From NCBI GenBank assembly GCA_963708025.1, contig CAVPSB010000035.1:10800-74799 (forward strand): DNA of 64,000 nucleotides. The letters run 5' to 3'. The notes below the pieces were generated by a model. The model ran no database searches, had not been told where the DNA came from, and saw only the letters and a list, made by a program, of their open reading frames with translations. This document shows positions 1 through 64,000 of this stretch, one piece after another. Each line of letters opens with the position of its first letter. The stretch's first letter is position 1. This DNA comes from an uncultured Candidatus Rokubacteria bacterium (GTDB taxonomy: Bacteria > Methylomirabilota > Methylomirabilia > Rokubacteriales > DASRDR01). A program made the translations under genes and the position numbers.

Positions 1-617
1 TCACGGTCCGCCTCGGCGTGACGGCCACCGTCGAGCGCGTCCTGGCCGACCGGCCCGACGCGGTGATCGTGGCGACCGGCGCGGTGCCCCGCCGCCCCGA
101 GCTGCCCGGGGTCGATCTGCCCGGCGTGGCGACCGTGGAGGAGCTGCTGCTGGGCGGGGCGACGCTGGCCGGTCCGCGGTGCCTCGTCGTCGACGGCACC
201 GGCCGGATCCAGGCCGGCCTCGCCGCCGACCTCCTCGCCCGGGAGGGCCGGGCGGTCACCGTCGTCACGCCGTACCACACGGTCTGCGACAACACCGAGC
301 CCTCGACCCGGGAGCCCCTCTACGAGCGGCTCTATCGCGCGGGCGTCACCCTGGTGCCCGACACGATGCTGGCCGGGATCGAGGCGGCCGGCGGCGGTCG
401 GCTCCGTGTCCGCTGCTGGAGCGAGTACTCCGGGCGCGCGTGGACGATCGAGGACCTCGACACCGTCGTCCTCGCCTGGGGCGGGCGGGCCGTGGACGGT
501 CTCTACCGCGGGCTCGAGGGCCGGGTGGCCGAGCGCCACCTGGTGGGCGACGCCATGGCCCCACGGCTCCTCCACGACGCGCTCCTCGAGGGGACGCGCG
601 CCGGCCGCCGCGTGTGA
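1..617 (+). CDS. C-terminal FAD/NAD(P)-binding part of an NADH:flavin oxidoreductase / 2,4-dienoyl-CoA reductase-like enzyme (5' end off-window)
   Basis: ORF 18..617 stays open to base 1. The translation (VIVATGAVPRRPELPGVD ... LVGDAMAPRLLHDALLEGTRAGRRV) parallels the C-terminus of the next gene. Confidence 0.7.
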   Translation, partial: TVRLGVTATVERVLADRPDAVIVATGAVPRRPELPGVDLPGVATVEELLLGGATLAGPRCLVVDGTGRIQAGLAADLLAREGRAVTVVTPYHTVCDNTEPSTREPLYERLYRAGVTLVPDTMLAGIEAAGGGRLRVRCWSEYSGRAWTIEDLDTVVLAWGGRAVDGLYRGLEGRVAERHLVGDAMAPRLLHDALLEGTRAGRRV

Positions 618-627
618 TCGAGGGATC

Positions 628-2592
628 GTGAGCGGGACGCCGTTCCCCCGGCTCTTCAGCCCGCTTCCGCTGGGCCCCCGGATCGCGCGGAACCGGATCG
701 TCAGCACGCCCCACACCACCGGGTTCGCCGTCGACGGCTTCCCCCGGGAGCGCTGGCTCGCCTACGAGCGCGAGAAGGCGCGCGGTGGGTGCGGGACGAT
801 CATGATGTTCGGCTCGGCCTCGGTCCACCCGAGCTCGCCCGTCGCCGCCGCCGGTGGGGTCGAGCTGTGGGACCCGGCGGTGGTGCCGCACCTGCGCCGT
901 ATGGCCGAGGCCGTCCACGCCGAGGGCGCCCTCTGCCTGGCCCAGGTCTCGCACTGGGGCCGGGGCGGGGTCGGGCCCTACGCCGACTGGCCGCTGCTGG
1001 CGCCGTCGGACGAGCCCGACGAGACGCACCACGGGATCCCGCGCGCTCTCTCGAAGGCCGAGATCCACGAGCTGGTCGACGCGTTCGGCCGCGCGGCCGC
1101 TCACGTCAAGCGCGGGCGGCTACGACGGCGTGGACCTCTCCTGCTGGGGCGGGCACCTCACCGAGCAGTTCCTCTCGCCGGTCAGCAACCGGCGGACGGA
1201 CGAGTACGGCGGCTCCCTCGACAACCGCATCCGGTTCTGCCTGGAGACGCTGGAGGCGGTGCGCGCCGCCGTCGGGCCCGACCTGATCGTCGGCGCGCGG
1301 CTGACCGGCGACCAGCTCGTGGAGGGCGGCCTGACCCTGGAAGACACCCAGGCCATCGCCGCCCGGCTGGCGGCCACCGGCCGGCTCGACTACGTCACGG
1401 TGAGCGGCGGCTCGACCGAGCAGTACCGCGCGCTCCCCTACGTCACCCCGACCTACTACGCGCCGCTCGGCCTCTACAACCGCTTCGCCGCCGCGGTGAA
1501 GGCGGTCGTGCAGGTCCCGGTCATCGTCGCCGGGCGGATCGTCCATCCCGCCCAGGCCGAGGAGGTGCTGGCCCAGGGCTGGGCGGACGCCGTCGCCATG
1601 ACCCGCTCGCTCATCGCCGACCCCGCGCTGCCCCGGAAGGCGAGGGACGGGCGGGTGGACGAGATCCGGATCTGCACCGGAGCCAGCGAGGCCTGCATCG
1701 GCCGGCGCATCCAGGGCAAGACGATCGCCTGCATCCAGAACCCGGCGATCGGCCGGGAGGCGGAGCTGGCCGACGTCCGCCCGGCCGACCGCGCGCGCCG
1801 GGTCGTGGTGGCCGGCGGCGGCGTCGCGGGGCTGGAGGCCGCCCGCCTGGCGGCGCGGCGCGGTCACCGGGTCGTCCTCTTCGAGGCGGCCCTCGAGCCG
1901 GGCGGCCAGCTCCGCGCGGTCTGGCGCTCGCCGGCGCGCCAGAGCTACCAGGAGGTCGTGCGCTGGCTCGTCGCCGAGGTCGGGCGGGCAGGGGTGGAGG
2001 TCCGGCTGGGGACCGAGGCGACGGCCGCGTCGGTCCTGGCCGAGCGGCCTGACGTCGTCGTGGTCGCCACCGGGGTCCGCCCTCGCGCGCTCGAGGTGCC
2101 CGTCGCGCCGGACGCCCACGTCGTGACCGCGGAGGACGTGCTGCTCGACCGCGTCGCGCCCGGGCCCCGGTGCCTGGTCGTGGACTACCACGGCCACATG
2201 CCGGGGCCGAGCGCCGCCGAATTCCTCGCCGACCGCGGGTGCCGGGTCGAGATCGCGAGCCGCTTCTTCACCGTCGGCGAGGACATCGACCCCCGGCTCA
2301 AGACCAGCGTGTACACGCGGCTCTACCAGAAGGGCGTGGTGCTGACGCCCCTGGCCGTGGTCCGGGAGATCGGCGCGGGCTGGGTCCGGCTGGCCAACAC
2401 CCTGACCGGCCAGGAGCGGGTCGTCGAGGTGGACACCGTGGTCACGGCCCTCGGCGGCCGGGCGGACGACGCCCTGGCGCGCGGCGCTCGACGGCCAGGG
2501 CCGTCGAGCTCCACGTGGTGGGCGACGCCCTGGCGCCGCGCACGATCCACGACGCCATCCTCACCGCCACCCGCGCCGCCCGGCGCTTCTGA
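628..2592 (+). pseudogene. Old-yellow-enzyme (FMN) plus FAD/NAD(P) domain oxidoreductase, 2,4-dienoyl-CoA reductase family; frame broken about 3 times
   Basis: GTG at 628 follows GAGGGA. The N-terminus (VSGTPFPRLFSPLPLGPRIARNRIVSTPH...) lies in ORF 406..2052. The core (GYDGVDLSCWGGHLTEQFLSPVSNRRTDEYGGSLDNR...VVVAGGGVAGLEAA) lies in ORF 854..2656. The end (VVGDALAPRTIHDAILTATRAARRF) lies in ORF 2170..2592. Frame changes are near 1112, 2487 and 2505. Confidence 0.8.
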
Positions 2593-2667
2593 CCCAGCGG
2601 GGCCGGGCATTGATGAGGGGTCGTGGTTCTTCCGCATAAAAGAGTACGACGAATGACGGAGGCGAAT

Positions 2668-2925
2668 ATGGCAACCAACGTCAAGATCACCAGCCGCCCT
2701 GCTGGCGTGATCCGGCATGCCGGTACTGCGATCCGCTCGGTCAGCCCTGGCGTGATCGCGAAAGCGCTCGGGGCCGAGAAGGCTGTATCCAGGGAGAACG
2801 TTCTCGGCGCTCCGATTAGTCTGCACGCATTGCGACGGGCGCTGGAGAGCCGGGTTCGCTCCACGGGCGGGCGGCCGGCTCTGGAAGGGGCAACGAAGAT
2901 CCAGAAGATTCCGCTGAGAGCCTGA
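2668..2925 (+). CDS. hypothetical small protein; possibly the N-terminal part of a frameshifted ribbon-helix-helix-like protein
   Basis: ATG at 2668 lies 5 nt after GGAGG, inside ORF 2623..2925. The region is less G+C-rich than its flanks. After the stop, the +1 frame reads EDWSRLEELAAQLSQEGVSATAGQVASVMVHSQLQL (2924..3106). Confidence 0.3.
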   Translation: MATNVKITSRPAGVIRHAGTAIRSVSPGVIAKALGAEKAVSRENVLGAPISLHALRRALESRVRSTGGRPALEGATKIQKIPLRA

Positions 2926-3139
2926 AGACTGGTCTCGACTCGAAGAGTTGGCCGCCCAACTCTCTCAGGAAGGCGTCTCGGCTACAGCTGGACAGGTCGC
3001 GAGCGTAATGGTCCACAGCCAGTTGCAGCTCGTCGCACCATCAGCCACGCGCCAAGGGAGAACCTCTCGACGCCCGGCGACGCGGCGGGTAACCGGACAT
3101 CGATGATCACTCGTAGCCCAGGGGCTGCCGCTAGCCACA

Positions 3140-3297
3140 TTGATCTCACTGCATTCGGATACATCGTTCGCGACGACGCCCTGGCCCGCGCGCTCGACGG
3201 GCAGGGCCTCGAGATCGACGTCGTGGGCGACGCCCTGGCGCCGCGCACGATCCACGACGCCATCCTCACCGCCACCCGCGCCGCCCGGCGCATCTGA
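3140..3297 (+). pseudogene. stub B: orphan C-terminal ~50 codons of a flavin reductase paralogue
   Basis: Reads IDLTAFGYIVRDDALARALDGQGLEIDVVGDALAPRTIHDAILTATRAARRI with no upstream body. The last 63 nt (3235..3297) match 2530..2592 at 62/63. Confidence 0.75.
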
Positions 3298-3451
3298 CCC
3301 GGCGGGGCGCGCCACGATCCAGTGGCCGACGGCGAGGGTGCCGATGTGACGCGAGAAGCTCGCGCCCGATCCTCGCGGCAGACCCGGCCGCCAGGCGTGA
3401 CCGAGTGCGCGGCCCGCCAAGGGGTCGCGGGGACGGCAACCGGCGCCGGGC

Positions 3452-4384
3452 TCAGCGGGCCGTGGGGGGCGCCGCCCGGTTGACCACGGTCATGGCGGTC
3501 GCGATCATGGCGCCGATGTCGGCGACGTTGGCGGGCACGATCAGGCTGTTGGTGGTCCGGGCCAGCTCCCCGAACTTGGTGATGTACTGCTCGGCCACCC
3601 GGAGCTGCACCGCCTCGACGCCCCCGGGCACCTGGATCGACTCCGCGACCCGGCGGATGCCCTCCGCGGTGGCGGCGGCGATGGAGAGGATGGCCGAGGC
3701 CGCGCCCTCCGCCTCGTTCATCTCCTGCTGACGCTTCGCCTCGGAGGCCTTGATGACCTGCTGCTTCTGGCCCTCGGCCACGTTGACGGCGGCGTCCCGC
3801 TCGCCCTCGGAGGTCAGGATGACGGCCCGCTTCTCCCGCTCCGCCCGCATCTGCTTCTCCATGGCGGCCAGCACGTCCTTGGGCGGGGTGATGTTCTTGA
3901 TCTCGTAGCGGAGCACCTTGATCCCCCACGGCTCCGATGCCTTGTCCAGCTCGCTGACGACCTGGCTGTTGATTTGGGTGCGCTCCTCGAAGGTGCGGTC
4001 CAGGTCGATCTTGCCGACCTCGCTGCGCAGGGTGGTCTGGGCGAGCTGGCTGATGCCGAACATGTAGTCGGCCACGCCGTAGGAGGCACGCTCCGGGTTC
4101 ATCACCTTGAGGTAGAGGACGCCGTCGACGCCGACCTGGACGTTGTCCCGCGTGATGCAGATCTGCTCGGGGATGTCGACGGCCGTCTCCTTCAGGGAGT
4201 GGCGGTACCGGATGGCGTCGAGGAAGGGGATCAGCAGGTGAAAGCCCGCGTGGAGCGTCGCCCGGTACTTGCCGAGCCGCTCCACGACGTAGGCGCTCTG
4301 CTGCGGTACCACCCTCGCCGTCTTCGCGATGACGATGATGACCAGCACGGCGAGCACCACGAAGACGACCAGCGCTTCCGTCAT
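3452..4384 (-). CDS. SPFH/band-7 (stomatin/prohibitin-like) membrane protein
   Basis: 310 aa with an N-terminal TM helix, then VVPQQSAYVVERLGKY...GVDGVLYLKV...TLRSEVGKIDLDRTFEER...VLRYEIKNITPP and a coiled-coil tail. Confidence 0.95.
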   Translation of the reverse strand: MTEALVVFVVLAVLVIIVIAKTARVVPQQSAYVVERLGKYRATLHAGFHLLIPFLDAIRYRHSLKETAVDIPEQICITRDNVQVGVDGVLYLKVMNPERASYGVADYMFGISQLAQTTLRSEVGKIDLDRTFEERTQINSQVVSELDKASEPWGIKVLRYEIKNITPPKDVLAAMEKQMRAEREKRAVILTSEGERDAAVNVAEGQKQQVIKASEAKRQQEMNEAEGAASAILSIAAATAEGIRRVAESIQVPGGVEAVQLRVAEQYITKFGELARTTNSLIVPANVADIGAMIATAMTVVNRAAPPTAR

Positions 4385-4400
4385 GCGCCCCTCCTCGGGA

Positions 4401-4832
4401 CTACTCGGCGACGACGCCGAGGGTGAGCCCGTCCACGCGCGTCACGCGGCAGCGCTGCCCGCGAGCGAGGGTGGTCGAGCCGTCGTTGTGCGCGGTCCAC
4501 GTCGTGCCACGCAGCTCCACCTTGCCGACCGCGCCCGGCGCCAGATCCTCGATCGGGACGGCGATTTCCCCGACGACGCCGTCGATCACGGGCGCCGACC
4601 CTGGCCCCCGCGTTCGCGCGAGGAGCGGCCCGCGAAGCACCACGAGGGCCAGCACGGACACGACCGAGAACAGCAGCCACTCCATCCACGCCGGGCCGGC
4701 CAGGCCCAGGCCGGCCAGAATGCCCACGACGAGGGCCCCCGTCCCGAAGAAGAGGAAGAAGAACCCCATCGGCGTGAACAGCTCGAGCCCCACCAGCAGG
4801 AAGCCCAGGAGGATCCAGAGCCACCAGGTCAT
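4401..4832 (-). CDS. NfeD-family membrane protein, partner of the SPFH protein
   Basis: Internal ATG at 4832 (MTWWLWILLGFLLVGLELFTP...). TM helices are followed by a C-terminal OB-like GKVELRGTTWTAHN. It lies immediately upstream of the SPFH gene on the same strand. Confidence 0.9.
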   Translation of the reverse strand: MTWWLWILLGFLLVGLELFTPMGFFFLFFGTGALVVGILAGLGLAGPAWMEWLLFSVVSVLALVVLRGPLLARTRGPGSAPVIDGVVGEIAVPIEDLAPGAVGKVELRGTTWTAHNDGSTTLARGQRCRVTRVDGLTLGVVAE

Positions 4833-5016
4833 GCGCGCGCGAGCGTCGGCAGCCGGTCGATGGCGGCGCGAACGGCGCCCGTCACGCCCGGCATTCGAAG
4901 AGGAGTGCGTCGGCCACGGCGCGACGAGTCTAGCGGCCGGGCGTCCGGACGTCAACTGCTCGCATCCGGAGGCGCCTGCTCCGGAGGCGCCACCGGCGAG
5001 CGCCGGGCTCGTGCCG

Positions 5017-5230
5017 TTACCCGCCCCGTCGGCCCGGCGGGAAGATCACGAACGTCGTGCTTTCGCCGGGTCGCGTCTGGTAGCGGATCTGGCCCCCGTG
5101 GGTCTCGATGATCCGCTGGCAGATCGAGAGGCAATTGGCCGAACGCCAGTTGACCGGGAGCCTCTTCAGGCAGATCATCCGGCGCGTCGAGCGGCTCGCT
5201 GGCATCCGACGTGATCGAGAGACCCACCCG
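5017..5230 (-). pseudogene. fragment of a histidine-kinase HATPase_c domain (C-terminal remnant)
   Basis: ORF 5017..5304 ends ...ANCLSICQRIIETHGGQIRYQTRPGESTTFVIFPP, resembling the G2 box to the C-terminus of sensor kinases. There is no HisKA or sensor part upstream. Confidence 0.4.
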
Positions 5231-5429
5231 GGAGCGGAGGCGATGAGGAGCAGGGGTCGAAGCAGCGGAGGTGTCTCTGAACAGGGCCGTCGGATTGACC
5301 ACACTCACAAGCGCGAGGCTGCGGACGGTCCATGCGTCGCGAGCATGACTTTCCTCGACCTACCGGAAAGGATGAACGAGCTGGGCGACTGGGTGATCCG
5401 CCCGTTCAAACGCACGAGGGAGGGGAGAC

Positions 5430-6234
5430 GTGGGTCCATATCGGAAATCCCGGGCTGAGTCGATTCGCGTGCGCGTGTGGGGGCTCGGTGTCCTGTTCGC
5501 GGTCGCGCTGACGATCGCGTTGGCGTCGGCCGAGCCCGTCGCCGTCCGCTACGCCGAGACCGTCACCCACGGCTTCCTCGTGCTGCGCGGGGCGAACGGC
5601 GACGTCCTCGCCTATGGCGAGTTCGTGCAGGCGCCCATCGAGGGGCAGCGCATGGAGAGCCGCCTCGTGTTCCGCTTCAAGAACGGCTCCCTCTGGGACG
5701 AGACGGTGACGTTCACGCAGCAGAAGGTGTTCCGGCTGATGAGCTATCACCACATCGAGCGCGGCCCGTCCTTCCGCGAGTTCGACCGACGTGACCTTCG
5801 ATCGCGACACCGGCCGTTACCGAGCCAAGGTCAACGACAAGACCGACGACGGCAAGATCGAGCTGCCGGAAGACCTCCACAACGGGATCACGGGCACCAT
5901 TTTGAAGAACCTGACGCCCGGCACCGCCGCCGCCGGCCACATGTTCGCGTTCACGCCGAAACCGTACCGGCTCGACACCGAGCTGCGCGCGGAGGGCGAA
6001 GATAGGTTTTCCGTGGGCGACGTCGCGCGCACGGCCACGCGCTACCTCGTGAAGATGGAGCTGCGCGGTCTCACCGGCCTCGTGGCGTCGCTTATCGGCA
6101 AGGACCCCCCCGAGGTGCGCTACTGGATCACGACCGGGCCCGCGCCCGGGTTCGTGAAGTTCGAGGGGCCGATGTACCTGAAGGGCCCGCGCTGGCGCGT
6201 CGAGTTGACGGGGCCGCGCTGGCCCAAGCGCTGA
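5430..6234 (+). CDS. hypothetical secreted protein (one frameshift near 5788)
   Basis: A signal-peptide-like VRVWGLGVLFAVALTIALASA lies in ORF 5430..6005. The continuation VTFDRDTGRYRAKVNDKTDDGKIELPEDL... lies in ORF 5791..6234. Confidence 0.55.
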
Positions 6235-6668
6235 CTCAGCGCTCCGCCGGGCGCCTCGCGCAGCATCGCGATCAGGACCTCGCGGTTCTGCGCGGTTGTG
6301 GTGACCTCGCGCGGGAACGTGATGCGCGCGATCGACAGCGGTTGACGTCCTCGTTTGCCCGCGCTTTACCGGCTCGCGCCGGATCGTGGGCGCGGTGACG
6401 GGGCCCCACGCGGTGGGGCGGCTCCTGACGGCGCTCGGGCTCGCCGCGGAGCCGCCACCGGCCAGCTCCCGCCCGACCCGTTCCTGACCTTGCGGCCTTC
6501 GCCGCGCTCGCCGTTACCCCGGCGCCGGGACCCGCTCTGCCCGCGGCCCCGCCGGGGCCCCTCCCATCCCCGCGGCCCCGACCGTTGCCGGTCCGGCCCG
6601 AGCACGCTACACTCACGCGCATGAAGGTCGGGAGCCGCCCCGAGAGAAGCTCCCGATAGGAGGATCCG

Positions 6669-7970
6669 ATGGCCGAGGACACCGTCGTTGCTCGCCGAGG
6701 CTTCTTGCGCGTGGCCGCTGGTGCGACTGCTGCCGCCGGCGTCACGGGACTCCTGCCCCGGCGCGCGCGGGCCCAGGGACAGGCCGGGCGCGCGCTGAAG
6801 CTCGGATATGTGAGCCCGCAGACGGGGCCGCTCGCCGGCTTCGGCGAGACCGACAGCTTCGTGGTCGGCGGCGTGCGAAAGGCGGCCGGCAAGGGGCTCG
6901 CGATCCGCGATCGCACGCATCCCATCGAGATCCTCGTGCGCGACAGTCAGTCCGATCCCAACCGGGCGGCCGAGGTGGCGTCGCGCTTGATCCTGACCGA
7001 CAAGATCGACCTCATGCTGGTCGCGAGTACGCCGGAGACGACCAACCCCGTGGCCGATCAGTGTGAGGCCAACGGGATGCCCTGCGTCTCCACCATGTGC
7101 CCATGGCAGCCCTGGTTCTTCGGTCGCGGCGGCAAGCCCGAGACCGGTTTCAAGTGGACGTATCACTACTTCTGGGGGCTCGAGGACATCATCGGGGTGT
7201 TCGTCAACATGTGGAACACGCTGCCCACCAACAAGGTCGTCGGGGCCATCTGGCCCAACGACGGCGACGGCAACGCCTGGAGCGACAAGCAGCGCGGCTT
7301 CCCGCCCGAGCTCGCGAAGGCCGGGTACAAGGTCGTGGACCCCGGGCGCTATCCGAATCTGAGCGACGACTTCTCCGCGCAGATTTCCACGTTCAAGAAC
7401 GAGAAGGTCGAGATCGTCACCGGCGTGCCGCTGCCGCCGGACTGGACGACCTTCTGGAAACAGGCCGCCCAGCAGGGCTTCCGCCCCAAGATCGCCACCG
7501 TCGGCAAGGCGCTGCTCTTCCCGCGCTCGGTCGAGGCGCTGGGCGAGCTGGGCGACGGCATGTCCACCGAGGTGTGGTGGTCGCCCCAGCATCCCTTCAA
7601 ATCGTCGCTCACGGGAGCCACGGCGAGTCAGCTCGCCGCCACCTATACGCAAGAGACGAAGAAGCAGTGGACCCAGCCGCTCGGCTTCATCCATTCGCTG
7701 TTCGAGGTCGGATTCGACGTGCTCAAGCGGGCGAGCAGCGTGGACGACAAGAACGCCGTGCTCGCGGCCATCAAGGCGACCAGCCTCGACACGATCGCCG
7801 GGCCCGTCAGCTGGGGCAAGGGGCCGGTGGCGAACGTGACCAAGACGCCGCTGGTCGGCGGCCAGTGGGGGCGCGGCAAGGGCGTTCCCTTCGACATGAC
7901 GGTCGTCACCAACCGGAGCGCGCCCAGCATCCCCACCTCCGGCAAGCTACGGCCGCTCAAGCAGGCGTAG
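6669..7970 (+). CDS. branched-chain amino acid-type ABC transporter substrate-binding protein (type 1 PBP) with Tat signal
   Basis: 433 aa. Contains RRGFLRVAAGATAAAGVTG and LKLGYVSPQTGPLAGFGE. AGGAG precedes the ATG. Confidence 0.9.
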   Translation: MAEDTVVARRGFLRVAAGATAAAGVTGLLPRRARAQGQAGRALKLGYVSPQTGPLAGFGETDSFVVGGVRKAAGKGLAIRDRTHPIEILVRDSQSDPNRAAEVASRLILTDKIDLMLVASTPETTNPVADQCEANGMPCVSTMCPWQPWFFGRGGKPETGFKWTYHYFWGLEDIIGVFVNMWNTLPTNKVVGAIWPNDGDGNAWSDKQRGFPPELAKAGYKVVDPGRYPNLSDDFSAQISTFKNEKVEIVTGVPLPPDWTTFWKQAAQQGFRPKIATVGKALLFPRSVEALGELGDGMSTEVWWSPQHPFKSSLTGATASQLAATYTQETKKQWTQPLGFIHSLFEVGFDVLKRASSVDDKNAVLAAIKATSLDTIAGPVSWGKGPVANVTKTPLVGGQWGRGKGVPFDMTVVTNRSAPSIPTSGKLRPLKQA

Positions 7971-7998
7971 TCCGACGGCGCTTCTCGCGCTCGAGGAG

Positions 7999-8697
7999 GT
8001 GTCCCGGGCGTTCGGCTCGCTGCGGGTCCTCGATCGCCTCACGCTGGCCGTCGGCGAGAACGAGGCGGTGGGTGTCATCGGGCCGAATGGCGCCGGCAAG
8101 ACGACGGCACTCCACCTGATGGCCGGACGCCTCCGCCCCGATCGCGGCCGGGTCGTGTTCGACGGGCGCGACATCACGGGGATGCCGGCTCACACCCGCT
8201 GCCGGGCCGGCATTGCGCTGACGCACCAGATCCCGCATCCCTTCGAGGCCCTGACGGTGTTCGAGAACGTCCTGGTCGGCGCCACGCACGGCGGCGGCCG
8301 GACCGAGCGCGACGCCTATGCCGTCTGCCTCTCGACCCTCGAGCTGGCCGGGCTCACCGACAAGGCGAACGTGCGCGCGGGTGTGCTGACGTTGCTCGAA
8401 CGGAAGCGCCTGGAGCTGGCGCGGGCGCTCGCGACCGGACCGCGCGTCCTCCTGCTCGACGAGATCGCGGGCGGGCTGACCGAGCACGAGGTGCAGGAGG
8501 TGGTCGGCGTCGTCCGGCACGTCCGTGCGCAAGGTGTCGCGATCCTCTGGATCGAGCACATCGTTCACGCGCTCCGCTCGGCCGTGGATCGGCTCGTCGC
8601 CATCCACCTCGGGAGGAGTCTGATGGACGGGCCGCCGGACGCCGTCATGGCGAGTCCCGAAGTGCAGCGGGTCTACCTCGGAATCGACGTGGCGTGA
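7999..8697 (+). CDS. livG: ABC transporter ATP-binding protein, LivG-like
   Basis: Walker A GPNGAGKTT, LLLDEIAGGL, and its position in the liv-type operon. The true start may lie upstream, but no start codon is visible there. Confidence 0.85.
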   Translation: MSRAFGSLRVLDRLTLAVGENEAVGVIGPNGAGKTTALHLMAGRLRPDRGRVVFDGRDITGMPAHTRCRAGIALTHQIPHPFEALTVFENVLVGATHGGGRTERDAYAVCLSTLELAGLTDKANVRAGVLTLLERKRLELARALATGPRVLLLDEIAGGLTEHEVQEVVGVVRHVRAQGVAILWIEHIVHALRSAVDRLVAIHLGRSLMDGPPDAVMASPEVQRVYLGIDVA

Positions 8698-9392
8698 CAC
8701 TGCTCGCCGTCCGCGACCTGTCGGCGTTCTACGGCGACTTCCAGGCCCTCTTCGGCGTCGCGCTCGACGTGGCCGAGGGCGAGACGGTGGCGGTGATCGG
8801 CGCCAACGGCGCCGGCAAGACGACGTTTCTCAGAGCGCTGGCCGGTGCCCTGCCGGTGGCTCGCGGCGCCGTCGTGTTCGCGGGCCGGCCGGTCGGCGGC
8901 CAGCCGCCGCACGTGCTCGTCGACCTCGGCATCGTCCTCGTGCCCGAGGGGCGGCGAATCTTTCCGAGCCTGTCCGTGCAGGAAAACCTTCAGATCGGCG
9001 CCTTCCGGCGGCGCGCCGGGCCGTGGACGCTCGAGCGCGTCTACCGGCTGTTCCCCGTCCTCGGCGAGCGACGCGATCAGCCCGGCACGAACCTCTCGGG
9101 GGGCGAGCAGCAGATGCTCGCGATCGGCCGCGGCCTGATGGCCAACCCGCGCCTCCTGCTCGTCAACGAGATGTCGCTCGGCCTGGCGCCGCTCGCCGTC
9201 AAGCAGCTCTACGAGGTGCTGGCCAGCGTCCAGCGCGAAGGGACCACGCTCCTGGTGGTCGAGGAGGACGTGAGTCAGGTTCTGGCGGTCGCGCAGCGTG
9301 TCTACTGTTTCCGCAAGGGGACTGTCTCGCTCGAGGGCGCACCCGCCGGGCTCAGCCGCGCCCAGATCTCGGCCGCGTACTTCGGAGCCTGA
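8694..9392 (+). CDS. livF: ABC transporter ATP-binding protein, LivF-like
   Basis: GANGAGKTT, LSGGEQQMLAIGRGLM, LLLVNEMSLGLAP. It overlaps the preceding gene by 4 nt. Confidence 0.9.
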   Translation: MTLLAVRDLSAFYGDFQALFGVALDVAEGETVAVIGANGAGKTTFLRALAGALPVARGAVVFAGRPVGGQPPHVLVDLGIVLVPEGRRIFPSLSVQENLQIGAFRRRAGPWTLERVYRLFPVLGERRDQPGTNLSGGEQQMLAIGRGLMANPRLLLVNEMSLGLAPLAVKQLYEVLASVQREGTTLLVVEEDVSQVLAVAQRVYCFRKGTVSLEGAPAGLSRAQISAAYFGA

Positions 9393-9395
9393 TCG

Positions 9396-10268
9396 ATGGC
9401 CTGGCTCGACACCGTCGTGCAGGGCGTCCTGCTCGGCGGCCTCTACGCGCTCTTCGCGACCGGGCTCTCGCTGATCTTCGGCGTCATGCGCCTGGTGAAC
9501 CTCGCCCACGGCGACTTCAGCATCCTGGCGGCCTTTCTCGCCGTCGTCGTCGTGGGGGCCCTCGGGCTCAACCCGCTGGTCGCGCTGGTCGTGGTGGTGC
9601 CCGTCATGGCGATGCTCGGCTACGTGCTGCAGCGGCTGGTGCTCAACCGGCTGCTGGGGCGCGGCATCCTGCCGGCCGTGCTCGTGACGTTCGGCTTCTC
9701 CATCGTCATCCAGAACGGCCTGCTCGAGACGTTCTCCGCGGACTCCCAGCGGCTCAACCCCGGCGGCATCGAGACGGCGAGTCTCGCCCTCGGCGGGGGG
9801 CTGGCCGTCGGCTGGTTTTCGTTGCTGACGTTCGCGGTGGCCGTCGGGCTCCTGGTCGGGCTCCAGCTCCTCATCGGCCGCACGGCGATCGGCCGCGCCT
9901 TTCGGGCGACCTCGGACGACGGCGAGACGGCGGCGCTGATGGGGATCGACACCCGGCGACTCTACGGACTCGCGATGGCGCTGTCGCTGGCCATCGTCGC
10001 GGTCGCCGGGGTCTTCCTCGGCATCCGCACGACCTTCACGTTCGCGAGCGGCCCCGACCGGCTCCTCTTCGCCTTCGAGGCGGTGATCATCGGGGGGCTT
10101 GGCTCCTTGTGGGGCACGCTGGTCGGCGGCGTGATCCTCGGCGTGGCGCAGACGATCGGCGCGAAGCTCTCGCCGGGCTGGGGCGTGCTGACCGGACATC
10201 TGGTGTTCCTCGGTGTCCTGCTGTTGCGCCCGTCCGGTCTGTTCGCGAAGTCCCGGCGCGTGGACTGA
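9396..10268 (+). CDS. livH: branched-chain amino acid ABC permease, LivH-like
   Basis: 290 aa polytopic protein (MAWLDTVVQGVLLGGLYALFATGLSLIFGVMRLVNLAHGDF). Confidence 0.9.
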   Translation: MAWLDTVVQGVLLGGLYALFATGLSLIFGVMRLVNLAHGDFSILAAFLAVVVVGALGLNPLVALVVVVPVMAMLGYVLQRLVLNRLLGRGILPAVLVTFGFSIVIQNGLLETFSADSQRLNPGGIETASLALGGGLAVGWFSLLTFAVAVGLLVGLQLLIGRTAIGRAFRATSDDGETAALMGIDTRRLYGLAMALSLAIVAVAGVFLGIRTTFTFASGPDRLLFAFEAVIIGGLGSLWGTLVGGVILGVAQTIGAKLSPGWGVLTGHLVFLGVLLLRPSGLFAKSRRVD

Positions 10269-11278
10269 TGGCGCCCGCCACCCTGGCGGTCGAGCGCACC
10301 ACCCGGGCCAGCCGCGCCGGCGCGGTCGGCGCCGCTGTCCTGCTCGCCGGGCTGATCGCCCTGCCGTTGACGCGCGACGCTGGACTCATGCGTATGGTCG
10401 TCGAGCTCATCGCGTTCCTGGTGCTGGCGCAGATGTGGAATCTGCTTGCCGGCTATGCGGGCCTCGTCTCGATCGGGCAGCAGGCGTACGTCGGCCTCGG
10501 CGGCTACGCGCTCATCGTGCTGGCCGACGATCTCGGGGTGAATCCGTTCCTCGCGGTGCCTCTCGCCGGCGTGGCGGCGGCCGGATTCGCCCTCCCCACC
10601 GCCGCGCTCGTGTTCCGCTTCCGCGGCGGCTACTTCGCGGTCGGCACTTGGGCGGTCGCCGAGGTCTATCGGCTGCTCATCGCCAACACGACGGCGCTCG
10701 GGCGGGGCACCGGGCGCACGTTGAAGGCGGTGTTCCCGCTCGTCCGGGAGACGCGCGAGCTGGTGACGTATGGCCTCGCCGTGGCGGTTGGCGTCGGCGC
10801 GATGGTCGCCGTGTACTTCTACGTGCGCTCGCGCCTGGGTGTCGGTCTGATGGCCGTTCGTGACAGCGAGCCGGCGTCGGAGAGCCTCGGCGTCAACGTG
10901 TTTCGCACCAGGCTCACGGTCTATCTGATCGCGGCCTTCGGAACGGGAGTGACGGGCGCGCTCATCTACCTGAACCTGCTCCGTATCTCGCCCGACGCGG
11001 CGTTTTCGATCAACTGGACCGCCTACACGATCTTCATCGTCGTGATCGGCGGTCTCGGCACGCTGGAGGGACCGATCGTGGGCGCGGTCGTCTTCTTCCT
11101 GCTCCGCGAGCTGCTGGCCGACTACGGCGCCTGGTACATGATCCTGCTCGGCTCGCTCGCCGTGCTGACGATGATGTGCTATCCGCAGGGCCTGTGGGGT
11201 CTGGTCGCCGAGCGGTGGGATCTGCATCTCTTCCCGGTGCAGCGACGCGTCAGGATGGGCGCAGCCGCGAGGCGATGA
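10268..11278 (+). CDS. livM: branched-chain amino acid ABC permease, LivM-like
   Basis: ATG at 10268 overlaps the livH stop (ATGA). Contains LAQMWNLLAGYAGLVSIGQQAYVGLGGY, taken from the long ORF 9023..11278. Confidence 0.85.
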   Translation: MAPATLAVERTTRASRAGAVGAAVLLAGLIALPLTRDAGLMRMVVELIAFLVLAQMWNLLAGYAGLVSIGQQAYVGLGGYALIVLADDLGVNPFLAVPLAGVAAAGFALPTAALVFRFRGGYFAVGTWAVAEVYRLLIANTTALGRGTGRTLKAVFPLVRETRELVTYGLAVAVGVGAMVAVYFYVRSRLGVGLMAVRDSEPASESLGVNVFRTRLTVYLIAAFGTGVTGALIYLNLLRISPDAAFSINWTAYTIFIVVIGGLGTLEGPIVGAVVFFLLRELLADYGAWYMILLGSLAVLTMMCYPQGLWGLVAERWDLHLFPVQRRVRMGAAARR

Positions 11279-11346
11279 CGAGCGCCGCGACGGAGGTGAG
11301 CTCCGTCGGATACACTTGGGTCCCCATCCCCCCGCCGCGCCCGCCC

Positions 11347-11409
11347 CTGGCGCCGCGCACGATCCACGACGCCATCCTGACCGCCACCTGCGCCGCCCGG
11401 CGCATCTGA
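11347..11409 (+). repeat. stub C: third copy of the last 63 nt (including stop) of the flavin reductase gene
   Basis: 61/63 identical to 3235..3297. Reads LAPRTIHDAILTATCAARRI-stop, with no homologous coding sequence upstream. Confidence 0.85.
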
Positions 11410-11468
11410 CGAGGCCGGGGCGCCCTGTTGTCTTGCACAAGTGCCATCGTCGTATTACACTGGTCGGC

Positions 11469-11720
11469 GTGAAGACCCTCACCGTGCGATTGCCCGAGGC
11501 CCTGGTCGCGGAGATCGAAGCCGAGTCTCGCGAACGTCGGCGCTCGAAGTCCGACGTTGTTCGGGAACGCTTGAGCCGCGTCGCCGGGCCGCGCGCGAGG
11601 CCCGCGTCCCCGGCCATTGCCGATCTCGTGGGCTCGGTCGGTGGGTTGCCGGCCGATCTGAGTGGGCAGAAGAAGGCCTACTTGAAGACCACGGGTTATG
11701 GCCGGAAGCGCGCTCGTTGA
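11469..11720 (+). CDS. vapB: ribbon-helix-helix (CopG/VapB-type) antitoxin
   Basis: GTG at 11469. Reads VKTLTVRLPEALVAEIEAESRERRRSKSDVVRERL. It overlaps the PIN gene by 23 nt. Confidence 0.8.
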   Translation: MKTLTVRLPEALVAEIEAESRERRRSKSDVVRERLSRVAGPRARPASPAIADLVGSVGGLPADLSGQKKAYLKTTGYGRKRAR

Positions 11721-12108
11721 CGCCGGTTTTCTGATCGCCCTTCTGAGCCGCCGGGACCGCCATCACGCATGGGCGGCGGCCCAATCCCCGGGTCTTGCCC
11801 CGCCTTGGAAAACCTGCGAAGCGGCCCTCTCGGAGGCCTTCCATCTTCTCGGGGCTCGGGGCCGACCTAGCCTCGCCACGCTTCTTCGCCGCAGCGCTGT
11901 GGTCTCCGCCTTCGACCTCACGGACGAACTGGACCGAGTCTTGAATCTCATGCAGAAGTACGCCGACGTCCCGATGAGTCTTGCGGATGCCTGCCTCGTG
12001 AGGATGAGCGAAACCCTGGCCGATCCTGTCATCCTGACCACCGATGCTGATTTCCGCATCTATCGCCGCCACGGTCGTCACGTTGTTCCCTGCGTGACCC
12101 CGTACTGA
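11698..12108 (+). CDS. vapC: PIN-domain ribonuclease toxin VapC
   Basis: 136 aa. Contains ALVDAGFLIALL...CEAALSEAFHLL...MSLADACLV...ILTTDADFRIY, the acidic PIN signature. Confidence 0.85.
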   Translation: MAGSALVDAGFLIALLSRRDRHHAWAAAQSPGLAPPWKTCEAALSEAFHLLGARGRPSLATLLRRSAVVSAFDLTDELDRVLNLMQKYADVPMSLADACLVRMSETLADPVILTTDADFRIYRRHGRHVVPCVTPY

Positions 12109-12168
12109 CGGAATTCGAACCCGCGTGTGGGTCTGCCACGCTGCGACGTCGGGAGCCGGACGACCCGG

Positions 12169-12353
12169 CCTACTCCGGTGGCGGAATGAGATTCAGCAGG
12201 GGGCTCGTCCCGGGTGGCCATCTCCGCCCGCGCCACGTTGACGAGGACGGCGGTCGGCTTCATGGCCCGAAGCTCGCGGTCCCGACGAGGCCGCGGGTCC
12301 GGGGCGTGAGCGGCAGCGCGAGCGCCGGGTAGTCGGCGCGCCTCAGCACGCTG
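12169..12353 (-). pseudogene. internally deleted remnant of the 3' third of the 2-hydroxyacid dehydrogenase gene
   Basis: Aligns to 13212..13262 and 13482..13616 of the intact gene, with about 219 nt missing between. ORF 12078..12434 contains LRAMKPTAVLVNVARAEM, versus LRAMKPTALLVNVARAEI in the intact gene. Confidence 0.8.
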
Positions 12354-12554
12354 TAGCGCACGGCTGAGGTCAACCCCCAACAAATCTCTCGCGTCGTCGT
12401 CGCGCGAGCTGATGAACGCGGCGGGGAGCGTCAACGGTCGGAGGTAGCTCCGGGTGGGCAGTTGGACGGGCCGCGCTCGAGGTCACGGGCCGGTGAAACG
12501 CCCTGCCACTCTACGCTATCATCGGGTGGCCGCCAGGCCGAGGGGGATGCCGCC

Positions 12555-13049
12555 ATGACGATGTACTGGAAGGAGATCACGGTCAACTGGGGTGAGTCCG
12601 ACCCGTTCGGGCTCGTCTACTACCCCCGGATCGTCGCCTGGTTCAACGACACCGAGCACGAGCTGTTCCGGACCATCGGCTACCCGATCGAACAGATGAT
12701 CAAGAACGATCGCACGACCTTCGTGATGGGCGAGATCCACTTCCGCTTCATCGGCCCCGCCGCCTACGGCGACCGGATCATCACGACCATCACGCTGGCC
12801 GAGATCGGCGAGCACACGCTGCACTGGAACTGCAAGGCCAAGAACGCGCTCACCGGCGCGGAGGTCAGCGAGGGCCGGGCCACCCGTGTGTACGCGCGCA
12901 TCAACGAGGACGGCACGCTGAAGGCACACCCCATCCCGGAAGAGATGCGGAGCGCGCTCCGCGAGCTGGGCGATCTCAAGCATCTCCGGCCGAACAGCGG
13001 GCCGTCCAAGCTGCCGGCCGCGAGCCACCTGCGGCAGCAGCCGCCCTAG
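12555..13049 (+). CDS. 4HBT/YbgC-like acyl-CoA thioesterase
   Basis: ATG at 12555 follows AGGGGGA. Reads MTMYWKEITVNWGESDPFGLVYYPRIVAWFNDTEHELFR, a hot-dog fold signature. Confidence 0.8.
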   Translation: MTMYWKEITVNWGESDPFGLVYYPRIVAWFNDTEHELFRTIGYPIEQMIKNDRTTFVMGEIHFRFIGPAAYGDRIITTITLAEIGEHTLHWNCKAKNALTGAEVSEGRATRVYARINEDGTLKAHPIPEEMRSALRELGDLKHLRPNSGPSKLPAASHLRQQPP

Positions 13050-13052
13050 ATG

Positions 13053-13205
13053 CTTCGGGGGGGTGTCGGAACACCCCCCCGATGCCCCCCCGCCGTTGCG
13101 CCGGCGAAGCCGGCGCTCGGAGCGCTGTTCGATGCACGCCTCGCGGATCGACTTTCGCGAGGCTACGCCGACACGCCCTAGGCCATTTCGGGAGGCTCGG
13201 AAAGC
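13053..13205 (-). repeat. REP-A element (inverted orientation) with G7-hairpin core
   Basis: cttcgggggggtgtcggaacacccccccgatgcccccccg... aligns to the reverse complement of 18091..18210. Confidence 0.7.
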
Positions 13206-13213
13206 CCTTGGTC

Positions 13214-14195
13214 CTACTCCGGTGACGAGATCTGATTCAGGGGGGGCTCGCCCCGCGCGGCCCGGTGGATGTTCTCCGCGATGAGGGTCGCGCGCGCCTC
13301 CACCATGCCTTCGGTCCAGCCGGACACGTGCGGCGTCATGAGGACGTTCGGCAGCTCGTGGAACGGCCGTTGCGCGGGCAGCGTCGGGTGGGGATCGGAC
13401 GGGTACCGGTACCAGACGTCGAGGGCGGCGCCCGCGATCCGCCGCTCGGCCAGCGCCTCGTAGAGCGCGTCCTCGTCGACGATCTCCGCCCGCGCCACGT
13501 TGACGAGGAGGGCGGTCGGCTTCATGGCCCGAAGCTCCGGGTCCCCGAGGAGGCCGCGGGTCTCGGGGGTGAGCGGCAGGGTGATCGCCAGGTAGTCGGC
13601 GCGCGTCAGCACGCTGCTCGAGGGCGTCGGGCCCCCGGAGGACGACGAGGCCCTGGCGGTCGGGCTGCGTGGCGTCGCGGCGGATCGCCAGGACCGTCAT
13701 GTCGAACGCCCGGGCGCGCCGGGCCAGGGCCTGGCCGATCCGGCCGTAGCCGAGGATGCCGAGCGTCTTGCCGGCCAGCTCCGGCCAGGGCGCCGGGGGC
13801 GGCGCCGACACCGCCCACTGGCTCTCCCAGTCTCCGCGCCGGAGGCGGGCGTCGAGGCGGCAAAAGCCGCGGCTCAGTGCCAGCATGGCCCCGATCACGT
13901 ACTCCGCGATGCCGCGCTCGTGGCCATAGGCATTCGCCAGCCACGTGCCGGGCGAAAGCGCGGCTCGGTCGATCCGGTCGAGGCTGGCGCCGGGCACCTG
14001 GACGAGCCTGAGGCGTTGGGCCGACGCCCCCATCTCGCGGGTGAACGCCATGCTGACGAGGACGTCCACATCGGGAAGCGGGGAGCCGATCCCGGCCTCC
14101 TCGTCCACGACGACGTCGCACGGGATCGCCAGGTGGGACCGGATTGGCTCCGCGAGGCGGGCCGCGAAGACACCGGCGAAGGCGACGCGAAGCAT
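13214..14195 (-). CDS. D-isomer-specific 2-hydroxyacid dehydrogenase (glyoxylate/hydroxypyruvate reductase-like), one frameshift near 13615
   Basis: The N-terminus MLRVAFAGVF...GKTLGILGYGRIGQALARRARAFDMTVLAIRR lies in ORF 12519..14270. The C-terminus LTRADYLAITLPLTPETRGLL...LMTPHVSGWT lies in ORF 13214..13612. Confidence 0.85.
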
Positions 14196-14281
14196 GCTTG
14201 GCCATCTTGTTCGGCAACGACCAGGGATGCAATTACCTGGCAGGTAATGTCCGCCAAAGGCTGCCGGCATATACTGGCGGG

Positions 14282-15127
14282 GTGAAGACGCGGCGGGGCG
14301 CGACGAGACAGCTCGACGAGGCGACGGCGAGTCGCGTGGGCCGGCTGCTCAAGCAGTGGCGCGAGCGGCGCCGGATGAGCCAGCTCGGGCTGGCCGCGGA
14401 GGCCGAGATCTCGACGCGCCATCTGAGCTTCCTCGAGACGGGTCGCGCCCAGCCGAGCCGCGAGATGCTCCAGCTCCTCTCCAGGGCGCTGGAGGTGCCG
14501 CTGCGCGCCCGCAACGAGCTGCTGACCGCCGCGGGGTATGCACCGATCTACCGAGAGACGGGGCTGGATGCGCCGGAGATGGCGCAGGTGCGCCGCGCGA
14601 TCGACTTCATGCTGCGCCAGCAGGAGCCCTATCCCGCGGTCGTCCTCGACCGGCACTGGAACATCGTCCGGGCCAACGAGGCGATCGGCCGGGTCATGGG
14701 CCTGTTCCTGAGCGCGGACGAGGCGGCGGCGGCCGGGGCGCCGAACGTCATGCGGCTCACTTACCACCCGCGGGGCCTGCGCTCCTGGATCGCCAACTGG
14801 GAGCAGACCGCCTCGGCCTACGTCCAGTGGCTGCACCGCGACCTGCTGCGCACCGGCGACGCGAGGACGGGCGCCCTGCTCGACGAGCTGCTGTCCTACC
14901 CCGGCATCCCGCGCACGTGGCTCTCGCTCGACCTCGATGCCTCGACCGCGCCGTTCCTGGCGATGGAGTTCCGCAAGGACGACGTGCGCCTGAACTTCTT
15001 CACGACCATCGCCAGCCTGGGCACGCCCTACGACATCACGCTCCACGAGCTCAGGATCGAGTGTTTCTTTCCCGCCGACGAGGCGACCGAGGGGGCGCTT
15101 CGCCGCCTCGCCGCCGCGGCACCCTAG
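14282..15127 (+). CDS. XRE-family HTH regulator with MmyB-like C-terminal domain
   Basis: Contains LKQWRERRRMSQLGLAAEAEISTRHLSFLETGRAQPSREML, then YPAVVLDRHWNIVRAN. It is divergent from the dehydrogenase. Confidence 0.85.
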   Translation: MKTRRGATRQLDEATASRVGRLLKQWRERRRMSQLGLAAEAEISTRHLSFLETGRAQPSREMLQLLSRALEVPLRARNELLTAAGYAPIYRETGLDAPEMAQVRRAIDFMLRQQEPYPAVVLDRHWNIVRANEAIGRVMGLFLSADEAAAAGAPNVMRLTYHPRGLRSWIANWEQTASAYVQWLHRDLLRTGDARTGALLDELLSYPGIPRTWLSLDLDASTAPFLAMEFRKDDVRLNFFTTIASLGTPYDITLHELRIECFFPADEATEGALRRLAAAAP

Positions 15128-15381
15128 TGACCACCCTGTCGTCCATGGCGGGTCCATGACCGCCGGCCGCGCATCAGTCCTCCCGCACGTGCCCATCCGC
15201 CAGTCGCCCGTGTGAAAGCGTCGAACCCCGACTGCTCGACTGCCCAGGCGTGACACTCGAACCGATCACGAGATTGCTGGTCGGGACTCTGCCCCTTGGC
15301 CGGGTAGACGTACGGCTGGGCGCTCGCGCTCGCGAGCCAGGCAGTCCCCAGGATCGCCGACAGTGCGACGATCCGCCGCAC
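15124..15381 (-). CDS. small secreted protein, hypothetical
   Basis: Signal peptide MRRIVALSAILGTAWLASASA, then QPYVYPAKGQSPDQQSRDRFECHAWAVEQSGFD. The tail looks degenerate. Confidence 0.5.
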   Translation of the reverse strand: MRRIVALSAILGTAWLASASAQPYVYPAKGQSPDQQSRDRFECHAWAVEQSGFDAFTRATGGWARAGGLMRGRRSWTRHGRQGGH

Positions 15382-15417
15382 CGCTCCGCGGTGTCTCGTC
15401 CGGCTCCGCCTCGCGAC

Positions 15418-15912
15418 TCAGGCCTTGACGCCGACCGCTGCGGCCAGATCCTTCAGTGCCGCGGTTTCCTGTTCGCTCACCTGCGTGCCGCCGAAGCCGA
15501 GGAAGCCGCCCTCCTTCGCTGCCTCGGCCACACGCTGACCGATCGCCACCAGCCAGCGCCTGAATCCCTCGCTTTCCTCTGGGCTGGTCTTCCGCCCGAC
15601 CGTCTCGGTGACGCTGCGGATGCCCGCGAGCGCCTCGCTCCTGAGGGCGTCGGGCGTTTTCCCCGACAGCTCGGACGCGCTCGCCTGCCCGCGTCCTTCG
15701 GGAGCGCCCAGGTCGGCGACCACAGCCTTGACCAGCGCGTTCGCCGGCCCCTGGCTCTTCGCCTCGGCCAGGACCTTGCCGACCGCGAACATCTCCTTCA
15801 GGACGCCGAGCGGGCCGCTGGGGCTCGCGGCCACGACGACCAGACCGGCCATGAAGGGTGCCCGCAGGATCTTCTGCCACTCGTCCGGGGTGAAGTCAGC
15901 TTTCGTCGCCAC
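15418..15912 (-). CDS. hypothetical protein
   Basis: 164 aa clean ORF ([36 protein letters not shown]...) with coding-like composition. Confidence 0.6.
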
Positions 15913-15946
15913 CGTGCACCTCCGTTGGGGAAATGGTCACACACGC

Positions 15947-16726
15947 TCAGTGCTCTCGCAGCTCGATTCGCCGCAGGAACGCCCGGAGCCGGTCGTTGGT
16001 GGGCGCGGCCAGGACCTCGCGCGGCGTGCCTTCGACCTGGATGCGGCCGCCGTCCATGAAGACGATCCGGGAGCCGACGTCGCGGGCGAAGACCATCTCG
16101 TGGGTGACCACGACCATCGTCATCCCGTCGCGGGCCAGCTCCTGGACCACGGTCAGCACCTCGCCCACCAGCTCGGGGTCGAGGGCGGAGGTGATCTCGT
16201 CGAGTAGCAGCACCTTCGGGTCCATCGCGACGGCGCGCGCGATGGCGACCCGCTGCTGCTGGCCGCCGGAGAGCTGGGCCGGGAGGCTGTCGAGCTTGTC
16301 GCCGAGGCCGACCCGGCCGAGCCACTGGGTGGCGACCCGGGCCGCCTCGGCCCGCGACAGGCCGCGGACCTTGCGGAGTCCCAGCACGACGTTCCCCAGG
16401 GCGGTCAGGTGCGGGAACAGGTTGAAGAGCTGGAAGACCATGCCGATGTCGGCGCGGATCCGGGCCAGCTCCCGCTCGCTCCGTCGCCGCCGCCGTCCGC
16501 CGGCGCCGTCGTGGAAGCCGACCTCCACGCCATCGACGCGGACCGAGCCCTCGTCGTAGGGCTCGAGCAGGTTGATGCACCGCAGGAGGGTGGTCTTGCC
16601 GCTGCCCGACGGGCCGATCACCACCACCACCTTCCCCTTCGGCACGTCGAGGTCGATGCCGTCGAGGACGCGATTCGCGCCGAACGTCTTCCGGAGCCCC
16701 CGGATCTCGACGACCGGCACGGCCAT
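15947..16726 (-). CDS. polar amino acid ABC transporter ATP-binding protein
   Basis: [48 protein letters not shown]. Confidence 0.95.
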
Positions 16727-16753
16727 CAGAGGGCGCCTCCGGTCGTCCCGCGC

Positions 16754-17401
16754 CTATTCCCGGACATAGACGAAGCGCGCTTCGAGCCGCCGGCTGGTCA
16801 GCGAGAGGCTGTAGTTGATGACGAAGTACATGAGGGCCCCCAGGACGTAGAGCGGCATCGGCTCGTAGGTCCGGCCGATCACCTGCTGGATCGCCAGCAT
16901 CAGGTCGACGATCCCGACCAGGGACACGAGCGCGCTGCCCTTCACCGTGTCCACGACCGCGTTGATCCACGGCGGGAGGAACCGCCGCGCGGCTTGCGGG
17001 GCGATCACCCAGAGAAGGCGCTGGCCGAGGGTCAGCCCGATGGCCTTGCCGGCGTCGGTCTGACCTCGCGGGATGGACTGCACGGCACCCCGCACCAGCT
17101 CGATGACGTGGGCCGTCTTGAAGGCCGAGAGCGCGAGGATGGCGGCCGCGAAGCTGGTCAGGTTGATCTTGAATGCCGGCAGCCCGTAGTAGACGAAGAA
17201 GATGAGGACCAGTAGCGGGATGCCGCGGAAGAAGTCGCTGTAGAGTCGGATGGGCCAGTACAGCCAGCGCGGTCCGAATGCGAGAGCGACGCCGAGGACG
17301 ATCCCGGCCGCCAGCGAGCAGATCACCACCAGCGCCGAGACGTGCAGCGTCACCAGGAGCCCGTCCCAGAGGAAGGGCAGGCTTCTGAGGGCGAGGCTCA
17401 T
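16754..17401 (-). CDS. polar amino acid ABC transporter permease
   Basis: ATG at 17401 overlaps the upstream stop (ATGA). Contains the EAA-loop-like [20 protein letters not shown]. Confidence 0.9.
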
Positions 17402-18063
17402 CAGCCGATCGCGAAGCGCCGCTCGAGCCGGCGAAGCCCGAACAGCAGCAGGTAGCCCGTCACCAGGTACATCGGGGTGACCACCGCCCACACCTCGATG
17501 ACCCGGAACGAGTTGGTCTTGATCCACTGGGCGCCGTAGGTCAATTCGGGGACGGCGATGACGGACGCCAGCGCGGTGTCCTTGAAGAGCGAGATGTACG
17601 CGTTCGACAGCGATGGCAGCACTACCCGGAACATCGTGGGCAGCCGGACGTGGACGAGGCGCTGCCAGGGGGTCAGGCCGATCGCCTTCCCGGCGTCGAG
17701 GAGTCCACCCGGCACCGCGTCGAGGCCGGCCCGGAAGACTTCCACCAGGTAGGCGCCGGCGTAGGCCGAGAGCGTGATGACGAAGCTCGTCGTGGCGTCG
17801 TAGGCGAAGCCGCCCACGCTCGGGATGCCGTAGAAGACGAGGTAGACGAGCAGGAGCAGGGGAACGTTACGGATGAACTCCACGTAGGCCGCCACCGCGC
17901 CGCGGACGATCCGGCCGCCGCCGGTGTAGGCGAGGGCCAGGCCCAGTCCGATGACCATGCCGATCAGGATCGAGGCCAGGGCGAGCTGGAGGGAGAGCGC
18001 GAGCCCGTCGGTCAGCTTGTCGAGGTGCCGCCAGACGTAGGTGAAGTTGAAATGATACGTCAT
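17401..18063 (-). CDS. polar amino acid ABC transporter permease
   Basis: 220 aa. Contains [26 protein letters not shown]. Confidence 0.9.
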
Positions 18064-18090
18064 AGCTCGCGACCCCTGATCCGCCGCCCG

Positions 18091-18210
18091 TCGGCTTCTC
18101 GCAACGCTCCAACTCCGGCCTCACGGCCTAGGCGTTCCACTCCGAGCCGCGGCTTCGCCGCGGCCTCCGGGGGGGGCATCGGGGGGGGTCTTCCCAGACC
18201 CCCCGAAGAA
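18091..18210 (+). repeat. REP-A element (about 120 nt) between the permease and binding-protein genes
   Basis: tcggcttctcgcaa...ccgagccgcggcttcgccgcggcctccggggggggcatcggggggggtcttcccagaccccccgaag. It aligns along its length with 47015..47133. Confidence 0.8.
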
Positions 18211-19089
18211 CTAGATCGGGGGGAAGCCGGGCTTTCGGTCGGGCGGCTTCACGCCGAAGAACTCGTCGAGGGCGGCGTCGTATATGTCGTTCTGGTGTCC
18301 GAACATGGCCACGGTGAACGTCGTGTTGACCCACTGCTGCCAGTCGGGGTCGCCCTGCCGCATGGCGGCACCGTAGAGCATCGAGTTGTAGCTGTGCCCG
18401 GCGTCGACGTACCTGGTCGCGTCCCGCTTGACCAGCCAGCGGACGGTGGACAGATCCACCACCCCCACGTCGGCTCGCCCGGAATCGAGCGCCTGGATGA
18501 CGTTGGCCTGGGTGTCGAGCTGCATCACCTGGGCCTGGGGCAGCGCCTTGTGCACCAGCTTGTCGGCGTCAACGTTCTGGAGCACGGAGGCCCGGACGCT
18601 CTTGCCGGCGGCCGTGAGCGCCTTGAAGGTCTTGTGCTTGCCCTTGGGCGAGGTGAGGAGGGCGGCGCCCTCGACGTAGTAGGGCCGGGAGAACGCCACC
18701 AGCTGGGCCCGGGCTGGCGAGATGGTCATGAACTGGATCACGATGTCCACCTTGCCGGTGGTGATGTTGGGAATGCGCGCGGCCGGGTCCTGCTTGACGA
18801 ACTCGACCTTCCCGGCGTCGTCGAAGAGGCCCTTGGCCAGGATCCGGGCCATGGTGATGTCCATGCCGGTGAGCTGCCCCTTGTCGTCCTCGAAATGCCA
18901 GGGGGCGTTCGTGCTCCCGGTTCCGACCATCAGCTTGCCCCGATCGAGCACGGTCCGGAGCAGGCTGTCGGTGCGCGCCTGCGCGTAGGCCCGCCGCGGT
19001 GAGAAGGCGGCGCCGGCCGACGCGACGCCGGCCGCGAGCCCCAGCCCGCCCAGCTTGAGGAGATCACGACGCTCTGTGGATCGATCCAT
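18211..19089 (-). CDS. polar amino acid ABC transporter substrate-binding protein (family 3) with Tat signal
   Basis: ATG at 19089 follows GGAGGGAGG. Reads MDRSTERRDLLKLGGLGLAAGVASAGA...LMVGTGSTNAPWHFEDDKGQLTGMDI. Confidence 0.9.
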   Translation of the reverse strand: MDRSTERRDLLKLGGLGLAAGVASAGAAFSPRRAYAQARTDSLLRTVLDRGKLMVGTGSTNAPWHFEDDKGQLTGMDITMARILAKGLFDDAGKVEFVKQDPAARIPNITTGKVDIVIQFMTISPARAQLVAFSRPYYVEGAALLTSPKGKHKTFKALTAAGKSVRASVLQNVDADKLVHKALPQAQVMQLDTQANVIQALDSGRADVGVVDLSTVRWLVKRDATRYVDAGHSYNSMLYGAAMRQGDPDWQQWVNTTFTVAMFGHQNDIYDAALDEFFGVKPPDRKPGFPPI

Positions 19090-19326
19090 CTGAACCTCCC
19101 TCCGTCGGAGCACTGGCCAGCGCCGGATGCCACCGATCGACGCCGGGCGGCGCTCGTCGCGGTCAGCCCACGAGCTCACGGTCGCCCCTCCCGGGGCAAC
19201 TCGCCCGCCAGGATAGGCCATCTCGAACGGGGTTACCAGGGGCCGTATCAAGCCATCCGGGGCCAGCGCGCGATCGTGGATTTTCGGATATCATCCCCAC
19301 CAGACTCCGCTTGCCGGGAGGTCGCC

Positions 19327-20787
19327 ATGTCCACCGACGGTCAGACCGAGGCTCGGAAGCTCCGCTCCCGCCTCAGCCACCCGATCATCGACGCCGACGG
19401 GCACTGGCTCGAGTACGCGCCGCTCATGCGGGAGGAGTTCCGGCGCATCGGCGGCGACGCGGCCGCCGAGGCCCTGGCGCTTGCCAGCCGGCGCATTCCC
19501 GGCTCGCTCGAGATGTCGCTGGCCGAGCGGCGCCGGCGGCGGATCGGCCAGGAGGCGTTCTGGTCGTCGCCGTGCGAGAACGTGCTCGACCGGGCGACGG
19601 CGATGCTGCCCCGCCTCATGTACGAGCGCCTCGATGACCTCGGCATCGACTTCTGCGTCGTCTACCCGACGGCCGGGCTCGGCTACCATCGCATGCCGGA
19701 CACCCGGCTTCGCCGGGCCATCTGTCGCGCCTACAACGTGTTCGCCGCCGACCAGTTCCGCGGCCTCTCCGACCGCCTCATCCCCGCCGCGATCATTCCG
19801 ATGTACACGCCGGAGGAGGGCATCGAGGAGCTGGAGTTCGCCGTGAAGCAGCTCGGCTACAAGGTCGCGATGGTCGGCGGCCTCATGCGCCGCCCGGTCC
19901 CCGCCCTCGTCGAGGAGCACCCGGACGCCGCCCGCTTCGTCGAGTGGTACGACGTCATCGGCATCGACAGCGACCACGACTACGATCCGGTGTGGGCCAG
20001 GTGCCGGGAGCTCCGCGTGGCCCCGAGCTTCCACAACGGCGCGCGCTCCATCCTCCTCCGCAACTCGCCGTCCAACTTCTGCTACAACCACATCGGCCAC
20101 TTCGCCTCCGCCGGCCACGCGGTCGCCAAGGCGCTCTTCTTCGGCGGCGTGACGCGCCGCTTCCCCGATCTGAACTTCGCCTTCCTGGAAGGCGGCGTCG
20201 GCTGGGCCTGCATGCTCTACGCGGACCTGATCGGGCACTGGGAGAAGCGGAACCGCCAGGCGATCGAGCGCACGAATCCGAACAAGCTGGACCGCGCGGC
20301 TCTGTTGCAGCTCGTGCAGAAGTACGGCAGCCGCGCGGTGGCCGAGGCCGTGAGCCGTGGCGAGGGCCTGGAGGGCGACTCGCACTCGAAGCTGACCGGC
20401 GGCATCGAGGACCTCGACGACTACTTCCGCTGCCAGATCGGGCGCAAGGAAGACATCCGCGAGCTCTTCGTCCCGCGCTTCTACTTCGGCTGTGAGGCGG
20501 ACGATCCCATCAACGCGTGGGCCTTCGACCACCGCGCCAATCCGCTGAGCGCCCGCCTCAATGCGCTCTTCAGCTCCGACATCGGACACTTCGACGTCCC
20601 CGACATGACAGACGTCGTGCCGGAGGCGCACGAACTGGTCGAGCACGGGCTCATCACCGCCGGCGACTTCCGCGACTTCATGTTCGCCAACGCCGTCCGC
20701 TTCTGGGGCGAGGTGAATCCCGACTTCTTCCAGGGCACGGTGGTCGAGAGGCAGGCCGCGGACGTGCTGGCTCGCGCGCGCCGGTGA
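19327..20787 (+). CDS. amidohydrolase-2 family metal-dependent hydrolase
   Basis: ATG at 19327 follows GGGAGG. Contains HPIIDADGHWLE ... FSSDIGHFD, typical of the ACMSD-like amidohydrolase superfamily. Confidence 0.8.
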   Translation: MSTDGQTEARKLRSRLSHPIIDADGHWLEYAPLMREEFRRIGGDAAAEALALASRRIPGSLEMSLAERRRRRIGQEAFWSSPCENVLDRATAMLPRLMYERLDDLGIDFCVVYPTAGLGYHRMPDTRLRRAICRAYNVFAADQFRGLSDRLIPAAIIPMYTPEEGIEELEFAVKQLGYKVAMVGGLMRRPVPALVEEHPDAARFVEWYDVIGIDSDHDYDPVWARCRELRVAPSFHNGARSILLRNSPSNFCYNHIGHFASAGHAVAKALFFGGVTRRFPDLNFAFLEGGVGWACMLYADLIGHWEKRNRQAIERTNPNKLDRAALLQLVQKYGSRAVAEAVSRGEGLEGDSHSKLTGGIEDLDDYFRCQIGRKEDIRELFVPRFYFGCEADDPINAWAFDHRANPLSARLNALFSSDIGHFDVPDMTDVVPEAHELVEHGLITAGDFRDFMFANAVRFWGEVNPDFFQGTVVERQAADVLARARR

Positions 20788-20827
20788 GCGTTCCCCGGTG
20801 ACCCTCGGGAGAGGCCTCCCCCGGTAG

Positions 20828-21853
20828 CTACGTCGTTCCGGCGGCTCCCTGCGCGCGGCGGCGGAGCTGCTCCTCGTAGGCGTGCAGCACCTCGCCGGCG
20901 GCGAATCGCTGCGCCCTCAACGCCTGCAGGATCGAGACCAGACAGTCGTCACGCTTCCGCTCGAGCTCGACGATGGACCGTCCGCCGGCCTGGGCGTCGG
21001 ACTGCGCGGCGATCTTGTCCAGGAAGGGATCCGTCAGCTCCGGCACGTCGGTCAGCTTGGTCCACGGCCACTGCAAGGCGGGGCCGAATTGCGCCAGGAA
21101 GTGGCGCATGCCGCCCTCGCCGCCGGCGATGCGGTAGACCATGAATGTACCCATGAGGGCCCACCGGAGGCCGGCGCCGAACCGGATCGCGTCGTCCACG
21201 TCCTCCACCGTGGCGACGTCGTCGTGGACGAGCCACAGCGCTTCCCGCCAGAGCGCCTCCAGCAGCCGGTCGGCGACGAACCCGTCGATCTCCTTGCGGA
21301 TGCGGAGTGGGCGCATGCCGATCGAGTGATAGAAGGCGACCGCCCGCTCGACGTGGGCCGGGGCGGTCTTCTCGCCGCCGCACACCTCCACCAGGGGCAG
21401 CAGATAGACCGGGTTGAAGGGGTGCCCGACCATGAACCGGTCCGGCCGGGCCATGTCCGCCTGGAGGCGGGAGGGCCGGAGGCCCGACGTGGACGAGCAG
21501 ACGAGCGCATCGGGCCGGGCGTGGGCGTCGATCTCGGCGAGGAGCCGGCGCTTCAGGCTTTCCTGCTCGGGCGCGCTTTCCTGGACGAAGCCGGCGTCGC
21601 GGACGGCGTCGGCGAGGCTGGGCGCGAAGGCCAGGCGCCCCTTCGGGGGCGGCGGCGCCGACGTCAGCGCGCCGAGCGCCCGCTCCGCGCTCTCCAGCAC
21701 CTCGCCCAGCCGCCGGGCCACCGCCGGGTCCGGATCGTAGACAGCCACGTCGATGCCGTTCCACAGGAGGCGCGCCGCCCAGCCCGCGCCGATGACGCCG
21801 CCGCCGATGCAGGCGGCCCGACCGGCGTCGGTCGTCGGCACGCCCTCAGCCAC
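20828..21853 (-). CDS. 3-hydroxyacyl-CoA dehydrogenase family protein (L-carnitine dehydrogenase-like)
   Basis: AACIGGGVIGAGWAARLLWNGIDVAVYDP, HPFNPVYLLPLVEV, GFVADRLLEALWREALWLV. Confidence 0.85.
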   Translation of the reverse strand: MAEGVPTTDAGRAACIGGGVIGAGWAARLLWNGIDVAVYDPDPAVARRLGEVLESAERALGALTSAPPPPKGRLAFAPSLADAVRDAGFVQESAPEQESLKRRLLAEIDAHARPDALVCSSTSGLRPSRLQADMARPDRFMVGHPFNPVYLLPLVEVCGGEKTAPAHVERAVAFYHSIGMRPLRIRKEIDGFVADRLLEALWREALWLVHDDVATVEDVDDAIRFGAGLRWALMGTFMVYRIAGGEGGMRHFLAQFGPALQWPWTKLTDVPELTDPFLDKIAAQSDAQAGGRSIVELERKRDDCLVSILQALRAQRFAAGEVLHAYEEQLRRRAQGAAGTT

Positions 21854-22748
21854 GCTTCTTGAGCTTGAGCTTGCGGCGCACGTCCTCGGGCCCGAGCACC
21901 TTGACGTTCATGGAATGCAGGATGGTGACGGCTCGCTCCACCAGTTGCGCGTTCGTCGCCTTGACGCCTCGCGACAGGTAGAGGTTGTCCTCGAGGCCCA
22001 CGCGCACGTTGCCGCCCGCCAGGACGGCCATGGCGATGTACGGGATCTGCATCCGGCCGATGGAGAAGGCGGAGAAGACGGCGCCCGGGGGCAGGTGGTC
22101 CACCATGGCCAGCAGGGTGAGCGGGTCGTCCGGCGCGCCCCACGGGATCCCCATGCAGAGCTGGACCATGACCGGGTCGTCGATGAGCCCCTCCTTGACG
22201 AGCTGTTTCACGAAGACGAGGTGGCCGGTGTCGAAGACCTCGAGCTCGGGGCGGACGCCGAGCTGCTGGACGCGCCGGGCCATGGCCCGCAGGACGCCGG
22301 GGGTGTTCGTCATGACGTAGTCGCCCTCGGCGAAGTTCATGGTGCCGCAGTCCAGGGTGGTGATCTCCGGGAGCAGCTGCTCGACGTGCGCGAGCCGCTC
22401 GGTGGCGCCGGCCATGTCGGTCCCCCGGGGATCGAGCGGCAGCGGCGTCTCGGCGCCGCCGAAGACGAGGTCGCCCCCCATGCCCGCCGTGAGGTTCAGC
22501 ACGACGTCGACGCTGGACGACCGGACGCGGTCGACGACCTCGGCGAAGTGCTTCGGGCTCCGTCCCCCCTTTCCGGTCTCGGGATCGCGGACGTGGACGT
22601 GAACGATGGCCGCGCCCGCCCTGGCCGCTTCGATCGCGCTCTCGGCGATGGCCTGGGGGGCGACCGGCACGTGCTCGCTCTTGCCGACCGTGTCGCCGGC
22701 TCCGGTCAGGGCGCACGTGATGAAGGCTTCCCAGTTCATGGCCGCCAT
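21846..22748 (-). CDS. beta-keto acid cleavage enzyme (BKACE/DUF849; 3-keto-5-aminohexanoate cleavage enzyme family)
   Basis: 300 aa. Contains ITCALTGAGDT...IVHVHVRDPETG...VLNLTAGMGG...VRVGLEDNLY. It overlaps the dehydrogenase gene by 8 nt. Confidence 0.9.
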   Translation of the reverse strand: MAAMNWEAFITCALTGAGDTVGKSEHVPVAPQAIAESAIEAARAGAAIVHVHVRDPETGKGGRSPKHFAEVVDRVRSSSVDVVLNLTAGMGGDLVFGGAETPLPLDPRGTDMAGATERLAHVEQLLPEITTLDCGTMNFAEGDYVMTNTPGVLRAMARRVQQLGVRPELEVFDTGHLVFVKQLVKEGLIDDPVMVQLCMGIPWGAPDDPLTLLAMVDHLPPGAVFSAFSIGRMQIPYIAMAVLAGGNVRVGLEDNLYLSRGVKATNAQLVERAVTILHSMNVKVLGPEDVRRKLKLKKRG

Positions 22749-22754
22749 ATCGGA

Positions 22755-22851
22755 ACCTCCCGCCTACCCCGATCCGTCGACGGCCTTCGGCCTTTGGCCC
22801 CCTTCCCCACTGTTCGACGGCCTTCGGCCTTTGGCTGGGGGGAGGGGAGGT
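22755..22851. repeat. REP-B palindromic element
   Basis: Arms acctcccgcctacccc / ggggggaggggaggt enclose two copies of gacggccttcggcctttgg. Confidence 0.7.
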
Positions 22852-22877
22852 CGGACGACCGCCGCCTTCGCGCGCTC

Positions 22878-24443
22878 TCATCCCACCCACCACCGCTCGA
22901 TGCACTTCCAGCCGTCGAGGTCGTAGTTCGAGCCGAGCGCGGGCCCGCGGGCGGTCTTCTTCGACCGGGCGTCGACGAAGTTGGCGTACATCGGCACGAT
23001 GACCCCGCCCTCGTCGCGCACGATCTGCTGCATCTCCCGGTACATGGTCCGCCGCCTGCCGTCGTCGAGCTCGGCCCGCGCCTCGACGAGCAGCGTGTTG
23101 AAGCGCTCGTGGTTCCAGTGCGTGTCGTTCCAGCGCGCGTCCTTCGCGTAGGCCTGGCTGAACATCCAGTCCTCGGTCGGCCGGCCGGCCCAGAAGCACA
23201 TGACGAAGGGCTTCTTCGTCCACACCCGCGTCCAGTACCCGTCGTTCGGCTCGCGCACCACGTTGATGTCGATGCCGGCCTTGGCGGCGTGCTCCTTGAA
23301 GAGGACCGCGGTGTCCACCGCCCCGTTGAAGGCCGCGTCGGCCGCCGAGAGGTCGACCTTCAGGGTGGCGTGCCCGGCCTTCTTGAGGTGGAACTTCGCC
23401 TTCTCCGGATCGTACTCGCGGATCGGGATGTCCCGGGCGTAGTAGCGGTTGGCCGGCGTGATCGGGCTGTCGTTGCCGGGCTGGCCATGGCCGCGCAGGA
23501 TCGACTGCACGAGGGCCTTGCGGTCGATGGCGTACTTGAGAGCCAGCCGCACGTCGTTGCTGGTGAAGGGCTCGGTGTCGGTGAACATGGGGATGGTGAA
23601 GTGCTGCGTCCCCGTCACTTCCTCCACGACGACGTCCGGGCTGCGCTGCAGTAGCGTGAGCGCCTTGATGTCAACCCGGCCGATGGCGTCAACCTCGCCG
23701 GTGACGACGGCGTTCATCCGGGCCGCGGCGTCCGGGATGCCGATCAGCTCGACGTCGTCGAAATGGGCGCGGCCGGCTTTCCAGTAGCCGGTGCTGCGCT
23801 TGAGGACCATGCGGACGCCGCGCTGGTGAGAGACGAGCGTGTAACCCCCGGTCCCCTGCGCCGCTTCCCAGTCGATCTTGCCGTCCTTCACCGGGCCGAT
23901 CACCAGGTGGTAGCCGGTCGTCAGGTAGGGGAAATCGGCGTTCCCGGAGGCGAGCTCGAAGATCACCGTCCCTTTGCCGTCCGCGCGGATGCTCACGATG
24001 GGGTCAACGACGCCCTTGGCGCCCGATTTCGACTCCGGCCCGCGGTGGTGGTTGAACGACGCCACGACGTCGTCGGCGTCGAGGGCCTTGCCGTTGTGGA
24101 AGGTCACCCCCTTCCGCAGCTTGAACACCCAGGTCTTGGCGTCCTTCGACGGCTCGACGCTCTCGGCCAGCTCGGGCACGAGCTTCCCGTCCGGGGCCAC
24201 CTCCATCAGGTTGTTGTACACCGCTCCCCACAGGCCGATGTTCGTGAAGCTCGACGTCCCCCAGGTCGCCGGATTGTGCGAATCGGTCGTGTTCGCCCCG
24301 CTCAGCCCGAGGCGGAACCGGCCGCCCTTCTTCGGCCCGGCCTGGGCCAGGGCCATCGCGGGGAGCGCCGGGATGAGCAGCGCGGCGGCTCCGGTCTGCA
24401 GAAAGCGCCGGCGGTCAACGTGGGGGCCAGCGATGTCCGTCAT
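22878..24443 (-). CDS. ABC transporter substrate-binding protein, family 5 (peptide/opine/nickel type) with Tat signal
   Basis: 521 aa. Reads VDRRRFLQTGAAALLIPALPAMALAQ and has a family 5 body. Confidence 0.9.
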   Translation of the reverse strand: MTDIAGPHVDRRRFLQTGAAALLIPALPAMALAQAGPKKGGRFRLGLSGANTTDSHNPATWGTSSFTNIGLWGAVYNNLMEVAPDGKLVPELAESVEPSKDAKTWVFKLRKGVTFHNGKALDADDVVASFNHHRGPESKSGAKGVVDPIVSIRADGKGTVIFELASGNADFPYLTTGYHLVIGPVKDGKIDWEAAQGTGGYTLVSHQRGVRMVLKRSTGYWKAGRAHFDDVELIGIPDAAARMNAVVTGEVDAIGRVDIKALTLLQRSPDVVVEEVTGTQHFTIPMFTDTEPFTSNDVRLALKYAIDRKALVQSILRGHGQPGNDSPITPANRYYARDIPIREYDPEKAKFHLKKAGHATLKVDLSAADAAFNGAVDTAVLFKEHAAKAGIDINVVREPNDGYWTRVWTKKPFVMCFWAGRPTEDWMFSQAYAKDARWNDTHWNHERFNTLLVEARAELDDGRRRTMYREMQQIVRDEGGVIVPMYANFVDARSKKTARGPALGSNYDLDGWKCIERWWVG

Positions 24444-24514
24444 GGCGTCCTCCTCGGTGAGAGAGTGGCCACCAGTATACGGCTAGTGGGCGGGGCCGAT
24501 GAGTGTCGCAACGC

Positions 24515-24630
24515 GTCGTCGTTCGGACGGCCTTCGGCCTTTGGGGTCGTCGCCGATCCTCGGCGTACTCGGAGTACGCCTGCGGTCGGCGACTCCCTGC
24601 GTCTCTTGGACGGCCTTCGGCCTGGGGGCG
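24515..24630. repeat. composite palindromic repeat in the 5' leader of the binding-protein gene
   Basis: Two ggacggccttcggcct motifs flank a perfect 9-bp inverted repeat, ggcgtactc-g-gagtacgcc (24562..24580). Confidence 0.65.
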
Positions 24631-24671
24631 CTGCTCGCTCCTCGGCCCCGCCCCCGAGAACCTTGACTCAT

Positions 24672-26346
24672 CTACCATGACTTTGGCGCGTCAAGGACGC
24701 TAAGGGCCATCGCCGCGCGGCGGGTCGCCAGCAGGCGATCGAGCCAGTCGGGATCCATCTCGGGAACGGAGGACAGCAGGAGCTCGGTGTAGGGGTCGTG
24801 CGGCGGCGCGAAGATCCGCTCCTTGGGCCCCGCCTCGATCACGCGTCCGTCCTTCATCACCACGACCTCGTCCGCGATCGCGCGGACGGTGGCCAGATCG
24901 TGGGTGATGAAGATGATCGTCAGGCCGAGGTCGTGCTGCAGCCGGGACAGGAGCCTCAGCATCTCCTCGGCGACGAGCTGGTCGAGCGATGACGTCACCT
25001 CGTCGCAGATGAGGAGCGACGGCCCCGCGGCCAGCGCCCGGGCGATGGCGATCCGCTGCTTCTGCCCGCCGGACAGCTCGCCCGGGTAGCGATCGCGGTA
25101 GGTCACGGGGTCCAGCTCGATCGCCTCCAGGAGGGCCGCCACCTGCCGGTCGTTTTCGCGACCACGCACGCCCGCTTGCAAGGCGAGCGGCCGCCCGATC
25201 GCGTCCCGCACGCGCTGGCGTGGATTCAGCGCCGTGTCCGGCATCTGCGCGATCATCTGGATCCGGCCGAGCGTCTGTCGGGATCGCCCCCGATAGCCGG
25301 GCGCCAGCGGCTCCCCGTCGAGGAGAACCCGTCCGGCCCGGGGCGGCAGGAGGCCGGTGATCACCCGGGCCAGCGTCGACTTGCCCGACCCGGACTCGCC
25401 GACGATCGCCGCGGTGCGACCCCGTGCCACGGCGACCGAGACGTCGTGCAGCACGGCGACCGCGCCGTAGGCCGCCGTCACGCTCTCGACGGCCAGGAGC
25501 GGGCGACTCCCGGCCGGCGGCGCCGGCTTGGGCGCGGCCCGGAAGGACCGCACGGCCCAGAGCGACCTCGTGTAGTCCGTCCGCGGGGCCGCGAGCATGG
25601 TGCGGGTCTCGGCTTCCTCGACCATCTGGCCGTGGCGCAGGACGATGATCCGGTCCGCCATCTGCGCGACCAGCGCCAGATCGTGGCTGATGTAGAGGGC
25701 GGCGGTGCCGAGGGCGGCCACGGCCTCCCGGATGGCCGCCAGCACCTCGATCTGCGTGGTCACGTCGAGGGCGGTCGTCGGCTCGTCGAAGACGATGAGG
25801 GCCGGCCGGGTCACCATCGCCATCGCGGTCATCGCGCGCTGGAGCTGCCCACCCGAGACCTGGTGCGGATAGCGGAAGCCGATCTCGGCGGGGTCGGGGA
25901 GCTGCAGCCGGCGATAGAGCGCGACCGCCTCGGCGACCGCCGCCTCCCGGTCGAGGAGGCGGTGCTGGACCGCGGCCTCGACGCACTGGTCGATCAGTCG
26001 ATGGGCCGGGTTGAAGCAGGCGGCCGCCGACTGCGCGACGTAGGCGATGCGCGAGCCGCGCAGGGCCCGGCGGGTGGCCTCGGGAGCGGTGGCCAGCTCG
26101 ATGCCGTCGAAGCGGATCGAGCCGGCGGCGATCCGGCAGCCGTCCCGGGCGTAGCCCATGGCCGCGAGGCCGACCGTGGACTTGCCGGCGCCCGACTCGC
26201 CGATGAGGCCGAGGATCTCGCCGGCCCGCACGGTGAAGCTGACCGCGTCGAACGATGCGGGTGACGGCGTCATCGGTCCGCGCCTCGACGACCAGGCCGT
26301 CGACGGCGAGGAGGGGCTCTCCCGGCGCGCCGCCCGCCCCCGTCAC
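24672..26346 (-). CDS. fused double ABC ATPase of the Dpp/Opp-type transporter (one frameshift near 26255)
   Basis: Two Walker A motifs (GESGAGKST, GESGSGKST) and two signatures (VSGGQLQR, LSGGQKQR). The first ~30 codons (MTGAGGAPGEPLLAVDGLVVEARTDDAVTRIV) are in ORF 24700..26346. Confidence 0.85.
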
Positions 26347-26347
26347 G

Positions 26348-27175
26348 TCAGTCCTTCAACCCGCTCGCGCGGTGCAGGATCCAGTCGACCACGAAGTTCA
26401 CGGCCACCGTCAGGAGCGCGATGGCGGCGGCCGGCAAGAGCGGCGTGACGTCGCCGAAGGTGATGAGGGACGCGTTGTCCCGCACCATGCTGCCCCATTC
26501 GGCGGTGGGCGGCTTGATGCCGAGTCCGAGGAAGCTCAGCGCCGCGATGAACAGGAAGACGAAGCAGAATCGCAGCCCGAACTCCGCGACCAGCGGCGGG
26601 GCGGCGTTCGGCAGCACCTCCCGGAGGATGAGCCAGGCCAGACCCTCGCCGCGAAGCCGGGCCGCATCGACGTAGTCCATCACGGCGATCCCCAGGGACA
26701 CGGCGCGGGCGAGGCGGAAGACCCGCGTCGCTTCCAGGACGGCGATGACCAGGATCATCACCGGGATCGACGTGCCGAAGATCGTGAGCAGCAGCAGCGC
26801 CAGGATCAGCGACGGCATCGCCATCAGGATGTCGACGGCCCAGGCCAGGATCCGGTCAACGAGACCCCCGAGCGTGCCCGCGACCAGCCCCAGGGCGCCG
26901 CCGAGCCCGAAGGCCAGCAGTGTCGTCGCCGACGCGATGGCCACCATGTTGCGCGCGCCGTAGATGAGGCGGGTGAGCATGTCGCGGCCGAGGTTGTCGG
27001 TGCCGAGCAGGTGTGGGCCCGACCACGGCGCGAAGACGGGTCCGACGACCTCGCGCTCGCCGAATGGCGCGATGATCGGCGCCAGGGTGGCGACCGCGAC
27101 ATAGACCCCGATGACGACGAGCCCGAAGTGCGCCGCCGGGGGCGCCGTCCGCAGGGCCCGGGCGAGTCCCGCCAT
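26348..27175 (-). CDS. ABC transporter permease, DppC/OppC-like
   Basis: 275 aa. Contains HLLGTDNLGRDMLTRLIYGARN. Confidence 0.9.
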   Translation of the reverse strand: MAGLARALRTAPPAAHFGLVVIGVYVAVATLAPIIAPFGEREVVGPVFAPWSGPHLLGTDNLGRDMLTRLIYGARNMVAIASATTLLAFGLGGALGLVAGTLGGLVDRILAWAVDILMAMPSLILALLLLTIFGTSIPVMILVIAVLEATRVFRLARAVSLGIAVMDYVDAARLRGEGLAWLILREVLPNAAPPLVAEFGLRFCFVFLFIAALSFLGLGIKPPTAEWGSMVRDNASLITFGDVTPLLPAAAIALLTVAVNFVVDWILHRASGLKD

Positions 27176-27178
27176 CGC

Positions 27179-28125
27179 CTACCAGCCGTGCCGGAGCCGT
27201 GGCGTGGTGGCGATCGACAGGATGTCCGCGGCGAGGTTGAGGACGACGTAGGTCGCGGCGAAGATGAGGCTGGCGGCCTGCACGACGGTCACGTCGCGCT
27301 TCGAGACGGAATCGACGAGGAGCTGGCCGAGGCCCGGGTAGGCGAAGACCACCTCGACGACCACGACGCCCACCACCAGATAGGCGAGGTTGAGGGCCAC
27401 CACGTTGATGATCGGGGCGAGCGCGTTGGGCAGGGCATGGCGGACGATGACGCGCGACGGCGACAGCCCCTTGAGGCGCGCCATCTCGATGTAGGGGCTC
27501 GCCAGCAGGTTGACGATCGCCGCGCGCGTCATCCGCATCATGTGGGCGGTGACGCCGAGCGTGAGCGTGAGCGCCGGGAGGATCAGCCGGTAGAGCCGCT
27601 CGACGAGCGACGAATCCGGGCTGACCGTGGCCAGGGAGGGGAACACCCGCCACTGCACGGCGAGCAGGAAGATCAGGATGTAGGCGATGAAGAACTCGGG
27701 CAGCGAGATCGCCGTGAGGGAGCCGGCGGTGATGGCCCGATCGACGGCCCGGCCCCGATAGAGCGCGGCGACCATCCCCAGCCCGAGCGACAGGGGCACG
27801 GCGACGAGCGCGGCGTACGCGGCGAGGAAGAGCGTGTTGCCGAGGCGCACGCCGATCAGCTCGGACACCGGCCGCCCCGAGGCGAGCGAGCTTCCGAAAT
27901 CCCCGGTGAGGACGCCGCGACCCACGCCAGATAGCGCTCGAGGACCGGCCGGTCGAGGCCGAGCTCGCGGCGGAGCGCCGCCACGGTCTCCGGCGTCCGG
28001 TTCTGACCGAGGATCTCCTCGGCCAGATCGCCGGGGAGCAGGTTGACGGCGCCGAAGACGATGATCGAGATGGCCCCGAGCGTGAGGAGCCCGAGTCCCA
28101 GCCGCACCAGGATCAGCCGCGTCAC
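27179..28125 (-). CDS. ABC transporter permease, DppB/OppB-like (one frameshift near 27930)
   Basis: The N-terminus VTRLILVRLGLGLLTLGAISIIVFGAVNLLPGD lies at the end of ORF 27856..30102. The rest lies in ORF 27179..28186. The GTGA start overlaps the upstream stop. Confidence 0.85.
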
Positions 28126-30173
28126 CGGATGCGTCCCTCCGGACGCGGCACCGCGTCGGTCCACCGGCGGGCGAAGACGGGCGCATCGCCCTCGAACGCC
28201 TCGAGCGCGATGTCGATGCGGAGCTCGGCGGCGGTGCAGGTCACCGTGCTCCGCGTCGTCGCGGCCGCCGACCAGGCGCCCCGGGCGAAGCGCCAGCGCG
28301 TCTCCATCTCCAGGACGGCCGAGGTGGGATCTCCGGGGTGGATCCGGAAGCGTCGCTCGGTGACGTCTTCGAGCTCGAGCCCGATGGCATCGAGGCGGAA
28401 GACCCCGGTGTCGTCCGCGATCGCCAGCGTGCGGGCGCCGGTCGCCGGATCGGTCTCGACCCGGCGACGGTAGGCCGCCGGCTTCATCACCGTCCAGGGC
28501 AGCGACGGAGCCGCCTCCGGGGGCGGAAACGGCGCCGGGGGCTCCGCGTCCAGGTCCCGAGGCCGGACCGGCAGCGCGAGACGGCTGCCTCCCGTGAAGA
28601 CCGTCAGCGTGACGGCACCCGGAGCCGGCCAGAGCGTCGGCCAGTACGCGCTGGACAGCGCCAGGCGGGCGCGGTGACCGGCGGCGAAGCCGTCGGCGAC
28701 GGGGTACAGCGGCACGCGCACCCGGACGCGCCGCCCGGGCTCGAGCGGCCGCGGCGGATCGTGTCCGTCCCGGTGAGCGAGGTTCAGGGCGCCGTAGGTG
28801 ACCCGCCGCGAGCTGCCGTCCGGCGCCACCTCGCACAGCCGCGCCGCGATCAGCCCGAAGGACCGATCGCTCGACAGCTCCAGGGTGACCTCCGGTGTCC
28901 CGAGGATCTCGACCCGGTCCGGGAGGGGCGCGCTGTCGAAGCAGAGGGCGCCGGCGTCGTCCGGGCGCTGGTCGCCGGCCAGCTCCGGGTTCGGCCCTGT
29001 CGTGAAGATCGGCATCGCCTCGCCCGCCGCCTCGCCGATGTCCTGCCTCGACGCCAGGCGCAGCGGGACGTCGGGCCCGGCCTCCTCGCCCAGCTGGCCG
29101 GGATTCATCGCGAGATGCCGCGCTGTGATCCGCGGAGACGGCCATACCGGCTCCGACACCCATCGGCCGGGGACGTCCTCGGGCGTCTGGCGCACCGCCG
29201 ACCTCGCCGGCATGAAGACCCGGAGCATCGGCTCGGCCATGATCCCGGTCTCGGCACCCTTCATCCAGCAATCGAGCCACCGCAGGACCTCTTGTAGGAA
29301 CCCGATCGCTGGCCCGGGCAGCCCGAAGTGGGGATAGCGATGCGCCCAGGGGCCGATCACGCCTTTCCGGGGCACCTCCAGCCCGGCGAGCAGCCGCAGG
29401 AGCGCGCTGGCGAAATCCGGATCGGCCCAGCCCGCGGCGGCGAGAACCGGACACGCGATGCGGCGATACTCGTCCAGCACCGCCCCGTCCCGCCAGTATT
29501 CGTCGCGGCCCGGGTGCCGCAGCCAGCGTCCGACCAGGGGCTCGACCCGCTCGAGGCGCGCGCGCCAGGCGGCCCGCCAGCCGGGACCCACGACCTCCGG
29601 ATCCGGCGGCCGGGTCGCGTACGTGATCCGGGCCACGCTCGCCACCAGCGCCGAGGTCGCGAGGCAGCCGCCGGGCAGCCGCAGCGCGTACTGGTCGTCC
29701 GTGCCGGCCACGCAGACGATCGTCTTGAGGGCAGGGGGCCGGCGGGCCGCCACCTGCAGGGCGCTGGCGCCGCCCCAGGAGAGCCCGAACATGGCCACCC
29801 CGCCCCCGCACCAGGGCTGCGCCGCCAGCCAGGCGATCACCTCCACGGCGTCGTCGGTGTGGCGGCGCGACAGCTGGTCGGCGTACAGCCCGTCGGAGTC
29901 GCCGGTGCCGCGCACGTCGACCCGCAGGCAGGCGTAGCCGTGCCCGGCCAGATAACCGTGCGTCGCCGAATCGCGGAGCGCGGTCATGTCGCGCTTGCGG
30001 TAGGGAATGTACTCGAGGATCGCGGGGACCGGTCCCCGCTCGGCGTCGGCCGGCAGCCACAGCTTGCCGGCCAGCCGGCAGCCGTCCGCCAGCGGGATCC
30101 ACACGTTCTCGACGATCCGGACGGGGTGCGGCAGATCCGTGACGCGTCGCATGCGCCGGGTGATATCAAGCAC
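28122..30173 (-). CDS. CocE/NonD family hydrolase (S15 X-Pro dipeptidyl-peptidase-like)
   Basis: 683 aa. Contains LEYIPYRKRD, VDVRGTGDSDG, GLSWGG (nucleophile elbow). Confidence 0.9.
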   Translation of the reverse strand: MLDITRRMRRVTDLPHPVRIVENVWIPLADGCRLAGKLWLPADAERGPVPAILEYIPYRKRDMTALRDSATHGYLAGHGYACLRVDVRGTGDSDGLYADQLSRRHTDDAVEVIAWLAAQPWCGGGVAMFGLSWGGASALQVAARRPPALKTIVCVAGTDDQYALRLPGGCLATSALVASVARITYATRPPDPEVVGPGWRAAWRARLERVEPLVGRWLRHPGRDEYWRDGAVLDEYRRIACPVLAAAGWADPDFASALLRLLAGLEVPRKGVIGPWAHRYPHFGLPGPAIGFLQEVLRWLDCWMKGAETGIMAEPMLRVFMPARSAVRQTPEDVPGRWVSEPVWPSPRITARHLAMNPGQLGEEAGPDVPLRLASRQDIGEAAGEAMPIFTTGPNPELAGDQRPDDAGALCFDSAPLPDRVEILGTPEVTLELSSDRSFGLIAARLCEVAPDGSSRRVTYGALNLAHRDGHDPPRPLEPGRRVRVRVPLYPVADGFAAGHRARLALSSAYWPTLWPAPGAVTLTVFTGGSRLALPVRPRDLDAEPPAPFPPPEAAPSLPWTVMKPAAYRRRVETDPATGARTLAIADDTGVFRLDAIGLELEDVTERRFRIHPGDPTSAVLEMETRWRFARGAWSAAATTRSTVTCTAAELRIDIALEAFEGDAPVFARRWTDAVPRPEGRIR

Positions 30174-30244
30174 GCTTTCCGGCGCGGCGTCAAGCCGCGG
30201 ACGCCCCGAAGGTCGGTGATTCGCGCTCGGGCTGGCCTACGACC

Positions 30245-31697
30245 TCATCGCGGTCGGCCGGATGATCGTCCCCTTCGCGGTCTTCCAGCGGCACGGCCCG
30301 GCCGGCCGGGGGCGGCGGAGGACGGCTCTCCGCTCGCCGCGTGCTGGGTCCAGTAGTGGTGCGTCTTGGCGACGGCGGTCACCACGTTCCGGATCTCGCC
30401 GTCCAGGGCGAACCGGGGCCCCGCCGGGAGGTAGAGGACTGCGCCCTCGCGCCGCGCCATCACGTTCTCGACGACGATCGCGCGCAGCAGCCAGACAGCC
30501 ATCGTCTCACTCGCGCACGCGATGCCGATCCAGCCGGGTGGCCCGTCGTCGACGATGTCGAGCCCGGTGATCATCCGGATCCCTCGCGCGAGCTCCTCCA
30601 GCACCGCGTGGTAGCCCTCGGGGTCCGCCAGAACCTCCTCCCGCGAGACGGGCTCGAGCAGTGTCCCCCGGTGCGGCGGTCCCCCGGCCAGCGCCAGCTC
30701 GCAGAAGCCCTGCCACATCACGTCCCACGCCACGCGCCCGTCGGGATCGCGCTGCACGGCCGCCGCGCCCATCGGCGCGCTGCTCACGGAGACGCCGGGG
30801 TCCCGGTAGCGCGGGGGGAGCAGGGCTGCCATCCGGGCCTCGACGTCGGCGAGGGAGGCGCCGTCGTGGGCATGGGCCTGCCGGAGCTCCTGGACGACCC
30901 GGGCATCCAGGAGCGCCTCGACGTAGCGCCGCACGATCGCCGGGAGGAGCGCCGGGTGAGGGTCGAGCGGCCGGGCGAGCACGACCGCGACGCCCGAGGC
31001 CTTCGCGCCGGCACGAGCCTGCTCGGCCAGCCGGCGATACGTCCGTCCCGCGAAGAGGAGGTGGGGCACGACGACGATCCGGCGCGCGCCCAGCCGCGCC
31101 CATCGACGGATCGCGTCGGCGCACGGTGGGGGCGGTCAGGTCGACGAAGGCGTAGCCGACGTCGGCGAAGCGATGCGCCTCGTAGACGAGCCGCGCCAGC
31201 CGGGCCAGCTCGGCGTTGCCGACGGGATTGGCCCCGCCGCCCCCGGCGATCACGACCACCACCTCGCCGGAGGCGGAGGACCGGCGAGAGCGCCCGCCCG
31301 CCGCCGCGCGCGCGCGGTCGCCGAGGATGCGGGCGACGTCGTCGGTGTCCGGTGGCTCGCCGCGGTGGACGCGCAGGCTGCGGCCAGCGCTGGGCGATCC
31401 GGGCCAGCAGCGTCCCGAGGCGCCCCGCCGGCTCGCCGGCCAGGCCCAGCACGAGCGGCAGCGCGACGAGCCGGGCGGCGCCGCGGGCGACGGCCCGCTC
31501 GACGGCGCCGGCCAGCGGGTCGTCGGGGGCCGTCCAGGCAGGCACGGCTCGACCGCGTGCCCGAGCCGCGCCGCGAGCCGGCCGGCCAGGCGCCGGAGGG
31601 CGTCGCCCGAGCCGGGGTCGCGCAGCGCGAGCAGCAGGGTGACGGGGCGGTCGGCTCCCGGGCCGGAAGCGAGGCGGTGAGGGGGTGTCCGTGGCAT
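30245..31697 (-). pseudogene. CbiX/SirB-type double-domain chelatase-like protein with C-terminal extension; at least 3 frameshifts
   Basis: Pieces lie in three frames: MPRTPPHRLASGPGADRPVTLLLAL..., AVERAVARGAARLVALPLVL..., GEVVVVIAGGGGANPVGNAELARLARLV..., and RIVVVPHLLFAGRTY.... Frame changes are near 31545, 31385 and 31115. Confidence 0.6.
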
Positions 31698-31778
31698 CGC
31701 CCGACGCGTCGATGATACGATACACGCGCGACGGACGGACGATCCACCCACGCCCGGACTCTCACAGGAGCGACGACC

Positions 31779-32888
31779 ATGGCGGAAGCGCGGCTGAACC
31801 TGCCCTTCACCGGGCTCGTGTCCTTCATGCGCGTCCCGGCCTGCACGGATCTCACGGCCATCGACGCGGACATCGCGATCCTGGGCACGCCGACCGACGA
31901 GGGCTCGCCGTGGAAGCCGGGCGCCCGCTTCGCGCCGCGGAAGATCCGGGAGCTGTCGGTCAAGTACGCGGGGTACGGGCCGACGCAGAACCAGCTCGGC
32001 TACTACGACATCGAGGAGGACCGGCGCTACCTGGAGTACGAGCGGCAGCACCGCCGCATCGTCGACTGCGGGGACTCCGACATCATCTACACCAACGTCC
32101 GGCGCACCTTCGACAACATCACGCGCGACGTCAAGGCGATCCTGAAGGCGGGGGCCTTCCCGGTGGTCATCGGCGGCGACCACGCCGTCACCTACCCGGT
32201 CGTCCGGGCCTACCAGGAGCGGCTCAACGTCGTCCACTTCGACGCCCACCTGGACTACCGGCCGTTCATCCACGGGGTGCAGTGGGCCAACGGGAATCCC
32301 ATCCGGAACGTCTCGCAGCTCAAGAACTGCCACCACATCATCCAGGTCGGCATCCGGAGCCTCCGCACGAGCCAGGCCGACGTGGCGGACTCGCGGGCGC
32401 GCGGGAACGACGTCGTGACCATCCCCGAGTTCCGGCGGCGGGGTCACCAGGCCATCGTCGACCGGCTGCCCAAGGGCGAGCCGGTCTACGTCTCGATCGA
32501 CATCGACGTCCTGGACCTGCCGCTGGTTCCGGGGTGCGCGTCGTCGGAGGTGAACGGGCTCACCTACGACGAGCTGCGCCAGACGCTCTTCGCCATCGCG
32601 CGGAGCCGGGAAGTCATCGGCTTCGACCTGGTCGAGGTGAACCCGATGCTCGACGTGGCCTCGGACAACACCTCGCTGATCGCCGCCCAGCTCATCATCG
32701 AGTTCCTCGGGCGGATCGTCGAGCACCCGGGCTACCGCAAGCGCCACCCCATGCGCGAGGCCGCCCCCACCAACGGCCGCGGCCGCCCGGCGCCGGGCCG
32801 GCCGGCGCCGGCGACCTCCTCGGACGGCGGCCGTCTGCGGACCGGCAGCGCCCGGGTGGGAGCCGCCCGCTCAGCTCGAAGGCGGTGA
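31779..32888 (+). CDS. arginase/agmatinase/formiminoglutamase-family ureohydrolase
   Basis: Contains ILGTPTDEGS, GGDHAVTYP, HFDAHLDY, SIDIDVLD and GFDLVEVNP, the Mn-binding motifs. Confidence 0.9.
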   Translation: MAEARLNLPFTGLVSFMRVPACTDLTAIDADIAILGTPTDEGSPWKPGARFAPRKIRELSVKYAGYGPTQNQLGYYDIEEDRRYLEYERQHRRIVDCGDSDIIYTNVRRTFDNITRDVKAILKAGAFPVVIGGDHAVTYPVVRAYQERLNVVHFDAHLDYRPFIHGVQWANGNPIRNVSQLKNCHHIIQVGIRSLRTSQADVADSRARGNDVVTIPEFRRRGHQAIVDRLPKGEPVYVSIDIDVLDLPLVPGCASSEVNGLTYDELRQTLFAIARSREVIGFDLVEVNPMLDVASDNTSLIAAQLIIEFLGRIVEHPGYRKRHPMREAAPTNGRGRPAPGRPAPATSSDGGRLRTGSARVGAARSARRR

Positions 32889-32946
32889 GCGCCTCCTCTG
32901 GCTGCTTCATGCTGACTACCCCCCGGGGTATACTCCGAAGCAGAGT

Positions 32947-33546
32947 GTGCTGATGGCGACCGCCTTGGCCTCACGACACTTCACCGCACTGGAGTTCGAG
33001 CGGATGGCTGCGATGGCCATCTTCGGCGACGACGAGCGTGTCGAGCTGCTGGATGGAGTGGTTGTCCCCATGACGCCGATCGGTGACCGCCACATCGGTT
33101 GTGTCAACTACCTCACGGACTGTCTGGGCGACCGCCTCCGGGGCCGCGCCCTCATCCAGGCTCAGAGCGCGATCCAGCTCGCGCCCGACTGGGTTCCCCA
33201 GCCGGATGTCGCCATCCTGCGACGCCGCCAGGACTACTATCGGAAGGGCAAGGCTCGGCCTGAGGAGGTCTTCCTGCTCATCGAGGTGGCGGACACTTCG
33301 GCCAGCCTCGATCGCGACGTCAAGCTGCCAGGCTACGCCCGCGGGGGAATCCCGGAGGTGTGGCTGGTCGATCTCGACGCCGATCTCATCCTGGTGGCAC
33401 GCGACCCGAAACCGGCGGGGTACGCGGTCATCGCCTCCCATGCTCGCGGCTCGGCTCTCCGACTCCCCGGCTTCCCGGACGTCACGCTGACCGTCGATGA
33501 GATACTCGGTCCGCTGGCATCCGACGCGCGTGGCGACAGCCGGTAG
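32947..33546 (+). CDS. Uma2-family (DUF820) restriction-endonuclease-fold protein
   Basis: 199 aa. Contains FERMAAMAIFGDDERVELLDGVVVPMTPIG..H and PDVAIL...LLIEVADTS...D...K...Y...GIPEVWLVDL. The start could also be the ATG at 32953. Confidence 0.85.
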   Translation: MLMATALASRHFTALEFERMAAMAIFGDDERVELLDGVVVPMTPIGDRHIGCVNYLTDCLGDRLRGRALIQAQSAIQLAPDWVPQPDVAILRRRQDYYRKGKARPEEVFLLIEVADTSASLDRDVKLPGYARGGIPEVWLVDLDADLILVARDPKPAGYAVIASHARGSALRLPGFPDVTLTVDEILGPLASDARGDSR

Positions 33547-33548
33547 AC

Positions 33549-33715
33549 GACAACACGTCGCTGATCGCCGCCCAGGTCATCATCGAGTTCCTCGGGCGGA
33601 TCGTCGAGCACCCGGGCTACCGCAAGCGCCACCCCAGGCGGGAGGCCGCCCCCACCAACGGCCGCGGCCGCCCGGCCCGGAGACCGGTCGGCTCGAAGGC
33701 GGTGAGCGCCTCTCT
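33549..33715 (+). pseudogene. displaced duplicate of the agmatinase 3' end
   Basis: It starts 2 nt after the Uma2 stop. The first 128 nt differ from 32664..32791 at 4 positions by my manual alignment. Reads DNTSLIAAQVIIEFLGRIVEHPGYRKRHP. Confidence 0.85.
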
Positions 33716-33733
33716 AGCCGCTCGCCGATAGCC

Positions 33734-34726
33734 ATGCCGGAGCATTCACGGCGCGTCCTGCTGGCCGCGCTCGCGCTCGGTCTCCTCGCGGCATCGCTCG
33801 CCGTCGAGGCGCAGCCCGCGGGACGCGTGTATCGTGTCGGGATCCTCCTCGAGGTCGCGCCACCCGCCCCGTCGGACCGTGCCACGCAGTCGGTCCTGGT
33901 CCCGGACGCCCTGCGTGAGCTGGGGTACGCCGAAGGCCAGAACCTCCTCGTCGAGCGGCGATTCGCCGGGGGCAAGCGGGACCGCCTGTCCGGGCTGGCC
34001 CGGGAGCTGGTCCAGCTGCGGGTGGACGTCATCGTCGCGGTCAGCAACGAGGCCACCCAGGCGGCCAAAGACGCGACGAAGACAATCCCCATCGTCATGC
34101 TCGGCGGCTCGGTGGTGGAGCGGGGGTTCGTCGCGAGCCTTGCTCAGCCCGGCGGGAACATCACCGGGGTTGCCATATCGGAGACCACCCTGGCCGCCAA
34201 GCGCCTGGAGCTTCTCAAGGCAGCGGTCCCTCGCGCCACGCGGATCGCGGTCCTCGCCAGCGGCGCGGAATACCAGGCGACCCAGCTGCGAGAGGCGCAG
34301 GAGGCGGCGGCATCCCTCGGCATCACGCTGGTTGTCGTCGAGGCCCGGGACGCGGACTACGGCCGCGCATTCGTCCGGATGGTCTCCGAGCGGGCCCAGG
34401 CCCTCTCCGTGTTCTCCAGCCCGCTTCTCCATCGCGATCGGAGGCGGATCATCGAGCTGGCCGCGAAGCACCGGCTCCCCGCGATCTACCAGTGGCGCGA
34501 GCACGTGATGGAGGGAGGCCTGATGGCGTATGGCAGCAGCCTCTCCGGGCTCGCCCGGCGCATCGCGGCCTACGTCGATCGGATCCTCAAGGGGGCGAGG
34601 CCGGCCGACCTGCCGGTGGAGCAGCCGATCGTCTACGAGCTGGCCGTCAACCTGAAGACCGCCAGAACTCTCGGCCTCACGATCCCGCCGTCGGTGCTGG
34701 CGCGAGCGGACGAGGTCGTCGAATGA
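33734..34726 (+). CDS. PF04392-type (ABC_sub_bind) periplasmic binding protein
   Basis: Contains signal peptide, AQPAGRVYRVGIL, GGNITG, RILKGARPADLPVEQP and NLKTARTLGLTIPPSVLARADEVVE. Confidence 0.9.
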   Translation: MPEHSRRVLLAALALGLLAASLAVEAQPAGRVYRVGILLEVAPPAPSDRATQSVLVPDALRELGYAEGQNLLVERRFAGGKRDRLSGLARELVQLRVDVIVAVSNEATQAAKDATKTIPIVMLGGSVVERGFVASLAQPGGNITGVAISETTLAAKRLELLKAAVPRATRIAVLASGAEYQATQLREAQEAAASLGITLVVVEARDADYGRAFVRMVSERAQALSVFSSPLLHRDRRRIIELAAKHRLPAIYQWREHVMEGGLMAYGSSLSGLARRIAAYVDRILKGARPADLPVEQPIVYELAVNLKTARTLGLTIPPSVLARADEVVE

Positions 34727-34754
34727 CGCGGCAGCGAGCCCGCGTCGTCGCCGG

Positions 34755-35354
34755 TCACATGAGCCGGACCCGGAGGTCGGCCGGGCGGCCGGCGTTGGTC
34801 GGCGCCAGGTCCTGGGGGCACGCCGAGCAGGCCGCGATCAGGTCGAGGCGCGCCAGCAGCGTGACGTAGTCGTCCGGCCTCGCGGTGGACGCCGCGCTCA
34901 GGAACCGGCCGTCCGGCAGCACCGGGGAGTTCTGGAACAGGTTGACCGGGTCCGGCACCCGCCAGTCCGGGATCCCGTGGGGCGCCAGCACCTCCACGAA
35001 GTTCATCCGGCAGCTCCGGTGGTCCTCGACCCCGAAGTCGCGGCGGTAGCGATAGGGGTCGCAGGCGGCGGCCAGGATGTCGTGGACGCCGACGGTGTCC
35101 TCGACCAGGTCCACGATCTCCCGGCGGTGGTTCGTGAAGAGGCTCTGGCCCTTCCCGATCCGCCACGCGGCCAGGCAGCGCCGGGTGTGGCTCGGGCTCA
35201 GGAACTCGGTGAGGTCGGCGGCGTTGAAGGCGATGAAGTCGCCGACCTGCTGGCCCCGGGTCTGGGCGATGGTCACCCGATCGCCGGCCCGCATCGACCA
35301 GAGGCGGGCGTGGCCGGCGGGAATGACGAACTCTCGCGGACTACTGTCGCTCAT
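34755..35354 (-). CDS. DUF1989 (urea carboxylase-associated) family protein
   Basis: 199 aa. Contains VIPAGHARLWSMRAGDRVTIAQTRGQQVGDFIAFNAADLTEFLSPSHTR. Confidence 0.8.
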   Translation of the reverse strand: MSDSSPREFVIPAGHARLWSMRAGDRVTIAQTRGQQVGDFIAFNAADLTEFLSPSHTRRCLAAWRIGKGQSLFTNHRREIVDLVEDTVGVHDILAAACDPYRYRRDFGVEDHRSCRMNFVEVLAPHGIPDWRVPDPVNLFQNSPVLPDGRFLSAASTARPDDYVTLLARLDLIAACSACPQDLAPTNAGRPADLRVRLM

Positions 35355-35387
35355 CCACCACTCTCCATTCGACCAGGCGGTGGTCCG

Positions 35388-36386
35388 CTACTCGATGACC
35401 TGATCCGCCCGCGCCAGCACCGAGGGCGGGATCGTGAGCCCGAGGGCCTTCGCGGTCTTCAGGTTGATCACCAGCTCGAACGTGGTGGGCTGCTCGATGG
35501 GCAGGTCGGCAGGCTTGCCCCCTCGGAGGATCCGGTCCACGTAACCGGCCGCGCGCCGATACATGTTGACCGTATTGGCTCCGTAGGCCATGAGGCCTCC
35601 CGCCGTCGCAAAGTCCCTCTGCCCGGCAATCGCGGGCAACCGGTGCCTGGCTGCGAGCCCGGTGACCTCGGTTGTGTGAGCGTTCAGCGGCGCAACATTC
35701 GCCACGAGGAGCGCTTGCGTGCCGTCCTTGACCATGGTCGAGAACGCACCCGCGAGATCGCTCGGGCCGCGCACCCCGTGGCGCTGGAGCTGCATTCCCA
35801 ACGCCCGGCCTGCCGCGCCCATGTCCTTCCAGTTGGCCTCGGCGACGGGTCCCGGCTGAATCCCCGGAACCCAGAGATACCCCACGCGGAGAGCATTCGG
35901 CAGGGCCTCCTTCAGTAGCTCCAGCCGCTTCAGGGTGAGCTCGAAGTCCTGCATGGAAAGCCCGGTCACGTTGCCACCGGGCCGGGCGAGGCTCGCCACG
36001 AGCCCGCTCTCGTCTGGCTGGCCGACCGACGCCATGACGATGGGAATCGTGGTCGTCGCTTGCTTGGCGGCCCGCGAGCCGGGCGTGCCGTGGGTCACGA
36101 TGAGGTCGACCTTGAGGCCCACCAGCTCGGCCGCCAGGCCCGGCAAGCGGTCGTACTTCCCCTCGGCCCAGCGATATGCGATGACGAGGTTCTTGCCTTC
36201 GTCGTACCCGGCGTCCCGGAGCCCCTGTCGCAGCGCGGCGATCTGGCGCGCGTGTTCCGAAGCGGACGTCTCGCCGAGGAAGCCGATCCGATACATCCTT
36301 CCAGCCGGCTGCGCCTCGGCGGCGAGCGGCGAGACGAGGAGGCCGAGCGTCAGAATGACTCCGAGGGCGAGCCGTGAAGCGGTCAT
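35388..36386 (-). CDS. PF04392-type (ABC_sub_bind) periplasmic binding protein
   Basis: ATG at 36386 follows AGGAGA. Contains AQPAGRMYRIGFLG...GGNVTG...RILRGGKPADLPIEQP...NLKTAKALGLTIPPSVLARADQVIE. Confidence 0.9.
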   Translation of the reverse strand: MTASRLALGVILTLGLLVSPLAAEAQPAGRMYRIGFLGETSASEHARQIAALRQGLRDAGYDEGKNLVIAYRWAEGKYDRLPGLAAELVGLKVDLIVTHGTPGSRAAKQATTTIPIVMASVGQPDESGLVASLARPGGNVTGLSMQDFELTLKRLELLKEALPNALRVGYLWVPGIQPGPVAEANWKDMGAAGRALGMQLQRHGVRGPSDLAGAFSTMVKDGTQALLVANVAPLNAHTTEVTGLAARHRLPAIAGQRDFATAGGLMAYGANTVNMYRRAAGYVDRILRGGKPADLPIEQPTTFELVINLKTAKALGLTIPPSVLARADQVIE

Positions 36387-36448
36387 GCTCTCTCCTGCGG
36401 CCCGAGATCGTGACGCTTCATCGGAGGTCTGCCGATACCCCGGACGGT

Positions 36449-38030
36449 CTACGGGACGGCCTGGCCGGCCAGGATGCCGGTGCAGCGCTCGCCGTCCACC
36501 GCGACCTGGCCGTTGACGACGACGTACGGGATCCCGCTCGGGAACCGGCAGGGGTCGTCGTAGGTGGAGTTGTCGATCACGCGCTCGGCGTCGAACACCA
36601 CGACGTCGGCGAAGTGGCCGGCCACCAGGCGCCCCCGGCCCGTCAGCCCGAACCGCCGGGCCGGGGCCTCGGTCATCCGCTGGACCATCGTCTCCAGGGG
36701 CGGGCCGTCCAGCTCCCGGCGGAGCCGGCCGAGGAAGCGGGGGAACGCCCCGTAGCTCCGCGGGTGGGGGAAGCTCCCGGCGGGGGTGATGTCGCTGCAC
36801 GCCATGTAGTCCGGCCGGGCCAGCAGGGTCAGGCAGTCGCGGCTGACCTGGCGCCAGAGCGCCGCGCTCCGGGGCGGGGCGGTGACGTGGCCGACGGCGA
36901 GCTCCCCCTCGAGCAAGAGCTCACAGAGCGCCTCGCCCGGCGAGCAGCCGCGCCGGGCGGCCAGGTCCGGCATGCTCATCCCCTCGAGGTCGGGCTGGCG
37001 CGGGGCGTACGACACGACGAGGTCGGCGAGGGGGATCGTCTCGTCGCGCTCGAGCGCGTCGGCGATCTTCCGCCGCTCGCCCGGATCGGCGAGGCGGGCC
37101 AGGATGGCGTCGGGCCCGCCGTCGTGGACCGCGCTCGGCAGGAGGCTGATCGCGATGGAGCTGCCCGACGGGTAGGGGTAGACGTCGAAGGTGACGTCGA
37201 GGCCCTCGGCCTTCGCGGGGTCGATGCGGGCCATGATCCGGTCGATCCGCCCGGCCGTCTCCGGCGCCGTGCGATAGTGGGCGAAGTGGAGCCGCACGCC
37301 GGAGCGGCGCGCCACCTCCAGCGCCTCCGCCACGCCGTCGCCGCCGGCGGCCCGGTCGAGGTTGGCCCGGCGCGGCTCGCACATGTAGACGCCGCCGGCC
37401 TCTTGCACCGGTCCGCGCGAGCGCGATCAGCTCCGCCGTGTCGCCCCAGGGACCGGGGTAGTACTTGGAGCCCGTCGAGAAGCCGACGGCGCCCTGCTCG
37501 AGCCCCTCGCGGACGAGCCGGCGGGCGGCCTCCAGCGCCTCGCCCACGAGCGGAGCGTCCCGGAAGCCGAGCACCTCGAGCCGCACCGTGCCGTGCGGCA
37601 CCAGGTACGCGGTGTTGACCGCGACCTTCCGGTGGTAGTGGGCGCGGAAGGCGGCGACGCTCCGCATGTCGAGGTCCTCGGGCGGCTCGCCGAGGAGCCC
37701 GCCGAGCCAGCGGCGATAGGCGCGATAGTTCGCCGGCGACAGCGGGGCGTAGGACATCCCATCGATCCCCAGGAACTCGGTCGTGATCCCCTGGCGGAGA
37801 CCCATCGCGTGCTGGGGGTCCGTGAGGAGGGCACCCTCGGCGTGGGTGTGGGGGTCGATGAAGCCGGGCGCGACGGTGAGGCCGGTCGCGTCGATCACCC
37901 GCCCGGCGTCGGCGCGGGCGAGGTCGTCGACGGCGGCGATGGTCTCGCCCTGCACGCCGACGTCGGCCCGGCGGCCCGGACCGCCGGAGCCGTCCACGAC
38001 CGTGCCACCGCGGATCACCAGGTCGAACAC
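36449..38030 (-). CDS. N-acyl-D-amino-acid deacylase (D-aminoacylase) family amidohydrolase, one frameshift near 37410
   Basis: GTG at 38030 follows GGGAGGAG. The N-terminus FDLVIRGGTVVDGSGGPGRRADVGV...APGFIDPHTH lies in ORF 36921..39950. The C-terminus lies in ORF 36449..37408 (...ADVVVFDAERVIDNSTYDDP...VVVNGQVAV). Confidence 0.85.
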
Positions 38031-38050
38031 GAGGGTCTCCTCCCGCCCAC

Positions 38051-39209
38051 CTACCGGACCGTCAGGTCGCGGTCGAGGGCCGTCAGTCGCTCCACGCCGG
38101 TGTCGGTGACCAGGACCGGGTCGCCGAGCGCCACGTAGACGCTCGAGTCCGGGGCCAGCAGCCCCGAGTGGAAGAGGAACGTCATCCCGGGCTGGAGGAC
38201 GTGGGTGTCGGTCTCCTTGATCCGGAGGTTGTCGATCCAGGTCGGCGGGTAGCCGAGGCCGATGCCGTAGCCGACGTGCTGGCCGCGGCGCGAGTAGCCG
38301 TGCGTGGCCATCGTCTCGTGGACCCGCCGGGCGACGTCGGCCGTCGGGACCCCGGGCTTGATCAGCGGCGAGGCCGGCGTCGGTCGCCTCGCGGATGGCG
38401 TCGTGCATCGACTGCATGCGCGGGCTCGGACGACCGAGCGAGGCCGTGCGCATGTTCACCGCGTGGTAGCGGCGGAAGCAGCCGCCGACCTCGAGCAGGA
38501 ACGGATCGCCGGCCCGCACCTCGCGGGTGGTCGCCGCCCCGTGGGTCTGGGTGAGGGTGCGCGGCCCGGTCCCCATCGGCGGCGCCACCGACGGGTGCTC
38601 GCCGCCCGCCGTGTACATGGCGTGGACGACGGCGGCGTGGACGTCGCACTCGCGGATCCCCGGCCGCAGGACGTCGAAGGCCGCCCGCGCGCCGGCGTCC
38701 ATGATCTGCCCGGCCCGCCGCATGCAGGCGATCTCGGCCGGCGACTTGATCAGGCGCAGCTCGGTGACGAGATCGGAGGCGTCCACCAGCTCGGCCTCGC
38801 GAGCGCCTCCCGCAGGAGGTCGTAGTAGTAGGGCAGGAGGGCGTGGCTCTTTCGCTCGATGCCCGATGCGGCGGCCGCCCGAGCAGGCCCACGCTCGCGC
38901 AGCACGTCGGCGGTCTGCTGGGCCGGGTCGCGGGTGGCGTCGTCGAGCCAGACCCGCACGTCGTCCACGATGCCGCCCTCCCGCACCAGCAGCTCGTCGA
39001 CCTTGCGCACGATCGCGGTCATCGGCTGGTCGGCGGCCGGCACCACCAGGACCTGGTAGACCCAGTAGCCGATCTGGTCGTAGCCGGCCAGGTAGAACAT
39101 GTGCTCCTGGTGGAAGACCAGGAGGACGTCGAGGCCGGCCTCGCGCATCGCGGCGCGGGTCCGGCGCAGCCGCGTCGTCGTACTCGGACCGGGCGAAGGG
39201 CAGGCTCAT
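38051..39209 (-). pseudogene. M24 family peptidase (creatinase / Xaa-Pro dipeptidase-like); at least 3 frameshifts
   Basis: MSLPFARSEYDD / MREAGLDVLLVFHQEHMFYLAGY (ORF 38750..39148) / LIKSPAEIACMRRAGQIMDAG...FLLEVGGCFRRYH / HETMATHGYSRRGQHVGYGIGL (ORF 38051..38311). Frame changes are near 39170, 38800 and 38370. Confidence 0.75.
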
Positions 39210-40598
39210 GGTGTTGGCTCCGGTGTCAGCGCGGCAGTCAGGTCGGCCACGGTCTCGAGCGTTTCCAGCTTCTCCACCAGCGCGCGCACGGCGGCCGCCC
39301 GCTCCGGTCCCAGGACCGGCTCCGCCAGCTCGCGGTACTTCTGCTCGACCTCGGCTCCGGACAGCGGGTCGTCGGGGCCGCCCCGGGCGCCGGCCCGCGT
39401 CCGCTCGACGCGGCCGCGCGCCGTGTCGATCACGACGGTGGCCGGGATCCGCGCCGAGTCGCGCCGGGTCGCGTACGCGGTCTGAGCGACCTCGCTCGTC
39501 TCCAGCTCGATGCGGTCCATCAGCGCGTGGACCGCCGGGTCGCTGCGGTTCGTGGCCTGCCACCATTCCGACCGGGGCCGGTCGAGCAGGACCATGGCCA
39601 CCGCGTGGGGCACGCTGAACTCGGCGTCCACCAGCGTGGCCGGCCGGCGGGAGTGGAACCAGTCCCGGAACGACTCGATGCCGTGCACGGTGACGCGCTC
39701 CACCTCGTCCGGCCGGATCCCGTGCTCGATCACCAGCTCGCGCACGGCGTCCAGCGTCGAGTGGATCCAGCGGCAGCAGGGGTACGGCTTGAGCGACACG
39801 CGCAGCAGCTCGTAGTCCCCGCCCAGGCCGCGCGTCATGCGGTCGGGATCGCAGCGGTCCGAGCCGGCCATCAGCCAGAGCCCCTTGCTCGCCGTCGAGG
39901 ATCGTGCGGGTGGCCGGGAAGCCCTCGGCCGCCAGGAGGGCGGCCCGCACGCCCGCCCTCGGCGGGCCACGCCATGTTGTCCTTCACCCAGGAGAGCCGC
40001 CCTTCCTCCCAGCCGATCTTGCCCTCGTGGGGGAGCGGCGCGAAGGCGCCGGCCAGGCCGAAGGCGGCGAGCATCTGCTCGGCGTCCAGCTCCACGAGCC
40101 GGGCGACCGCGACGGCGGCGCCGAAGGTCTGGGTCACGCCGTTCCCGTAGACCCGGGTCCGTCGCTCCCAGCGTCGGCTGGATCGCGCCCGCGATGCGGG
40201 ACCAGACCTCGTAGCCGGCGAGGACCGCCTCGAGCAGCGCGGCGCCGGATCGGCCCCGGGTCTCGGCGACGGCCAGCGCGGCCGGGATGATCGTGCACCC
40301 GGGATGCCCGGTGGCGCCGGTGTCGTCGTAGTCGAGCGCATTGGCCGCGGTGGCGTTGGCGAAGGCGGCCGGCCCCGGCGCCGCCCGACGGCCGGTGCCG
40401 ACCACGGTGGCCGCGCCGGCGGTCGGCCGTCGCGACCGCCGCCGCCGCGCGGCCGAGCGGCGTGCGACTCCCGCCGAGCGCGCAGCCGAGGTGGTCGAGG
40501 ACCAGTGTCTTGAGCCGGTCGATCACGGCGGCCGGCGCGTCGTCGAGCGCCAGCGTGCGGGCGTGGCGGGCGAGGGTCTCGGTCGGTCCGGCGGTCAT
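39206..40598 (-). pseudogene. MmgE/PrpD family protein; about 4 frameshifts
   Basis: MTAGPTETLARHARTLALDDAPAAVIDRLKTLVLDHLGCALGG / AFANATAANALDYDDTGATGHPG / YGNGVTQTFGAAVAVARLVELD / SLKPYPCCRWIHSTLDA. Frame changes are near 40410, 40160, 39955 and 39885. AGGAGG precedes the ATG at 40598. Confidence 0.75.
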
Positions 40599-40611
40599 GC
40601 GGGCCTCCTGG

Positions 40612-41022
40612 TCAGTCCGGGTCATCGATGAAGCCCCAGGCGTCGATCTCGATCAGCAGCTCCTCGGTCGCCAGGCCCTTGACGACGACCCCCGTCTGGC
40701 ACGGCCGCGGCTCGCCGAAGTAGCTCCGGATGACCGGGTAGGCTGCCGCCCGGTAGGCCCGGTCGGTGATGTAGACGGTCATCTTCACGACGTCCGCCAT
40801 CGTCCCGCCCGCCATCTCCATCAGGGCCTTGATGTTCTCGCACGCCTGCCGGGCCTGCGCGGCCGGGTCCCCGGCCCCGACCAGCTTCCCCTCGAACGTG
40901 AACGCCGTCTGACCGGTCAGGTAGACGAAGTTCCCCAGCCGGTAGCACTCGGTCCGCCGGCCGGCGCTGCCGGGCATCCCCATCGGGCCCACGTCGACCT
41001 GGTAGATCACTTTCTTCTTCAT
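40612..41022 (-). CDS. RidA/YjgF/L-PSP family enamine/imine deaminase
   Basis: 136 aa. Contains FVYLTGQTAF...GDPAAQARQACENIKALMEMAGGTMADVVKMTVYITD. Confidence 0.9.
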   Translation of the reverse strand: MKKKVIYQVDVGPMGMPGSAGRRTECYRLGNFVYLTGQTAFTFEGKLVGAGDPAAQARQACENIKALMEMAGGTMADVVKMTVYITDRAYRAAAYPVIRSYFGEPRPCQTGVVVKGLATEELLIEIDAWGFIDDPD

Positions 41023-41071
41023 CGCTCCTCCATGTGGATCCTTCGACTCCCAGCGTGGGTCGGATCGGCCG

Positions 41072-43125
41072 TCACCCTCCGGCGGCCGCGGGCGCGCCGG
41101 GCGCCTGAAGCCGGCGGAGCTCCTCCGGCGGGATGTGGCACGCGATGGCGTGGCCCCACGCGGTCGGCGCCAGCCGCGGCGCCTCGGTCTCGCAGATCGG
41201 CCCCACCTTGCGGGGGCACCGCGGGTGGAACGGGCAGCCCGCGAGCGGGGCGGTCAGGTCGGGCGGCGGCCCCTCGAGGCGGATGGCCGCTCCGGCCCGC
41301 GTCGCCGAGAGGGACGGCACGGCGAGCAGGAGCGCCTCGGTGTACGGGTGCCAGGGCGGCGCGAAGACGTCCTCGGTCCGCCCGGTCTCGCACACCCGGC
41401 CCAGGTAGAGGACGGCGACCCGATCGGCGATGTGCCGCACCACCGAGAGGTCGTGCGAGATGAAGAGGTACGAGGCAGCCCTCGCCGGCCTGGAGCTCGG
41501 CCAGCAGGTTCAGGACCGTCGCCTGGACGGAGACGTCGAGGGCAGAGGTCGGCTCGTCGCAGACGACGAGGTCGGGCCGGCACGCGAACGCGCGCGCGAT
41601 GGCGACGCGCTGGCGCTGGCCGCCGCTGATCTGGGCGGGGAAGGCGTCCAGGTGGCGCTCGCCCAGCCCCACCGCCTCCAGCAGGCGGCCCGCGCGGGCG
41701 CGCCGGGTCCGCCGGTCGGCGAGGCCGAACAGCTCGAGCGGGCGCGCCACCGCGTCGAGGATCGTCCGCCGCGGGTTCAGCGTGAGGTCCGGGTTCTGGA
41801 ACACGATCTGGAGCCGCCGGCGGAGCGCCCGGGGCCAGGCGAGGAGCCGCCGGGGCAGGGCCGTCCCCTCCAGCCGGATCCGGCCCCCGGTGGGACGCAG
41901 CAGGCCGACCACGCAGCGCGCGACCGTGGTCTTGCCCGAGCCGCTCTCGCCCACGACCGCCAGGGTCTCGCCGACCGCGACATCGAGCGAGACGCCGTCG
42001 AGCGCCCGCACGACGCGCCGCCCCCACCCGGCGGGTCCCGCCGCCGTGCGGTACTGGTGGACGAGGTCCTCCGCCGCCAGGAGCGGCCGCTCGGGGCGGG
42101 CGCCGGTCATGCTTGCCGGCCGCGCCTCCCGGCCGCGCTCGCCCGGCGCGGGCACCCGGTCCGCGAAGAAGCAGCGCGAGCCGTGGCCGGGCTCCGTCTC
42201 GACCCAGGGCGGCGGCTCCTGGCGGCAGCGGTCCGCCACGAGCCCGCAGCGCGGGGCGAACTGGCAGCCGTGGAGCTCGCCGGCGGGGTCGGGCAGCGAG
42301 CCCTCGATGGCGGCCAGGGTCCGGCTGGCCGGCGGGGCGTTCGACCCGCGGCAGGCAGTCGAGCAGGGCCACCGTGTACGGATGGCGCGGTCGCGCGAAG
42401 ACCTGCTGGGCCGGCCCCTGCTCGACGACCTCCCCCGCGTACATCACGGCGACCTCGTCGCAGAGCCGGTGGATCACGCCGAGGTTGTGGGTGATGTACA
42501 GGATGGCGGCGGGGGACCGGTGCCGGAGCGAGTCCACCAGGTCCAGGATGCGCGCCTCCGTGGTGACGTCGAGACCGGTGGTCGGCTCGTCCAGCACCAG
42601 GAGGTCGGGGTCGCAGGCGAGCGCGATCGCGATCGACACCCGCTGCTGCTGGCCGCCGGAGAGCTGATGGGGATAGCGCCGGGCCAGCTCGACCGGGCTC
42701 GGGAGCCGGACGGCGTCGAACAGCTCGAGCATCCGGCGCCGGGCGTCGCCGCCGGTGAGCCGCTCGTGCTCGCGCAGGACCTCGACGACCTGCTCACCCA
42801 CGGTCAGCACCGGGTTCAGCGTGCTGGCGGGATCCTGGAAGACCATGGCCAGCCGGCGGCCCCACAGCCGCCGCAGCTCGCGCTCGGGCCGCGCCAGGAG
42901 ATCGTCCCCCCGGTAGCGGACCTCGCCCGCGACGCGCGCGCGGCCCGCCAGCGCCCCCATGACCGCCTGGGCCACCGTGCTCTTGCCGGACCCGGACTCG
43001 CCCACCAGGCCGAAGATGCGCGCGGGGGGGATCGCGAGGGAGACGCCGCGCACCGCGTGGACCGGGCCGCGGCGGGTCCCGTACGTCACGTGGAGGTCGC
43101 GGACGGTCAGGACGGGCTCGCTCAC
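41072..43125 (-). CDS. fused double ABC ATPase (DppD-DppF-like) of the second peptide-type transporter; 2 frameshifts
   Basis: GESGSGKST twice, [12 protein letters not shown] and ISGGQRQRVAIA. There is no stop between the halves in ORF 41019..42239. Frame changes are near 42320 and 41460. The GTGA start overlaps the upstream stop. Confidence 0.8.
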
Positions 43126-44024
43126 GGGAGCTCCCCGGATCGGCGCAACGCGAGCGCCTCCTGCAAGCCGTCCCCGAGGAGGTTGGCTCCCACCACCGCG
43201 GACGAGATCGCCGCCGCCGGGAGGATGGCCAGCCACGGGGCCTGGCTGAGGAAGGGGAGGGCCTCGTTGATCATGAGGCCCCAGTCGGGCGCCGGCGGCT
43301 GGGCGCCGAGGCCGAGGAAGCCGAGCGAGGTCGCCAGGAGGATCGCGTAGGCGAACCGGATCGTCACCTCGACGGTGATCGGGGCCCACGCGTTCGGCAG
43401 CATCTCGCGGAAGAGGATGTACGCCCCGCGCTCCCCCCGGACGCGGGCCGCGTCGATGAACTCGGAGGCGGCCAGGCTCAGCGCCACGCCGCGCACGACG
43501 CGCGCCGAGCGCGGCATGAACACGACCGCGATCCCGAGGACGACGTAGACGGGCTTCGCCCCGACGGTGGTGAGGAGCAGCATGGCCAGGAGCAGCGCCG
43601 GCAGCGCCATCAGCGCGTCCATGAGCCGCATCAGGATCTCGTCGAGGAGCCCGCGATAGAAGCCGCCGACCATCCCGATCACCACCCCGAGCCCGACCCC
43701 CAGGATCGTGCTGACCGACGCCAGCGCCAGGGTGCCCCGGGCCCCCCACATGACCCGGCTCCACTGGTCGCGCCCGAACTGGTCGGTGCCGCCCCAGAAC
43801 GCGCGGGAGGGCGGCTCCAGCGGGTGGGCCATGTGGAACTCGGCGTACGGGTACCGGGCGAGGGTGGGGCCGCCGAGCGCCAGGCCGAGGTGGAGGGCGA
43901 GCAGCGCGGCCCCCACCGCGACGGCCGGGGACCGCACGAGGAGGCGCCGGGCGGCGCTGGCGCCGGGCCGCGCACTCGCCCACGGCGGTGGGACCGAGAC
44001 TGTCGTGCTTTCTGGCTCCGTCAT
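43122..44024 (-). CDS. ABC transporter permease, DppC/OppC-like
   Basis: ATG at 44024 (MTEPESTTV...). Contains FWGGTDQFGRDQWSRVMWGARG. Confidence 0.85.
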   Translation of the reverse strand: MTEPESTTVSVPPPWASARPGASAARRLLVRSPAVAVGAALLALHLGLALGGPTLARYPYAEFHMAHPLEPPSRAFWGGTDQFGRDQWSRVMWGARGTLALASVSTILGVGLGVVIGMVGGFYRGLLDEILMRLMDALMALPALLLAMLLLTTVGAKPVYVVLGIAVVFMPRSARVVRGVALSLAASEFIDAARVRGERGAYILFREMLPNAWAPITVEVTIRFAYAILLATSLGFLGLGAQPPAPDWGLMINEALPFLSQAPWLAILPAAAISSAVVGANLLGDGLQEALALRRSGELP

Positions 44025-44162
44025 CGAATGTCCAACCGCCCGGGCCGAGACCCGAGCAGCCCTAGGACGCAGGGAGGAGGCGGGCCGAGGCGTATGCCGC
44101 ATACGTCGAGGCCCGCCGACGACCGAGGACGACGGGATGCGACGGGTATCGGCCCGGGCATC

Positions 44163-45110
44163 TCAGTATCGGATGCGGGGATCGAGGTAGGCATAGACCA
44201 CGTCGGCGGCCAGGTTGGCCAGCGCGTAGCTCAGCGCGATCACGAGCGCCGCCATCTGGATCACCGGGACGTCGCGGTGGTTGACCGCGTCCACCATGAG
44301 CCGGCCCAGGCCCGGGTAGGCGAACACCGTCTCGACCACGACGATGCCGCCCAGGAGGAAGCCGACGTTGATGGCCACGATGCCCACCGTGGGGAGCAGC
44401 GCGTTGCGGAGCGCGTGGCGCAGGATGACCTTTCGCGGGCGCAGGCCCCGGAGCCGGGCCGATCGGACGTACGGCTGATCGAGTACCTCGATCATGCTGG
44501 CCCGGGTCATCCGCGTCATGTGGGCCAGGAGCGCGAGCACGAGCGTCAGCGCGGGCAGGACCAGGCTCGGCGCGATGGCCGCGAGGCCGGCGCGGGGATC
44601 GATGAGGCTCGAGGGGGGGAAGATCGGGAGCCAGAACGCGAGCAGGAGGATGAGGACGGTTCCCGAGATGAACTCGGGGAGCGACACCGAGACCAGCGTG
44701 ACGAGGCCCACCACCTGGTCGAGGAGGCGATGGCGGCGGAGGGCCGAGAGGACGCCGAGCCCGATCGACAGCGGCACGGCGACCCCGAGCGCGAGGACGG
44801 CGAGCAGGGCCGACTGGCGGAGGCGCTCGAGCACCAGGGGGCGGACCGGGACCTGGTAGAGGAGGGAGGTCCCCCACTCGCCCCGGATCGCTCCCGTGAT
44901 CCAGTCGGCGTAGCGGAGGACGGCGGGCCGGTCGAGGCCGAGCTTCACCCGGAGGGCGGCGAGATCCTGGGGGGTGGCCGACGTCCCCAGGATCATCACC
45001 GCCACGTCGCCGGGCAGGAGCTGGACGATCCCGAAGATCAGGACCGACACGACCAGCATCACCAGCGCCACCAGCAGGAGGCGCCGAGCCACGAACGTTA
45101 GAGTCCTCAC
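44163..45110 (-). CDS. ABC transporter permease, DppB/OppB-like
   Basis: 315 aa. Reads MRTLTFVARRLLLVALVMLVVSVLIFGIVQLLPGD. Confidence 0.9.
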   Translation of the reverse strand: MRTLTFVARRLLLVALVMLVVSVLIFGIVQLLPGDVAVMILGTSATPQDLAALRVKLGLDRPAVLRYADWITGAIRGEWGTSLLYQVPVRPLVLERLRQSALLAVLALGVAVPLSIGLGVLSALRRHRLLDQVVGLVTLVSVSLPEFISGTVLILLLAFWLPIFPPSSLIDPRAGLAAIAPSLVLPALTLVLALLAHMTRMTRASMIEVLDQPYVRSARLRGLRPRKVILRHALRNALLPTVGIVAINVGFLLGGIVVVETVFAYPGLGRLMVDAVNHRDVPVIQMAALVIALSYALANLAADVVYAYLDPRIRY

Positions 45111-45247
45111 GGTCTATTCGGGGGGGACTCGGAAGACCCCCCGAGGCCTCCCCGTCGTGGCATCGGGCCCACCCTCACCCCAGCCCTCTCCCTCCCGAGG
45201 GAGGGAGGGAGGAGAGGGAGCCGACGGGAGACCACGGCTTCCGCTGC

Positions 45248-46825
45248 TCAGGCCTCGAGCCAGGTGTTGCGGAAGTCGCACCACCGCAGGGGGTGGAGCG
45301 TGTAGCCCTTGACGGCGGTGCGCATGGCGCTCACGTACTGGGTGTGGTAGGCCACGGCGTAGTGGCCCTCGTCCGAGATGACCTTCTGCACCTCGGCGTA
45401 GAGCTCCTTGCGCTTGCCCGGGTCGGTGGACGAGCGCCCGTCGTCGAGCAGCTTGTCGAGCTTCGGGTTCGAGTACTCGCCCTCGTTCCAGCTCCCGCCC
45501 GTCCGGAAAAAGGGGTAGAGCGTCTCGTCGATGGTGGCCCGACCGAACCAGTTGTTGACGTAGAGCGCCTTCTTCTTGTAGATGGTGGCATTGAAGACGG
45601 ACCACGGCACGGTCTTCACCTCGAGCTTGATGCCCGCCGACGCCACCATCTGCTGGACGGCGACCGCCAGCTCCTGCAGGCCGACGCGCTCGTTGGACGT
45701 CCAGATCTCCTCGCTGAAGCCCTGGGCCAGCCCGGCCTCGGCCAGGAGCGCCTTGGCCCGCCCGACGTCCTGCGTGCGCTGGGGGAGGGAGGTCCAGAAG
45801 GGGTTGATCTCGGGGACGGGGTGGTCGTTGGCCACCGAGCCGCGCCCCTGCCAGAGCGCCTTGACGATGCCGTCGCGGTCCAGGAGGTACTTCAGCGCCA
45901 GGCGGACCTTGTTGTCGCTGAACGGCTTCTGGGCCGTGTTCATGACGACCGGCTGGAACGACGTGCTCTTCACGCTGACCAGCGACACCCCGGGCGCCCG
46001 CTCCAGCGCCCCGATGAACGGCACCGGCACCTCGAACATCATCTGGACGTCGCCGCCGGAGAGCGAGGCGACCTGGCTCGGCTGCTGCGGGATGTTCACC
46101 TGCCACAGCTCGCTCAGGTGCGGGCGCGGCTTGTCCCAGTAGTCGGCGAAGCGGACCAGGCGCGTGCGCTCGCCCGGCTTGAATTCCGCGACCCGGAAGG
46201 GGCCGGTGCCGGACGGCTCGCTCACGATCTTGTCGGCGCGGTCGGCGGGCAGGATGCGGCCGAAGCTGGAGCCCAGGCTCACCGGGAGATCGGCGTAGGA
46301 CGCGGACATCCGGAAGCGCACCGTGTAGTCGTCGGCGGCCTCGACCTTCTCGATCGGCCCCAGGGCCGTGCGGCCGGGGGAGGCCGTCTTCGGATCCAGG
46401 ATCCGCTCGAAGGTGAACACGACGTCGCTGGCCTTGAGCTCCCGCCCGTGGTGGAACTTCACGCCCTGGCGCAGGGTGAAGGTCCAGACCCGCGCCTGGG
46501 GGTCGGCCGTCCACCGGGTGGCCAGCAGCGGCTGGGGCTGGAGCTTCTCGTCGACCCGCGTCAGGTTGTCGTAGACGTTCTGGGTGATCATGTACTCGTC
46601 GCCCTGGATGGCGAGCGCGGGGTCGATCGTCCGGGGCGAGCTGGCCCAGGCCATCTTGAGGATGCCGCCTTGCCGCGGGGCCTGGGCCCAGGCCTGGCCC
46701 GCCTCGCGCCGCCCGACCGGCGGCGCGACGCCGACCGCGCCCGCCGCCGCCGCGAGCTGGAGGAGCCGCCGCCGCGTGATCGCTGCCGACCCACCCGTTC
46801 CGCCCACACCCTGTCTCATCGCCAT
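45248..46825 (-). CDS. ABC transporter substrate-binding protein, family 5, Tat signal
   Basis: ATG at 46825 follows AAGGAGG. Reads MAMRQGVGGTGGSAAITRRRLLQLAAAAGAVGVA and has a family 5 body. Taken from the long ORF 45248..47728. Confidence 0.9.
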   Translation of the reverse strand: MAMRQGVGGTGGSAAITRRRLLQLAAAAGAVGVAPPVGRREAGQAWAQAPRQGGILKMAWASSPRTIDPALAIQGDEYMITQNVYDNLTRVDEKLQPQPLLATRWTADPQARVWTFTLRQGVKFHHGRELKASDVVFTFERILDPKTASPGRTALGPIEKVEAADDYTVRFRMSASYADLPVSLGSSFGRILPADRADKIVSEPSGTGPFRVAEFKPGERTRLVRFADYWDKPRPHLSELWQVNIPQQPSQVASLSGGDVQMMFEVPVPFIGALERAPGVSLVSVKSTSFQPVVMNTAQKPFSDNKVRLALKYLLDRDGIVKALWQGRGSVANDHPVPEINPFWTSLPQRTQDVGRAKALLAEAGLAQGFSEEIWTSNERVGLQELAVAVQQMVASAGIKLEVKTVPWSVFNATIYKKKALYVNNWFGRATIDETLYPFFRTGGSWNEGEYSNPKLDKLLDDGRSSTDPGKRKELYAEVQKVISDEGHYAVAYHTQYVSAMRTAVKGYTLHPLRWCDFRNTWLEA

Positions 46826-46851
46826 GCCTCCTTGTCTGGTGAATGCTCGGG

Positions 46852-46960
46852 ACCTCCCGCCTACCCCCCCAACCCCCCCGTTTGACGGGATCGCCGACGG
46901 CTCGGTCCGACGGCCTTCGGACGTCCCGCCCTTTGGCTCGGGGGGAGGGGGGGCCGGAGG
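46852..46960. repeat. REP-B element in the leader of the binding-protein gene
   Basis: It starts acctcccgcctaccccccc, as at 22755. It contains gacggccttcgg and ends gggggagggggggccggagg. Confidence 0.6.
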
Positions 46961-47014
46961 CCCATACGCTCTCGGCGCGTCGTTAGCCAGGCGGTTCCGA
47001 TTCCTTCCCTTCCA

Positions 47015-47133
47015 TCGGCTTCTCGCAATCCTCTGACGTTGGCCACGCGGCCGTGGCGTTCCGCTTCGAGCCGCGGCTTCGCCGCGGCCTCCGAAGGGGG
47101 GGCCTCGGGGGGTCTTCCGAGACCCCCCCGAGG
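47015..47133 (+). repeat. REP-A element
   Basis: tcggcttctcgcaa...cgagccgcggcttcgccgcggcctccgaagggggggcctcggggggtcttccgagacccccccgagg. Confidence 0.8.
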
Positions 47134-47136
47134 TTC

Positions 47137-47542
47137 TCAACGGTCGATCACCGCGAAGGCGTCGATCTCGACGAACAGCTCCGGGCAGCGCCAGGCCGGA
47201 GACCACGACACCGGTGCTGCAGTGGTGGACACCCTCGAAGTACTTGTCGATCTGGGCGTAGACCGACGGGCGATAGGCCACGTCGGTCACGTAGACCGTG
47301 AGCTTGCAGACGTCCTTGATGGTGCCGCCCGCCTCGGTCATGAGCTGCACGATGTTCTTGCACGCCTGCTCGGCTTGCGCCCCGGCGTCGCCCCGGCCGA
47401 CGAACTTGCCGTCGAGATCGAAGCCGGTCTGCCCCCGGAGGAAGACGTAGTCGCCCCGGGTGCGGATCGCCATGGAGTAGGTGCCGTGGGCGTGGTACTT
47501 GTAGGCCGACGCGTCGAACTTCCGGATGAACTGCTTGGCCAT
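47137..47542 (-). CDS. RidA/YjgF family protein (one frameshift near 47195)
   Basis: MAKQFIRKFDASAYKYHAHGTYSMAIRTRGDYVFLRGQTGF...KLTVYVTDVAY. The expected end, PELFVEIDAFAVIDR-stop, is one base out of frame at a CCC run. Confidence 0.8.
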
Positions 47543-47570
47543 AAGCGGTCTCCTCGGGTTCGGGTGACGG

Positions 47571-49085
47571 TCAGGCCGGCGCCCCGGACGCCAGTACCCG
47601 GGCGCGGTCGAGGAGCGCCGCGATCGCCCGCTCGACGTAGGCGCTCTTCTCGGCGTGCCAGCGGGCATGGACCGCCAGGGCCGTCTCGGCCTGCGCGACG
47701 TGCGCCAGCACCTCGCGCGGATTGACACTCCCCTCGGTGACGCGTGTCTCGACGAAGTGACGGGGGTCCAGCAGCCGGCGGATCTCGGCCACGGTGACCT
47801 CGACCTCCAGGCCGGCGACCTCCCGGAGGGCCCGGGTCAGCAGCTCGGGCGCGGCGTCGGCCGGTCCCTGCCGCCGCTCGAGGGCGTCCCGGACGAAGCG
47901 GGCGACGACGTGGTGCGCCGTGCGGAACGGGAGGTCGTGGCGCCGCACCAGCTCGTCGGCGAGGTGGCTCGCCGTGCTCCAGAAGGCGCCGGCCTTGGCG
48001 GCCATCGCGTCCTCGTGGACGACCAGGGTCCGGATCACCTCGGTCATGAGCCGGAGGGCGCCGAGGACGGCGTCCCCGTACGGCGTCACGACGTCGTCGC
48101 CGAACGCCAGGTCGAGGTCGGTCGAGAGCACGGTACGCTGGCAGCCCATCACCGTCGGCAGCCAGCCGATGGCCTGGCCGGCCACCGCCTTGACGTGCTC
48201 GAGGGCGTGCGGGTTCTTCTTCTGGGGCATGATGCTGCTCGTCCCCGCCAGCCCGTCCGCCACCTCCACGAAGCCGAACTCCCACGCGTGCCAGACGTAG
48301 AGGTCGGTGGCGAGCCGCCCGAGGTTCGCCATCAGGAGCGCCAGGACCGCGACGACCTCCTCGATGTAGTCGCGGGCGAAGACGCCCGCGTCCGACGAGT
48401 TCAGGACCAGCCCCTCGTGTCCGAGCAGCTCGGCGGTCCGGCGCCGGCTCACCGGCCAGGACGTGCCGGCGTTGGCGGCGCCGCCGAGGCCGCTCCGGTT
48501 CGTCCGGGCGAACGCGCCGGCGAGCCGCTCCAGGTCGCGCTCGAGCCCGCTGGCCTGCCGCATGAGGTAGTGGCCGAAGGTCCAGGGCTGGGCGTGCTGG
48601 AAATGGGTGTAGCCCGGCATCACGGTGGCGGCGTGCTCGCGCGCCCGGCCGAGGAGCGCGCCCTGGAGGGCGAGGAGGTCCGCGACGACCCCGAGGAGCA
48701 GGTCGCGCAGGAACAGGCGGTCGGCCGCGGCGTCCTGGTCGTTGCGGCTCCGCCCGGTCTGGAGCCGGCCGGCGACGTCCTCGCCCAGCCGGCCGCCGAG
48801 GAAGTGCTCGATCTGGACCAGGTACGAGCCCGACCGGGGATCCCACGGGAAGCGCTCGGGCCCGAGGTCGAAGACCTCGAGCAGCCCCTGGAGGAGCCGC
48901 GGGCCCCGATGCCCGCCGACGATGCCCGTCTCGGCCAGCATCACCGCGTGGGCGAGGTCGACCAGCGCGTACTCGCGGAACCGGCGCCGCAGGTAGCCGA
49001 GCTTCGGCGCCTCGTCGTAGGTCACCAGCACCGGGTTCCGGGGACCGAGGCGCGCTTCCTCCAGGAACAGGTCCTGCTTCGTCAT
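47571..49085 (-). CDS. argininosuccinate lyase-like member of the fumarase/aspartase (C-N lyase) superfamily
   Basis: ATG at 49085 (MTKQDLF...). Contains TGRSRNDQ, MPGYTHFQHAQP and the signature GTSSIMPQKKNP. Confidence 0.85.
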   Translation of the reverse strand: MTKQDLFLEEARLGPRNPVLVTYDEAPKLGYLRRRFREYALVDLAHAVMLAETGIVGGHRGPRLLQGLLEVFDLGPERFPWDPRSGSYLVQIEHFLGGRLGEDVAGRLQTGRSRNDQDAAADRLFLRDLLLGVVADLLALQGALLGRAREHAATVMPGYTHFQHAQPWTFGHYLMRQASGLERDLERLAGAFARTNRSGLGGAANAGTSWPVSRRRTAELLGHEGLVLNSSDAGVFARDYIEEVVAVLALLMANLGRLATDLYVWHAWEFGFVEVADGLAGTSSIMPQKKNPHALEHVKAVAGQAIGWLPTVMGCQRTVLSTDLDLAFGDDVVTPYGDAVLGALRLMTEVIRTLVVHEDAMAAKAGAFWSTASHLADELVRRHDLPFRTAHHVVARFVRDALERRQGPADAAPELLTRALREVAGLEVEVTVAEIRRLLDPRHFVETRVTEGSVNPREVLAHVAQAETALAVHARWHAEKSAYVERAIAALLDRARVLASGAPA

Positions 49086-49514
49086 GCGCGACGTCCTCCT
49101 GGCCGGCCCCGACGCGCGGCGAAAGGGCAAGGCGAGAGCGAGGGTCGAAGATCCACGCCGTTGTGGCCTTCTTTGTACACCGCCGCGACCCGGGGTCGCA
49201 AGGCGCCCCTCGGAAAGCGGGACGGCTCAGGCCTCGGCGCCGGCACGCATCGCGCCGGCGGCGATCAGCGCGTCGATCTCCCGGGGCGAGGGTTCGGGCG
49301 CTGCGCCGCGCAGCGCGCGCCACCTCTGCCGCTCGGCCCCGCCTCGGTTAGCCTACACCGGAGGGGACATCCAAACCTTCGCATCGGCTCACGAATGGAG
49401 TCCCGGTGCGATGACACCTTCTCGGGTTCATCGTCGCCAGGCTTCGCCCCCAAGCATCGAAGTGGGTTCCCAGGGGCACCCCGTCAGAGGACGTCTTGCT
49501 TGGCCGAGCTCCTG

Positions 49515-49532
49515 GGACCAAGGTCCAATAGC
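49515..49532 (+). repeat. 18-nt motif GGACCAAGGTCCAATAGC, copy 1
   Basis: Identical to 53447..53464. It is followed after 18 nt by CTAGTGT. Confidence 0.8.
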
Positions 49533-49651
49533 GGCCCTCCCGAGCGGTTGCTAGTGTGGCCGTGTACCGGCCGGTCCTGCGATCAAACGCCACCTGCATC
49601 GTGGGGAAACTCGCGCCGGCCCCGAAACTCCGAGCCCGACAGGAGACCGCC

Positions 49652-49750
49652 ATGGCCGAGAAGAATCGCCGGAAGACCGCCCGGATGCGCGCCGCCCTCA
49701 AGAAGAAGCAGAAGAACCGCAAGGCTCGCGTCGCCGGCCGATCCCGCTGA
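49652..49750 (+). CDS. very basic 32-aa protein, hypothetical
   Basis: AGGAGA lies 6 nt before the ATG. Reads MAEKNRRKTARMRAALKKKQKNRKARVAGRSR. Confidence 0.4.
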   Translation: MAEKNRRKTARMRAALKKKQKNRKARVAGRSR

Positions 49751-49789
49751 GCGAGCCGCTGGTATCGACGATCAGACCTTTACGGGGAT

Positions 49790-49960
49790 GTAAGAACCTC
49801 TACCGCGCAACTGGACCTGGGCGGCCCTCAGCGGCGGGCGTTCGCGATCGACGTGTTGGCATGCCCCCGCTGTGGCGGCCCGCTGCGCGTGCCCCGTCCG
49901 ACATCCCGATGACAATGTCTCGGATCTTCTCCGACGCGGTGAAGTGCGTCTCGACGTCCT
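49790..49960 (+). mobile_element. scar of an IS91-family (Y2 rolling-circle) transposase C-terminus
   Basis: Reads ...RRAFAIDVLACPRCGGPLRV, then (frameshifted) RHPDDNVSDLLRRGEV. This resembles the conserved ...VF.IDVL.CP.CGG.M..IA.I..P.V...IL.HLGL tail. No transposase body is present. Confidence 0.45.
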
Positions 49961-50147
49961 ACCGAATGCGGAGGTCGCGCAACGAGCCCAGGACACCGAA
50001 TGTCTGCAACAGCCAGATGACGACCACGATGACGACCACGACATTGAGGATCGTCTTGATCTTCGGATCCATCGGCACGTAGTTGTTGATCAGCCAGAGC
50101 AGAACCCCGACAACCACCAGCGTGATGATGAGTCCGATCAGGCTCAT
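49959..50147 (-). CDS. Thivi_2564-family small membrane protein
   Basis: 62 aa. Reads MSLIGLIITLVVVGVLLWLINNYVPMDPKIKTILNVVVVIVVVIWLLQTFGVLG. Confidence 0.8.
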   Translation of the reverse strand: MSLIGLIITLVVVGVLLWLINNYVPMDPKIKTILNVVVVIVVVIWLLQTFGVLGSLRDLRIR

Positions 50148-50225
50148 GTCGGCTCCTCTCTCATTACTGCACGACGAAGCTCGTGGTTCCGCGTGACAGC
50201 CGGTCGCCCACGGAGACGGTCACTC

Positions 50226-50447
50226 TTACGACGTTCGAGCTCCGACGATGACCAACACCACGCCGCCGGCAAGTGCCAAGACGCCGACGATCGGAGGCAG
50301 GGGGATGCTCTTTTCCTTGTCGACCGAGGCCTTGAACGGTCCAAGGTCGATGACCTTCTCGCGAGTCGTGTACGTGATGCCCTGGTAGGCCAGGGCGAGC
50401 ACGCCGAGAACGATCAGGGCGACACCGACGAGAGTCACGGGTTTCAC
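50226..50447 (-). CDS. small two-TM membrane protein
   Basis: 73 aa. Reads MKPVTLVGVALIVLGVLALAYQGITYTTREKVIDLGPFKASVDKEKSIPLPPIVGVLALAGGVVLVIVG. Confidence 0.75.
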   Translation of the reverse strand: MKPVTLVGVALIVLGVLALAYQGITYTTREKVIDLGPFKASVDKEKSIPLPPIVGVLALAGGVVLVIVGARTS

Positions 50448-50479
50448 GGCGCTCTCCTCCCTCTCGTGGTCATGCTTTT

Positions 50480-50761
50480 CTAGGTGCTGGTGCGGGGCGA
50501 ATCGCTTCCTGCCCTGCCCGGAGCGCCTCGCTCGACATGCTCCTTCGTGTCCTGCAAGAATTCGTCAGCCCGACGCAGGGCATCTCCGCCGCGGTCCAGC
50601 ACCTTCCCAGCCGTCTCCTCTACCGCCCGGACGCTCTCCGCTGCCCTCGTGCGCACCCCGCGCGTCTTCTCCTCCACGTACTCCTCCATCTCCCGTCCCC
50701 ACAGCCACACGACGGCTGCCCCCATGATCGCTCCCAGGACAAAGGCCCCACTGGTTCGCAT
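50480..50761 (-). CDS. YtxH-domain protein (TM helix plus coiled coil)
   Basis: ATG at 50761 follows GAGGAGG. Reads MRTSGAFVLGAIMGAAVVWLWGREMEEYVEEKTRGVRTRAAESVRAVEE. Confidence 0.7.
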   Translation of the reverse strand: MRTSGAFVLGAIMGAAVVWLWGREMEEYVEEKTRGVRTRAAESVRAVEETAGKVLDRGGDALRRADEFLQDTKEHVERGAPGRAGSDSPRTST

Positions 50762-50945
50762 CGCAGTCCTCCTCGTTTGCGATTTCAAGTTATCCCGTCG
50801 CGAACTCGGTCTGGCGTCACTTGATCCGCATGTCATTCTTGACGGACCTCACGCCCGCGACCCGCGTGCGACACGTTCTCGTCGTAAGAGCGCGACCTCG
50901 TGGGGCACCGACGTGAGCCCCACCGCACGCCTCACCGCGGCGCCG

Positions 50946-51095
50946 TCAGACGGATCGGCGGCCGGCAATGAACTGGAACAGGACGACAATAACCGCGATG
51001 ACCAGCAGTAGATGGACCAACCCGCCGGCCGTGTACGAAGTGACCAAGCCGAGCGCCCACAGCACCAGAAGAATCACAGCAATCGTCCACAGCAT
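50946..51095 (-). CDS. lmo0937-family small membrane protein
   Basis: 49 aa. AAGGAGGG precedes the ATG. Reads MLWTIAVILLVLWALGLVTSYTAGGLVHLLLVIAVIVVLFQFIAGRRSV. Confidence 0.8.
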   Translation of the reverse strand: MLWTIAVILLVLWALGLVTSYTAGGLVHLLLVIAVIVVLFQFIAGRRSV

Positions 51096-51168
51096 GGCCC
51101 CCTCCTTCTCTGTCCTCGGGTCTGTTGCAGGGCCCCCGACCGCCTGCGGAGTCAAAGTTCTCCTCTGA

Positions 51169-51183
51169 GCAACAGAGGTGCCA
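51169..51183 (-). promoter_or_regulatory. sigma-54 (RpoN) -24/-12 promoter match facing the lmo0937-family gene
   Basis: The minus strand reads CC-TGGCAC-CTCTG-TTGC-T, with all ten fixed positions of TGGCAC-N5-TTGC matched. The -12 element lies about 74 nt upstream of the ATG at 51095. Confidence 0.65.
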
Positions 51184-51527
51184 GGAAACAACATGCTAAG
51201 GATTCTGGAATCTTGGCCGAGGAACTCTGTCCTCGAGTGGGGCAGTCTCGCCTCTCTGGGGCATGGGTGCCCCACCACCCCGCGAAGCACGATGCTGGGC
51301 ACACGGACAGTGGGCTGTGCCGCCGTGCGATCCGGGTGAGCGAAATGCGACCTCCCTCTGCGGACCCCCCAGCCTGGGACCGCACTCGTTGAATGCCAGG
51401 CCATCCTCGTCGAGTACGGCCGGAATACGGCAACGGGCACGGATGTCCCACTCCGGAAGAGTCCTCCTTCGACGGGGCAGTGGACGGCTTCGAGCGGAAG
51501 CTCCCGCCTCACATTGAAAGTTCGGTT

Positions 51528-51542
51528 TGGCACCGCGCTTGC
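51528..51542 (+). promoter_or_regulatory. sigma-54 (RpoN) -24/-12 promoter match facing the cupin gene
   Basis: The plus strand reads T-TGGCAC-CGCGC-TTGC-G, about 100 nt upstream of the ATG at 51644. Confidence 0.65.
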
Positions 51543-51643
51543 GATCCGATCGCTATCGACTGAACGGCGGGTCCGATGGCAACTCTTCACCCCTGGGCAC
51601 GTCGAGGTTGGCTTCCGAGCCGAAAGACGATGAGGGGACGACA

Positions 51644-52036
51644 ATGACAGGCTACGTTGGACCGATCGAAAGCCAGACCCTGAACAACACCTACTTCCGC
51701 CGGGTATTGTTCACCGGCAAGCACGCCCAGCTCGTGGTCATGTGCCTGCAGCCGGGCGAAGAGATCGGTAGGGAGGTGCACACGAACGTCGATCAATTCT
51801 TTCGCATCGAGCAGGGTGAGGCGAAGCTTGTCTTCAACGTGAAGGAGGAACATGTCGTGCGCGATGGGGACGCAATTCTGGTCCCCGCGGGCACCTACCA
51901 TAACGTCATCAATGTGTCGAAGACGAAGCCCTTGATGCTATACACGATCTATTCTCCGCCGAACCACCCCGATGGAGCGGTGCACAAGACCAAGAATGAG
52001 GCAGCGGCGGCCGAAGCGGCGGAGCATCATTCCTAG
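51644..52036 (+). CDS. cupin-domain protein
   Basis: 130 aa. Contains LQPGEEIGREVHTNVDQFFRIEQGEAKLVFNVKEEHVVRDGDAILVPAGTYHNVIN. Confidence 0.85.
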   Translation: MTGYVGPIESQTLNNTYFRRVLFTGKHAQLVVMCLQPGEEIGREVHTNVDQFFRIEQGEAKLVFNVKEEHVVRDGDAILVPAGTYHNVINVSKTKPLMLYTIYSPPNHPDGAVHKTKNEAAAAEAAEHHS

Positions 52037-52059
52037 TCACAAGATGAAAGGGGACTTCG

Positions 52060-52212
52060 ATGCTACTACTGATTATTGTTCTGCTCCTGCTGTTCGGCGG
52101 AGGCGGCGGCTATTACGGGTATTCCAGATGGGGGAGCCGCGGGGGCCTGGGGGTAGTCGGGACGGTCCTGCTCATCTTGGTGGTCTTGTACTTGGTCGGC
52201 GCGTTGCGTTGA
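52060..52212 (+). CDS. 50-aa Gly-rich small membrane protein (DUF3309-like)
   Basis: Not in the ORF track because it is under 60 aa. AAAGGGGA precedes the ATG. Reads MLLLIIVLLLLFGGGGGYYGYSRWGSRGGLGVVGTVLLILVVLYLVGALR. Confidence 0.65.
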   Translation: MLLLIIVLLLLFGGGGGYYGYSRWGSRGGLGVVGTVLLILVVLYLVGALR

Positions 52213-52520
52213 CCTCGGAAAATAGCGGGTGCGGCTCCTCCGGGATTCCCGGGACAGCCGTCACCCCGGGCGCCAGAGTGCTCGAGCGCCCGCGCGATGG
52301 ACCTCGCGCACGACCGGGTGACGCGTTGAACTCGCCCAGGGCCGAAACCCGGCCGACGTGCGTCAGATCCTGCCGGAGTCTTGCCTCGGAGTTCCCCTGC
52401 CTCCAGGACAATAGCGATTCCGATCCGGCTAGTCCCGCCGAACACGGACGTCCTCGTTCCGTTGCCACGACCCCTCCGACCGCTGGGCGCCGCTTGACGC
52501 CGTCGGCTCCATGAACTCAG

Positions 52521-52658
52521 CTACCGGTGAAGCAGGCCGAGCGCCCCGACCACGATCAAATACGCTGCCACGATGTAGCTCAGCAACCTGGGGATAACCA
52601 AGATCAAAATGCCAGCGATTAGGGAAATCAACGGCTGGAGCGGGAGGCCCACCACCAT
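52521..52658 (-). CDS. DUF3096-like small membrane protein
   Basis: 45 aa, not in the ORF track. GGAGG lies 6 nt before the ATG. Reads MVVGLPLQPLISLIAGILILVIPRLLSYIVAAYLIVVGALGLLHR. Confidence 0.65.
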   Translation of the reverse strand: MVVGLPLQPLISLIAGILILVIPRLLSYIVAAYLIVVGALGLLHR

Positions 52659-52721
52659 GTCAACCTCCGTTCGGTGATCCGTCGTTCATAGCTCTCCGGA
52701 GCAAGCCGGCCCGCGCCGCCC

Positions 52722-52913
52722 CTACTTCTTGAGTTCGTCTACGGCCTTGTCGATCCGCTCGCCAGCCTTCTCGATTGGTCCCTTCCCGCTCAACTTGTCC
52801 AGAGCCTTGTCGAGCTTCTCACCCACCTTCTCGGCTGGCCCTTTCTCGCACCCGAGCAAGACACCACTCCCCAGCAACCCGAGGAGGACCATGCCCACGA
52901 CGAACTGGTTCAT
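52722..52913 (-). CDS. small lipoprotein with repeated Kx(L/I)DKA(L/V)D motifs
   Basis: ATG at 52913 follows AGGAGA. Reads MNQFVVGMVLLGLLGSGVLLGC (lipobox), then EKGPAEKVGEKLDKALDKLSGKGPIEKAGERIDKAVDELKK. Confidence 0.7.
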   Translation of the reverse strand: MNQFVVGMVLLGLLGSGVLLGCEKGPAEKVGEKLDKALDKLSGKGPIEKAGERIDKAVDELKK

Positions 52914-53051
52914 CACGTTTCTCCTGTTTCTCACAGCCGCAAGCGTTTGAGGACCTCGCTGGGATGTCTCCTGGTCCAGCGACGAGCTCGACCGGCGAGT
53001 CTCTCAGGGAAACCGATCGCCGGCCGCTCAGTAGCGGGTAGGCTCCCGATC

Positions 53052-53126
53052 CTAACGGAACCCGAGGTATCCCAGGACGACGAGCACGACGACCACAACT
53101 CCGATGATGTAGAAGATGTTGTTCAT
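53052..53126 (-). CDS. 24-aa hydrophobic peptide
   Basis: GAGGAAG precedes the ATG. Reads MNNIFYIIGVVVVVLVVLGYLGFR. Not in the ORF track. Confidence 0.4.
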   Translation of the reverse strand: MNNIFYIIGVVVVVLVVLGYLGFR

Positions 53127-53446
53127 GTTCTTCCTCGTCTCGTTCTGCTGTTCTGTTGATGACGAGTCGGAGCCAGAGATGGCACCGGCCCATGGCAGCA
53201 TTCCCCGAGCCGTCGCTCAGCCACTTCCGTCATCGCTTGCTCCTCCGTCCGCGCCGCTCCGAGCCCACACTTAGTTAACAACACCGCGGGTCCGCCGCCC
53301 ATTGGCCTTTGGTCCAATGAGGCCAAGCCCACCCAATGACGCAGGGCGTCACCCGGGTCTCAGCTGGCGAGACGAACGGCGCTGGCCTCGACGAGCCGAC
53401 GCTCGACCGTCCGGGCCCGAGCCGTGATGGCGGCACGGCGTCGGTT

Positions 53447-53464
53447 GGACCAAGGTCCAATAGC
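53447..53464 (+). repeat. 18-nt motif GGACCAAGGTCCAATAGC, copy 2
   Basis: Identical to 49515..49532. It is followed after 19 nt by CTAGAGT. Confidence 0.8.
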
Positions 53465-53745
53465 TGGGACGGGACCGTGTCGACTAGAGTCAGGACCATG
53501 AAGTCTGGAAGCCTCTCCCCACGCGCGCTCGAGGGGCCGAGCGTGGGTAATCGAATCGGGCAACGGGACCGGTTGACTGGCTTCGTCGGCGGCGACCTGC
53601 TGGCTTTCCATGTGCCGCCGAACTCCTGTTCAGTGTCCACGCGGGCCGGCGAGCGGCCTCGGGTGGGGCACCTGCCAGGAGAATGCGCCATCTCACTGGT
53701 CCCCGCGAATCGGGACACCGCCAGAACTCAACGGAGGGGAAGCCG

Positions 53746-53901
53746 ATGCTTACAACGATTCTCATTGTGGTCCTGATCCTCGCGCTCCTCGGGGCGCTGC
53801 CGACGTGGGGACACAGTCGGAGCTGGGGCTATGGCCCGAGTGGAGGCGTCGGCCTCCTTCTGTTGATCCTCGTCGTCCTGTTCATGACTGGCCGCATATG
53901 A
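53746..53901 (+). CDS. DUF3309-family small membrane protein
   Basis: GGAGGGGA precedes the ATG at 53746. Reads MLTTILIVVLILALLGALPTWGHSRSWGYGPSGGVGLLLLILVVLFMTGRI. Confidence 0.8.
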   Translation: MLTTILIVVLILALLGALPTWGHSRSWGYGPSGGVGLLLLILVVLFMTGRI

Positions 53902-54118
53902 GGGCAGCCGCGAGTCACAGGCTGATCCGCCGGCAACCGACGGACCAGCCTGAGCACGTCATCGAGGGCGGCGGCGTCCTGCCAGACCAGCCGCGGCCCA
54001 GCATCCGGGAGCTGGCCGGTTTCCTCGGCAATTGATCCGAATTCCGTCGCGCGCATCATCGAGGCTAACAGCCTGAGGGTCCACCTGGTTCGATGACCGA
54101 GGGGCGAGGACTCTGCGC

Positions 54119-56509
54119 GTGGGGCAGGAACCGAGGATCCCGATGACTCTCCTCGCCGAAGCCGGCGCGGCTTCCCAGGCGGCCCACGCCGAACCCGCGA
54201 GCGGAGCCGACGTGGCTCGCGAGCGGCTCCGGGCCGTCGTCGCTCGGCTGTGCGACGCCCGCTCCTCTGCGGCCGCGTGGCTCCGCGTCGCCCGGGGCCG
54301 CGTGGCCACGAGACTGACGGCCACGTCGTGGCGTCGCGCGGCCTGCTTCGCGGCGCCGCCGCTGGTTCTGCTCCTCCTGCCCGCGAGCCTGGCCTACCAC
54401 GTCTTCTTCGACCGCAGCGGGCTGCCCGACATCGAGCCCTTCATCCGCTTCAAGCCCCCGACGATCGGCGAGGTCTACGACGCCCGAGGCACGGTGCTCA
54501 TCACGCTGGCGCGGGAATACCGGCGCGTGGTGTCCTACGACGAGATCCCGACCGTCCTTCGGCACGCGATCCTCTCGGCCGAGGACAAGAACTTCTTCAC
54601 CCACTCCGGCGTCGACTACCGCGTGCTGCCCCGGGTGCTGCAGAAAGGCGCGGTGCGCTCCCTGGCCGGGTGGGGACCAGGCGAAGCGGGGTTCCGGCTA
54701 CTGTTCCGCCACGGGGGATCGACGCTCACGCAGCAGCTCGTCCGCGGCTACTTCCTCCACAACTTGACCAGCCGCGAGGGCGCCGACGTGCTGGTGCACC
54801 GCGGTCTGACGCCGCGACTCCTCACCACGGCCCTGGGTGTCCCCGCCACCAACAAGCTCCTGCGGAAGCTGGAGGAGGTCCGGCTGGCCCTCTGGCTCGA
54901 GGCGGAGATGCGGCGGCGCTACGGCTCGTCGGAGCGCGCCAAGCGCGAGATCTTCGCACGCTACGCGAGCTTCATCTACCTGGGCAACGGCCGATACGGC
55001 TTCGCCACGGGCAGCGAGTACTACTTCGGCAAGCCGCTGTCGAGCTACGGGCCGGAGGATGCGGGGAAGGCGGCGCTGCTGGCCGCGATCATGAAGTCGC
55101 CCCGGGACTACGCCCCCGTCCCCGGAGACCCGAGGCCGCTGCGCCGCCGCAACCAGATCCTGGCTCTGATGGCGCGCAACGGGCACATCCCCGAGGACCT
55201 GGCGAAGCGTGGCCAGGCCGAACCGATCCGTGTCGCAGCGCGCAGCCCGGTGAAGACCCACGCCCCCGCGGCGATCGAGCACGTCTTCCACGAGCTGAAG
55301 CGCCACGGCGGCGAGCGCTTCGGGGCCGAGGACTTGGTACACGGGCGGATCTCGGTCCGCTCCACGGTGGACGAGCGGGTCCAGGCTATCGTCAACGAGG
55401 CCTTGGAGACCGGCCTCGCCCTCTACGAGCGGCGCCACCCGGAGGCGAAGGGACTGATCCAGGGCTCGGTGGTGGTGTTGCGCAACGCCGACGGGGCGAT
55501 CCTGGCCGAGGCCGGCGGCCGGCAGGTCTACCAGGACCGTCACACCCGTTACTCCGACTACAACCGCGTCACCGGCTCGCGGCGCCAGCCGGGGTCGGCG
55601 TTCAAGCCGTTGCTCTACCTGGCGGCGTTCCGCCAGGGCCTGGACCTCGACACCACGGTGCCCGACGAGCCCATCGGCGTTCCCCTGGGCGCCAACCGCG
55701 GCGTGAAGTTCATCGCCAACTACGACAACCGGTTCAAGGGCCCGATGCCCCTCCGCCAGGCGCTGGCCGAGTCGCGCAACGCGGTGGCCGTCTGGATCGC
55801 CCGGGAGATCGGCGTGGACAAGGTGATCCGGACGGCCCGGGAGCTGGGGATCCGCACGCCGCTTCAGCCCTACGTCAGCACGGCGCTGGGGGCGTCCGAA
55901 GTCGGGCTCCTCGAGCTGGCGGGCGCCTACCGGGCGATCGCGTCGGGGGTCCTGGCCGAGCCCCACGTCATCGAGCGCGTGCACGACGCCGCCGGCGAAG
56001 TCCTCTACGAGGCGCCGCGACGCGTCCGGGAGATCGGGTCCGCGGATCTGCGCCTGATCCAGGAGGGGCTGCGGGGCGTGATCCGCCTCCCGAGCGGCAC
56101 CGCCCACGCCCTCGACGGGCGCGACTTCCCGATCCCGGTGATGGGGAAGACCGGCACCACCAGCGACTTCCGGGACGCGCTCTTTGTGGGCTCGACCTAC
56201 GGCCGGACGGGGATCACGGTGGCGGTGCGGATCGGCTTCGACGACAACCGGGAGCTGGGCGACAAGGAGACCGGTGGGCGCGCCGCGCTCCCGATCTTCC
56301 GCGAGATCATGCTCCGGGTCTACCGCGACGAGCTGGTGGGGCCGGTGCCGGAGTTCCCCCCGGCGATCGAGGACGGGATCGAAGAGTACCTCGCGACGCG
56401 GGCCGCGCTGGAGACGGGCCACGAGGAGCCTCCGCAGCCCGCCCTCGACGACGGGCTCATCGTCCCGCCTCCCACCGCCCCGCCGGTGACGGTCTCCGAC
56501 TCCCGCTGA
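54119..56509 (+). CDS. class A penicillin-binding protein (transglycosylase plus transpeptidase, PBP1A family)
   Basis: GT51 motifs RHAILSAEDKNFFTHSGVD and GGSTLTQQL. Transpeptidase motifs SAFKP, ESRN and KTGTT. The start could be the ATG at 54143. Confidence 0.9.
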   Translation: MGQEPRIPMTLLAEAGAASQAAHAEPASGADVARERLRAVVARLCDARSSAAAWLRVARGRVATRLTATSWRRAACFAAPPLVLLLLPASLAYHVFFDRSGLPDIEPFIRFKPPTIGEVYDARGTVLITLAREYRRVVSYDEIPTVLRHAILSAEDKNFFTHSGVDYRVLPRVLQKGAVRSLAGWGPGEAGFRLLFRHGGSTLTQQLVRGYFLHNLTSREGADVLVHRGLTPRLLTTALGVPATNKLLRKLEEVRLALWLEAEMRRRYGSSERAKREIFARYASFIYLGNGRYGFATGSEYYFGKPLSSYGPEDAGKAALLAAIMKSPRDYAPVPGDPRPLRRRNQILALMARNGHIPEDLAKRGQAEPIRVAARSPVKTHAPAAIEHVFHELKRHGGERFGAEDLVHGRISVRSTVDERVQAIVNEALETGLALYERRHPEAKGLIQGSVVVLRNADGAILAEAGGRQVYQDRHTRYSDYNRVTGSRRQPGSAFKPLLYLAAFRQGLDLDTTVPDEPIGVPLGANRGVKFIANYDNRFKGPMPLRQALAESRNAVAVWIAREIGVDKVIRTARELGIRTPLQPYVSTALGASEVGLLELAGAYRAIASGVLAEPHVIERVHDAAGEVLYEAPRRVREIGSADLRLIQEGLRGVIRLPSGTAHALDGRDFPIPVMGKTGTTSDFRDALFVGSTYGRTGITVAVRIGFDDNRELGDKETGGRAALPIFREIMLRVYRDELVGPVPEFPPAIEDGIEEYLATRAALETGHEEPPQPALDDGLIVPPPTAPPVTVSDSR

Positions 56510-56794
56510 TCCGGCGGGGCTGCCTCCCGCCGCCGTCGCCGGCCCTTCGCTCGCTCTGCGCCGGCGACCACCGACGCCTCGTCGCCGCGCAGGATCTGCA
56601 CGTCGCCCTGGAAGAGGCGCACCAGGATCGGCGGCTCGCCTGCCCGGAGCGCCGCCTCGACGGCGGTCGGCGTGCGGTCCCACTCGGCGATGACTACCTC
56701 CCGCCTGCCTGCGGGGCGGCTACGGACGGGAAGGGCATCGCCGCCCGGCCCGGGTGGTCGCCTGCCGGGACGGCCCGGTTCCGCCTCTGCTATC

Positions 56795-57673
56795 ATGGCC
56801 ACCATTGGGCAGGCAGCCCCGCTCATGCTGACCGATCTAGCGTCCTCCGGAGCGCTGGCCGACCACGCGCGGCTCGAGGCCGTGGCTCGCGAGTACCCGC
56901 ACGCGGAGCCCTATCCCCACGCCGTCCTCGACGACTTCCTCGACCCGGCCGTCGCCCGACAGGTGATGCGGGAATTCCCGCCGATCGATCCGTCGGCATG
57001 GATCAACTACACGCACGTCAACGAACGCAAGTACGGATGGCGCGACCGGCGGAGCTTCCCGACGACGATCGGCCAGGTCGTGGACGAGTTGAACTCGTCC
57101 CGCTTCATCTCCCGGCTCGAGCGGCTCACCGGCATCGCCGGGCTCCTCGCTGACCCGAGCCTCGAGGGGGGTGGGCTCCACCAGTCGACCCGTGGGGGCC
57201 ACCTCAACATCCACGCCGACTTCACGGGCCACCCGCACCAGCCGACGTGGCGGCGCCGGGTCAACCTCCTGATCTACTTGAACGAGGGCTGGCAGGACGA
57301 GTACGGTGGGCATCTGGAGCTGTGGAGCCGTGACATGAAGCGCTGCGTCCGCAGGATCCTGCCGATCTTCAACCGGGCCGTCATCTTCAACACCGACGGC
57401 GACGCGTTCCATGGGCACCCCGAGCCCATGGACTGTCCCGCGCACGTCACCCGGAAGTCTCTCGCACTGTATTACTTCACGGCCGAGACCAGGCCCTTCC
57501 TCGTCCGCTCCACGGAGTACCGCGCCCGCCCCGGCGACGGTCTGGGGCGTGTCGCCATCTACCTCGACAAGATGGCCCTCCGGGGCTACGACCGGGCCAA
57601 GCGCGTCCTCGGCCTGGACGACCGGTTCGCGAGCCGGCTCCTCGGACTCCTCTCGCGCTTCCGGGGCCGGTAG
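56795..57673 (+). CDS. 2OG-Fe(II) oxygenase (prolyl 4-hydroxylase-like) family protein
   Basis: Contains [19 protein letters not shown]...[11 protein letters not shown]...GGHLELW...NRAVIFNT...FHGHP. The start is ATG 56795 or 56825. Confidence 0.8.
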
Positions 57674-57704
57674 GCGACCACCACGGAAGGCGGATCGCGG
57701 CGGC

Positions 57705-58466
57705 ATGGGGGCACCCGTGGGGCGCCGTCTGGTCGTCGTCATGCCGGCCTACAACGCCGAAGCCACGCTCGAGCGGACCTGGCTCGACCTCCCGCGGGAC
57801 GCGGTGCACGAGGTCATCCTGGTGGACGACGGTAGCCGTGACCGGACCGTGGAAATCGCCCGCCGGCTCGGCCTGACGGTGCTCCAGCACCCCGAGAACC
57901 GGGGGTACGGTGCCAACCAGAAGACGTGCTACCGAGCCGCGCTGGAGCGCGGAGCCGACATCGTGGCCATGATCCACCCCGACTACCAGTACGACGCGCG
58001 GCTCCTCCCGCTCCTGACGGGCTTCGTCGACTTCGGGATCTGCGACATCGTGCTCGGCTCCCGCATCCGGAGCCGAGGGGAGGCCTTGGGGGGCGGGATG
58101 CCGGCCTGGAAGTATCTCGCCAATCGCACCCTCACCATGCTGGAGAACCTGGTGCTGGGTCAGAATCTGGGGGACTTCCACTCCGGCTTCCGCGTCTACA
58201 CGCGCCGGGTCCTCGAGACAATCCCCTTCGAGGCCAACTCGGACGACTTCGTGTTCGACTCCGAGCTCCTCGCCCAGGCAGCGTGCTTCGGCTTTCGCAT
58301 CGGAGACGTCCCCGTCCCGGCCCGCTACCTGCCGGAGGCGTCCTCGATCAACTTCCGCCGGAGCGTCGTCTACGGACTCGGCATCCTGCGCGTGCTGGCC
58401 CAGTATGTCGGGCATCGCAGCGGCCTGATCCAGTCCTCGCTCTTTCGGCCGCGCCCCCCGATGTGA
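57705..58466 (+). CDS. family 2 glycosyltransferase
   Basis: Contains [16 protein letters not shown]...[13 protein letters not shown]...NRGYGANQK. Confidence 0.85.
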
Positions 58467-58503
58467 TCCTCCGGGCCTCGTCGGCACCGGTCAGATGACG
58501 CGC

Positions 58504-58695
58504 TCACTTCTCGAATCGGGCGCGCCTCCACATCGTGTCCGGAACATAGCGGTACCCCGCGGGAAGCTGGGGAAAGTCCGGCGGGGCGACGGCGCGGAGC
58601 ATCGGCTCGGTGATCACGACGCCGTCGGGATTCGGGATCCGCGTCCTGTTCGCTTCATACCACTCGTTGCTTGCCGCGAGTGGGCGGCACAGCAA
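58504..58695 (-). CDS. hypothetical; possibly a C-terminal gene fragment
   Basis: ORF of 63 aa (...NEWYEANRTRIPNPDGVVITEPMLRAVAPPDFPQLPAGYRYVPDTMWRRARFEK). No RBS or family is recognised. Confidence 0.25.
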   Translation of the reverse strand: MLCRPLAASNEWYEANRTRIPNPDGVVITEPMLRAVAPPDFPQLPAGYRYVPDTMWRRARFEK

Positions 58696-58840
58696 GCTCG
58701 CCGGGGTGGCCTACCTGGTCCTCCTCGGCCTCCAGGCGCTGCGCAGCACGCTGTCTCCCCCTTGAGGGGTAGGCGAGAACGGGGCTCTGAGTTGACTCCC
58801 CGAGCCGGCGCCTCGCCGCCGAATCGCCCGCGCGCGCGGG

Positions 58841-60184
58841 ATGAGTTCTGGTACAGTCCTTCGCATCGTGCCGGAGCGGGTGGGGCGGGTGACGGCGGCG
58901 ATCGCGCAGCGTGCGGACATCTACGTGGGCCGGCTGCGGGAGCTCGTCCGTGTGGCGCAGGACGGCGAGGGCGCCACCCAGGAGTGGGTGGCGTCGGCCC
59001 TGCGTGAGGCCGGTTGCGCGGTGGAGAGCTTTCGCTACGCGCCTCGCCGCCTGTCCGCCGCCCATCAGTTCGCGAAGGATGCGAGCGGCCCCGCCGAGCG
59101 TACCTGCGTGGTCGGTCGCCTGGGCGCCGACCGACCGGAGGCTGCCCGGTTGCTCCTCTTCGCCCACCCCGACGTCGAGCCGGTGGCCGGCGTCGAGCGG
59201 TGGCGGCACGCACCCTTCGCGGGGGCCTTGGAGAACGGCCGCGTCTACGGGTGGGGCGTCGCCGACGACCTGGCTGGCGTGGCAACGATGCTGAGCGCGG
59301 TGGCCGCCGTCCGGGACGCCGGTCTCGCTCTGCGCCGCGGCCTGATCGCCGCCAGCACGCCGAGCAAGCGGTCCGGCCTGGGGATCGTCGCCCTCCTCGA
59401 CCGTGGCCACCACGCCGACGGGGCCGTGTACCTCCACCCCGCCGAGTCCGGGCGTGGGCTCACCGAGATCAAGGCGGTGACCCCGGGGCTCCTCCGCTTC
59501 CGGCTGACCGTGCCGGGCCGGCCGGCCGACACGCGCGAACCCGAGCAGACGCCGTTCCACCATCACGCGATCAATCCCATCGAGAAGGCGTGCGACCTGG
59601 TGGGGGCTCTCCGGACGCTCGCCGAGCGCCGGGCCGGCCGCGTCCGTCACGCCGCGCTGGACGCGGCGATCGGGCGCGCGACCAACCTCCAGCTCGCGTA
59701 CGTGCACGCCGGTGAGCCGGATCACTTGGGCTGGGTGAGCGGGGCGTGCGTGCTGGCCGGCACGGTGACGTTCCCGCCGGACGAACGGATGGAGGACGTG
59801 CAGAAGGAGGTTGCCGACGCCGTCACTGGGGCGGTCGCCGGCGACCCGTGGCTCCGCGACCATGCCCCGGCCCTCGAGTGGCTCGCCGGCGCGCGCGGCG
59901 CAGCGGTGGCCTCCGAGGACCCCCTGCGCCGCGCGCTCGCCGGGACCATCGAGGCCGTGACGGGGTGCGAGCCCGCCGTCAACGCGCTCCACGCCTCGAG
60001 CGACATCGGCCACCCGATCCTTCATGCCGGCATCCCGACGCTCGGCTTCGGGCCGCGGGCCGGCGACCTCGTGCAGGCCGGTGGATACGACGAGTGGGTG
60101 GACGTGCCCGACTACATCCGGGCGATCACGGTCACGGCGCGGCTGGTCGCCGACTGGTGCGACGCCGCCGAGGCGCGCCCGTGA
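58841..60184 (+). CDS. M20 family metallopeptidase / deacylase (ArgE/DapE-like)
   Basis: 447 aa. Contains LLLFAHPDVEP...GWGVADDLAG. Confidence 0.8.
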   Translation: MSSGTVLRIVPERVGRVTAAIAQRADIYVGRLRELVRVAQDGEGATQEWVASALREAGCAVESFRYAPRRLSAAHQFAKDASGPAERTCVVGRLGADRPEAARLLLFAHPDVEPVAGVERWRHAPFAGALENGRVYGWGVADDLAGVATMLSAVAAVRDAGLALRRGLIAASTPSKRSGLGIVALLDRGHHADGAVYLHPAESGRGLTEIKAVTPGLLRFRLTVPGRPADTREPEQTPFHHHAINPIEKACDLVGALRTLAERRAGRVRHAALDAAIGRATNLQLAYVHAGEPDHLGWVSGACVLAGTVTFPPDERMEDVQKEVADAVTGAVAGDPWLRDHAPALEWLAGARGAAVASEDPLRRALAGTIEAVTGCEPAVNALHASSDIGHPILHAGIPTLGFGPRAGDLVQAGGYDEWVDVPDYIRAITVTARLVADWCDAAEARP

Positions 60185-61197
60185 TCTATCGCCAGCTCGG
60201 TCGCGCCGGCCTCCGCGTCTCCTGCCTCACGCTCGGGGGCGGGAACTTCGGGGACATGACCTCCGAGGAGACGGCCGGCCAGATCATGCAGGAGGCGATC
60301 GACCGGGGGATCAACGCCTTCGATACCGCGGACGCCTACGTGGGCGGCGAGAGCGAGCGGATCATCGGCCGGTTCCTCCGGACCACCGGCCAGCGCGACC
60401 GGGTCCTCGTCGTGACCAAGGTGTACTATCCCACCGGCCCGGGACCGAACGACCAGGGACTGAGCCGGCACCACATCCTGCGCGCCTGCGAGGACTCGCT
60501 CCGACGGCTCCAGACCGACCGCATCGACCTCTACCTCACGCACCGGACCGCGAGCCTGGTCACGCCCATCGAGGAGACCCTCGAGGCTCTGACCGACCTC
60601 GTGCGCCAGGGCAAGGTCACCTACGTCGGGTGCTCCACCTACCCGGCGTGGCAGGTCATGGAAGCGCTCGGGGCCAGTGAGCGGCACGACTACGCGCGGT
60701 TCGTCGCGGAGTCGCCGCCCTACAACCTGCTGGACCGCCGCGCCGAGAACGAGCGGATCCCACTCTGCCTGAAGCACGGGCTCGGCGTGCTGCCCTGGTC
60801 GCCGCTGGCGATGGGGCTGCTGGCCGGGCGTTATCCGGCCGACGGGTCGTTCCCGGCGGGCTCCCGGGCGGCGCAGAACCCGCAAGGCATCTACGCCCAG
60901 CGGGTGAACCCGGCCGGCGCCCGGGTCGGCGCCCGGCTGGTCGAGCTGGCCACGAAGTACGGGCTGACCGCGGGGCAGCTCGCCCTGCTGTGGCTGAAGG
61001 ACCAGCCCGGGGTCACCTCGCCCATCGTGGGGCCGCGCACACCCGAGCAGCTCGACGAGATGCTCGAGATCGCCGATCGCGCGGCCGACGACGAGCTGCG
61101 GGCGAGTCTCGATGGCCTGAACCCGCCGGGGACGGCGGTCGCCAACTTCCACAACACGAGCGGCTGGATGAAGGAGCGGATCGACGACCCGGCGTGA
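60181..61197 (+). CDS. aldo/keto reductase
   Basis: GTG at 60181 overlaps the upstream stop. Contains YRQLGRAGLRVSCLTLGGGNFG...FDTADAYVGGESERIIG...IDLYLTHR...GKVTYVGCS. Confidence 0.9.
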   Translation: MIYRQLGRAGLRVSCLTLGGGNFGDMTSEETAGQIMQEAIDRGINAFDTADAYVGGESERIIGRFLRTTGQRDRVLVVTKVYYPTGPGPNDQGLSRHHILRACEDSLRRLQTDRIDLYLTHRTASLVTPIEETLEALTDLVRQGKVTYVGCSTYPAWQVMEALGASERHDYARFVAESPPYNLLDRRAENERIPLCLKHGLGVLPWSPLAMGLLAGRYPADGSFPAGSRAAQNPQGIYAQRVNPAGARVGARLVELATKYGLTAGQLALLWLKDQPGVTSPIVGPRTPEQLDEMLEIADRAADDELRASLDGLNPPGTAVANFHNTSGWMKERIDDPA

Positions 61198-61225
61198 GAC
61201 GGGATCGGCGAAGGAGGGTGCGCGC

Positions 61226-62056
61226 ATGAAGGCGAGACTCGTCCTTGCACTCGCGGTTTGGCTCACCGTGTCGCTCGCGGCCGGTCCGGTGTCCGGCCAG
61301 TCGCTCGGGGCGCCGCCGCTGCTGAACGCCGGCAAGCTGGTGGCCGCCACCAACGCGACGATCCCGCCCTACCAGTTCATCGACGCGACCGGCAAGCTCC
61401 AGGGGCTGCGGATCGAGCTCGCCGAGGAGATCGCCCGGCGGCTGGGGATCAAGATGGAGTGGGTCAACGTCGGCTTCGAGACCCACATCCCGGGGCTCCA
61501 GAGCGGCCGCTGGGACGCGAGCATCACCGGCATGTTCTTCACGCCGGAGCGGGCGAAGATCCTCTACCTGATCCCCTACGAGCTGCAGGCGATCAGCATC
61601 TCGGTCACGAAGGGCAATCCCGGCAAGATCGCCTCCCCGCGCGACCTGGCCGGCAAGCGCGTGGCCGTCGAGATCGGCGGCTACGAGTTTCGCCAGATCA
61701 ACCGGATCAACGACGAGCAGAAGGCGGCCGGCCTGGCCGCGATGGAGATCCGGACCTTCAGCACCTTCGCCGACGCCTACCAGGCGCTGCGCGCGGGCCA
61801 GGTCGACGCCGTCGTCAGCGTGGACGTGACCGCCAAGTTCTACCAGGACCGCGGCGAGTTCGAGCGGGCGGTCTCGGGGCTGGCCGGATCCCCGGCCACG
61901 CTCGCCTTCCGCTCCAAGGACGTCGCCGCCGCGGTGCTCCGGGTGCTGAACGAGATGCGACAGGACGGCGCCTACGACCGCCTGCTCGACAAGTGGGGCG
62001 CGGCCAAGATGCCGGCGGAGCGACCGCTCGAGCTGAAGGGCCCCGACCTCCCGTAG
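61226..62056 (+). CDS. polar amino acid ABC transporter substrate-binding protein (family 3)
   Basis: Signal peptide MKARLVLALAVWLTVSLAAGPVSG. Contains PPYQFIDATGKLQGLRIELAEEIARRLG. Confidence 0.9.
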   Translation: MKARLVLALAVWLTVSLAAGPVSGQSLGAPPLLNAGKLVAATNATIPPYQFIDATGKLQGLRIELAEEIARRLGIKMEWVNVGFETHIPGLQSGRWDASITGMFFTPERAKILYLIPYELQAISISVTKGNPGKIASPRDLAGKRVAVEIGGYEFRQINRINDEQKAAGLAAMEIRTFSTFADAYQALRAGQVDAVVSVDVTAKFYQDRGEFERAVSGLAGSPATLAFRSKDVAAAVLRVLNEMRQDGAYDRLLDKWGAAKMPAERPLELKGPDLP

Positions 62057-62082
62057 GGTCTCTCCCGGGCACGGAGGTAGAC

Positions 62083-63487
62083 ATGCGACACTCGCGCGCG
62101 AAGCTGTTCGCCTTCACGACCGCCGCCGGCGACCCGGCCCGTCTGGTCACCCGGATCATCGACCTCCATCGGTGGCGCCGGCGCTTCCCGGCCGGGCCGC
62201 AATGCTGCGCGAGTACCTCGCCTCCAGCGCGACGTGGCTAGCCTTCCACGACACCACGTTCGCCGACTACGTCGCCGGCTTTCCGCCGACGTCGGTGAAC
62301 GTGATCCTGCAGGTCGGCCACAACACGCTGCGCCTAATGATGGCGGGGCTCGACAGCCGGCCGCTGAGGGCCGACGAGCTCGCCACGATGGAGCGTCTGC
62401 TGGAGGAGGCGCTCGCCGCCGGCGCCTGGGGCTTGACGTCCGGCCTCTTCACCGCGCCCGGCAACTTCGCAGACGCCGCCGAGATTCATGCCCTCGCGCG
62501 CGTGCTACGCCGCCACGGCGCCGCGTACTCCACGCACGTGCGCGACGAGGCGGATCAAGTCTTCGAGGCCGTGCGGGAGGCGATCGCCGTCGCCGAAGCC
62601 ATCGGCGTCCACGTGCAGATCGCGCACCTCAAGCTCTCCGGCGTCAACAATTGGGGGGGCGCCGCCCGGTTCCTCGCGGAGATCGAGGCTGCGCGCGACC
62701 GCGGCGTGCCGATCGACTGCGACGCGTATCCCTACGACACTGCCACCAATCCGCTGCGGAACCTGCTGCCCCGCTGGGTGATGGAGGGCGGCATCCCGGC
62801 GATGTTGGAACGGCTCCGCGTCCGCGAAGTGCGCACCCGCATCCGCGACGAGATCGCGCGGACCGGGCTCACCAATTTCGGGCGCATCCCGTCCTGGGAC
62901 GCGGTGCGCGTGGCCATCTCGCCGCACCTGCCCGAGCACGCCGGGCGCACGCTGGGTGACATCGCACGCAGCCGCGGGGTCGATCCGATCGACGCTGTCG
63001 CCGACTACGTGGTGGCCGATCGCGGCGAGACCCGCATCCTCATCACGTCGATGACCGACGCGGACGTGCACGAGATCACCCGGGCGCCGTGGGTCACGGT
63101 GGGCTCGGACGGCAACGCGCTGGCCGTCACCGGCGTCACCGGCCAGGGCAAGCCCCACCCGCGTTACTACGGCACCCACGCGCACGTGCTGGGTCCGTGC
63201 GTGCGCGACCTCCGGTTGCTGACGCTGGAGACGGCGATCGCCAAGATGACCGGCGTCGCCGCCGGGCCCTGGGGCTGCGGGATCGCGGCCTGCTGCGGAC
63301 CGGCGCGTGGGCGGACGTGGCCGTGTTCGACCCCGCCCGGATCGCCGATCGCTCGACGTATGAGGACCCGCATCGTTACGCGGTCGGAGTCTCCACCGTG
63401 GTGGTCAACGGCCAGATCGTGATCGACGGCGGCGACCACACGGGCGCGCTCCCCGGCCGCGTGCTCCGGCGCTCGGCGGCTTCCTGA
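62083..63487 (+). pseudogene. N-acyl-D-amino-acid deacylase paralogue, N-terminally collapsed and frameshifted near 63260
   Basis: Only LVTRIIDLH remains of the PGFIDxH motif, and the following ~60 residues are missing. The body lies in ORF 62172..63422 (YSTHVRDEAD...QIAHLKLSG...DCDAYPYD). The end lies in ORF 63089..63487 (ADVAVFDPARIADRSTYEDP...VVVNGQIVI). Confidence 0.75.
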
Positions 63488-63663
63488 CGTCGGCGCCCGG
63501 CTTCCTTCATGTACCCCTCCTCGCCGCGCCGCTCGCCGCCGACGCCCAGCCGGGAAGGTCTACCGGATCGGCTACATGGGGACCACCCCGCCTCCGCCTC
63601 ACCGGTTGTACAGTGGGTCCCCTCCGTTTAGTGTAGACGCCTGTCGGAGTATGTGGGCGCCCC

Positions 63664-63770
63664 TCGGTTGCCGAAGCACCACCAGTTGGTCTTCCCGCTC
63701 CGAGCGCGGGCTTTGCCGGCGCCACCTCCGCGGGGGGGCATCGGGGGCGGCTTCCGAGACCCCCCCGAGG
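63664..63770 (+). repeat. REP-A element
   Basis: ...cttcccgctccgagcgcgggctttgccggcgccacctccgcgggggggcatcgggggcggcttccgagacccccccgagg. Confidence 0.7.
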
Positions 63771-63777
63771 ACCTAGC

Positions 63778-64000
63778 ATGCCAGGGTGGGACTGGTCGGC
63801 GTTCGGCCGTTACCTGCTGAGCCCCTACCTGCTGGAAGGGGCCTGGACCACGGTCTGGCTGTCGGTGGTCACCATGAGCCTCGGGCTCGCCCTCGGCCTC
63901 GTCGCGGCGCTCATGAACATGTCCCGGCACCGGGCGCTCCAGCAAGTGGCGCACTTCTACATCTGGCTGATGCGGGGGACGCCCCTCCTCGTGCAGCTCA
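63778..64000 (+). CDS. polar amino acid ABC transporter permease, N-terminal part (runs off window)
   Basis: ATG at 63778. Reads MPGWDWSAFGRYLLSPYLLEGAWTTVWLSVVTMSLGLALGLVAALMNMSRHRALQQVAHFYIWLMRGTPLLVQL. Confidence 0.8.
   Translation, partial: MPGWDWSAFGRYLLSPYLLEGAWTTVWLSVVTMSLGLALGLVAALMNMSRHRALQQVAHFYIWLMRGTPLLVQL

Follow-up and report, generated by a model that had tools for sequence, protein, structure and literature searches.

Organization of the locus

The window (the whole 64-kb stretch of DNA that was analysed) contains two divergently oriented groups of genes for small proteins, each preceded by an exact match to the −24/−12 consensus of sigma-54 promoters. The features on the two sides are as follows; operon membership beyond the first gene of the minus-strand group is putative.

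51169-51183, minus strand: sigma-54 −24/−12 promoter of the lmo0937/DUF5670 operon, exact consensus, predicted start near 51157
51096-51157, minus strand: lmo0937/DUF5670 leader of about 62 nt, a 5' UTR predicted from the promoter position
50946-51095, minus strand: 49-aa membrane protein of the lmo0937/DUF5670 family, heads the minus operon
50480-50761, minus strand: 93-aa protein with an N-terminal transmembrane (TM) helix, putative second gene
50226-50447, minus strand: 73-aa protein with two TM helices (2TM), putative third gene, synteny in L170 and L171
49959-50147, minus strand: THIVI_2564 family membrane protein, 62 aa, putative last gene
51528-51542, plus strand: sigma-54 −24/−12 promoter of the cupin-DUF3309 operon, exact consensus, predicted start near 51554
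51554-51643, plus strand: cupin leader of about 90 nt, a predicted 5' UTR
51644-52036, plus strand: Cupin_2 protein, 130 aa, first gene of the plus operon (E=4.5e-16)
52060-52212, plus strand: 50-aa small membrane protein of the DUF3309 family (PF11752, E=5e-8), follows the cupin gene in the plus operon

Of the families named in the initial annotation (lmo0937, YtxH, Thivi_2564, cupin and DUF3309-like), all were recovered by Pfam or NCBIfam searches except for the YtxH label: at E≤0.01, neither Pfam nor NCBIfam assigned the 93-aa protein to any family. The 49-aa protein matches both PF18919 (E=1.7e-16) and NF033488 (E=8e-18), the 62-aa protein matches NF041949 (E=2.4e-22) and is found in synteny in L171, and the closest solved structure to the 130-aa cupin is 2OA2, BH2720 (E=1.7e-32). 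The cupin and DUF3309 genes are separated by 23 nt, and the pair is conserved in L006 and L081-L084. On the opposite strand, lmo0937 is followed by a gap of 185 nt (fold score z=0.2) and then by the gene for the 93-aa protein, the orthologues of which (59-91% identity) lie downstream of DUF5670 on the same strand in L082, L165/166, L170 and L171; the 59% orthologue, in L083, has no adjoining DUF5670 gene. This conserved same-strand gene order suggests that the YtxH-like, 2TM and THIVI_2564 genes share the lmo0937 transcript.

Paired matches to the sigma-54 consensus

The minus-strand site (51183-51169) reads TGGCACCTCTGTTGC, that is, TGGCAC-CTCTG-TTGC, and the plus-strand site (51528-51542) reads TGGCACCGCGCTTGC, or TGGCAC-CGCGC-TTGC, so that all 10 specified positions are matched in both and the GG and GC doublets are exactly 10 bp apart. 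At the core positions, an exact match of this kind has the highest score that a weight matrix can give. These are the only two exact occurrences of TGGCAC-N5-TTGC on either strand of the window, and their −24 T positions are 345 bp apart. The distance of 345 bp had been given in the initial annotation, along with the back-to-back orientation and a chance expectation of about 0.1 in 64 kb, both strands counted. Dinucleotide-preserving shuffles yielded a mean of 0.06 exact matches, and two or more sites occurred in 0 of 100 shuffles. Each site also faces its nearest gene, as was likewise claimed, with 73 nt between the end of the minus site and the ATG of the lmo0937/DUF5670 gene at 51095, and 101 nt between the end of the plus site and the ATG of the Cupin_2 gene at 51644. 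According to Francke et al. (2011, PMC3162934), a good match within the 0-200 nt that precede a start is very likely to be genuine in organisms that possess sigma-54, and both sites lie in this range, in the same orientation as the gene.

At up to 2 mismatches, TGGCAC-N5-TTGC is not enriched in the window (33 sites found compared to 44.8 expected), and accordingly only the two exact sites stand out. Taken on its own, this lack of enrichment would be compatible with functionless chance matches in G+C-rich intergenic DNA, an extremely improbable explanation given the shuffling results and one that is effectively refuted by conservation, since many loci keep both sites at the orthologous position, accompanied by an enhancer candidate that co-varies with them.

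Upstream of lmo0937/DUF5670, the promoter motif is conserved in about 20 loci that represent several lineages and genomic contexts. An identical or nearly identical −24/−12 motif is located 44-86 nt before the ATG of the DUF5670 orthologues in L081/82, L165-170 and L182-192; the form TGGCA(C/A)C(T/C)C(T/C)GTTGC is kept in L165-170 and L190-192, and in the diverged lineage L182-189, the sequence is TGGCAC-TTCCA-TTGC, with the spacer and the flanking DNA changed and GG and GC unchanged. The module is absent from the lmo0937 orthologues of some Rokubacteria loci (L171, L172-181), which implies that the link to sigma-54 is specific to certain lineages. The sigma-54 sites that precede lmo0937 in the Acidobacteriota loci L017, L043 and L059 are uninformative because the gene is located there inside BON operons.

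The cupin promoter shows a similar pattern, with the motif conserved in 7 loci of the clade that includes the window and in 9 loci of a second clade. In the former (the window, L006, L081/82, L083, L084 and L087), TGGCAC-N5-(T/A/G)TGC is kept next to differing upstream genes; in the latter (L001-4 and L085-93, labelled mainly Methylomirabilota), the motif takes the form (T/G)GG(T/C)A(T/C)-N5-TTGC, where GG, TTGC and the spacing are invariant and the remaining positions vary. The sigma-54 site is missing upstream of the same, highly conserved cupin (68-91% identity between bacterial and archaeal phyla) in most of the Chloroflexota and archaeal loci.

A candidate enhancer at a fixed distance from the promoters

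Within positions 51200-51500, where the initial annotation had suggested that conserved inverted-repeat activator sites be sought, we found two, denoted UAS-A and UAS-B, both kept in relatives, along with a second, degenerate site on the minus side.

51258-51273, unstranded: UAS-A, enhancer candidate, perfect palindrome GGGGCA-TGGG-TGCCCC, column identity 0.95 compared to 0.35 further upstream
51235-51252, minus strand: second, degenerate minus-side enhancer site GGCGAGAC-TGCCCCACTC, identity 0.92 in DUF5670-type modules
51434-51449, unstranded: UAS-B, enhancer candidate CGGGCA-CGGA-TGTCCC, column identity 0.82 compared to 0.15 upstream

Measured from the −24 T of the minus promoter, the center of UAS-A lies 82.5 nt upstream, at about −108 relative to the predicted start, and the degenerate site is 19 nt closer to the promoter, at about −89. 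In the window, UAS-B is degenerate, with 2 mismatches to the palindrome, and its center precedes the −24 T of the plus promoter by 86.5 nt (about −112); at the orthologous positions, the sequences are GGGGCACGGATGCCCC (L083), AGGGCACGGATGCCCC (L006) and GGGGCGCGGATGCCCC (L087), at 82.5-85.5 nt. The half-site TGCCCCACTC is common to the degenerate minus-side site and the cupin-side module. At both promoters, the palindrome is thus located where an upstream activator site is expected, roughly 80-150 bp upstream, and in all lineages and gene contexts the distance from its center to the −24 T is 81.5-86.5 nt.

We surveyed 1.40 Mb of sequence, consisting of the window and 192 related loci (designated by L and a number), for GGGGCA-N4-TGCCCC with at most 1 mismatch. 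All 25 copies adjoin a sigma-54 site (≤1 mismatch) that lies 63.5-85.5 nt away on the correct side, a proportion that overstates the independent support because the related sequences represent some 7-8 lineages and three gene contexts and are not fully independent. The distance is exactly 82.5 nt in 19 of the 25 copies, and the background density amounts to 3.8e-5 sigma-54 sites per nt per strand. What we observed directly are the motifs, their conservation and the constant spacing between palindrome and promoter; on this basis, we propose GGGGCA-N4-TGCCCC as a new, previously undescribed candidate enhancer motif.

Footprinting by column identity gave 0.82-0.95 for these elements, 0.15-0.35 upstream of them and 0.42-0.60 between elements. 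Three further conserved stretches lie between the palindromes and the promoters.

51200-51218, unstranded: middle element GGATTC-TG-GAATCTTGGCC of the minus-side module, at about −52, column identity 0.78
51450-51469, plus strand: block ACTCCGGAAGAGTCCTCCTT, directly after UAS-B, identity 0.66
51487-51501, unstranded: palindrome GCTTC-GAGCG-GAAGC, at about −60 of the cupin promoter, identity 0.82

The element at 51200-51218 could be a bending site or a site for a second regulator, and the palindrome at 51487-51501, the arms of which are kept with a variable spacer (GCTTCATGCGGAAGC in L006), is a candidate for the same roles. No match to the IHF consensus WATCAANNNNTTR with at most 1 mismatch was found between the enhancer candidates and the promoters, including 51200-51218. 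The open reading frames that cross the block at 51450-51469 are not conserved.

Because of these additional elements, the possibility has to be considered that the promoters are genuine and the palindromes bind a different regulator, either a repressor or a co-regulator, such as the REC+GerE protein discussed below, with the sigma-54 activator operating from the elements at about −52/−60 or from solution. In accord with this scenario, some enhancer-binding proteins have no DNA-binding domain (group 5, PMC7175178), and no activator from which a binding specificity could be read was identified. Nevertheless, we consider it unlikely: the palindrome is the best-conserved upstream element, at 81.5-86.5 nt from −24 in every lineage and gene context, and is common to both promoters, whereas the middle elements differ between them. 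Moreover, paired helix-turn-helix domains that bind one or more upstream sites represent the standard enhancer arrangement (PMC7175178).

Other readings of the intergenic region

Several other interpretations of the region were tried and rejected. No RNA element was recognized, with no Rfam match at the gathering score or at E≤1, and the lmo0937 leader has no stable fold (z=+2.8, worse than shuffles). A hidden small gene between the promoters (for example, the open reading frame at 51152-51451, minus strand) is not conserved in L081 or L006, and the peptide GHPCP that is common to the intergenic open reading frames is the palindrome in translation.

Consensus sequences of other sigma factors were also searched for. 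None of the sigma-70 type was found upstream of lmo0937 or the cupin gene, the sole match within 49500-54200 being located elsewhere (50532-50561, plus strand). The SigB-type consensus GTTT-N12-16-GGGWA has 0 matches in the window, and the EcfG-type consensus GGAAC-N15-18-CGTT has 3, none of which falls within 49.5-54 kb. Sigma-54 sites are absent from the remaining small genes of the island, among them DUF3096 and the second DUF3309.

Search for sigma-54 and its activator

The initial annotation held that the window lacks a gene for an enhancer-binding protein, and this was upheld by two kinds of scans. Neither GAFTGA nor ESELFGH, Walker-A or RpoN-box motifs were matched in six-frame scans of the window, and Pfam scans of 38 of its longer open reading frames produced no match to Sigma54_activat, but only to transporters and metabolic enzymes. 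Among the fetched related loci, the scan for GAFTGA-type motifs gave four matches only, all loose and out of context, and no Sigma54_activat domain appears in the gene tables of the 10-kb flanks around the relatives. Altogether, neither the 64 kb of the window nor the related loci (about 1.34 Mb) revealed an rpoN gene or a gene for an enhancer-binding protein, and accordingly both protein partners are assumed here. The best named relatives belong to Candidatus Rokuibacteriota/Methylomirabilota, and the Methylomirabilota/Rokubacteria phylum is one that we take to belong to the LPS-containing diderms. In the LPS-containing diderm bacteria, sigma-54 is nearly universal (Francke et al. 2011, PMC3162934). 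Full-text literature searches returned no paper linking sigma-54 with these families or with this phylum, in agreement with the initial annotation, in which no established link was recognized.

That rpoN was not seen in the window or the related loci would also fit a different interpretation of the composite element, namely, that it serves another sigma factor or DNA-binding protein, or lies inside a leader transcript or small RNA with a start farther upstream. Ahead of the cupin promoter, fair conservation extends over an entire stretch of 110 nt and is not confined to the motifs, and the cupin leader is conserved as well; this leader may fold and contains a possible, conserved anti-SD:SD helix. 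We regard this interpretation as distinctly improbable given that GG and GC are invariant and exactly 10 bp apart, whereas the spacer and positions −21, −15 and −14 vary across clades, a variation that follows the sigma-54 pattern. Furthermore, conservation stops abruptly upstream of the palindrome, where the neighbors differ among loci, which argues against a longer transcript; no Rfam match was obtained even at E≤1; and neither the EcfG-type nor the SigB-type consensus is present in the island.

A model of regulation at the locus

Taken together, these results are best explained by two independent enhancer-dependent promoters that point in opposite directions within a 345-bp intergenic region, an interpretation to which we assign a probability of about 0.8. 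Under this model, two back-to-back sigma-54 promoters, each with its own enhancer palindrome, very probably drive two operons for tiny stress and membrane proteins in an uncultured bacterium from soil, itself probably a member of Methylomirabilota/Rokubacteria; the proposal of the initial annotation that these genes are under RpoN and an enhancer-binding protein is supported by the motif conservation and by the palindromes at a fixed distance. Sigma-54 RNA polymerase would bind each −24/−12 element (51183-51169 and 51528-51542) to form a closed complex, with transcription predicted to start near 51157 and 51554, respectively. An AAA+ enhancer-binding protein, the gene for which would lie in another part of the genome, would bind GGGGCA-N4-TGCCCC as dimers, at sites centered about 108-112 bp upstream of each start: for the lmo0937 promoter, the perfect site at 51258-51273 and the degenerate site 19 bp nearer the promoter and, for the cupin promoter, the single site at 51434-51449. 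Looping of the DNA, perhaps aided by the conserved elements at about −52/−60, would then bring the bound activator to the closed complex, and ATP hydrolysis by the activator would open the promoter. The predicted outputs are lmo0937/DUF5670 followed by the YtxH-like, 2TM and THIVI_2564 genes (49959-51095) on the minus strand, and cupin followed by DUF3309 (51644-52212) on the plus strand.

The two modules also occur apart. The cupin module of L083 and the lmo0937 module of L170 are about 30 kb from each other on one 995-kb contig, which suggests that they are separate members of one regulon, and a similar module is present upstream of a REC+GerE response regulator in L089/L091. Such behavior is that of a regulon. 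One contig with both modules is ERZ25039490 contig_1126, and a locus nearly identical to that of the window is present in the soil data sets JGI 3300082054 and 3300081724. Because the products are small membrane and stress-type proteins, we infer that the signal to which this regulon responds is most likely envelope or general stress.

A broader scenario is possible, although we are inclined to doubt it. In the Methylomirabilota/Rokubacteria branch and neighboring soil lineages, the general-stress-type small proteins might constitute one sigma-54 regulon under a single dedicated activator, which would recognize GGGGCA-N4-TGCCCC about 83 bp from the −24 element. The members would be lmo0937/DUF5670-BON-YtxH-like-2TM-THIVI_2564, cupin-DUF3309-CsbD and a NarL-type response regulator, and the stress cassettes, which appear to be mobile between phyla, would each gain this host-specific promoter module after transfer.

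Enhancer-dependent sigma-54 promoters are known, and what is new are the candidate enhancer motif and the target families; because the mechanism is textbook knowledge, the advance is a new regulon rather than a new principle. With a promoter class, an enhancer motif of fixed geometry and three or more target operons defined, gene regulation in an uncultured lineage that is abundant in soil would for the first time become accessible to cis-regulatory tests. Complete genomes can be searched with the composite motif both to compile the full regulon and to identify the activator, which would then suggest the stress signal. To our knowledge, lmo0937/DUF5670, DUF3309, THIVI_2564 and the widely transferred small cupin have no known function, and tying them to one co-regulated response would narrow the hypotheses on what they do.

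Comparison with known systems

The arrangement calls to mind the PspF-dependent pspA and pspG promoters of Escherichia coli, where, as here, sigma-54 promoters serve small membrane-stress proteins. In the PspF regulon, one activator acts on promoters at separate places in the genome, to which the two modules described here can be likened, and the pspA promoter has two UAS and pspG one (PMC3709507), paralleling the two sites of lmo0937 and the single site of the cupin gene. However, lmo0937/DUF5670, cupin, DUF3309 and THIVI_2564 are not Psp proteins, the enhancer sequence differs, the region has no IHF-like site, and there is no PspA_IM30 or Sigma54_activat match among the scanned open reading frames of the window, so that the locus does not qualify as a Psp system.

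Divergent pairs of sigma-54 promoters with activator sites in the shared intergenic region are also found in E. coli at zraP/zraSR, regulated by ZraR, and at hyc/hyp, regulated by FhlA. These promoters are back to back as they are here, zraP encodes a small envelope-stress protein, and the activator gene of each system is located within or next to one of the two operons. In contrast, neither divergent operon of the window encodes an activator, which sets the locus apart from the ZraP/ZraSR type, and each promoter has its own enhancer candidate at about 83 bp. Because the modules occur apart in relatives, the back-to-back arrangement appears to be incidental rather than the consequence of a shared enhancer.

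A precedent for modules of promoter plus palindrome is the sigma-54 regulome of Desulfovibrio vulgaris (Kazakov et al. 2015), where activators have been assigned to operons for the general stress, envelope stress and phage shock responses (PMC4641369). A term search of the main text of that paper for cupin, CsbD, the BON domain and small membrane showed that none of these families is named there, and the likeness is one of architecture.

With regard to the kinds of targets (lmo0937, CsbD, BON and YtxH-type small proteins), the closest counterparts are the general stress regulons of SigB in Firmicutes, RpoS and EcfG. In Listeria, lmo0937 transcripts are reduced in sigB-family deletion mutants (PMC7690807), and the gene is down-regulated by a SigB inhibitor (PMC3225968). 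Here, in contrast, the promoters are of the enhancer-dependent −24/−12 class, and the SigB and EcfG consensus sequences are absent from the island. Should the general-stress-type small proteins of these lineages indeed form one regulon, an enhancer-dependent sigma factor would fill the role that is played elsewhere by SigB, RpoS or EcfG.

Two outward-facing sigma-54 motifs

The sequence TGGCAC-N5-TTGC, the −24/−12 motif of sigma-54 promoters, occurs exactly twice on both strands of the 64 kb, as TGGCACCTCTGTTGC at 51183..51169 on the minus strand and as TGGCACCGCGCTTGC at 51528..51542 on the plus strand. As the initial annotation had proposed, these perfect matches lie 345 bp apart and face outwards, each aimed at a nearby gene, with 73 nt between the motif and the lmo0937 start codon on the minus side and 101 nt before the cupin start codon on the plus side. 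Their claimed rarity also held: on average, 0.06 matches are expected by chance, and none of 100 dinucleotide-preserving shuffles yielded two. At up to two mismatches, no enrichment was detected in the window (33 sites against 44.8 expected), so that the signal resides in the two exact sites alone. With the C of the GC set as −12, transcription is predicted to start near 51157 (−) and 51554 (+), giving leaders of about 62 nt and 90 nt.

Genes flanking the two motifs
51095..50946, minus: lmo0937/DUF5670 membrane protein, 49 aa
50761..50480, minus: 93-aa protein, TM helix at the N-terminus, unmatched in Pfam and NCBIfam
50447..50226, minus: two-TM protein, 73 aa
50147..49959, minus: THIVI_2564 family protein, 62 aa
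51644..52036, plus: Cupin_2 protein, 130 aa
52060..52212, plus: DUF3309 protein, 50 aa, starting 23 nt past the cupin gene

The family labels first given to the lmo0937, Thivi_2564, cupin and DUF3309 genes stand; the label YtxH for 50761..50480 is unconfirmed because that protein matches no Pfam or NCBIfam family. The order lmo0937-(BON)-YtxH-like-2TM-THIVI_2564 on one strand recurs in related loci (L082, L165/166, L170 and L171), and the cupin-DUF3309 pair is conserved, often with CsbD next; we infer co-transcription within both gene sets. In relatives, a 103-aa BON-domain gene lies between the lmo0937 and YtxH-like genes; in its place the window shows a 185-nt gap (50762-50945), free of notable structure, which suggests loss of the BON gene. 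The cupin leader (51554-51643), also conserved, has a consensus fold in which the Shine-Dalgarno region is paired with CTCTTC (~51585-51590), with compensatory changes in 4 of 27 predicted pairs among the four sequences compared; such pairing could exert translational control.

No sigma-70-type consensus was found upstream of either gene, the sole match in 49500-54200 lying elsewhere, at 50532-50561 (+), and there are no SigB-type or EcfG-type consensus promoters in the surrounding island of small membrane and stress genes. Searches for IHF-like sites and Rfam matches were negative. A gene between the promoters was considered and rejected, there being no conserved ORF.

Conservation of the promoters

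We compared the window with 192 related loci, L001-L164 around cupin orthologues and L165-L192 around lmo0937/DUF5670 homologues. Within 300 nt upstream of 155 cupin orthologues, sigma-54-like sites with at most one mismatch were confined to the closest relatives of the window; in most loci from Chloroflexota and archaea none was present, so the coding sequence does not account for the motif. Clade A (the window, L006 from Deferrimicrobiaceae, L081/82, L083, L084 and L087) carries TGGCAC-N5-(T/A/G)TGC 39-126 nt before the ATG; the upstream neighbours of cupin vary by locus, and alignability begins only ~110 nt ahead of the −24 element. Clade B (L001-L004 and L085-L093), whose named records are chiefly Methylomirabilota, L001 and L003 bearing other labels, carries (T/G)GG(T/C)A(T/C)-N5-TTGC ~186 nt before the ATG, with GG, TTGC and the 10-bp spacing invariant.

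In nine clade B loci (L001-L004, L085, L086, L089, L091 and L093), a highly conserved ~175-nt leader lies downstream of the sigma-54-like promoter and encodes a 49-aa upstream ORF (MSVRALVAGDDVDLRDTWGHF...) overlapping the cupin ATG; by sequence, this ORF appears to resemble a receiver-domain N-terminus. A 27-nt in-frame deletion occurs in one locus, and a 1-nt indel in others.

On the lmo0937 side, the two soil contigs from JGI whose cupin is ~91% identical (L081, L082) retain the divergent promoter pair, with less DNA between the two. Homologues with other divergent neighbours (Peptidase_M50/CBS, CsbD or an AI-2E transporter) retain the same promoter 44-86 nt before the ATG, and the most diverged lineage (L182-L189) has TGGCAC-TTCCA-TTGC in largely different surrounding DNA. 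The module, meaning palindrome plus promoter, is absent before lmo0937 in two groups, one being L171, from a named Rokubacteria MAG, and the other L172-181.

A candidate enhancer at fixed spacing

The inverted-repeat search between the promoters that had been suggested found palindromes at 51258-51273 and 51434-51449 that are conserved in relatives. The motif GGGGCA-N4-TGCCCC lies upstream of both promoters; the lmo0937-side copy is perfect, and the cupin-side copy is degenerate (CGGGCACGGATGTCCC; relatives have GGGGCACGGATGCCCC). Across the window and the 192 loci (1.40 Mb, at most one mismatch), all 25 palindrome copies adjoin a correctly oriented sigma-54 site of at most one mismatch, the background density of such sites being 3.8e-5 per nt per strand. 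The palindrome centre lies 82.5 nt from the −24 T in 19 copies and 81.5, 83.5 or 85.5 nt in others; the single copy at 63.5 nt represents the second of two sites in L170. In the lmo0937 module, the palindrome is accompanied by another, degenerate site 19 bp promoter-proximal to it (51235-51252 in the window), which terminates in TGCCCCACTC, a half-site also found in the cupin module. In footprinting, column identity was 0.82-0.95 in palindromes and promoters, 0.42-0.60 between elements and 0.15-0.35 further upstream.

Further conserved elements
51200-51218
51450-51469
51487-51501: palindrome GCTTC-N5-GAAGC

Motif conservation on both sides, together with the palindrome at fixed spacing, supports the reading of the two matches as sigma-54 promoters. 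The putative enhancer motif and its fixed geometry are new here. Neither rpoN nor enhancer-binding protein genes were found in the window or in any related locus, the latter as already noted for the window.

Separate modules of a predicted regulon

One 995-kb contig carries the two modules ~30 kb apart, that of the cupin gene in L083 and that of lmo0937 in L170, and the palindrome-to-palindrome spacing is 176 bp in the window versus 99 bp in L081. In L089 and L091, the gene for a REC+GerE response regulator is preceded by a similar module, in which GAGGCACCCATGCCGC and a perfect TGGCACCCAGGTTGC are 82.5 nt apart. Taken together, these three observations indicate that the back-to-back layout is, judging from sequence comparison, a juxtaposition of two predicted regulon members and not a shared bidirectional enhancer. 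The REC+GerE (NarL/FixJ-type) gene sits just downstream of cupin (L089 3925-4800, and L091), and may belong to the regulon as its third member or form a regulatory tier below it.

In L170 (1-2600; ERZ25039490 contig_1126), genes for a KaiC-like ATPase and a GAF-HisKA-HATPase-REC hybrid kinase lie immediately beside the CsbD/lmo0937 divergent pair with the module; both are candidates for signalling input, neither being a sigma-54 activator. L009, a Thermoanaerobaculia MAG locus, has several good sigma-54-like sites around cupin (700-5400): a back-to-back pair (5014-5028, −; 5306-5320, +), a perfect site at 3218-3232 ahead of a 65-aa two-TM protein, and a site at 988-1002 ahead of a 167-aa protein whose sole domain is a Fis-type HTH_8. 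In Acidobacteriota, too, small stress genes may be under sigma-54 control.

Host and island

The window has 71% G+C and many ABC transporter and amino-acid metabolism genes. Its argininosuccinate-lyase-like protein has soil-metagenome matches of up to 97% identity, the closest named one being Candidatus Rokuibacteriota (70%), and named lmo0937 homologues carry Rokubacteria or Methylomirabilota labels. About ten small membrane/stress genes at 49800-54000 have a G+C of 0.57-0.67 versus 0.70-0.77 in the flanks, which is consistent with acquisition of the island; no tRNA gene was found in the window.

The cupin shows unusual conservation, being 68-91% identical to proteins of MAGs from many phyla (labelled Chloroflexota, Acidobacteriota, Nitrospirota, Gemmatimonadota, Desulfobacterota and several DPANN archaea), and homologues at ~50% identity occur on 300 plasmids, chiefly of Firmicutes; together, these observations suggest wide horizontal transfer. 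The nearest solved structure, 2OA2 (BH2720), is deposited as 'BH2720 protein', without a functional name.

A second palindrome, TTGGACC-AA-GGTCCAAT, has three copies, all in the island (49512-49529, 53301-53318 and 53444-53461), two sharing an identical 18-mer, and zero copies in 181 related loci. One lies upstream of a very basic 32-aa ORF (49653-49750, +), and the other two between a 49-aa gene (53201, −) and a second DUF3309 gene (53743, +). It may be an operator for another regulator.

Comparison with known systems

The evidence supports a new assignment of previously uncharacterised small-protein families to a predicted sigma-54 regulon in an uncultured lineage. In line with the initial view that this link was not established, our literature search found, within the library covered, no paper tying sigma-54 to these families or to this phylum. 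The mechanism proposed here is the standard enhancer-dependent one (PMC7175178). For Desulfovibrio vulgaris, operons of the general and envelope stress responses have been attributed to sigma-54 activators (PMC4641369). Listeria lmo0937, the namesake gene, belongs to a SigB-dependent set (PMC7690807, PMC3225968); the target families are the same, whereas the promoter class differs here. In function, the E. coli Psp regulon comes closest: its pspA promoter, with two UAS, and its pspG promoter, with one, lie dispersed, share a single activator and drive small membrane-stress proteins (PMC3709507). No Psp gene was found among the scanned ORFs of the window.
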